In this document: positions 1 to 32,000 of the stretch, in pieces
Position numbering within the stretch: position 1 is the first letter of the stretch
Layout of the letters: each line of letters opens with the position of its first letter
Source: Candidatus Electronema halotolerans
Lineage (GTDB): Bacteria > Desulfobacterota > Desulfobulbia > Desulfobulbales > Desulfobulbaceae
Length of the DNA stretch: 32,000 nt
Direction of reading: 5' to 3'
NCBI GenBank assembly: GCA_942493095.1
Contig: OW818675.1
Span: 2,310,001 to 2,342,000 of the forward strand
Translations under genes and position numbers: made by a program
Notes under the pieces: model-generated
The model's input: the letters and a program-made list of their open reading frames with translations, nothing else
What the model was told of the DNA's origin: nothing
The model's database searches: none

Positions 1-833
1 AAGGGTGCGCAGACTGCCTCGCAGCAATCAGCAGCCCAGTAAAAAGGCTGAATCGGCAGCCGGACAAGCACGGCTTTGCGGTGCAAGGCCGTGGCAATGA
101 TCCGGCCCATTTCAATGATCGAGAGCGGCTGGTCATTGGCCGCGATCAGGGCCTCGCCCAAGGTCTGCTCCGCAGCAGCGGCTTGGAGAATGATTTCGGT
201 CAGATCATCAACATGAATGAGCTGAATACGGCCTTTGCCCCTGCCCAGCATCAGAATCAGGCCCTTGTTGACCATGCGGAACATTTTCAGCATGCGTTCC
301 TCGCCAGGACCGCAGATGGCGACTGGCCGAATGATGGAGCAGGGCAGGCCGCTGGCTTGCAGCCACTGCTCTGTCTCCAGCTTGGTGCGCTGATACCCGT
401 CATTGGGACTGAAACGGTACTGCTCGTCCGCAGGTTCCTCGCCTGGAATATGGCCATGCACCCCGACCGTGGAGACATAGAGAAACCGTTTGAACGCAGG
501 CTGTCCCTGCACAGCTGCGCCCATAAGCTGGGCCAGATGGAGATGAACCCGGCGGCAGCCCTCCTCTGTGGCCTCGCCCTCGCGGAAGGCGGTGGCTAAA
601 TGAAAAATATACTCTGCTCCGGCAGCAGCCTGCCTGACAAGCTCAGGATCGGCAATATCGCCCCGGAACCAAGTGATGCCCAAGCCGTCCAGCTCGTCAG
701 TTTTTGACGAAGGACGAACGATGGCGCTGATTTTCGCTCCGGCAGCAGCCAGCTTTTTGCTTAAAACCCTGCCAGTAAAGCCGGTGGCTCCGGTGATCAA
801 AACCTTGGCATTCTGGAACTGCTCATGCGCCAT
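1..833 (-). CDS. NAD-dependent epimerase/dehydratase family protein (extended SDR); 3' end runs off the window
   Basis: Absent from the ORF track because it leaves the window. The reverse complement of 781-833 reads MAHEQFQNAKVLITGATGFTG (Rossmann GxxGxxG). The frame stays open through ...GDIADPELVRQ... and an in-frame YQRTK (YxxxK) motif near 381-395. The listed + ORF 81-599 is its antisense shadow. Confidence 0.8.
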   Translation of the reverse strand, partial: MAHEQFQNAKVLITGATGFTGRVLSKKLAAAGAKISAIVRPSSKTDELDGLGITWFRGDIADPELVRQAAAGAEYIFHLATAFREGEATEEGCRRVHLHLAQLMGAAVQGQPAFKRFLYVSTVGVHGHIPGEEPADEQYRFSPNDGYQRTKLETEQWLQASGLPCSIIRPVAICGPGEERMLKMFRMVNKGLILMLGRGKGRIQLIHVDDLTEIILQAAAAEQTLGEALIAANDQPLSIIEMGRIIATALHRKAVLVRLPIQPFYWAADCCEAVCAP

Positions 834-1025
834 TTTTTCACATCTCCTGAGGAGGAAGGCTGCTGCTTGAAATTGGGGACATTATAGCGCAGCAGCCGGA
901 GCAGTTCAAGGAAAGATGGGGACGGCCCGCCTTTGGCTGGACTGCCCCGCTTCAACTTGAACTCTGGCGCGCAATCGGGTATTACTTTGCCATCTGCATT
1001 CACCCCAGCCAAGGACTGCGCCCCT

Positions 1026-3449
1026 ATGAACCGGAACCGAATCGCCCTCAGCCTCTTTCTCACCGCTTTGACCACCCTGATGGCCGAACTGGCCTTGGTG
1101 CGGATTTTCGATGTGATCTGGTATGCCAACAAAGCCTACATGATCATCACGATGGTCATGTTCTGCTTCGGACTGGCCGGGGTGCAGCAGTCCCTCTGGC
1201 CCGTGCGGAAGGAGAAGCGGCTGAGGACTAAACTTGCAGGACTGGCCTTTTTTTTCGGCCTCTTCCTGCTCGTGCTGCTGCCTGCGGTCAACAGCCTGCC
1301 GCTCAATTTAGCCAACATTCAAGCCAGTTCCGGCAAGGACATTGCCGCCTTTGCCGCTCTGTATCTGCTTTTAGCCACGCCATTTTTTCTCTCCGGCCTG
1401 CTCTTCACCATTATTTTCTCGGCCTATTCTGAGGATATTCAGCGGCTCTACTTCTGGGACTTGGCCGGAGCCGCTGTCGGCTGCTTGGTGCTGATTCCTG
1501 TCCTGCCGTACATTGGCCCGGCAGGCGCGCTCTTTCTCGGCAGCGGTCTCTGCTGGATCACCGCCGGTCTGCTGGCTGAAGGCAGATTCTGGCAAAGGCT
1601 GCTGCCGCTGCTCGGCATTGCCGTTGCCGCAGTCCCGATGATCAAATCCTTCGCCGCTCCTGCCTATTCCCCGGACCGCTACTTTGAATTCCAGCATCAT
1701 GTCTCCAAGCGGGGCGTGCGGGAAAGCTATGCCAAGGAAACTGTGGAAATGAGCCAGTGGGATCCGATCAGCAAAATTGATGTGATCAATATCGGCAGGG
1801 CCAAGCACATTGCCTATGACGGCGGCACCCAGTCCAGCTTCATCTATCCCTTTGACGGCGACTTTGCCAAGCTGCGGGCCGCCCTGCCCAAGGCGACCAC
1901 AGCCAATTTCGGCGGCCAGAATGTCTATCTCAGCCACTGGCTGAAGCGGGATAGCAACGCTGAAGTGCTGATTATCGGCGCGGCTGGCGGTCAGGAAACC
2001 AAAGCGGCCCTGACCTTTGGCGCGAAACATGTTGATGCGGTGGAACTGGTCGGCTTTGTCGTCAAAGTCGGCAAGGAGCTGTACAAGGACTACAACGGCG
2101 GCATCTTCAATGATCCCCGCGTGACCGTCTTTGCCGATGAGGGCCGCAGCTTTCTCCGGGCTTCGGACAAGAAATACGACATCATCCAGATGTACAGCAA
2201 CCACACCTCCAGCAGCATTGCCGCAGGCAGCGGGGCCATGTCAACCGCCTATCTCCAGACCGCTGAGGCGTACATCGAATATTTTCAGCATCTGAAACCG
2301 GACGGCATCCTCCAGATCAACCACCATATTTATCCGCGCATGGTGACCACAGCAGCCAAGGCGTGGAAGGAGATGGGCCGCACCGATTTCCGCCGTCATG
2401 TCATCGTCTTTCAGGCCAAGAGCGGGGTGAGCGACCACCTGCCCACCCTGCTTGTCCGCATGACTCCGTGGACAAAGGAGGAAGTCGCCCTGCTGGAGCA
2501 CTGGTTCTGGGGCCACACCAAAATGGTGGAAAATCCCTATAACAAAGAAGCCTCAATGCTCAGTGACGAGTTCTATTCCGGGGAGCTGTCCAAGGCAACC
2601 ACAGACTTTGTCCCCTTCCGGGTGCTGGCGGCCACAGACAACCGGCCCTATTTCAACTTCCTGCGCAAAGAATGGGCGCGCTACAACCGCGCTTACCCTG
2701 AAAAATACATGGACTATTCCACTGCCGCCTGGTTGAGCATGCAGTATGGCAGAGATCGAGCTATCCCCAGCGACATCATGCACTTAGTCGTCGTTTCCGC
2801 AGCCTCGCTGCTCTTCGCGCTGGTCTTCATCCTAATCCCGCTGCTCTTCTCCAAGGCCGGACGGGCGCGCTGGCCGGGCAAGCTGGCCTCATTAGGCTAT
2901 TTTTCCTGCCTTGGCGGCGGCTTCATCATTGTCGAGCTGGTCTTCATTCAAATTTTTATGAAACTGATCGGCTTTCCCCTCCACACCTACTCGACAGTGG
3001 TCTTTGCCATGCTGACCGCTGCCGCGTTGGGCAGCCTCTGTTCAGGAAAGGCGGACATCAGTCCGCAGCGGCTCTGGCTGCTGCCCTTTGTCGGCACCAT
3101 GCTTGCCGTGCTGCTGTTCATCGCTGTGTATCCGTCCTATTTCAGCCACTTTCTCGCCTTCTCCATCTGGCTGCGGATGGCGGCGGCAGCAGCGCTCATC
3201 CTGCCTGCGGGCTTTTTCATGGGCATGTGCTTTCCGCTCGGCATTCTCGCGGTGAGCAGGCAGCCGGAGGGCGCGGTGGCTTGGGCCTGGGGCATGAACG
3301 GCCTCTTCACGGTCATCGGCGGCATTGCCAGCGTGCTGCTCTCCATCTATCTCGGCTTCAATTTCACCCTCTTCTGCGCTGTGCTGATCTATGCCCTGGC
3401 TCTGGCATTGTTCATGCGGATGCGGCAGGCCTTGGCAGCGGCGCACTGA
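1026..3449 (+). CDS. polytopic membrane protein with a central spermidine-synthase-like (class I SAM-dependent transferase fold) domain
   Basis: ORF 933-3449. I prefer the ATG at 1026 (MNRNRIALSLFLTALTTL...) because 933 is a TTG and the hydrophobic N-terminus starts at 1026. There are many hydrophobic helices at both ends. The central VLIIGAAGGQETKAAL..AVELVGFVV..DPRVTVFADEGRSFL..KYDIIQM resembles SpeE-type nucleotide-binding motifs. Confidence 0.7.
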   Translation: MNRNRIALSLFLTALTTLMAELALVRIFDVIWYANKAYMIITMVMFCFGLAGVQQSLWPVRKEKRLRTKLAGLAFFFGLFLLVLLPAVNSLPLNLANIQASSGKDIAAFAALYLLLATPFFLSGLLFTIIFSAYSEDIQRLYFWDLAGAAVGCLVLIPVLPYIGPAGALFLGSGLCWITAGLLAEGRFWQRLLPLLGIAVAAVPMIKSFAAPAYSPDRYFEFQHHVSKRGVRESYAKETVEMSQWDPISKIDVINIGRAKHIAYDGGTQSSFIYPFDGDFAKLRAALPKATTANFGGQNVYLSHWLKRDSNAEVLIIGAAGGQETKAALTFGAKHVDAVELVGFVVKVGKELYKDYNGGIFNDPRVTVFADEGRSFLRASDKKYDIIQMYSNHTSSSIAAGSGAMSTAYLQTAEAYIEYFQHLKPDGILQINHHIYPRMVTTAAKAWKEMGRTDFRRHVIVFQAKSGVSDHLPTLLVRMTPWTKEEVALLEHWFWGHTKMVENPYNKEASMLSDEFYSGELSKATTDFVPFRVLAATDNRPYFNFLRKEWARYNRAYPEKYMDYSTAAWLSMQYGRDRAIPSDIMHLVVVSAASLLFALVFILIPLLFSKAGRARWPGKLASLGYFSCLGGGFIIVELVFIQIFMKLIGFPLHTYSTVVFAMLTAAALGSLCSGKADISPQRLWLLPFVGTMLAVLLFIAVYPSYFSHFLAFSIWLRMAAAAALILPAGFFMGMCFPLGILAVSRQPEGAVAWAWGMNGLFTVIGGIASVLLSIYLGFNFTLFCAVLIYALALALFMRMRQALAAAH

Positions 3450-3450
3450 C

Positions 3451-5319
3451 ATGCCGCGTTTTCTCAGCCTGCTGCGGCGGCACACAGGCCTGCTGATCCT
3501 GCTGCTTGCTGGTGCCGCAGTTTATCAGCATTTTTTTCTCAGCCGGGCATACATCGAATTTGACTACACGACTGACCACGACACTGCCATTCAGATGCTC
3601 TGGGCCGGAGAGGGCGAGCAGTTTTCCCGCAGCTGCATGGCGACCGCGCCGCTGCCGAAAAACTCCATGCGCACTGGTTTCTTTCTGGGCAGTCTCAGCA
3701 CCATGCGCTCTTTCCGCTTTGATCCGATGGGCAAAGAAAGCGGGACGGTTGTTTTCCGCCGGATCACCATTACCCAGCCGGGCTGGAAGCCCCTGATCTT
3801 TGCTGCGCAAGCTGATTTCGCCCGCTTCCGCCCTGGCAAAAATGTTTCTGAGGCCTCCTTTGCTGAGGGCTGGGGCTGGGTGGTGCGTTCCGACAGCGGC
3901 GATCCTGATTTTTATGTGGATCATTTTGATCCGCCGCCGCGTGATTTTGTCAGCTTGGCCAAAGAACTGAGCCGCTTTCTCCTGCTCGCGCTCCTTCTGC
4001 ACCTGCTGCTGCAAGGATTCGCGCCGCTGACCAAGGACTTCGGCTATGTGCCCCTGCTGCTTTTGGGGGTGACGCTGCTGACAGCGGTGCTGGCAGTGAC
4101 GACCAATTCAGGCAGCCATCCTGATGAACTGGTGCATGAGGCGGCTGCGTCTTATTATGAGCAGCACTGGCTGATGCCTGCGGCGGAATCGCCGGAGATT
4201 GCCGCCACCTACAGCGGCTACGGTGTTTCCCGGCTCAATTCGCGGGAGATCGCTTATTTCCTGATTGGCAAGTTTTCCCGGCTGGTTGAGATATTCCGGC
4301 TGCCCTCCTTTCAGCGGCAACGGCTCTTCAATGTGGCCCTGCTGGCCTGCCTTGTCCTGCTGACGGTCAATTCCACAGCCGCCCGGCTCCTGCTCCTGCC
4401 GTTTCTCATGACCCCGCAGGGCTGGTATTTGTTCGGCTATTGCAACTCTGATGCCTTTGCCCTCTTCCTCACCCTGCTGGCCTGCCAGCAGCTTGCTGAA
4501 CCGGAATCGCTGTTCAACCGCCTGCTGGCAGGTCGGACAACGGGCTGGCTCCCTTTCATCCAGCTGGGCCTGCTGGCCGGGCTGCTCCTGCTGATTAAAA
4601 AGAATTTTTATATCGTCATCCTCTTTGCCGCCTTCTGCCTCCTGCTTGAATTTGTTTGTCGGCAAAGAACATTCTCCTGGCCTACGCTGCGCCGCATCGC
4701 CGCTCTTGTTGGAATCGGCACGGCCATATTCGGCCTCCGCACCGGCTTGGATATATCTGTCAATGGCTGGAACAAGGCGGCAACAATTCAGCAATTGCGG
4801 GAGGAGCGGGCCGAGCGGGCCTACAAGCCCAGCACTGAGCTGGCCAAACAGCATCCGCATCTCAATCTGAAGGGACGGGGGGTGCGCCTGCAAGAACTGC
4901 TCGGCGACAAGTATCGCTGGGGCGGACATATCATCCGCAGTTTCTACGGGGTCTATGGCCAGATGAGCGTGGCGGCCAGCAAAAGCTATTTCACGCTGAT
5001 GATCCGCTGCGGCTGGCTTTTTCTTGCTACAGTCTATCTGACTGTCCTGCTGCGGGGCGGCTGGACTGAACGGCTGCTCCTGCTCAATCTGACCTGCTGC
5101 GGCCTTGTGCTGATCAGCGGCGGGATATGGGCATCGTGGACCAAAGATTTTCAGCCGCAGGGCCGCTACATGCTGCCCATGCTGCCCATGCTCGGCCTGC
5201 TGCTGACAAAAACAGAGCCGCTCTTCCCGCCGCTGCTGCTGCGCGCCTTCTTCACCCTGATGTTCCTGCTCTCACTGGGCAGCTTCCTCTTTATCGCCTT
5301 GCCCTCGCCGCTGCTGTAA
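3451..5319 (+). CDS. large polytopic membrane protein, possibly a GT-C-fold glycosyltransferase (function uncertain)
   Basis: ORF 3391-5319. The ATG at 3451 lies 1 nt after the upstream TGA (3447-3449) and opens with a TM helix (MPRFLSLLRRHTGLLILLLAG). A soluble segment of about 170 aa follows, then at least 10 hydrophobic segments. The HPDELVH acidic motif in an early loop weakly resembles GT-C first-loop motifs. Confidence 0.6.
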   Translation: MPRFLSLLRRHTGLLILLLAGAAVYQHFFLSRAYIEFDYTTDHDTAIQMLWAGEGEQFSRSCMATAPLPKNSMRTGFFLGSLSTMRSFRFDPMGKESGTVVFRRITITQPGWKPLIFAAQADFARFRPGKNVSEASFAEGWGWVVRSDSGDPDFYVDHFDPPPRDFVSLAKELSRFLLLALLLHLLLQGFAPLTKDFGYVPLLLLGVTLLTAVLAVTTNSGSHPDELVHEAAASYYEQHWLMPAAESPEIAATYSGYGVSRLNSREIAYFLIGKFSRLVEIFRLPSFQRQRLFNVALLACLVLLTVNSTAARLLLLPFLMTPQGWYLFGYCNSDAFALFLTLLACQQLAEPESLFNRLLAGRTTGWLPFIQLGLLAGLLLLIKKNFYIVILFAAFCLLLEFVCRQRTFSWPTLRRIAALVGIGTAIFGLRTGLDISVNGWNKAATIQQLREERAERAYKPSTELAKQHPHLNLKGRGVRLQELLGDKYRWGGHIIRSFYGVYGQMSVAASKSYFTLMIRCGWLFLATVYLTVLLRGGWTERLLLLNLTCCGLVLISGGIWASWTKDFQPQGRYMLPMLPMLGLLLTKTEPLFPPLLLRAFFTLMFLLSLGSFLFIALPSPLL

Positions 5320-5332
5320 GTATCAAGCGGTG

Positions 5333-7066
5333 CTACGTATCCGGCTTGGCGTTGTTGGCCATCAACAGCTGCTCGGCCAAATCAAGACGGCTTTGTAAAT
5401 GCGGCACCTGCTTGCAGAGAGGCAGAAGGATGCTGTAGGCCTCCTGCGCATAGGCCACAGACTTTGCCTTCTCTGGAACAAGTTTCAGATAGAACATACT
5501 GAAGTTGATCAGTGTTTCTGTCATATACGGGAGAAATGCTTTTGGCTGTGCCTTGGCTAGGCCGCGTCTGATCTTCAGGGATTCTTCAAATTCTTCAACC
5601 GCCGTTATATAGCTCTTCGTCTCAGCATGTAACGCCGCAAAGCTGTTCAATGTTGTGGCCACATCCGGGAGAAATGCTTCTGGATTCGACTCAGCCAAGC
5701 TGCGGTATGTCGTCAAAGCCTCTTTGTATTCTCCAGCAGCTTGGTCATATTTTCTTGTTGCAAAATTCAGGTTCGCCATATTGTGCAGCGTCTGTGCGAC
5801 ATAAGGGAGAAATGCTGCTGGGTAGGCCTCAGCAAGCCTGCGTCTAATCTTTAAGGATTTCTGGTATAATTTCAAACCAAGGATATAGTTATTTCTACTG
5901 GAATGAAAGTTCGCCAAACTATTCAATATGGTCGCAAGATATGGAAGAAAGACTTCTGGCTTAGATTTGGCAAGATCTTGATATATCGACAGTGCTTCTT
6001 TACATTCTTCCAGAGCTTGAACATGTTCTTTGTTTTCAAAATGCAGGTTCGCGATATTGTGTAATGTTTGCGCAACACCAGGAAGAAATGCTTCTTGATT
6101 GACCTTGGCAAGGCTACGTCCGATCTTCAAGGCTGCTTGGTATGCTTTCAGAGCTGGGCCGAAGTCATTTTGATGAAAATGTAGGTTGCCAAGATTGTTC
6201 AGCGTCGTCGCCAAATATGGACGAAAGGCTTCCGGGTTGGATTTGGCAAGGAACTGGTAGATGTTTAAAGCCTCTTCATATTCTTTCAAAGCCGAGCCAT
6301 ATTTGGCTGTTTCCTTATGCAGCACTCCAAGATTGTTCAAGGTTATAGCAATATCTGCGGCAATAGCTTCCGGGTCGCCCTCGGTGATATCGCGATATTT
6401 CTTCAGAGCCTCTTGCCATAGCGGTTCGGCTTTTCTGAAGGCACTATGGTTATGGAGAAAAAGAGCATATGCAACCAGTATCCCTGCTGTTCGAGCCGTA
6501 GCAAGGGCCTGCTCAAAATAGCTCTCTGTCCGCTGGAATCTGTCTTCACCCTCTTCCACCGGAGTAATCTGGGAAAGCTTGGCCTTGAGCAGGAACTCGT
6601 TCGCCTTGTCCGCCAAGTCCTTGCGCACCGCAGCCAGCCTGTCCTCTGCCGCGTGTTCCGCTGCTTTGAGTTGCTCCACCTCGGCACTGATCTCCTCGGC
6701 CTTGAGCACGGCATCCGCTTCCCGAAACTCGCCTCGATCAAAATGCGCCTTGGCCTGCCGCAGCCGTTCCGTGTTGATCGGAATGCGGGTGAACAACTCA
6801 TGCAAACGGAAGACATCTGCCTTAAAGTCTTCCAACTGCTTATGGAGAGCAGCAAGTTTCTCTCCTTTCTTCAGCCGCCTTGATATGTTGTCTGTCGGAA
6901 TCTCCCGCAGGTCTTCTTCCGTTTCGGCAATATCTGCCATGAGCCGCTGATAATCAACTGAACCATAGAGATGATTGTGGATGACCTTATCCCTGCCGAT
7001 ATTATCGCCGCCGTCTCTGTTCGTCTGGTGCAGCTCAGTCGTGCTGTGCTCGTGCCGGTCAAACAT
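5333..7066 (-). CDS. coiled-coil plus tetratricopeptide-repeat (TPR_12/KLC-like) protein
   Basis: 577-aa ORF. About 7 tandem units of roughly 42 aa follow the pattern EAFLPYLATTLNNLGNLH....A...Y.EAL.I.R.LA..NP. The N-terminal 200 aa are charged and helical (LKAEEISAEVEQLKAAEHAAEDRLAAVRKDLADKANE). The extreme N-terminus carries HQTNRDGGDNIGRDKV. Confidence 0.85.
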   Translation of the reverse strand: MFDRHEHSTTELHQTNRDGGDNIGRDKVIHNHLYGSVDYQRLMADIAETEEDLREIPTDNISRRLKKGEKLAALHKQLEDFKADVFRLHELFTRIPINTERLRQAKAHFDRGEFREADAVLKAEEISAEVEQLKAAEHAAEDRLAAVRKDLADKANEFLLKAKLSQITPVEEGEDRFQRTESYFEQALATARTAGILVAYALFLHNHSAFRKAEPLWQEALKKYRDITEGDPEAIAADIAITLNNLGVLHKETAKYGSALKEYEEALNIYQFLAKSNPEAFRPYLATTLNNLGNLHFHQNDFGPALKAYQAALKIGRSLAKVNQEAFLPGVAQTLHNIANLHFENKEHVQALEECKEALSIYQDLAKSKPEVFLPYLATILNSLANFHSSRNNYILGLKLYQKSLKIRRRLAEAYPAAFLPYVAQTLHNMANLNFATRKYDQAAGEYKEALTTYRSLAESNPEAFLPDVATTLNSFAALHAETKSYITAVEEFEESLKIRRGLAKAQPKAFLPYMTETLINFSMFYLKLVPEKAKSVAYAQEAYSILLPLCKQVPHLQSRLDLAEQLLMANNAKPDT

Positions 7067-7068
7067 GG

Positions 7069-7263
7069 CTATTCCCTGCTGATTTTATCCCTGCCTACGT
7101 TGTCGCCTCCGCCGCTGTTGGTCTGCTGCACAGAATACGTGCCAGTCTTCCCGGCCTGACCCTTGTTCTTCTTCGGCCAAAGCCAGCCGCAGACTATGGT
7201 CAGCACAAAAACACCGATGCCGCTGAAAACCCATTCCTTGTTCTTCATGATCCACGCAAGCAT
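7069..7263 (-). CDS. small single-pass membrane protein with a C-terminal QQTNSGGGDNVGRDKI motif
   Basis: 64-aa ORF with one hydrophobic helix (WVFSGIGVFVLTIVCGWLW) followed by KKNK. GAGGGGA sits 8 nt upstream of the ATG at 7263. The stop is only 2 nt before the ATG of the TPR gene. The C-terminal motif is repeated at the start of the TPR protein. Confidence 0.55.
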   Translation of the reverse strand: MLAWIMKNKEWVFSGIGVFVLTIVCGWLWPKKNKGQAGKTGTYSVQQTNSGGGDNVGRDKISRE

Positions 7264-7388
7264 GATGCTTCCCCTCTGTTCCGCTTGCCCGCAACCTGCG
7301 GGAATGCTTTGCTTCCACCTGCGTCAACTTACCTCAGCAGGCCGCTGTAGTAAACAGCAATCAGCCTCTCCAGCCGGAGACGCAGAAA

Positions 7389-7549
7389 GAGACACTACGG
7401 TGTCTCCCCAAGAGTCACCATAGTGACTCCCTCGGAGTCAGCAGAGTATCTCCCACCGAGTCACTATAGTGTCTCCACCAGAGTCAGCGTAGTGACTCCG
7501 AGGGAGTTACCGTAGTGTCTCTGCAAGAGTCAGCAGAGTGTCTCCGGCA
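7389..7549. repeat. tandem array of seven 23-bp units, each holding an 18-nt 7-4-7 inverted repeat (consensus GAGTCAC-NNNN-GTGWCTC) plus a 5-nt spacer
   Basis: Unit starts fall at 7389, 7412, 7435, 7458, 7481, 7504 and 7527, an exact 23-bp period. The units are gagacacTACGgtgtctc, gagtcacCATAgtgactc, gagtcagCAGAgtatctc, gagtcacTATAgtgtctc, gagtcagCGTAgtgactc, gagttacCGTAgtgtctc and gagtcagCAGAgtgtctc. Arms are conserved; loops and spacers vary. Confidence 0.9.
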
Positions 7550-7590
7550 GAGGGAGCTTTCTGGCTGTGAAGAGTAAAGCGGAGGAAGAA

Positions 7591-7623
7591 CAAAAAGATA
7601 AGGGACAGTCCGAAGACCGCCCC
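7591..7623 (-). terminator. rho-independent terminator downstream of gyrA
   Basis: The minus strand reads GGGGCGGTC-TTCG-GACTGTCCC followed by TTATCTTTTTG. This is a 9-bp stem (two G-U wobbles) with a UUCG loop and a U-rich tail, about 46 nt after the gyrA stop. Confidence 0.5.
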
Positions 7624-7668
7624 TCTATGTGGTGCTGCTGCTGAAATGACGCGCTGTGCTCCTGCTGA

Positions 7669-10188
7669 TCAAGTCTCGCTGTTATCTGCCTCGACGCTCT
7701 CCTCTTCTATTCCCTCCTCCTCAGAAGAACGGGCCAAGATGGACATATCGACCACCTTTTCGTCCTCACCGAGATTGATCATGCGCACGCCCTGCGTGTT
7801 GCGGCCAATGACCCGCATGGAATCCATCGGCATACGGATGACCTTGGCCGAGTCAGCAATCAGCATCACTTGGTCGCTGTCCTCCACCTGCAATGCGCCG
7901 ACCACCAGACCGTTGCGCTCGCTGGTCTTGATGGTGCAGACCCCCTTGCCGCCCCGGCTTTGCAGGCGGTACTCGGACACTGCGGTCCGCTTGCCGTAGC
8001 CGTTTTCCGTCACCGTGAGGATGGAGGACTCGCACTCGCTCTTCTTCAGCACCACCGCCCCGACCACCTCATCGTCCTCTGCCAAGGTGATGCCCTTGAC
8101 CCCGGCGGCAAGACGGCCCATGACCCGGATGTTGTCCTCATGAAAATGAATGGACATGCCATTGCGGGTGACTAAAAAGACCTCATCCTCGCCAGAGGTG
8201 ATGTCGGCGCAGAGTATCTCGTCGTCCTCGCGGATGGTCAGGCCGAACTTGCCCTTGCGCAAGGGTTTCTTGTACTCGCGGATGCTGCTCTTCTTAACCA
8301 CGCCCTTCTTGGTCACTGTGAGCACGGAGAGCGCCTCGTCCGCATTGGCCAAGTCTGTCACCGGCAGGACAGCCGCCACCTTCTCGTCCTCGCCCAGCTC
8401 CAGCAGATTGACAATGGCCCGGCCCCGCGCTGTGCGTCCGCCTTCAGGCAGCTCATAGACCTTGCGCCAATAGACCCGGCCCTGATTGGTGAAGAAGAGG
8501 AAGGTGTCCAAAGTTGAGGCGGTGTAGAGGCCGGAGACAAAATCATCCTTGCTGTCCGCCATGCCGGTCACGCCCTTGCCGCCCCGGCGCTGGGCGCGGT
8601 ACAGACTGAGGGCATTGCGCTTGATGTAGCCGTTGTGCGAGACCGTGACCACCATCTCCTCAACCGCGATCATGTCTTCCGGCAGGATTTCATCTGGCGT
8701 GTCAATGATCTCGGTGCGTCGTTCATCGCCGTACTGGCTGCGGATGTCCTTGAACTCGTCGCGGATGATCTGCATGACCAAGGACTCGTCAGCCAGCACC
8801 TGCCGCAGCCAAGTAATCCGCTCCTTGATTTCCGTGTATTCCTGGACAATCTTGTCGCGCTCCAAACCGGTGAGCCGCTGGAGGCGCATGTCCAAAATAA
8901 CTTGCGCTTGCAGGTCAGAGAGGGCGAAACGCTCGGTCAGTCCGGCCTTGGCATCTGACGGCCCGGCAGCGGCTCTCACCAGCTCCACCACCGCATCCAG
9001 ATTCTCCAAGGCAATCTTCAGACCTTCGAGAAGATGAGCGCGCTCCTCAGCTTTGTTCAACTCAAAGGCGGTGCGGCGATAGACCACGGTGCGGCGGTGT
9101 TCAAGGAAATGCTCCAGGAGCTGCTTGAGGTTGAGCACCTCCGGCCTGCTGTTGACAATGCAGAGCATGATCACGCCAAAGCTCTTTTGCAGCGGCGTGA
9201 GGGTGTAGAGCTGGTTGATGGTCACGTCCGGGTTCTCGTCCCGCTTCAGGTCCATGACTATGCGCAGGCCGTCCCGGTCCGACTCGTCCCTGACCTCAGC
9301 AATGGAGGTGATCCGCTTGTCCTTCATCAGCAGGGCGATCTTCTGCACCAAGGCGGCCTTGTTCTGCTGAAAAGGAATTTCTGTCACAACAATGGCTGCG
9401 CCGTCGCCTTTTTTGCGCTGCTCGATATGCAGGCGGGCGCGCATGACAATGCTGCCCCGGCCAGTGCTGTAGGCATCGGCAATGCCTGCCCTGCCGCAGA
9501 TGAAGCCGCCAGTCGGGAAGTCCGGGCCAGTGATGTGCTCCATGAGCTGGGGCAGGCCGATCTCAGGCTCGTCAATCAGGGCCAGCAACCCATCAATCAG
9601 CTCGCTCAGGTTGTGCGGCGGAATCTTGGTCGCCATGCCCACGGCAATGCCTTCCGAGCCGTTAAGGAGCAGGTTGGGAATCCGGGCGGGCAGGACAGTC
9701 GGCTCCTGCTGCGAGCTGTCATAGTTGGGGATGAAATCCACCGTGTCCTTGTCAATGTCCGCGACCAGCTCCTGATCCAGCCTGCTCATCCGGGCCTCGG
9801 TGTAGCGCATGGCCGCAGGCGGGTCGCCGTCCATAGAGCCGAAATTGCCTTGGCCATCGACCAGCGGATAGCGCAGGGAAAAATCTTGGGCCATGCGCAC
9901 CAGAGTGTCATAAACTGCGGTGTCGCCGTGCGGATGGTACTTGCCGATCACGTCGCCGACAATGCGGGCCGACTTGACATAAGGCCGGTTGTGGAAGGTG
10001 CCCAGCTCGCGCATGGCGTAGAGGCAGCGCCGATGCACCGGCTTGAGGCCGTCGCGCACGTCCGGCAGGGCGCGGCCGACAATCACGGACATGGCATAGT
10101 CCAAGTAGGACTTGCGCAGCTCCTTTTCTATGTCAACGGTCTGAATCGCTTCGGGCAGGAGTTCGTCCTGCGCTGTCTCTATGGTCAT
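7669..10188 (-). CDS. gyrA: DNA gyrase subunit A
   Basis: 839-aa ORF with hallmark N-terminal motifs: [51 protein letters not shown] and the active-site region [11 protein letters not shown]-terminal beta-pinwheel repeats and an acidic tail are present. Confidence 0.98.
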
Positions 10189-10232
10189 GCCTGTCTGTTC
10201 TCAAGGGTTGTTATGATCATGCTTCCTGCGGC

Positions 10233-10640
10233 TCAATGTAACCCTTTTTCATTGAAAAAGCTGCTGTATTTTTTATCGGTGCCCTTGATGTGGCCTTGCA
10301 GCCAGTCGCGAAGGAAATACAGGGTTTCAATAGTGACCGTCAGCCTGCCGTGTTCAAAATCGTTCTTGAAATCAGAGACCTTTTTGACAAAGGCATTGTG
10401 TTCTCGGATATGACTGACCGAGTCAGGGTATTTAAATTCAAGAAAATACTTTTCTTCGACCTTGAAATGGGTGTCTGTGTAGCTGATCAAGCCGTTCAGG
10501 ATTTTTCCCAGCGCATCTTTGCCATGTCCTGCCTTCATGGCATTATGCAGTTCATTGATCATGGCCACCAATTTCTGATGCTGCCGGTCAATTTCGCTCA
10601 CATTGACGCTCATGCTGCTGTCCCAAACAATCAAACCCAT
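10233..10640 (-). CDS. bacteriohemerythrin (hemerythrin-like metal-binding protein)
   Basis: 135 aa. The sequence IVWDSSMSVNVSEIDRQHQKLVAMINEL..., HFKVEEKYF, HIREHNAFV and WLQGHIKGTDKKY gives the typical H/E/D iron-ligand spacing of hemerythrins. Confidence 0.9.
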   Translation of the reverse strand: MGLIVWDSSMSVNVSEIDRQHQKLVAMINELHNAMKAGHGKDALGKILNGLISYTDTHFKVEEKYFLEFKYPDSVSHIREHNAFVKKVSDFKNDFEHGRLTVTIETLYFLRDWLQGHIKGTDKKYSSFFNEKGLH

Positions 10641-10789
10641 TGTTTCCTCCGTCTTGTGATTGATTTGTTTTATGATTTATTTCTGACGCTGTAGGGGCAA
10701 GCCCCCGTGTCCGCCCACCTCTCGCCATGCAGCACCGGGTCGGCCACAAAGGGCCACCCTTACGGGAGAGAGACAGATGGCATCCATCA

Positions 10790-12013
10790 TCAGCCAGAGC
10801 CATGCCGCAGCAGCGGCGCAATGGCGGCAAAGACCTGCTCCACGGTGATCGCCTGCAGACATTTGTTGTCTGTGCAGGGAGTTTTGCGGTGATTGGCCGC
10901 GCTGACACAAGGTGAGCAGGCCAGTCCGGCAGATATCGGCGTGGAATTGCCGAGTGACCCATACAGGTTGGGCGTTTCCGGGCCAAAGAGGACAAAGGTC
11001 GGCAGCGACGTGATTGCAGAAAAATGCCCTGGCCCGGAGTCGTTGGTCACCATGAGCAAGGCAATGGAGTAGAGCAGGGGCAGCTCGGCCAGCCGCACTG
11101 CTCCAGCAAAGTTAAGGCAGCGGCTGCTGTTCACGACCCGGCACTGCTCTGCCGCTTCCTCGTGCTCTGACAGTGCGCCGGTGATCAGCACCAAGACATC
11201 CGGGGCTGCGGCGAGAATGCGTTGCATCAGCTCCACATATCGCTCTGGCAGCCAGCGGCGCTGGGGCAGCATTTCGCTGGCATTGGGGTTGATCAGCACC
11301 AAGCGGTGCCGGGTGCGGTCATATTCAGGATAGTGTTCCGCCACCTGCCTGCGCATTTCCTCCAGTTCCGCTGCCGTGAAACTGACACGCGGCAGCGTGA
11401 TCTCCTCGTCACGGATCGTCTGCTTGGAATAGGGCAGCTCCGGCTCCTCTGCCAGCAGACTGTTGGCTAAGGCAATGAAGTTTTTGGCAATATGCAGATG
11501 CGGATTATAGGCCACCCGATGGGTGAGCATCTCACCTCGATACAAACCTTCGCCGCAGAAACGGTGAAAGCCGACCCGCTGGGCCGCGCCGCTCGCGCCG
11601 GTGAGCAGGGCGGTGAAGCGGGAAAAGAGTTCCAGATCAATCACGGTGTCAATGCGCCGCTGCCGGGTCCAGCGGAGAAAGCGCAGGGTGTCCCACGTAA
11701 GAACAAACAAATTGGTTTCGCGCAGGGTGAAGATGTTTACTGGCGGCACGGTGTTGAGCAGATCAAGACTGGCCCGGTTGCAGGCAAAGATGACAAAGAA
11801 CAGTTCCGCGCCTAATTGCTCTTTGGCCTTGCGCAGGGCCGGATCAGCAAGAATGGTGGAACCCATCTCGGACAGCTCGATGAACAAGATGCGCTGAGGC
11901 CGGGCCGCTGCCGGGCGGAACAGCATTTCTCGCAGCCGGAGCAGCTGGGTCAGAAGGAAGGTGAGCGGAATGCCGAGCCAGCGGTCCACCGCCCGCATTG
12001 TGTCAACGTTCAT
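10790..12013 (-). CDS. glycosyltransferase family 9 (heptosyltransferase-like)
   Basis: 407 aa. LVLINPNASEMLPQRRWLPERYVELMQ and LMVTNDSGPGHFSAITSLPTFVLFGPETP match the GT9 C-terminal signature. The start overlaps the upstream gene by 11 nt. Confidence 0.8.
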   Translation of the reverse strand: MNVDTMRAVDRWLGIPLTFLLTQLLRLREMLFRPAAARPQRILFIELSEMGSTILADPALRKAKEQLGAELFFVIFACNRASLDLLNTVPPVNIFTLRETNLFVLTWDTLRFLRWTRQRRIDTVIDLELFSRFTALLTGASGAAQRVGFHRFCGEGLYRGEMLTHRVAYNPHLHIAKNFIALANSLLAEEPELPYSKQTIRDEEITLPRVSFTAAELEEMRRQVAEHYPEYDRTRHRLVLINPNASEMLPQRRWLPERYVELMQRILAAAPDVLVLITGALSEHEEAAEQCRVVNSSRCLNFAGAVRLAELPLLYSIALLMVTNDSGPGHFSAITSLPTFVLFGPETPNLYGSLGNSTPISAGLACSPCVSAANHRKTPCTDNKCLQAITVEQVFAAIAPLLRHGSG

Positions 12014-12947
12014 TGGCGCGGACAGGCTGTTTTTCGGTCAGATAGACCAGTAGGCCGGGCAGGGAAGATGCCAGCATGATCAGGCCGTAAAGCAGGGACA
12101 GGGCCAAGACAGTCTCCTTGTCCGCGCCGATGAGGAGGAAAAAGCCGACCATTGCTCCCTCGCGCACCCCCCAGCCAGCCAGCGAAATCGGCAGAATGGT
12201 GAGCAGGATCACCGGCGGCACTAAGACTAAATAGATATGAAAAGCATAATTCAGCCCAAGCGCTCTGCCGATCAGGAAAAAGGTGCTCATGGCCAGCAGA
12301 TGAATAAAGACGGACAGACTGAGCTGGATGCTGACTGAGGACAGGGATGAATAGACCTGAAAATAGCGTTCTGAGAGACGGCCCAGAAAGCCAAGATATT
12401 TGCCTGCCGTGAAAAGCGAAAACTTGCGCAGAAGGAAGAGCAGGATCAATCCGGCAGTCAGGGCTGAGAGAATAAGCAGCAGAGGATACTCGACACGTGG
12501 CGGCAGCAGGTGATGACTGATGAGCAGAGCGGTCATGTTGAGCAGAAGCAGTCCGGTCAGGCCGACCACCCGGTCAATGAAGACACCGAAAAAGGCATCT
12601 TCTGTCCGGCTGCCTTGGCGGGCGCAGTCCAAGATGCGGATGCCGTCGCCGCCAATGCTGGTCGGCAGGCCCTGATTAAAGAACACGCCTTTGAAATAAC
12701 TCTGCACATAAAAGCTGACTGGTTGCTGGAAGCCGAGCTGGATCATGATCAGCCGCCAGCGCAAGGCGGCTGTAGCATTGCAGGCGGTCTGACAGAGCAG
12801 GGCGGCCAGCAAATACAAGGGTGAGGCGGTTGCTATGGCCTCAGCAGTGCTCCTGCTGTCAACGCTGCGGAAGATCAGAAAAAGGAGCAGCCCGGCCACA
12901 GCCAGCTTGAGGCCGGATTTCTTGAGGGCGGAATCAGTGCTTTTCAT
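12003..12947 (-). CDS. flippase-like / LPG-synthase-TM family (UPF0104) membrane protein
   Basis: ORF 12003-13094. I prefer the ATG at 12945-12947 (MKSTDSALKKSGLKLAVAGLLLF...), which overlaps the upstream stop by 14 nt. The protein is multi-TM, and YFKGVFFNQGLPTSIGGDGIRILD is typical of the family. Confidence 0.7.
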   Translation of the reverse strand: MKSTDSALKKSGLKLAVAGLLLFLIFRSVDSRSTAEAIATASPLYLLAALLCQTACNATAALRWRLIMIQLGFQQPVSFYVQSYFKGVFFNQGLPTSIGGDGIRILDCARQGSRTEDAFFGVFIDRVVGLTGLLLLNMTALLISHHLLPPRVEYPLLLILSALTAGLILLFLLRKFSLFTAGKYLGFLGRLSERYFQVYSSLSSVSIQLSLSVFIHLLAMSTFFLIGRALGLNYAFHIYLVLVPPVILLTILPISLAGWGVREGAMVGFFLLIGADKETVLALSLLYGLIMLASSLPGLLVYLTEKQPVRANER

Positions 12948-14352
12948 GCTGCTTGACTGCGGTTTGACAAACAGGACAGGGTTTGAAGCCAGCCTTGCGG
13001 GCCAGCTGGACATCACGGAATTCCAACGAGGAAGTGCGCTGGCCGTACTGGCCGCAGCCGGGCAGATGGAAAAGGCCGCTGTCCGGGTCAGCATGCACTA
13101 AGAGTCCGGCTTTGGGCCGGTTCCGCCGCCGCAGAACCGTGTGCTTGCGCGGCCAGGATTTGGTCAGCCGCTGCCAGGGCCTGCGCAGCAGCAGCTCAAC
13201 CGCTTGGCTCAAGGCGGCGGTGATCAGTTCAGGAATCAGGGGCCGTTCCTGCTCAACCCGGCGGAAGACAGTCATGGTCAGGACAACAAAGATGAGGTTG
13301 GGCAGCCACATCGCCGCTGTCACTGGCAGGGTGCGGTCCTCGCCCATGACTTGAAATATAGTGGAAACAATGTAATAGAGGACAAAAAAAGCCAAGCCCA
13401 GCGGCAGGCCCACTGCCCGGCGGCCCGGCCCGGCCTGCAAGCCCAGCGGAATGCCGAGCAGGCTGAGGATTAGACAGCCAGCTGGCATGGCCAGCCGGTG
13501 ATGATATTCAGTCATGAAGGTGATCGCATCCTGGGGATGCACATCCGGCTGCCGGGCTGCGGTCAGGAGCTGCTCCTGCGACATGCTGCTCTTGCTCAAC
13601 TGGGTGACATCATCGCCGTCAATGCGGGTCGGCGGCTGCAAGGGAATCTGGAGCTGATAGCGGCGAAAATGGACTATCTGGCCGTCATAGCTGTCCGTGC
13701 TGTGCAGGGTGCCGTCCTCCAGCACAATCGTGACCGCCATCCTGCTGATGTCCGCCTTCATGCGTCCGCGCTTGGCCATGATGATGTTGGGCTGCTGGCG
13801 GCCCCGCATGTCCGAGACATAGACCCCGGTCCAGCGGTCGTCCTGGTCGGTCTGATCAACATAGACCACCACTTCGCCCAAGGCTTCGGTGAATTTCTTC
13901 TCCTTGATGCCCTTGTCGATTTTCTCCTTGGCCAACTGGTACATGAGCTGACGCATGGCGATTTCACCGGCAGGAATCAACCGGACTGAGAAATAGCCGG
14001 TCAGCAGGGAAATTGCCGCCGCCAGCAGCAGCACGGGCGGCAGCATCCGGCGCAGGCTGATGCCGCAGGTCTTGAAGGCTAAAATCTCCCGCTCATTGGT
14101 CAGCCGGGTGAAGCCGATGATCACCCCGGTCATGCTGGCCATAGGAATGACATAGAGCAGCATGTGAGGAAAGATGTAGGCGAAAAGACGGATGAAATCG
14201 GCAGTGCCAATGCCAAGGTCCAGAACAATTTCCAGCAAAGGAATCAGCCGGACTAAGAAAAAAACTCCGTACAAGATGATGAAGCTGGCAAAAAACGGGG
14301 CCAGCAGCTCGGCGGCAATATAACTGTACAGGAGCAGGGGCAGGCGCATCAT
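12934..14352 (-). CDS. LptF/LptG-family (YjgP/YjgQ) permease with a C-terminal Ada-like Zn-binding extension
   Basis: 472 aa. The N-terminus MMRLPLLLYSYIAAELLAPFFASFIILYGVFFLVRL... with LTNEREILAFKTCGISL is typical LptF/G. The C-terminal tail FHLPGC..(25)..GFKPCPVC has the HCCC pattern of the Ada metal-binding domain. Confidence 0.8.
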   Translation of the reverse strand: MMRLPLLLYSYIAAELLAPFFASFIILYGVFFLVRLIPLLEIVLDLGIGTADFIRLFAYIFPHMLLYVIPMASMTGVIIGFTRLTNEREILAFKTCGISLRRMLPPVLLLAAAISLLTGYFSVRLIPAGEIAMRQLMYQLAKEKIDKGIKEKKFTEALGEVVVYVDQTDQDDRWTGVYVSDMRGRQQPNIIMAKRGRMKADISRMAVTIVLEDGTLHSTDSYDGQIVHFRRYQLQIPLQPPTRIDGDDVTQLSKSSMSQEQLLTAARQPDVHPQDAITFMTEYHHRLAMPAGCLILSLLGIPLGLQAGPGRRAVGLPLGLAFFVLYYIVSTIFQVMGEDRTLPVTAAMWLPNLIFVVLTMTVFRRVEQERPLIPELITAALSQAVELLLRRPWQRLTKSWPRKHTVLRRRNRPKAGLLVHADPDSGLFHLPGCGQYGQRTSSLEFRDVQLARKAGFKPCPVCQTAVKQHEKH

Positions 14353-15738
14353 TCACCTGATGACCTTGTTGATGTTGACATCAATCCAGTGCTGATCCCA
14401 CCATTCAGTCGGGGTGACAAAAATGCCATGCACAAGCATGGCAAAATGAAGATGATCGCCGCCTGCCATGCCCGTGTTGCCGGTGCGGCCGATCACTTCA
14501 TCCTTGGCCACGGTCTTGCCGACTGCGGTTTCAATCCGGCTCAGATGCGAGTAGAGGCTGGCTAATCCCTGACCGTGGTCAATAATGATCATGTTGCCGT
14601 AGATGCCCAGATATTCGGCAAAGATGACCCGGCCCCGGTTGGCGGCCCGCACCTCAGCCCGGGCGGTGGAGGCGAGATCAATGCCGAGATGAGTCTGATG
14701 ATCAATGGGCTGGCCTTTGTAATAATAGGTGCGCTGATCCGCATAACCTGCTCTTTTGGCACCGGGCATGCGGAGAAAACGGTCATGCCAGAGCTGCTCC
14801 GGCACGGTGTCGCGGCAGACGGCGGCAATCTTCTCGGCATTGCTGACCCGGACCTTGTTGTTGACAAAGAGATATTTCTCGATATTTGTCGTCCCCGGCA
14901 TTTCCGGGTAGTATTCTTGAAATTCCGGGATTTTCTTATTCAAGAAGCCGTCCGAGATATTGATGCGGTCTGTCTTGTCCTTGGCCGGTTTGAAATGCGC
15001 GCTGAAGGAAGCCTGCCCCTGATTGCCTGCCTGATCAACGGCAATCACTTGCGTTTCCTCCAATTTTTCACTCTTCCACGGCAGGGCCAGATAGGCGACG
15101 AAGAGGTTGTTTTTGCCTGCCACAGGATAGCCTTGAAAAAAGCGTTTGCCGAGCATGGCCCCGTGCTTTTCGCAGGCCTCGGAAAGGCTGTACAGGACAA
15201 TGCCGCTGCCGCCCGGCATGAGCTGGAGCGGGGCATGATCAATCATCACCTTGGGCGCGCTGCTGTCAACAGTGACTGGCAGGTGAACTTCCGTGGTGTT
15301 GCGCTTGAGGGAGAAGTCCCGCACCATCAGCACCAAGTCTGCCGCCCCTTCCTTGAGCGCGGATTTTTTTGCGTCAATGGCCACGGTTTCCCGAACCTCT
15401 GCCGGGCCGGCCTGGGAAAGCCAGGACTGCCGGGGAAACTGCCGCTCAAAGAGCGGATACACAGTGCTGTTCTGCCGCAGCGTGATGGAAATTTCGCTGA
15501 TGCCGCTTTTCCGGTCCGCAGCATGAAAGGGCAGTTCCACAGACCCCCCGATGAACTTGATATCCCGGTCAACCGCAACAACAGGCCGTTCAAATTCAAA
15601 GAGGATGAATCCTGCGGCAACGATTCCTGCAACTGCCAGCAGCAACAGGAGGAGCATGGCCGAGCGGCCTATGCCCTTTGCATTGGCGGAACGGAAATAG
15701 CTGCCAAATCTGCTTCTGTTTTTCCTGAGTCTCATCAA
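14353..15738 (-). CDS. M23 family metallopeptidase (LytM/NlpD-like)
   Basis: 461 aa with an N-terminal TM/signal segment. The C-terminal HLGIDLAS...IIIDHGQGLASLYSHLS...GNTGMAGGDHLHFAMLVHG contains the HxxxD and HxH motifs. Confidence 0.9.
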   Translation of the reverse strand: MMRLRKNRSRFGSYFRSANAKGIGRSAMLLLLLLAVAGIVAAGFILFEFERPVVAVDRDIKFIGGSVELPFHAADRKSGISEISITLRQNSTVYPLFERQFPRQSWLSQAGPAEVRETVAIDAKKSALKEGAADLVLMVRDFSLKRNTTEVHLPVTVDSSAPKVMIDHAPLQLMPGGSGIVLYSLSEACEKHGAMLGKRFFQGYPVAGKNNLFVAYLALPWKSEKLEETQVIAVDQAGNQGQASFSAHFKPAKDKTDRINISDGFLNKKIPEFQEYYPEMPGTTNIEKYLFVNNKVRVSNAEKIAAVCRDTVPEQLWHDRFLRMPGAKRAGYADQRTYYYKGQPIDHQTHLGIDLASTARAEVRAANRGRVIFAEYLGIYGNMIIIDHGQGLASLYSHLSRIETAVGKTVAKDEVIGRTGNTGMAGGDHLHFAMLVHGIFVTPTEWWDQHWIDVNINKVIR

Positions 15739-15789
15739 TTTGCCTCATCTTCAGATTTCCGATTTCAGGCCGGGCGGCTTCTTGCCTGC

Positions 15790-17319
15790 TCATTCATTCC
15801 AGATGATTTCATACCGCTGGGCATGGAAATCAGGCACTGGCACCGGCGCAATTTTTTTGCTGACCGCCTGTTCGAGCTGGCGGACTTGGACAGCTTCATC
15901 CCGCAGGAGCAGTTCGGCCAGACGCGGATTGACCCGCACCGTGACGCTCCGCCCGTCAATTTTATCGGCATCACGGGCAATGCGCCGAAAAATCTCATAG
16001 CAGACCGTGCGCCGGGACTTGACCACCCCTTCGCCGTTGCAGTAGGGACAGCTTTCATTCAAGGTCTGGGCCAGATTCTCGCTCAACCGCTGCCGGGTCA
16101 TCTGCACCAGGCCGAATTCTGAAACCTTGAGGATGTTGACCCGGCTGCGGTCTTTGGCCATGACCTCGCTGAGGGCGCGGTTCAGGGCCTCCCGGTCCTG
16201 CTCGCTCTCCATGTCAATGAAATCAACAATAATGATGCCGCCAATGTTGCGCAGGCGGAGCTGGGCCGCAATCTCCTGCATCGCCTCCATATTGGTCTTG
16301 AAGATGGTCTCGCCGAGATTGTTCCGGCCCACATAGCGGCCCGTGTTGACATCAATCACGGTCAGGGCCTCAGTGGTCTCTATGATAATATACCCGCCCG
16401 AACGCAGCCAGACCTTTTTGTCCGCTGCCCGGCTGATCGCGGTTTCAATGCCGTAGGCTTCAAACAGGGGCAGCTCGCCGTCGTAATGGACAATTCGGCT
16501 TTTGAGCTTGGGCGCGAAGGTGCTGACAAAACGGAAGAGCCGCTCATGCACCTCCTCGGAATCAACCACAACCTCGTTGATGCTCTCTGTCAGCAGGTCG
16601 CGGGCCGCCTTGAGCACCAAGTCAATGTCCTTATGCACCAGCTCAGGCGCGGCAGCGCGGCGGGCCGAGGTCTGGATTTCATCCCAGAGCATGAGGAGAA
16701 ATTCCATGTCCGCCTCCAGCTCCGCGCCGCTGATCTTGGCGGCGGCAGTGCGGACAATGAAGCCGGTGCCAGCCGGACGGAGCCGCTCAATTTTCCGGCG
16801 CAGCTCCTCGCGGATGCCTTCGTCCTCAATTTTGCGGGAAACGCCGATATGATCGGTCTGGGGCATGAAGACCAAGTTGCGGCAGGCAAGGGTGATATGG
16901 CAGGTCAGGCGCGCTCCCTTGGTGCCGAGCGGGTCTTTGGCCACTTGCACCAGCACGGTCTGGCCTTCCTTGAGAAGCTGCTCAATGCCGGGCTGGGCTG
17001 AACAGCGTTTGCTCAGAGCGGGATTGTCAGGATAATGCCGTCGGCAGCAGGGCGCTTCCTCGTCCGACCGTTCCTCAGCATTGGGCGCGGCAGCGGCATG
17101 AACATCATCGACATAGAGAAAGCCGGTGCGCTCCAAGCCGACATCGACAAAGGCGGCCTGCATTCCGGGCAGGACCCGCACCACCTTGCCGCAGTAAATA
17201 TTGCCGACCAAGCCCTGCTCCGCAGGCCGCTCTATATGGAATTCCAGCAGTCTGCCGCCTTCAACCAAGGCGATCCGGTTTTCATAAGGGGCGGCATTGA
17301 TCAGGATGTCTGTGTACAT
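15790..17319 (-). CDS. rng: ribonuclease G (Rne/Rng family)
   Basis: 509 aa. It has an S1 domain (GNIYCGKVVRVLPGMQAAFVDVGLERTGFLYVDD), a catalytic core (IIIETTEALTVIDVNTG, IIIVDFIDM) and a CPYCNGEG Zn-link. Confidence 0.9.
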   Translation of the reverse strand: MYTDILINAAPYENRIALVEGGRLLEFHIERPAEQGLVGNIYCGKVVRVLPGMQAAFVDVGLERTGFLYVDDVHAAAAPNAEERSDEEAPCCRRHYPDNPALSKRCSAQPGIEQLLKEGQTVLVQVAKDPLGTKGARLTCHITLACRNLVFMPQTDHIGVSRKIEDEGIREELRRKIERLRPAGTGFIVRTAAAKISGAELEADMEFLLMLWDEIQTSARRAAAPELVHKDIDLVLKAARDLLTESINEVVVDSEEVHERLFRFVSTFAPKLKSRIVHYDGELPLFEAYGIETAISRAADKKVWLRSGGYIIIETTEALTVIDVNTGRYVGRNNLGETIFKTNMEAMQEIAAQLRLRNIGGIIIVDFIDMESEQDREALNRALSEVMAKDRSRVNILKVSEFGLVQMTRQRLSENLAQTLNESCPYCNGEGVVKSRRTVCYEIFRRIARDADKIDGRSVTVRVNPRLAELLLRDEAVQVRQLEQAVSKKIAPVPVPDFHAQRYEIIWNE

Positions 17320-17544
17320 AATGAGTAATCATTGCTGCGGGCAACAGGCATGGTCTGACAGTGCGCCTTGGGCGGCGAAACAGCAGTGTTTCAGATCACG
17401 GATGTCGGGCAATTTTGCTGCAAAAACCGACCTGCTGTCGGCAGTAAGAAAAAAAATGATGCAATCATACTCCGCCCTGCCCCGCCTCACAAGAGGAGCG
17501 GCAGTTCTGCTGGACATTCTCGCGGATTTTTTTTATGATGCGCC

Positions 17545-17898
17545 ATGTCTGAACGAAAGAACACATCTCACCTTTATAAAGCCTTGATCTGGTCTGTCAA
17601 AGGTCTGGCTGCCGGATGGCAGGAAACGGCCTTTCGGCAGGAAATCGCGATGCTCTGCATTCTTGGCCCGGCAGCAATGTTCCTTGGTCAGAGCGGCGTG
17701 GAGCGGGCCATGCTCCTTGGCAGCCTGCTCATCGTGCTGCTTGTCGAGCTGCTCAACAGTGCTGTTGAGGCGGCCATTGACCGCATCGGCCTGGAACGGC
17801 ATCCGCTTTCCGGCAGGGCCAAGGACTTGGCTTCAGCAGCGGTCTGCATCAGCTTGATCAATGCTGCCTTGGTCTGGCTGTTGATTCTGATCGGGTAG
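17545..17898 (+). CDS. dgkA: diacylglycerol kinase
   Basis: 117 aa with three TM segments. AFRQEIAM.., VELLNSAVEAAIDRIG.. and AKDLASAAV match prokaryotic DgkA. Confidence 0.9.
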   Translation: MSERKNTSHLYKALIWSVKGLAAGWQETAFRQEIAMLCILGPAAMFLGQSGVERAMLLGSLLIVLLVELLNSAVEAAIDRIGLERHPLSGRAKDLASAAVCISLINAALVWLLILIG

Positions 17899-17922
17899 GG
17901 GCGAAAAATTTTTCGCCCCTAC
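17895..17922. repeat. 28-nt perfect palindrome GTAGGGGCGAAAAATTTTTCGCCCCTAC; REP-like element and likely bidirectional terminator
   Basis: The 14+14 perfect inverted repeat overlaps the stop codons of both convergent genes (dgkA TAG 17896-17898; PurA-like stop 17919-17921). A second copy with one mismatch lies at 25927-25954. Confidence 0.7.
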
Positions 17923-19028
17923 AGCATGATGCCGCTGATTTTGCTGCCGTCATCGGAACGACTGACGAACACGCTGCTGAAACCCAGCGTTGTTGCTATC
18001 CTGCCGACAAAATCCGCTTCATTATCACAGCAAATAATTTGCCCGTGCCGGGTGAAGCGCAGCTCATTCTGGACATGATCCAAGCAGGTGATGAGCAAAT
18101 GCCGATTTTTTGTTGAACGAATCAAGTCGTCCCGGCTGATTGCATATTCGAGCAGATCAAGATCAAGCAGGCTGCGCCGGAACTGGCCCTGAAAGCGGTT
18201 GCAGACATTGGTCTCCTGCGGATTGGCCCTGATATTGTGCGGCAGATGCTCGTTGCTCATCGGGCCGTCGCCGTGCCGAGTCTGATAGGCGCGGCTGACA
18301 AGCCAGACTTCCATTTCGCCACCGCTGTTCAGGGCTATTGCATGAGCTGTGCCAGTGTTGGAACGGGTGACATAGGGGAAAAAGCCGAAGTGCTGATCAA
18401 GCAGCAATCCCTGCGAACCCTCATAAATCAGGTCGCTCCAAGCACCGCTCGGCAAACCGTCTGTCCTGCGGATGTACGGCGAGCTGACCGCCTCAGCGCA
18501 GCAGTCCAAAAACGCTTCCAAAGAAACATCAGTATATTCTTTATAGAAGAAACGGCGGAGCAGGTCAAGGCGGGTTTCCAGCACCCAAGGATAAAAGAGA
18601 TCGCCAAAGGTGAGGGAAAAGTGCTGCTCCTCGCGGTTGATCGTATCGCCTGCGCCGACTCCGCAGCTGCCGTGCGGATGATGCTGCTGGTTGCGGGCAA
18701 TGTCGTAGGGAGTGGTGACAGGGCAGCGGCCATCAATAAAAAGCAATGGCTGCACACCCTTGTCTAAGAGGACATGCAGCTCGTTGATCAGGCCGACCGG
18801 CTCAACTGTGCAGAAAGGGGAAAAATAGCTCGGCGCGCCTTGCAAGGTGCCGGAGCCGAAGTTGGAAAAAACATGGCGCAGGCCGTTTGCGCACACAGTA
18901 TGCCCGGCCTGCTGGCCGCCGGAAAAACGGATCACCAGCGGCTTGGCGCAGCTTCGGCAGAGCCAGTCTGTGACTAAACCCTTGCCCTCGTCGCCAAAGC
19001 CTGCGCCAATGACAACCTTGCTGCTCAA
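17919..19028 (-). CDS. divergent short adenylosuccinate-synthetase-like (PurA-fold) ligase, paralogous to the canonical purA in this window
   Basis: 369 aa with a TTG start in a TTGA overlap with the upstream stop. Shared with PurA are VVIGAGFGDEGKG (P-loop), SGGQQAGHT, YEGSQGLLLDQHFGFFPYVTRSNT and SRAYQTRHGDGP. The TTGRGIGP and TTGRRRR segments are replaced (SCGVGAGD; CNRFQGQFRR), and the protein is about 65 aa shorter than the window PurA (434 aa from the preferred GTG start). Confidence 0.8.
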   Translation of the reverse strand: MSSKVVIGAGFGDEGKGLVTDWLCRSCAKPLVIRFSGGQQAGHTVCANGLRHVFSNFGSGTLQGAPSYFSPFCTVEPVGLINELHVLLDKGVQPLLFIDGRCPVTTPYDIARNQQHHPHGSCGVGAGDTINREEQHFSLTFGDLFYPWVLETRLDLLRRFFYKEYTDVSLEAFLDCCAEAVSSPYIRRTDGLPSGAWSDLIYEGSQGLLLDQHFGFFPYVTRSNTGTAHAIALNSGGEMEVWLVSRAYQTRHGDGPMSNEHLPHNIRANPQETNVCNRFQGQFRRSLLDLDLLEYAISRDDLIRSTKNRHLLITCLDHVQNELRFTRHGQIICCDNEADFVGRIATTLGFSSVFVSRSDDGSKISGIML

Positions 19029-19873
19029 AGAATAACCGGCGTTTCTGGCAGGGGAGCTGAGGCGGAAGCAGGTTTCTCAGCCTTGGCGGCAATGATTTCT
19101 GGAATCACTTTGGACACATCCTCGTGATGCTCAAGGATGATGAGCTGATCGCCCATGAGCTGTTTCCAGCCGTCCATGACCTCCTTTCTGCTGCCTGAAC
19201 TGGTCTCGCGAATATGGAGGTGGAAGACGTGATACTTCTGCCGCGCCTTGTCTAACAATTCCACCGCAGACCATGCCTGATACTGGCCTGCGCCCATGAG
19301 TTTCTGCAAAGCCGGTGCAGGAATTTCCGGCAAAGTCGGCTCATCGCCGATGGTGAAGAGAAAGCCTTTCTGCTTCCGCTTGTCAAAGCAGTCAATCGCG
19401 GTATGAAAGGCGGCAAAATACCACGCCAGCAAATAGCTTTCACCCATATTGCCGCCGCCGCCACCCTCCAGATAGACATCAGTCAGCCACTTGTCCAACA
19501 GCTCGTCGCTAGACTCAAACTGGCCGACTTGCAGCGGGCTGCGGTCGCACTCGTGGTCGCCGACTGCGAGAAAGAGAAGTTGCGGGTCCTTGGTGCCGCT
19601 CTGGATGATTCGGCCCATGATCGTGGGCAGCCCTTCCTTGACCAAGTGGTGAGGAATAGACCCCATTGAACCGGTCACATCCAAGGCAAGGACAATGGAC
19701 ACGGACTCAGGATGCTCGGCAGAGTCGCGTGATTCCCGCACATTGATGCCGTGCGGATTCATGGCGTTGTTGATTGACCGCTGCGAGAATATCTCGCGGG
19801 CCGATTTGGTGCTGTAGCCTGCTTTCCTAGCCCGCACCGCCCGGTCATCCACTGAATACGTTCCCCAGCCCAT
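19025..19873 (-). CDS. von Willebrand factor A (vWA/MIDAS) domain protein
   Basis: ORF 19025-19960. I prefer the ATG at 19871-19873 (MGWGTYSVDD...), preceded by GGAGGA and lying 1 nt after the upstream stop. VSIVLALDVTGSMGSIP is a DxTGS MIDAS-like motif, and a later FLFTIGDEPT strand is also present. The N-terminal RESRDSAEHP segment is distinctive. Confidence 0.7.
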   Translation of the reverse strand: MGWGTYSVDDRAVRARKAGYSTKSAREIFSQRSINNAMNPHGINVRESRDSAEHPESVSIVLALDVTGSMGSIPHHLVKEGLPTIMGRIIQSGTKDPQLLFLAVGDHECDRSPLQVGQFESSDELLDKWLTDVYLEGGGGGNMGESYLLAWYFAAFHTAIDCFDKRKQKGFLFTIGDEPTLPEIPAPALQKLMGAGQYQAWSAVELLDKARQKYHVFHLHIRETSSGSRKEVMDGWKQLMGDQLIILEHHEDVSKVIPEIIAAKAEKPASASAPLPETPVIL

Positions 19874-19874
19874 T

Positions 19875-20213
19875 TTATTTTCCTCCGAACAGATAGTTGT
19901 ACCGCTGCTTGGCGATTTCCAAGGTGATCTCAGCCTGCCTGATCTTGATGCCGAGGTCAATATCTTTGCTCACGTATTCTTCACAATTGAAATCGCTGGC
20001 TAAAATCAGGCTTTGGGTGGTGGTCGGCGAGAGGTCGAGCATGTATTCTTGCTCCCGCTGCATCTTGCGGATGCTGATTTCTAAGTCTTCGATCTTGCGT
20101 TTGTAAACCAGCTCCGCATCTTCAGCAATGGCCGCAGCCCGGTCTGCTCTGATTTCCTTGTTGTTCCGTGTTAGGGAGCTGATAAAGGCCCCGGCCAGCT
20201 CTTTCTCGTCCAT
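19875..20213 (-). CDS. small charged, helical (coiled-coil-like) protein, function unknown
   Basis: 112 aa. GGAG lies 7-10 nt upstream of the ATG at 20211-20213. The charged heptad-like sequence is AEDAELVYKRKIEDLEISIRKMQREQEYM. It is translationally coupled to the vWA gene. Confidence 0.5.
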   Translation of the reverse strand: MDEKELAGAFISSLTRNNKEIRADRAAAIAEDAELVYKRKIEDLEISIRKMQREQEYMLDLSPTTTQSLILASDFNCEEYVSKDIDLGIKIRQAEITLEIAKQRYNYLFGGK

Positions 20214-20297
20214 TTTTTTCTCCGTCGTGTTCCAGCAAGCAGATTCGCCACGGCCATGAAATCACTGATTATGGCTGGGCAGGCTGTCAAGCTGTTC

Positions 20298-20326
20298 ATC
20301 CTACGCAGGCTGCAAGAGACTGTCAA
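20298..20326 (-). promoter_or_regulatory. candidate sigma70 promoter for the three-gene cassette
   Basis: The minus strand reads TTGACA-17 nt-TAGGAT (-35 at 20321-20326, -10 at 20298-20303), about 85 nt upstream of the ATG at 20213. Confidence 0.3.
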
Positions 20327-20546
20327 GGAAAAGATCAGGGCGGCGCAAGTGTGCCAGTCTATTACAGGGGTCAATTTATAACTGATTTAATTTTTTTAAA
20401 AAGTTGAGAAGCTGGGTAATGGCTGGTGCAGACCGGGCCAAGAGCGGCGGCTCATTACAGTATTGTCATTCTTGCAGTACCGCCTCTGTTGTGGCAGTTT
20501 ACTTTGATTTCTCGCCACATTTCTCTACAAGACAGTGTGCTTTCAT

Positions 20547-20575
20547 CCCGCCAGAACCGAGCGGGTCTTTTTTTT
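20547..20575 (+). terminator. candidate rho-independent terminator
   Basis: CCCGC-cagaaccga-GCGGG followed by TCTTTTTTTT. Confidence 0.35.
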
Positions 20576-20583
20576 CAAAAATC

Positions 20584-20611
20584 TTGACTTTTTCTGCTGA
20601 AATGATACAGT
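20584..20611 (+). promoter_or_regulatory. candidate sigma70 promoter for the O-antigen-ligase-like gene
   Basis: TTGACT-16 nt-TACAGT, about 130 nt upstream of the ATG at 20742. Confidence 0.3.
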
Positions 20612-20741
20612 GAGTCATCTCATGAAGATAGCGATATATTATTTGAGAATAAGAAATAAATCTATACCCCACCCCATTTTCGGTTTAAAGGATAATGAGC
20701 TAAAAAGAAGCAAGATGATCTGCGCAAGTATCTGATCAGCG

Positions 20742-21554
20742 ATGTGTATATTCCGAATCTCTCTGTCGGATATCCTCCTTTATCTGCTGCTCTTGGCCGG
20801 ACCTGTTTTCGGCGGGCTGGTGCGGGCCGGGCCAAGAGCAGCGGCACATTGCAGCATTGTCATCCTCGCCGCCCTGCCCTTGTTGGTCGGCATCTGTCGC
20901 GGCAACCTCAAGCTGCGCCGCAGCCTGCTTGATCTGCCTCTCATTCTGTTTCTTCTTGCCGTCTTTCTCTCTGTCAGCAAGGCGGTGTATCCTTATGCGG
21001 CCAGAACCGAGTTGTTCCGGCTGCTCGCCTGCATCGCCGTGTTGTACGTTGTCGTCCACACCCAGCGCGGCACGATACAACTTTTCCGGCTCTGTCAGGT
21101 GCTGGTCATTGCTGGCGGCATTCATGCAGGACTGGGTCTGCTTTTGGCAGCTCACAATCATGGCGGCATTTCCCTCTTCTTTGCCAATCACAGCCATTTT
21201 GCCGGGCATTTAGAGATGCTGGTTTGGCTGGCCGTCGGACTGGCGATTGTCAGTCATGAGGAAAAACGGCTCATCTTTTTCAGCTTGGGCATTTTGCTGG
21301 CGGCGGCAACCGTCTTTTCCCTGTCCCGTGGCGGGGTGATCAGTCTGGCTGCGGGAGGATGCTTTTATTTTGCCGTGTTAGTCGGCATCAACAAGAGGCT
21401 GCCGGGTTCGCTGCGATTGCTGATTGTGTTTATCCTGCTTTTGTTTGCAGCTCTTGTTCATCTCGGCATAGACCCAATCATGGCCCGGCTGCAAACCTTG
21501 AGGGTACCTCGAAAAATTGGTATTTTTGGCAGTTGTTGCGTTGTAAATGTCTGA
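20742..21554 (+). CDS. O-antigen ligase/polymerase (Wzy_C) family membrane protein, N-terminal fragment of a split gene
   Basis: 270 aa and multi-TM. VFSLSRGGVISLAAGG is the characteristic Wzy_C segment. The last 17 codons and the stop lie inside the inserted element. Confidence 0.7.
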   Translation: MCIFRISLSDILLYLLLLAGPVFGGLVRAGPRAAAHCSIVILAALPLLVGICRGNLKLRRSLLDLPLILFLLAVFLSVSKAVYPYAARTELFRLLACIAVLYVVVHTQRGTIQLFRLCQVLVIAGGIHAGLGLLLAAHNHGGISLFFANHSHFAGHLEMLVWLAVGLAIVSHEEKRLIFFSLGILLAAATVFSLSRGGVISLAAGGCFYFAVLVGINKRLPGSLRLLIVFILLLFAALVHLGIDPIMARLQTLRVPRKIGIFGSCCVVNV

Positions 21555-21600
21555 TTATTCGATCACGCCTTCGGCAAAATCGGTATTTTTCGAGGTACCC
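21502..21600. mobile_element. 99-bp MITE-like insertion with 16-bp perfect terminal inverted repeats and a 4-bp TTGA target-site duplication
   Basis: TIR-L is GGGTACCTCGAAAAAT (21502-21517). TIR-R is ATTTTTCGAGGTACCC (21585-21600), its exact reverse complement. TTGA flanks both ends (21498-21501 and 21601-21604). Removing 21502-21604 (103 bp) joins the two ORFs in frame. Confidence 0.65.
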
Positions 21601-23748
21601 TTGACTGATCCCCTGACCGCAAATCAGGGTCGGCTGGACATCTGGCAGGGAACGCTGACAATGATTGCGGAACGGCCTTTGCTCGGCTGGGGACTGGGTT
21701 GTTTTCCCTTTGCCTTTCCCGCTTTTCAACCAGACTCGCTGGCAAGATGGTTTATCAACCATGCTCATAACGACTATTTGGAGCTGGCAGCGGAAACCGG
21801 CCTGCTTGGACTGACAGCGGCCCTGCTTGCGGTTTCAGTGCTGTTCATTGCCTGCCTGCGCAAGCTGCACACTGCCGAGCGCAGGCATTTCCAGCCGGTC
21901 GGAGCCGGTGCCTTGGCTGGCTGCTTTGCTCTGCTCATTCATTCGACAACCGATTTCAACTTTCATATTCCGGCAAACGCTATTCTTTTTGCGGTCTTGG
22001 CAGGCATTGCCCTTGTTGCTGCGGCAGGTGCTTCAGGCTGGGAAGAGGCATCTGCACATATCTCGTTCAATTGGAGCGGCAAGCTGGCCGGGACAGCCGC
22101 AGTTTGTCTGATAGCCTGCTTGGCGGGCGCAGCAGCCCTTTCCCCGTATCTTGGCCGCAACTACGCGGATAAGGCGGACAACTATCAGCAGCAGAAAAAA
22201 TATGAAGCGGCAGCCGCTGCCTTGGAACAGGCCATGCACTATGATCCCGGCAATGCGGAACTGATGCAGGCTATGGCTGACCAGTTCATGTTTCAAGCGT
22301 GGAACGGAGAACAGCGGAAGAGACGACTCTATCTGCGCAAGGCACTTGTCTGGCAGGAAAAGGCTGTAGCTGCTTGTTCGGTCTGCGGTGAATTCATGAG
22401 CAGAAAGGCGTATCTTCTTGGCCAGCTCGGCAGGCATGAAGATGAGGAGCAGACACTTTGGGCGGCTTTGCGGCTTCAGCCTGCGGACAGCTTTTCCAAC
22501 TACCGTTTGGCAAGTCTCTGTCTCAGAAAAGGAAAAACCGCTCAAGCATTCCAGTATTTCCGCCGTTTTTTAGCGTTGAGCAATCCGAACCGGCTGGGCA
22601 TGGTATTGGATGAGCTGGCCGCAGCAGGAGCTGAGATATACTCGTTAGGCCGGGCAGTTCCGGCAACAGCAGCGTTTCGGCGAACTTTTGCCGCATGGTT
22701 GCGCAAAAAAGATAAAATCGCTTTAGCCTTGCGCGAACTGAAGCTGGCTTTTATCTTGGAGCCTGACGAGAACAACGCCCTTGCCTATCTGCGTCTGTTC
22801 CGCCGCCGCACAGATGCCGCCGCCGCTCTTGCAGAAACCGGGAAATATCTGAGCCGCTTTCCTGATTCGCTGCGTTTGCTGGAGGAAAAGGCTGTCTTGC
22901 TGGAACAGCTCGGCAGAACGACAGAGGCCATGTTTGTCTATCAAACCTTGCAGAAGTCAGCCCAGCAGGCTGGCCATGCTGCCGCAGTGCGCTGGTATCT
23001 TAAATTGGCCCAACTCCATGCCGCAGACAAAAGTCCGCTTGAGGCGGTCGCTGTTCTGCGGCAGGGCATCAAAAAATATCCTGACGAGGCGCAGTTCTAT
23101 TATGCCTTGGGTCTGCATCTCCGCAGTCTGGGCAGGAGGGATGAGGCATCAGCCGCCTTGCAGCAGGCGGTTAAGTTTGCCCCGGAAAACACGGCGTACC
23201 GATACCAGCTTGGCGCGGAATATCAGCGGGCCGGATTGACTGGCAAGGCGTTTATGGAATGGGACAAATGTCTGCAAATGCAACCTGATTCTAAACCGTG
23301 CCAAGCGGCGATGGCGAAGATGGAGGAGGCGCAAGCCGGTCTGCCAAGAGAGCTGCTCAGATATGAACTGGGGCCGCCTGCCGAGTTTGAGAATCAGGAA
23401 AAGGAGATACGGTATTTCCTCCATATTGCGGCTAAATATGAAGAACTGGCCCGGCCTGCGAAGGCGGAAGCAGTGCTGCGCTGGGGAATCGGCAAGTATC
23501 CGCAAGAGGCCCGGCTGTACTATGCCTTGGGCATGTTGCTGCGGCAGACAGGTGAAGGCGGAAAAGCCTTGGCAGCCTTGCGGCAGGCAGTCTTTTTTGA
23601 TTATGACAAAGCTGAATATCGGCGGCAGCTTGGTGAGGAATACCAGCGGGCCGGACAGCCGCAAAAGGCTGCTGCGGAGTGGCGGGTCTGCTTGACCATT
23701 CAGCCGGATTTTGCTGAATGCAAGGAAGGACTGGAGCAGGCAGAGTGA
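21547..23748 (+). CDS. C-terminal part of the O-antigen ligase domain fused to a long TPR region (second half of the split gene)
   Basis: 733 aa. GRLDIWQGTLTMIAERPLLGWGLGCF...NHAHNDYLELAAETGLLG is the conserved C-terminal Wzy_C block, followed by two TM helices and about 500 aa of TPR-like repeats. The ATG at 21547 lies inside the inserted element and overlaps the upstream stop (ATGTCTGA). Confidence 0.75.
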   Translation: MSDYSITPSAKSVFFEVPLTDPLTANQGRLDIWQGTLTMIAERPLLGWGLGCFPFAFPAFQPDSLARWFINHAHNDYLELAAETGLLGLTAALLAVSVLFIACLRKLHTAERRHFQPVGAGALAGCFALLIHSTTDFNFHIPANAILFAVLAGIALVAAAGASGWEEASAHISFNWSGKLAGTAAVCLIACLAGAAALSPYLGRNYADKADNYQQQKKYEAAAAALEQAMHYDPGNAELMQAMADQFMFQAWNGEQRKRRLYLRKALVWQEKAVAACSVCGEFMSRKAYLLGQLGRHEDEEQTLWAALRLQPADSFSNYRLASLCLRKGKTAQAFQYFRRFLALSNPNRLGMVLDELAAAGAEIYSLGRAVPATAAFRRTFAAWLRKKDKIALALRELKLAFILEPDENNALAYLRLFRRRTDAAAALAETGKYLSRFPDSLRLLEEKAVLLEQLGRTTEAMFVYQTLQKSAQQAGHAAAVRWYLKLAQLHAADKSPLEAVAVLRQGIKKYPDEAQFYYALGLHLRSLGRRDEASAALQQAVKFAPENTAYRYQLGAEYQRAGLTGKAFMEWDKCLQMQPDSKPCQAAMAKMEEAQAGLPRELLRYELGPPAEFENQEKEIRYFLHIAAKYEELARPAKAEAVLRWGIGKYPQEARLYYALGMLLRQTGEGGKALAALRQAVFFDYDKAEYRRQLGEEYQRAGQPQKAAAEWRVCLTIQPDFAECKEGLEQAE

Positions 23749-23766
23749 AAACCGGGCCAAGCCTTA

Positions 23767-23795
23767 TTGACAAGGGATATGCAAGCAATTATGAT
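23767..23795 (+). promoter_or_regulatory. near-consensus sigma70 promoter
   Basis: TTGACA (23767-23772), a 17-nt spacer, then TATGAT (23790-23795), 32 nt upstream of the ATG at 23827. Confidence 0.5.
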
Positions 23796-23826
23796 GACTT
23801 ATCGTTCAACTTCTGGAGGAGAGAAA

Positions 23827-25251
23827 ATGAAAGCCTTTTTTACCGTGATTACTGTGTTGCTGGTGTCTTTGTCACTGTTATCCGCTTTTCTGCCGGAAAC
23901 AGCATTGGCGGCAGAGAAAAAGATCACCACAGTTCCAAAGGCGGCAGATATCGTTATTTCAGGTAAGGTTATGCAGATTGCTGAAAGTTCTCCTGTCAAG
24001 GATGCCTTAGTAAGCGCGACAGACGCAGACGGATACACATGGGTTGTTGCAACAGAAAAGGACGGTAGGTACACGATGGACGGTCTTGCTTCCAAAAAAT
24101 ATCAGCTAACCGCATCTGCTGACGGATACATGGAAGCGACAAAGGATATTACTTTGACATCAGAACAAAAATCTGGTGTTGATTTTGTCCTGTCAAAATG
24201 GGGAAGTATTGCTGGGGCTGTGCTCAAGGGAGACGGAAAAACGCCAGTTACGGATGTGCTGATCTTTGCCCGTGGAGATGGTGATAAAATGGCGACTGCA
24301 AAAACCGACACCAGCGGGAAGTTCAAGATTGAGCATGTGGAAAGCGGAACCTATGCAGTGACTGTTGTACATGATCAATACGGATTTACAGGGAAGCAGG
24401 TTGTTGTCAAGAGTGGGCAGGATGTTGTGGGAGTTGCCCTGACTGCACTGCCCGGGAAGATTTACGGAACAGTACAGGCGGAAGCAACCGGTAGGCCGAT
24501 TGCAAAGGCAAAAATCACGGCCCGAAGAATGAGCCTCCAAGAGGATCAAATGGGACAGTCTGTTCAGATGTCAGTTTCTTCTGGAGAAAGAGGCGGTTAT
24601 GCGATTGAAGGATTGGGCGCAGGCGAGTTCAGCGTGCAGGTCAGCGGCAAGGGGTACGGAACAATGACTGCACATGTTGTCTTGAACCAGAAGCAGACAC
24701 AGGTTAGGCAAGATTTTGATCTGCCTGCTCAAGGCGGCATTTCAGGGCGGATAATGGGCAGGAAATCTGGTGAACCTGTTGAAATCATAGTCATGGATGC
24801 AGGGGGAACTTTGCTGAAGCCTGAAGAGACAGCGGTGCATCCAGACAACACATACGTTGTCAAAAGATTAGCTCCTGGAGAGTATACGGTTGTCTTTAAG
24901 CTGGGAGACAGTATGAATGCACGGCGCAGTGTTTCTGTTACCAGAGGTAAAATAACAGAGGTGATTGATCTGGTGTTAGAAAAACACAACGGCTCAATCT
25001 CAGGGCATGTTTATTCAGCACAAAAAAAGCCTGTTGCAGGTGCGGTTATTGTTGCAGGTTCAGATATTTCTGGAAATTATGCAACAAGTGGTGATGACGG
25101 AAGCTACAGCATCAAAGGATTGGCTCCTGGACTTTATAACCTGACAGTGACTATATCAGACCAGCGGACGTTCAGAAAAGAGAGAATAGCTGTAGAGAAG
25201 GACAAGGCAATTAAGCGAATTGATTTCACTGTTACAGCAGAACAGGAGTGA
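23827..25251 (+). CDS. secreted protein with five tandem carboxypeptidase-regulatory-like (CarboxypepD_reg / Ig-like beta-sandwich) domains
   Basis: ORF 23767-25251. I prefer the ATG at 23827, preceded by GGAGGAG. The signal peptide is MKAFFTVITVLLVSLSLLSAFLPETALA. Five units of about 85 aa follow the pattern I(S/A/Y)G.V....G.P...A.V......G.....T...G.Y.I..L..G.Y. Confidence 0.75.
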   Translation: MKAFFTVITVLLVSLSLLSAFLPETALAAEKKITTVPKAADIVISGKVMQIAESSPVKDALVSATDADGYTWVVATEKDGRYTMDGLASKKYQLTASADGYMEATKDITLTSEQKSGVDFVLSKWGSIAGAVLKGDGKTPVTDVLIFARGDGDKMATAKTDTSGKFKIEHVESGTYAVTVVHDQYGFTGKQVVVKSGQDVVGVALTALPGKIYGTVQAEATGRPIAKAKITARRMSLQEDQMGQSVQMSVSSGERGGYAIEGLGAGEFSVQVSGKGYGTMTAHVVLNQKQTQVRQDFDLPAQGGISGRIMGRKSGEPVEIIVMDAGGTLLKPEETAVHPDNTYVVKRLAPGEYTVVFKLGDSMNARRSVSVTRGKITEVIDLVLEKHNGSISGHVYSAQKKPVAGAVIVAGSDISGNYATSGDDGSYSIKGLAPGLYNLTVTISDQRTFRKERIAVEKDKAIKRIDFTVTAEQE

Positions 25252-25255
25252 TATT

Positions 25256-25870
25256 ATGTATTCATTAAAAATGTCAAGTCTTTTAATCGTTAGTATATTA
25301 GTATGTTCGCTTATATTGCCTCAGAAATTATTTGGGCTATCATGTCCTCCTTGTACAGCGGAACAAAATGCTCTTCAACAGGCGAAAGATCGATTGCAAA
25401 GAGCAAAGGATGCCCTTAATCCTGCTGAAGAAAAAGTTCAAGATGCTGAAGATGTTTTGCGGTTTGCGTCAGCAGCGTTTCTTGCAGCTGAGGCAGCATG
25501 GTATGGTGCATGTGTTCGCGTCCCTACTTTTTGGGGTTGTGCAGGTGCAACGATGGCTTTGGGATTGGCTGCTGCTGCTCTTGATTATGCTAATTCAAAA
25601 TATCAACAAGCTGCTGCAGAACTACAGATTGCAAGAACAGAAGTGCAAATAGCTGTGTTGCTAGTTCAAAATGCTCTAAAAAAATTGCAGGCTTGTCAAG
25701 CAAGAGCAAATCCCGGCGAATGTAAGAAATGTGAGAATGGAACTATTCAGAACGACAATGGAGCACCTTGTGATGATGGTGACGAATGCACAAAAGACGA
25801 AGCGTGTATGGGTGGAGAATGCGGAGGAGGAAAACGAGTTAATAGCAGAGAAAACGATAACTGCCGGTAA
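25256..25870 (+). CDS. small secreted helical protein with a CPPC motif and a Cys-rich C-terminal module
   Basis: ORF 25220-25870. I prefer the ATG at 25256, preceded by AGGAG and lying 4 nt after the upstream stop. A signal-like segment MYSLKMSSLLIVSILVCSLILP is followed by CPPC. The C-terminus is CKKCENGTIQNDNGAPCDDGDECTKDEACMGGECGGG. The gene start is very AT-rich. Confidence 0.6.
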   Translation: MYSLKMSSLLIVSILVCSLILPQKLFGLSCPPCTAEQNALQQAKDRLQRAKDALNPAEEKVQDAEDVLRFASAAFLAAEAAWYGACVRVPTFWGCAGATMALGLAAAALDYANSKYQQAAAELQIARTEVQIAVLLVQNALKKLQACQARANPGECKKCENGTIQNDNGAPCDDGDECTKDEACMGGECGGGKRVNSRENDNCR

Positions 25871-25926
25871 CGAGTTTTGCTTCTCTGTCCGATTGATGCA
25901 GTCATCTTCACGGAATGGCGGCCATC

Positions 25927-25954
25927 GTAGGGGCGAAAAATCTTTCGCCCCTAC
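25927..25954. repeat. second copy of the REP-like palindrome (GTAGGGGCGAAAAATCTTTCGCCCCTAC); likely terminator
   Basis: It matches the element at 17895-17922 at 27 of 28 positions and sits 57 nt after the stop of the Cys-rich protein gene. Confidence 0.6.
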
Positions 25955-26047
25955 AAGGGGATTTGCAAACCGTTGGCAATTGATGACTTGTCTATGACAG
26001 GGTGCGTACCACGCAGTGCCATCATAGCGATGCAGCGGCAGAGAAAA

Positions 26048-26066
26048 GCATCTTTTTGATGCAGGG
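26048..26066. repeat. 19-bp direct repeat GCATCTTTTTGATGCAGGG (left copy) bracketing the TA cassette
   Basis: An identical 19-mer occurs at 26920-26938. Confidence 0.8.
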
Positions 26067-26088
26067 CACGCACAGAGGAGGGTATCCT

Positions 26089-26319
26089 TTATGCGATATC
26101 CTCCCGCTCCCGTCCGCTACGGACAATATCAATAATTTCCTTTGTTGAAACAGAAGCTTTTATTGAGGGGACATCCAGAGGGGAACAAGTGCTTTTTTCA
26201 GGAACTAAAGCATACGCCCGCCCGTCTTTCCTTCGGATGAGCACCTTTCCTGTATGTTGCGCCCGATCAAGAACAGCGGAGAGCTTCTGTCTGGCTTCCG
26301 AATAGGTGAAAACATCCAT
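26089..26319 (-). CDS. type II antitoxin, Phd/YefM-like
   Basis: 76 aa. MDVFTYSEARQKLSAVLDRAQHTGKVLIRRKDGRAYALVPE fits the Phd/YefM N-terminal fold pattern. The start is 1 nt after the PIN gene stop. Confidence 0.7.
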   Translation of the reverse strand: MDVFTYSEARQKLSAVLDRAQHTGKVLIRRKDGRAYALVPEKSTCSPLDVPSIKASVSTKEIIDIVRSGREREDIA

Positions 26320-26320
26320 C

Positions 26321-26719
26321 TTATACCTCCAGTATTGATATGTTAAGCTGTCGGGCCGTCTTCTTTAACTTTGCATCCAATGTCAGCAGCGGCGCTTTCA
26401 TTCTCAACGCACAATCCAAAAAATATGCATCGTATGCATACATGTTGCTCTGCTTGGATATGGAAACGGCATTTACAAAATCAGGCTCAATATAACGAAG
26501 AGGAATGCTTTGGAAAATTTCAAGTCCTTTCCTGGCTGCTTCAAGGGTCAGCCGGTTTCTTTTAAACATTGCTGAAAACGCATTCCCGATTTCCCAGGGA
26601 ATGGAACCGGGGCCGATAAGTGAATTTCCTTTTGTCAATTCAATAATCCTGATGCGTTCAGGCTCGTCTGTAATAACGGCGATCAATGCGCAAGTATCGA
26701 CTACGACATCCATCTTCAC
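26321..26719 (-). CDS. vapC: PIN-domain toxin (VapC family)
   Basis: 132 aa. The conserved acidic positions are present: VVVDTCALI (D8), PWEIGNA (E), AYDAYFLDCA (D) and LLTLDAKL (D). Confidence 0.85.
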   Translation of the reverse strand: MKMDVVVDTCALIAVITDEPERIRIIELTKGNSLIGPGSIPWEIGNAFSAMFKRNRLTLEAARKGLEIFQSIPLRYIEPDFVNAVSISKQSNMYAYDAYFLDCALRMKAPLLTLDAKLKKTARQLNISILEV

Positions 26720-26739
26720 TCCTGATGCATACTATTTTC

Positions 26740-26749
26740 TACAATTGTA
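26740..26749. promoter_or_regulatory. 10-bp perfect palindrome TACAATTGTA upstream of vapC; candidate TA operator
   Basis: It lies 21-30 nt upstream of the vapC ATG (26719) in an AT-rich stretch. TA operons are typically autoregulated through such palindromes. Confidence 0.3.
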
Positions 26750-26919
26750 CAATAAGAATGGCGTTACTGCAAGTGAAAATCTCGGTAGGCCGTTCCTCTC
26801 GTTCCCACGCTCCAACGTGGGAATGCTTCTCCTGTCCGGCAGCCCGAAAAGAGGTGACACGACTTCATCAAACCGAAGGAAACCAGAAACTTTTCAAGAG
26901 CCTTGCTTCGGGCCGCTGT

Positions 26920-26938
26920 GCATCTTTTTGATGCAGGG
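26920..26938. repeat. 19-bp direct repeat GCATCTTTTTGATGCAGGG (right copy)
   Basis: Identical to 26048-26066. It also forms the 5' arm of a local hairpin (GCATCTTTT...AAAAGATGC, 26920-26958). Confidence 0.8.
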
Positions 26939-27111
26939 GCATTCCGTGCAAAAGATGCTGACAGCACAACCTCCAAGATAACGGCGCAGCAAAAGCCGAA
27001 GTACAAAGAGCATCAACGATTGACAGACGGGACACATTGATGATACACTGGTCTTAAACTAGTCTATTTTATAGTCCAAGGAGACATCATGGAAACCGTC
27101 GGCACTTATAT

Positions 27112-27468
27112 ATAATTCCTCAGACCGTCTATGAGGAATTTTTTGCATCATGCACTGCTGCCGAAGAACAGCACTTTCAGGAGGCTGGCAAAGGTTTTAT
27201 CCAGATCGTCAAGGTTGAGCGGCTCCATCCGTTTTCGAGACGGTTTGACAAAGGAGAACGAGAGGTGCTCAGTCTGGCACTTCAGGAAAAGGCCAATTTC
27301 GTGATTCTTGATGACCGGAAAGCATTTAATGAAGCACGTGAGCTGCATCTTGCAGTTATTTCCACACGGACAGTGTTGACCTTCGCGGAGGAACGGCATC
27401 TTGTTCAAGATTATCGAGAGATTGAAGAAGAACTTCGAGCAAATCAGCTTCATCCTCCGAAATATTGA
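27112..27468 (+). pseudogene. N-terminally truncated DUF3368-type PIN-like toxin remnant
   Basis: The frame of ORF 27265-27468 extended upstream reads IIPQTVYEEF....FDKGEREVLSLALQEKANFVILDDRKAFNEARELHLAVISTRTVL. This matches the family pattern (iP.aV..Ev ... LdkGE...i.LA.e....lllDDrkaR..A..lgl.v.GT). There is no start codon before 27265, and about 30 N-terminal residues are missing. Confidence 0.5.
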
Positions 27469-27526
27469 AACACCCTTAAATATGACGCGCTGAACTGAAT
27501 GCCTTTGGAAATTTAGCATGTTGGAG

Positions 27527-29085
<1,559 letters not shown>

Positions 29086-29096
29086 TTGTTTTTCGT

Positions 29097-29125
29097 TTCA
29101 CATTCCGCGCAAAACCAGATAGTAT
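29097..29125 (+). promoter_or_regulatory. candidate sigma70 promoter for rpoZ
   Basis: TTCACA-17 nt-TAGTAT, about 50 nt upstream of the rpoZ ATG. Confidence 0.3.
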
Positions 29126-29174
29126 ATTTTTCAGGGTTCCTGAGCTGTGTTCAGACCCTGATGAGGAGATTGAC

Positions 29175-29456
29175 ATGGCCCGCATCACAGTGGAAGACTG
29201 TCTCGCCCAAGTCGGCGATGACAACCGTTTCGCCTTGGTTCACCTTGCGGTGGAGCGCATCCGCCAGCATCGGAACGGCGAGCCGTATTTGGTGGCTGGG
29301 AAGAACAAGGAAGTGGTCATGACCCTGCGCGAGATTGCCGCAGGCAAAGTGACTTTTGCCAATGTTAAGGAACTGGCTCATCGGCGCAAGTCGCAGGAGG
29401 AGTCAAAGGCAGGGGAACGGAAGGAAAGCAGAATTGAGGAGTCGGCGCAGGTCTGA
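29175..29456 (+). CDS. rpoZ: DNA-directed RNA polymerase subunit omega
   Basis: 93 aa. [31 protein letters not shown] is the canonical RpoZ N-terminus. Confidence 0.9.
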
Positions 29457-29459
29457 GTT

Positions 29460-30581
29460 ATGAGCAGAGATTATTATGAAATCCTCGAAGTGCCGAGGAA
29501 CGCGGACGGGGATGTCATAAAAAAGGCCTACCGCAAGCAGGCCATGCAATATCACCCGGACCGCAATCCAGGCGACAAGGAGGCTGAGGCCAAATTCAAG
29601 GAGGCGGCAGAAGCCTACGAAGTGCTCAGTGATTCGCAGAAGCGGCAGATTTACGATGCCTACGGTCATGACGGCCTGAAGAACAGCGGCTATTCCGGCC
29701 CCGGCGACATGGGAGATATTTTCTCCCATATCAACGAAATGTTCGGCGGCATCTTCGGTTTCAGCGGCAGGGCGCAGCAGCGCAATCCCAATGCGCCGGC
29801 GCAGGGCAATGACCTGCGCTATGACTTGGAAATCTCCTTCATGGACGCGGCCCACGGCGTGGAAAAGGAGGTGGAGATTGAAAAACGGGAAACCTGCTTG
29901 ACCTGCGAGGGCAGCGGAGCCAGGCCGGGCAGTAGCCCGCAGACCTGCCCGACCTGCAAGGGCCGGGGGCAAGTGGTACGCTGGCAAGGTCCTTTTCAGG
30001 TCAGCTCCACTTGCCCGCACTGCCGGGGCGCAGGTCAGACCATTGCCGACCCCTGCGCTGACTGCAACGGCCAAGGGCTGGTGCGCAAGCGGAAAAAGGT
30101 GATGCTGAAAATCCCGGCTGGGGTTGACACTGGCTCGCGGATGCGCCTGACTGGTGAGGGCGAGGGAGGCCGCCGGGGCGGTCGTTCCGGTGATCTCTAT
30201 GTGATCATCCATGTCCGCGAGCACGAATATTTTCTCCGCGACGGTCAGACCGTCTTTCTCCGCTATCCGATCTCAATGGCCAAGGCCGCCTTGGGCTGTG
30301 AAGTGGATGTGCCCACAGTCAATGGCACGGCCAAGCTCAAGATCAAGGCAGGCACCCAGTCCGGCGACCGCTTCACCCTGCGCGGCGAGGGCATTGTCAG
30401 CCTCCGGGGCCGGACTCCGGGCGACATGATCGTGGAGGCGCAGGTCCAGACTCCGACCAATCTGACCACCAGGCAGAAAGAGCTGCTCCAAGAGTTTGAA
30501 GGCTTGAATGGCAAAGAGGAGGAAGGCTTTTTCTCCCGGATGCTGCATGGCTTCACAGGCCGGGAAAAGGAGCAGGGGTGA
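29460..30581 (+). CDS. dnaJ: molecular chaperone DnaJ (type I, with Zn-finger domain)
   Basis: 373 aa. The J domain is [36 protein letters not shown]. There are four CxxCxGxG repeats ([32 protein letters not shown]). Confidence 0.95.
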
Positions 30582-31063
30582 CTGGCGAATTCAGCCACTT
30601 TGATGCTGCCGGGCAGGCGTGGATGGTGGATGTGGGCGCCAAGCCTGAGACCGGACGGCTGGCAGTCGCAGAAGGCCGGATCAGCATGATTCCGGCAGCC
30701 TACGAGCTGGTCAAGGCGGGCGGCATGAAAAAAGGCGACGTGCTTGGCGCAGCCCGGATCGCCGGGATCATGGCGGTCAAGCAGACCAGCAGCCTGATTC
30801 CCCTCTGTCATCCGCTGGCAGTCAGCGGGGCGGAAGTCAATTTTTCCTTTGATGACGCGAACTGCGCCATTGTGATTGAGGCTGCTGTCCGCATCACCGG
30901 CAGAACCGGAGTGGAGATGGAGGCTCTGACCGCAGTGTCGGTCGCGGCCCTCACCATTTACGACATGTGCAAGGCGGTCGATAAGGGCATGGAGATTTCC
31001 CAAATCCGCCTGCTGCGGAAAAGCGGCGGCAGAAGCGGCGATTTCCGCCGGGCGGCAGAATGA
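30578..31063 (+). CDS. moaC: cyclic pyranopterin monophosphate synthase MoaC
   Basis: 161 aa with a GTG start in a GTGA overlap with the dnaJ stop. [29 protein letters not shown] and [26 protein letters not shown] are MoaC signatures. Confidence 0.92.
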
Positions 31064-31088
31064 GACCATAAACGAGCAAGGAAGGGTC

Positions 31089-31451
31089 ATGGACAGCGCG
31101 CAGTTGCAGAAATTCAGAGCATTGCTTGAGGATATGAAGCGGGAGATTGTCTCGGATGTTGAGCAGACCATCTCGGAAATGACTGGTCATCAGCTCAACA
31201 CCCCGGACATGGCTGACCGCGCCACGCTGGAGGAGGAGCGCAGCTTTGAGCTGCGCCTGCGCGGCAGGGAGCAGATGCTCTTGGACAAGATCAATCAGGC
31301 CATCGCCCGAATCGACAGCGGCACCTACGGCATCTGCGCCAAGTGTGAGGAGGAGATCGGCATCAAGCGGCTGGAGGCCAGGCCGGTGGCCACCTACTGC
31401 ATTGACTGCAAGATCATGCAGGAGCAGCAGGAAAAAAATATAGGAAGATAA
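31089..31451 (+). CDS. dksA: RNA polymerase-binding transcription factor DksA (DksA/TraR C4 zinc finger)
   Basis: 120 aa with a coiled-coil N-terminal part and CAKCEEEIGIKRLEARPVATYCIDC (CxxC-17-CxxC). Confidence 0.9.
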   Translation: MDSAQLQKFRALLEDMKREIVSDVEQTISEMTGHQLNTPDMADRATLEEERSFELRLRGREQMLLDKINQAIARIDSGTYGICAKCEEEIGIKRLEARPVATYCIDCKIMQEQQEKNIGR

Positions 31452-31455
31452 GAAC

Positions 31456-32000
31456 ATGCCTGAACTGCGCAAGGACCCCATTCTTGGCCGCTGGATCATC
31501 ATCGCCAAAGAGCGGAGCAAGCGGCCCTCAGACTTTGCTGTGGATGCCCATGAGTCGCAAGGCGGCTTCTGTCCGCTCTGCCCGGAACATGAACGGACCA
31601 CGCCGTCGGAGGTGCTGGTCTATGGCCGCAGCTACGGCATGCCGCCCAACTCGCCGGGCTGGAAGCTGCGGGTGGTGCCGAACAAGTATCCGGCCTTGGT
31701 CATTGAGGGCGAATTAGACAAGCAGGGCGACGGGCTGTATGACCGGATGCACGGCATTGGCGCGCATGAGGTGGTGGTGGAAAGCCCGGATCATGCGGCT
31801 CAGTTCCGTCGGCTGCCTCATGACCAGATGATCCTCACCTTCCGGGCCTTTCAGGAGCGGATCCGCGACTTGGCCAAGGACGAGCGCTTCACCTATGTCA
31901 TGGTTTTCAAAAACAATGGCAAGGCTGCCGGGGCCTCGCTGGAGCATTCCCATTCCCAGCTCGTCGCCCTGCCGGTCATGCCGAGAATGCTGGTCTCAGA
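31456..32000 (+). CDS. galT: galactose-1-phosphate uridylyltransferase family (GalT/HIT-like) protein; 3' end runs off the window
   Basis: Absent from the track because it leaves the window. My translation from the ATG at 31456 is MPELRKDPILGRWIIIAKERSKRPSDF..GGFCPLCPEHE..WKLRVVPNKYPAL..GAHEVVVESPDH..MVFKNNGKAAGASLEHSHSQLVALP. It contains the CxxC Zn motif and the HxHxQ active site. Confidence 0.8.
   Translation, partial: MPELRKDPILGRWIIIAKERSKRPSDFAVDAHESQGGFCPLCPEHERTTPSEVLVYGRSYGMPPNSPGWKLRVVPNKYPALVIEGELDKQGDGLYDRMHGIGAHEVVVESPDHAAQFRRLPHDQMILTFRAFQERIRDLAKDERFTYVMVFKNNGKAAGASLEHSHSQLVALPVMPRMLVS

Follow-up and report, generated by a model that had tools for sequence, protein, structure and literature searches.

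Seven palindromic units with a period of 23 bp lie downstream of gyrA in Candidatus Electronema halotolerans. The finding is real and non-random. Its best description is a new family of phased palindromic DNA arrays that is low in copy number and restricted to cable bacteria. These uncultured organisms form multicellular filaments that conduct electricity, and to our knowledge little is known about the organisation of their genomes. The arrays are read here, with slightly less than even confidence, as duplex-DNA sites for the cooperative binding of a dimeric sequence-specific protein, placed at the boundaries of variable conflict-gene cassettes. The window, in the following, is the whole stretch of DNA that was analysed (32,000 nt).

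Array structure in the window

The array occupies positions 7389–7549 (minus strand), with units starting at 7389, 7412, 7435, 7458, 7481, 7504 and 7527. These coordinates had been claimed in an earlier reading made from the letters of the window (hereafter, the sequence-only reading); all were reproduced, and Tandem Repeats Finder agreed (period 23, 6.7 copies). Each unit consists of two inverted 7-bp half-sites, GAGWYAS and STRWCTC, separated by 4 nt and followed by a 5-nt spacer. The 4-nt centres (TACG, CATA, CAGA, TATA, CGTA, CGTA, and CAGA) were identical on re-reading. The minus strand, on which the spacers are G-rich, is the sense strand of gyrA. The units are ~71% identical to each other. 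Each had been described as a 7-4-7 palindrome, which holds strictly for units 1 and 2 only; the others have 1–3 non-pairing positions out of 7 (2–3 on the plus strand, 1–2 on the minus strand).

The unit 18-mer is GAGACACTATAGTGTCTC. When the 18-mer pattern was run on the window with at most one mismatch, 13 strand-hits were obtained, every one within 7389–7544; the shuffle control had a mean of 0.04 strand-hits and never reached 13. No second copy of the phased palindrome array was found elsewhere in the 32,000-nt window. A coding repeat was excluded, as it had been before: the 23-nt period runs through the frames, TGA and TAG occur inside the units, and no open reading frame spans the array.

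Seven GANTC sites were counted within the array, in agreement with the earlier count, and 7 of the 14 arms are GANTC. The associated idea of GANTC methylation was not borne out, since GANTC arises where W is T in GAGWC and the skeleton conserved across the family (see below) does not need it. A CcrM-type methylation cluster is not supported by the sequence either: position 4/15 is W, and only about half of the arms are GANTC. Outside the array, GAGWC and GANTC are modestly under-represented in the window (63 against 90 ± 9 expected; 70 sites against 108), which leaves the phased array unexplained, and a restriction-site reading was set aside.

Surrounding element and neighbouring genes

The array forms the central part of an element of ~200 bp (7590..7383) that, read on the gyrA (minus) strand, runs through a 46-nt leader, the seven units, TTTCTG, and a small tail hairpin. 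The leader (7590..7545) reads TTCTTCCTCCGCTTTACTCTTCACAGCCAGAAAGCTCCCTCTGCCG, and flank comparison showed that its last ~25–40 nt recur in non-orthologous copies with the consensus CAGCCNG-NAAR-CACCCTCTGCCG. The units follow at 7544..7389. The terminal unit (7383..7406, minus strand) is the perfect palindrome GAGACACCGTAGTGTCTC, followed by TTTCTG (7388..7383). This tail is TTTTTG in many copies, which gives the unit the look of an intrinsic terminator, and the same terminal end as in the window was found in L011, L016, L020, L021, L024, L037, L039, L040, and L041 (array loci are numbered with L). The tail hairpin (7365..7382, minus strand; CGTCTCC-GGCT-GGAGAGG) looks like a decayed unit. It is found 3' of the arrays in L021, L037, and L041, and also in L001, a relative that lacks the array.

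All window genes around the array are on the minus strand. Upstream, gyrA (10188..7669; Pfam) is the conserved anchor of the array-bearing variable region. Its product is 94% identical to a metagenomic protein, 87–89% to those of Ca. Electronema genomes and ~78% to those of Ca. Electrothrix. These identities assign the window to a freshwater member of the Desulfobulbaceae that resembles cable bacteria. A strong intrinsic terminator of gyrA (7625..7600, minus strand) has an 11-bp stem followed by ATCTTTTTG. The end of its T-run, TCTTTTTG, matches the end of the element, TCTTTCTG, at 7 of 8 positions.

Downstream, a small membrane protein of 64 aa without a Pfam match (7263..7069, minus strand) has its ATG at 7263, 126 bp from the array, and is followed by a TPR protein of 577 aa (7066..5333, minus strand). 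The array had been placed between the gyrA terminator and this small membrane protein, ~126 bp from its ATG, and the coordinates agree. The stretch between the element and the ATG (7264..7364, minus strand) is non-coding and conserved in a three-way alignment, and probably holds the own promoter and leader of the small-TM/TPR operon. The candidate promoter in it, TTTACT-17-TAAGTT, is weak. A sigma-70 promoter scan of 7000–7900 returned zero sites, and the sigma-54 spacing in the tail, checked by eye, fails by being one base too long.

Distribution of the array family

The arrays make up an intergenic repeat family of low copy number that is nearly confined to cable bacteria. One genome from each of 185,579 species was scanned with a degenerate three-unit pattern at the 23-bp phase, and 30 loci matched, ~24 of them in Ca. 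Electronema, Ca. Electrothrix or allied Desulfobulbaceae MAGs. The array-bearing genomes were Ca. Electronema aureum GS, nielsenii F5, KV, PJ, TJ, and JC, Ca. Electrothrix gigas and YB6, and two Desulfobulbaceae MAGs. The matches outside cable bacteria (Treponema, Bacteroides, Prevotellaceae, Hormoscilla) were rejected as unrelated 23-bp tandem repeats, occurring at about the number expected by chance for a loose pattern. In metagenomes, 11 stretches matched, comprising 8 further family arrays and 3 unrelated repeats. Neither BLAST of the 209-bp element in collections of plasmids and phages nor the pattern scan of viral contigs gave a match.

Copy number was ~1–7 loci per genome with the stringent three-unit pattern, and draft assemblies may undercount. 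Just one extra array was found in ~190 kb of flanking sequence, and solo units numbered 2 in ~300 kb; with solo units this rare, a transcription factor with a wider regulon is not indicated. The family elements are intergenic, ~150–250 bp long, and composed of a leader, 4–8 phased 23-bp units, and a terminal perfect palindrome, often with a T-run. The cable-bacteria arrays have the unit type, the strand polarity, and the leader end in common, and the polarity (spacers G-rich on one strand) was the same in 23 of 23. The search of relatives for the unit and its phasing, suggested in the sequence-only reading, recovered the same architecture across cable bacteria.

The family is apparently undescribed, although of a general kind already known from bacteria (interspersed repeats or protein-binding arrays). 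No description of cable-bacteria repeats, palindromes, or sRNAs matching the arrays was found in the literature; the cable-bacteria genome paper that discusses repeats covers only those of >250 bp at >99% identity.

Conservation, pairing, and phasing of the units

In 128–168 non-redundant units from more than 12 genomes, eight positions (G1 A2 G3 A6 / T13 C16 T17 C18) were conserved at 97–100%. The remaining arm positions (4, 5, and 7 and, opposite them, 15, 14, and 12) vary freely, as do the centres and spacers. Unit variants include those of YB6 (GAGACAC-GCCC-GTTACTC), KV (centres CTTG/CTAG), and L003 (arms GTCKCTY). The pairs of the conserved skeleton never switch to another Watson-Crick pair, so the constraint is on base identity and not on structure. 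If a mobilising enzyme with a sequence preference maintained the skeleton, the pattern would look the same as under a host DNA-binding protein. The proposal from the window, that the palindrome itself is selected and that recent slippage is not the cause, was supported: units in an array are only ~70% alike, and the eight skeleton positions are essentially invariant (150–168 units).

Pairing in the 7-bp hairpin was measured in 150 units, where 83.6% of the cells were paired, compared with 83.4 ± 0.7% in column shuffles; the covariation score was 0.091, compared with 0.092 in shuffles. The counts at position 4/15 were AU 40, UA 36, and non-pair 71, and about half of the units have at least 2 mismatches in the stem. 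In the alternative register across the spacer (arm 2 of one unit with arm 1 of the following one), covariation was likewise absent. The lack of covariation at the variable stem positions argues against RNA or single-stranded DNA hairpins and for independent half-sites on duplex DNA.

The phasing is rigid. In 32 arrays, 157 of 166 unit-to-unit distances were exactly 23 bp, and the 24-bp spacings (6 of 166) were each found immediately before the last unit. Loop and spacer lengths are fixed across arrays. The distance between arm centres is 11 bp inside a unit and 12 bp over a spacer, which gives roughly one half-site per helical turn in alternating orientation. A G at the last spacer position places GGAG ahead of 83% of the units.

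An element acting at the RNA level was considered, either as a 3'-UTR hairpin stack that ends in an intrinsic terminator and, like some REPs, stabilises upstream transcripts or terminates them, or as a repeat sRNA (a CsrB-type protein sponge, or a ToxI-like type III antitoxin ahead of the small membrane protein). It is quite improbable. Read in the gyrA orientation, ~12 arrays end in a unit that is a perfect hairpin with a T-run, many arrays are located 20–120 nt behind a co-directional gene, and the GGAG motifs ahead of the units also count in its favour. However, ~60% of the arrays have no T-run, a strong gyrA terminator is already present upstream of the window array, and no promoter-like site was found in 7000–7900. 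The missing covariation, the mismatched stems and the skeleton pairs that never flip weigh against it as well. Both strands were folded, a check that had been proposed, and both fold far better than shuffles (z −7.0 and −9.5); this is a trivial consequence of the palindromes.

Both orientations relative to the flanking genes occur, which fits a DNA-level role and speaks against a strand-specific RNA: with respect to co-directional neighbours, the arrays of the window, L021, and L024 point one way and those of the gatB and CitMHS loci the opposite way. Rfam 15 gave no matches at the gathering threshold over the whole 32 kb and, at E ≤ 10 on 7250–7700, only chance-level miRNA and snoRNA matches (E ≥ 1). 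A CsrA sponge of the CsrB/RsmY/RsmZ type was rejected, as the GGA motifs are at stem bases and not in loops, the orientation goes both ways and Rfam gave no match. For the multi-hairpin leader or sRNA of the sequence-only reading, the pairing, Rfam, promoter, and orientation results left no support. Where a gene is located upstream, the terminal hairpin with its T-run may provide back-up termination or insulation, as a secondary, possibly co-opted property.

Type III toxin-antitoxin loci resemble the arrays in having tandem non-coding repeats, a terminator-like hairpin, and a small, potentially toxic gene in this order. ToxI-type units are 34–45 nt long, strand-specific, and processed by a ToxN-family RNase encoded downstream. 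The array unit is 23 nt and occurs in both orientations, the downstream genes encode the 64-aa membrane protein and the TPR protein, and no ToxN-, AbiQ-, CptN-, or TenpN-like toxin is present; a type III antitoxin was therefore rejected.

Origin and variation of the arrays

Units of the same index were 0.82–0.87 identical between loci (window, L011, L016, and L020), compared with 0.70–0.73 for units of different index and 0.69–0.73 for units within an array. The differences between these arrays fall on 0–1 of 56 skeleton sites, 23–43% of spacer positions, and 21–50% of W positions. L016, at a non-orthologous locus, is 82% identical to window positions 7569–7383. On these comparisons, the arrays are whole seven-unit homologous elements that are old, lack internal homogenisation, and have a skeleton under purifying selection. 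The homology of same-index units across loci, together with the invariant skeleton, rules out an origin by recent local slippage.

Unit number varies at orthologous loci, from 4 to 8 in the TIR-NosD/gatB group and from 5 to 6 in the after-MmeI group. L037, orthologous to the window on the side of the small protein, contains only units 3–7. In L043 and in the variant arrays L003/L047, blocks of one or two units were recently amplified; L003 has 5 units and L047 has 6, and the L043 array is homogeneous. A neutral VNTR produced by recent replication slippage at the window locus alone would account for such differences between relatives, but it deserves next to no credence, as the window units are too dissimilar (~71%), match units of the same index at other loci and in other genomes better than their own neighbours, and keep the eight positions invariant across genera.

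In L001, the gyrA region is 91.5% identical to that of the window, and the array is absent. Exactly 7590..7391 is missing, the tail hairpin is kept, and the small-TM/TPR pair is absent too. The junction is in the TCTTTTTG / TCTTTCTG direct repeat (7/8 bp), and this, with the tail retained, indicates a deletion and not an unoccupied target; from the sequence at the junction, the two repeats are the likely deletion endpoints. The loss of the array in L001 without obvious consequence and the drift of unit number between 4 and 8 count against the favoured reading and would also be expected of a selfish element that the host can do without.

The main rival holds that the arrays are interspersed repeats (REP/BIME, BOX, or MITE type) that are selfish or neutral: a non-autonomous element of ~200 bp, copied or gene-converted between intergenic sites, with palindromes recognised by a transposase or recombinase, no host function, and a unit number drifting by slippage. 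It is unlikely, with an appreciable chance of being right. In genome PJ, the near-identical arrays L027, L028, and L030 have 5' flanks of three different kinds, two of which are at contig ends. Several loci per genome, whole-element homology at non-orthologous loci, presence or absence of arrays between close relatives, variable unit number, the seemingly recent amplification in L043, and the preference for 3' ends and convergent intergenic regions are all to be expected of such a repeat. Against it, copy number is in single digits and not in hundreds, terminal inverted repeats and target-site duplications were not seen, no transposase family recurs in the 118 open reading frames neighbouring the arrays, and the plasmid, phage, and viral collections gave no match. 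In addition, array positions are conserved across genera (e.g., the TIR-NosD/gatB group), the empty site in L001 was produced by deletion, and within-array homogenisation is absent.

The sequence-only reading had named two observations that would tell against it, a generic REP/BIME-type element scattered over the genome and a highly variable unit number. Several loci per genome and 4–8 units at orthologous loci were indeed found; copy number is low, unlike that of REPs, and the arrays keep their positions.

Genomic context

All arrays are intergenic, and many are located between convergent genes or 5–120 nt past a stop codon. In the window, L003-5, L011, L021, L028, L042, and L047, gyrA is 0.1–1.6 kb upstream of the array. 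Recurrent neighbours include gyrA (5 loci), TPR proteins, TIR and beta-helix proteins (two paralogous loci), MNT-HepT and VapB-PIN toxin-antitoxin pairs, an MmeI-type restriction enzyme, NADAR, HetE-N, caspase, phospholipase C, and HU-HIG/DUF4469 proteins. Toxin-antitoxin, TIR, TPR, and caspase-type genes are typical of multicellular bacteria. Conserved array positions are downstream of gyrA, at TIR-NosD/gatB (including Electrothrix gigas), after MmeI, and upstream of small-TM/TPR (two genera).

In Electronema-like genomes, a variable island lies 3' of gyrA, and the array is its constant landmark. In the window, gyrA is followed by the array and small-TM-TPR. In L011, gyrA, VapB-PIN, a leader with one unit, and MNT-HepT precede the array, which is followed by small-TM-TPR. 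In L021 and L041, the array stands between gyrA with further genes and a TM protein with caspase; in L028, between gyrA with a small gene and a convergent unknown gene; and in L042 and L039, between gyrA with VapB-PIN and a convergent NADAR gene. In L003-5 and L047, a variant array separates gyrA and HU-HIG. In Electrothrix scaldis and YB6, gpsA directly follows gyrA, with no array at that position.

No transposase family, Y1_Tnp included, and no ParA, CbiA, RHH, or Rep family recurs among the 118 open reading frames within 3.5 kb of the arrays, and no DNA-binding gene consistently linked to the arrays was found. HU-HIG/DUF4469 genes are near arrays in L003/4, L022, L025, L028, and L037; as candidates for the binding protein they were kept as a lead only, since most of these cases are one syntenic gyrA island and not independent associations; the L003 protein is 323 aa long. 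The sole tyrosine recombinase seen near arrays is a 304-aa, ordinary XerC/D-like protein in L020.

A special case of the protein-binding model is an operator or upstream activating array dedicated to the small-TM/TPR pair, which is very improbable. Homologues of the pair have an array 126–150 bp upstream in the window, L011, L037, and Electrothrix YB6 (L022), where an array of its own variant occupies the divergent promoter region between an HU-HIG/DUF4469 gene and the pair. The arrays of L003/L047 and L021 are 50–75 bp upstream of good −35/−10 promoters of the downstream gene. However, the window, L011, and L037 are one orthologous locus, which leaves L022 as the independent support, and both operon and array are dispensable in L001. 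Most family members adjoin unrelated genes, often past stop codons between convergent genes. The placement of the array in the promoter or leader of the operon, proposed from the window, was supported only in part, since it describes these loci and not the family.

Comparison with known repeat systems

RAYT-associated REP/BIME sequences are like the arrays in being short imperfect extragenic palindromes that are dispersed, clustered, lineage-specific in sequence, and often located past stop codons or between convergent genes. REPs number hundreds per genome, have a 5' GTAG, form clusters of alternating orientation with variable spacing, and are recognised as folded single strands by RAYT. The arrays differ in having ~1–7 loci per genome, rigid head-to-tail 23-bp phasing, no GTAG rule, and stems without covariation. 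In place of the GTAG/CTAC hairpin foot, the units have the skeleton GAG..A/T..CTC, and GTAG is found only inside some loops (e.g., CGTA-G). The tens to hundreds of copies per genome expected of a REP were not reached, and compensatory changes, expected of a stem kept as a structure, were not seen (83.6% vs 83.4% in shuffles).

The BOX elements of Streptococcus pneumoniae and modular MITE-like repeats share with the arrays an A-(B)n-C layout, a variable number of internal units, an intergenic location, and spread as whole elements. The boxB unit differs in being 45 nt long, with >100 elements per genome that are thought to be RNA structures, whereas each unit of the arrays is a 23-bp pair of half-sites whose skeleton is sequence-specific. 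In a MITE, the leader and the tail would be inverted copies, which they are not, and the tail hairpin is kept in L001.

In plasmid centromere, iteron, and operator arrays, dimers bind cooperatively and form a higher-order complex, beside par, rep, or regulator genes on plasmids. Examples are F sopC (12 × 43 bp, each with a 7-bp inverted repeat), R1 parC, pSK41 parC, and omega heptad arrays. The cable-bacteria arrays are similar in that they contain tandem, exactly phased (pseudo)palindromic sites, predicted to bind dimers, with half-sites varying independently. Phased tandem candidate dimer sites are thus present, as far as the sequence tells, but an adjacent par or rep gene is not; the arrays are chromosomal and multi-locus, and ParA, ParB, RHH, or Rep genes are not linked to them in the 118 neighbouring open reading frames.

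Integron attC sites are imperfect palindromes at the 3' ends of promoterless, often toxin-antitoxin, cassettes; they are species-specific, have R''/R' cores (GTTRRRY) used by IntI, and are read as folded single strands. The arrays are also imperfect palindromes marking cassette boundaries in a hypervariable region, but in contrast to attC they are phased tandems. An attC identity was rejected, as no GTTRRRY core was found in the units or flanks and no IntI was found. A CRISPR array was likewise rejected (spacers of 5 nt, compared with ~26–72 nt; no cas domains among the neighbours).

Proposed role

Taken together, the invariant skeleton, the lack of covariation, and the rigid 23-bp phasing point to sites of a dimeric protein arranged for cooperative binding. 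The element would be recognised as sequence on duplex DNA, where ~14 half-sites (GAGWYAS) alternate every 11–12 bp. A dimeric protein of the HTH or RHH type may bind cooperatively all along the array, building up a nucleoprotein filament as in the plasmid arrays described above. From the observed family, its distribution, whole-array homology, and synteny, together with the unit features, we infer protein binding, the kind of protein, and its function.

Dimeric protein sites, or a nucleation site, had been among the roles listed in the sequence-only reading. This option fits best and survives as the putative role, with no covariation and rigid spacing in its favour, while the operon-specific and RNA-hairpin readings found no support as stated (unrelated neighbours and no covariation, respectively).

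The arrays are positioned at junctions of variable conflict cassettes (toxin-antitoxin, TIR/beta-helix, TPR, caspase, and MmeI-type restriction enzyme), most prominently in the hypervariable island downstream of gyrA. The predicted complex would most likely insulate or silence neighbouring genes, or act as a recombination or boundary site. The window array could act from upstream on the small-TM/TPR promoter.

In a broader and distinctly doubtful version of the protein-binding reading, the arrays would be the cis sites of a new chromosomal system specific to cable bacteria, in which a dedicated dimeric protein polymerises on 4–8 palindromes, and the resulting complex marks or insulates the borders of exchangeable conflict-gene cassettes (toxin-antitoxin, TIR, TPR/caspase, and restriction), or recombines there, in hypervariable islands like that downstream of gyrA. 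By analogy, and with the same low confidence, such a system could be integron-like in logic (cassette-boundary or recombination sites) or a centromere-like organiser, built from different parts.

If the arrays are true recombination or boundary sites, they would explain the shuffling of conflict-gene cassettes; if they are merely selfish, they are still useful as an assembly-break and strain-typing feature. The recognition skeleton of the family, GAG..A-N6-T..CTC every 23 bp, provides a handle for finding the partner protein and a marker for variable islands with toxin-antitoxin, TIR, TPR, and caspase-type genes.

Comparison with a relative lacking the array

The gyrA region was aligned to that of a relative without the array (L001), which is 91.5% identical across it. 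Two separate absences were found in the relative (L001 2772-2938 against window 5317-7590): the 200-bp array element and a 2-kb segment with the small membrane protein and TPR genes, the latter having 137 bp in its place. Between the two gaps, a 30-bp piece carrying the tail hairpin was conserved.

Variant arrays and genome-specific units

Variant arrays were located downstream of gyrA at L003 (3590-3720, five units) and L047 (5849-5990, six units). Their units read RAGACAC-CCTG-GTCKCTY, with a higher-order repeat of 46 bp, and the array ends in AAGACACCAGGGTGTCTTTTTTT. Approximately 55 nt past this end lies a good promoter (TTGACA-17-TATCCT) for an HU-HIG gene. The two arrays of the Electrothrix genome YB6 (L022 3886-4018 and L031 1417-1531) had a genome-specific unit in common, GAGACAC-GCCC-GTTACTC, in which the complementarity of the arms was lost at positions 4-5. 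Likewise, CTTG, CTAG, and CAAG centres were common to arrays L007 and L018 of the Ca. Electronema genome KV. Such genome-specific flavours across loci suggest that the units co-evolve with a trans factor or, alternatively, that a single variant turns over in each genome.

HU-HIG/DUF4469 proteins near the arrays

Paralogous proteins of 323-387 aa, with a weak Pfam match to HU-HIG and an Ig-like DUF4469 domain, were encoded close to arrays in several genomes: L003 (3937-4908), L022 (2664-3824), L025 (3-788 and 4576-5649), L028 (1-363), and L037 (2671-3732), the last being the window orthologue on the small-protein side. Fragments were also detected at L008, L010, and L039. This HU clade has been described as a rapidly diversifying Bacteroidetes expansion (PMC5499826). 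Contigs L025 (3-98) and L028 (1-96) of the Ca. Electronema genome PJ overlap in one HU-HIG gene (100% identity, 32 aa), and the gyrA island of PJ therefore comprises two arrays and two HU-HIG paralogues in approximately 12 kb.

Solo units

In L011 (MAG S01.Bin068), gyrA is directly followed by a VapB-PIN cassette, and then by the leader and one perfect solo unit. Beyond this unit, 29 nt (GAGYTTGCATGAATTGCGCCATMGAAGGC) duplicate the junction at which gyrA ends and the antitoxin gene starts (solo-unit and junction-duplicate region at 1470-1560 and 2150-2180, minus strand). The solo unit together with the duplicate looks like the scar of recombination inside an array. A second perfect solo unit, GAGACAGCCTGCTGTCTC, was observed at L020 7649-7666, and a TIR/beta-helix gene starts 79 nt downstream of it. 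The 3' end of this gene abuts a full array, and the gene is thus bracketed by repeats of the family.

The small membrane protein and TPR protein pair

In the window, the 64-aa membrane protein (7069-7263, minus strand) has a C-terminus (QQTNSGGGDNVGRDKIS) similar to the N-terminus of the adjoining TPR protein (5333-7066, minus strand; HQTNRDGGDNIGRDKVI). In the amyloid-signalling (BASS) gene pairs of filamentous bacteria, the C-terminal motif of the effector matches the N-terminal motif of the neighbouring receptor (bioRxiv 10.1101/2020.01.06.895854). The window pair resembles BASS in this match of motifs, but its receptor shows TPR repeats only, with no NB-ARC detected, and its effector is not a Bell domain. 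A fusion of the two proteins in a single ORF was seen in L037.

GANTC and GAGWC counts

Outside the array region (window 1-32000 except 7380-7600), both motifs were depleted relative to a second-order Markov expectation: 70 GANTC sites vs approximately 108 expected, and 63 GAGWC sites vs 90 ± 9. Either restriction avoidance or codon usage may underlie the depletion.

23-bp repeats in unrelated organisms

Highly homogeneous 23-bp tandem repeats of their own, with palindromic arms, were found in Treponema, Bacteroides, Prevotellaceae, Hormoscilla, and an AT-rich metagenome contig (L017, L019/L045, L032, L034, L015/L035, and L038). The number of these unrelated loci was about that expected by chance for the loose pattern. 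Despite this, the arms of L038, which has 12 copies of GAGTCAC-ACAG-CTGACTC-AGAGA, were strikingly similar.
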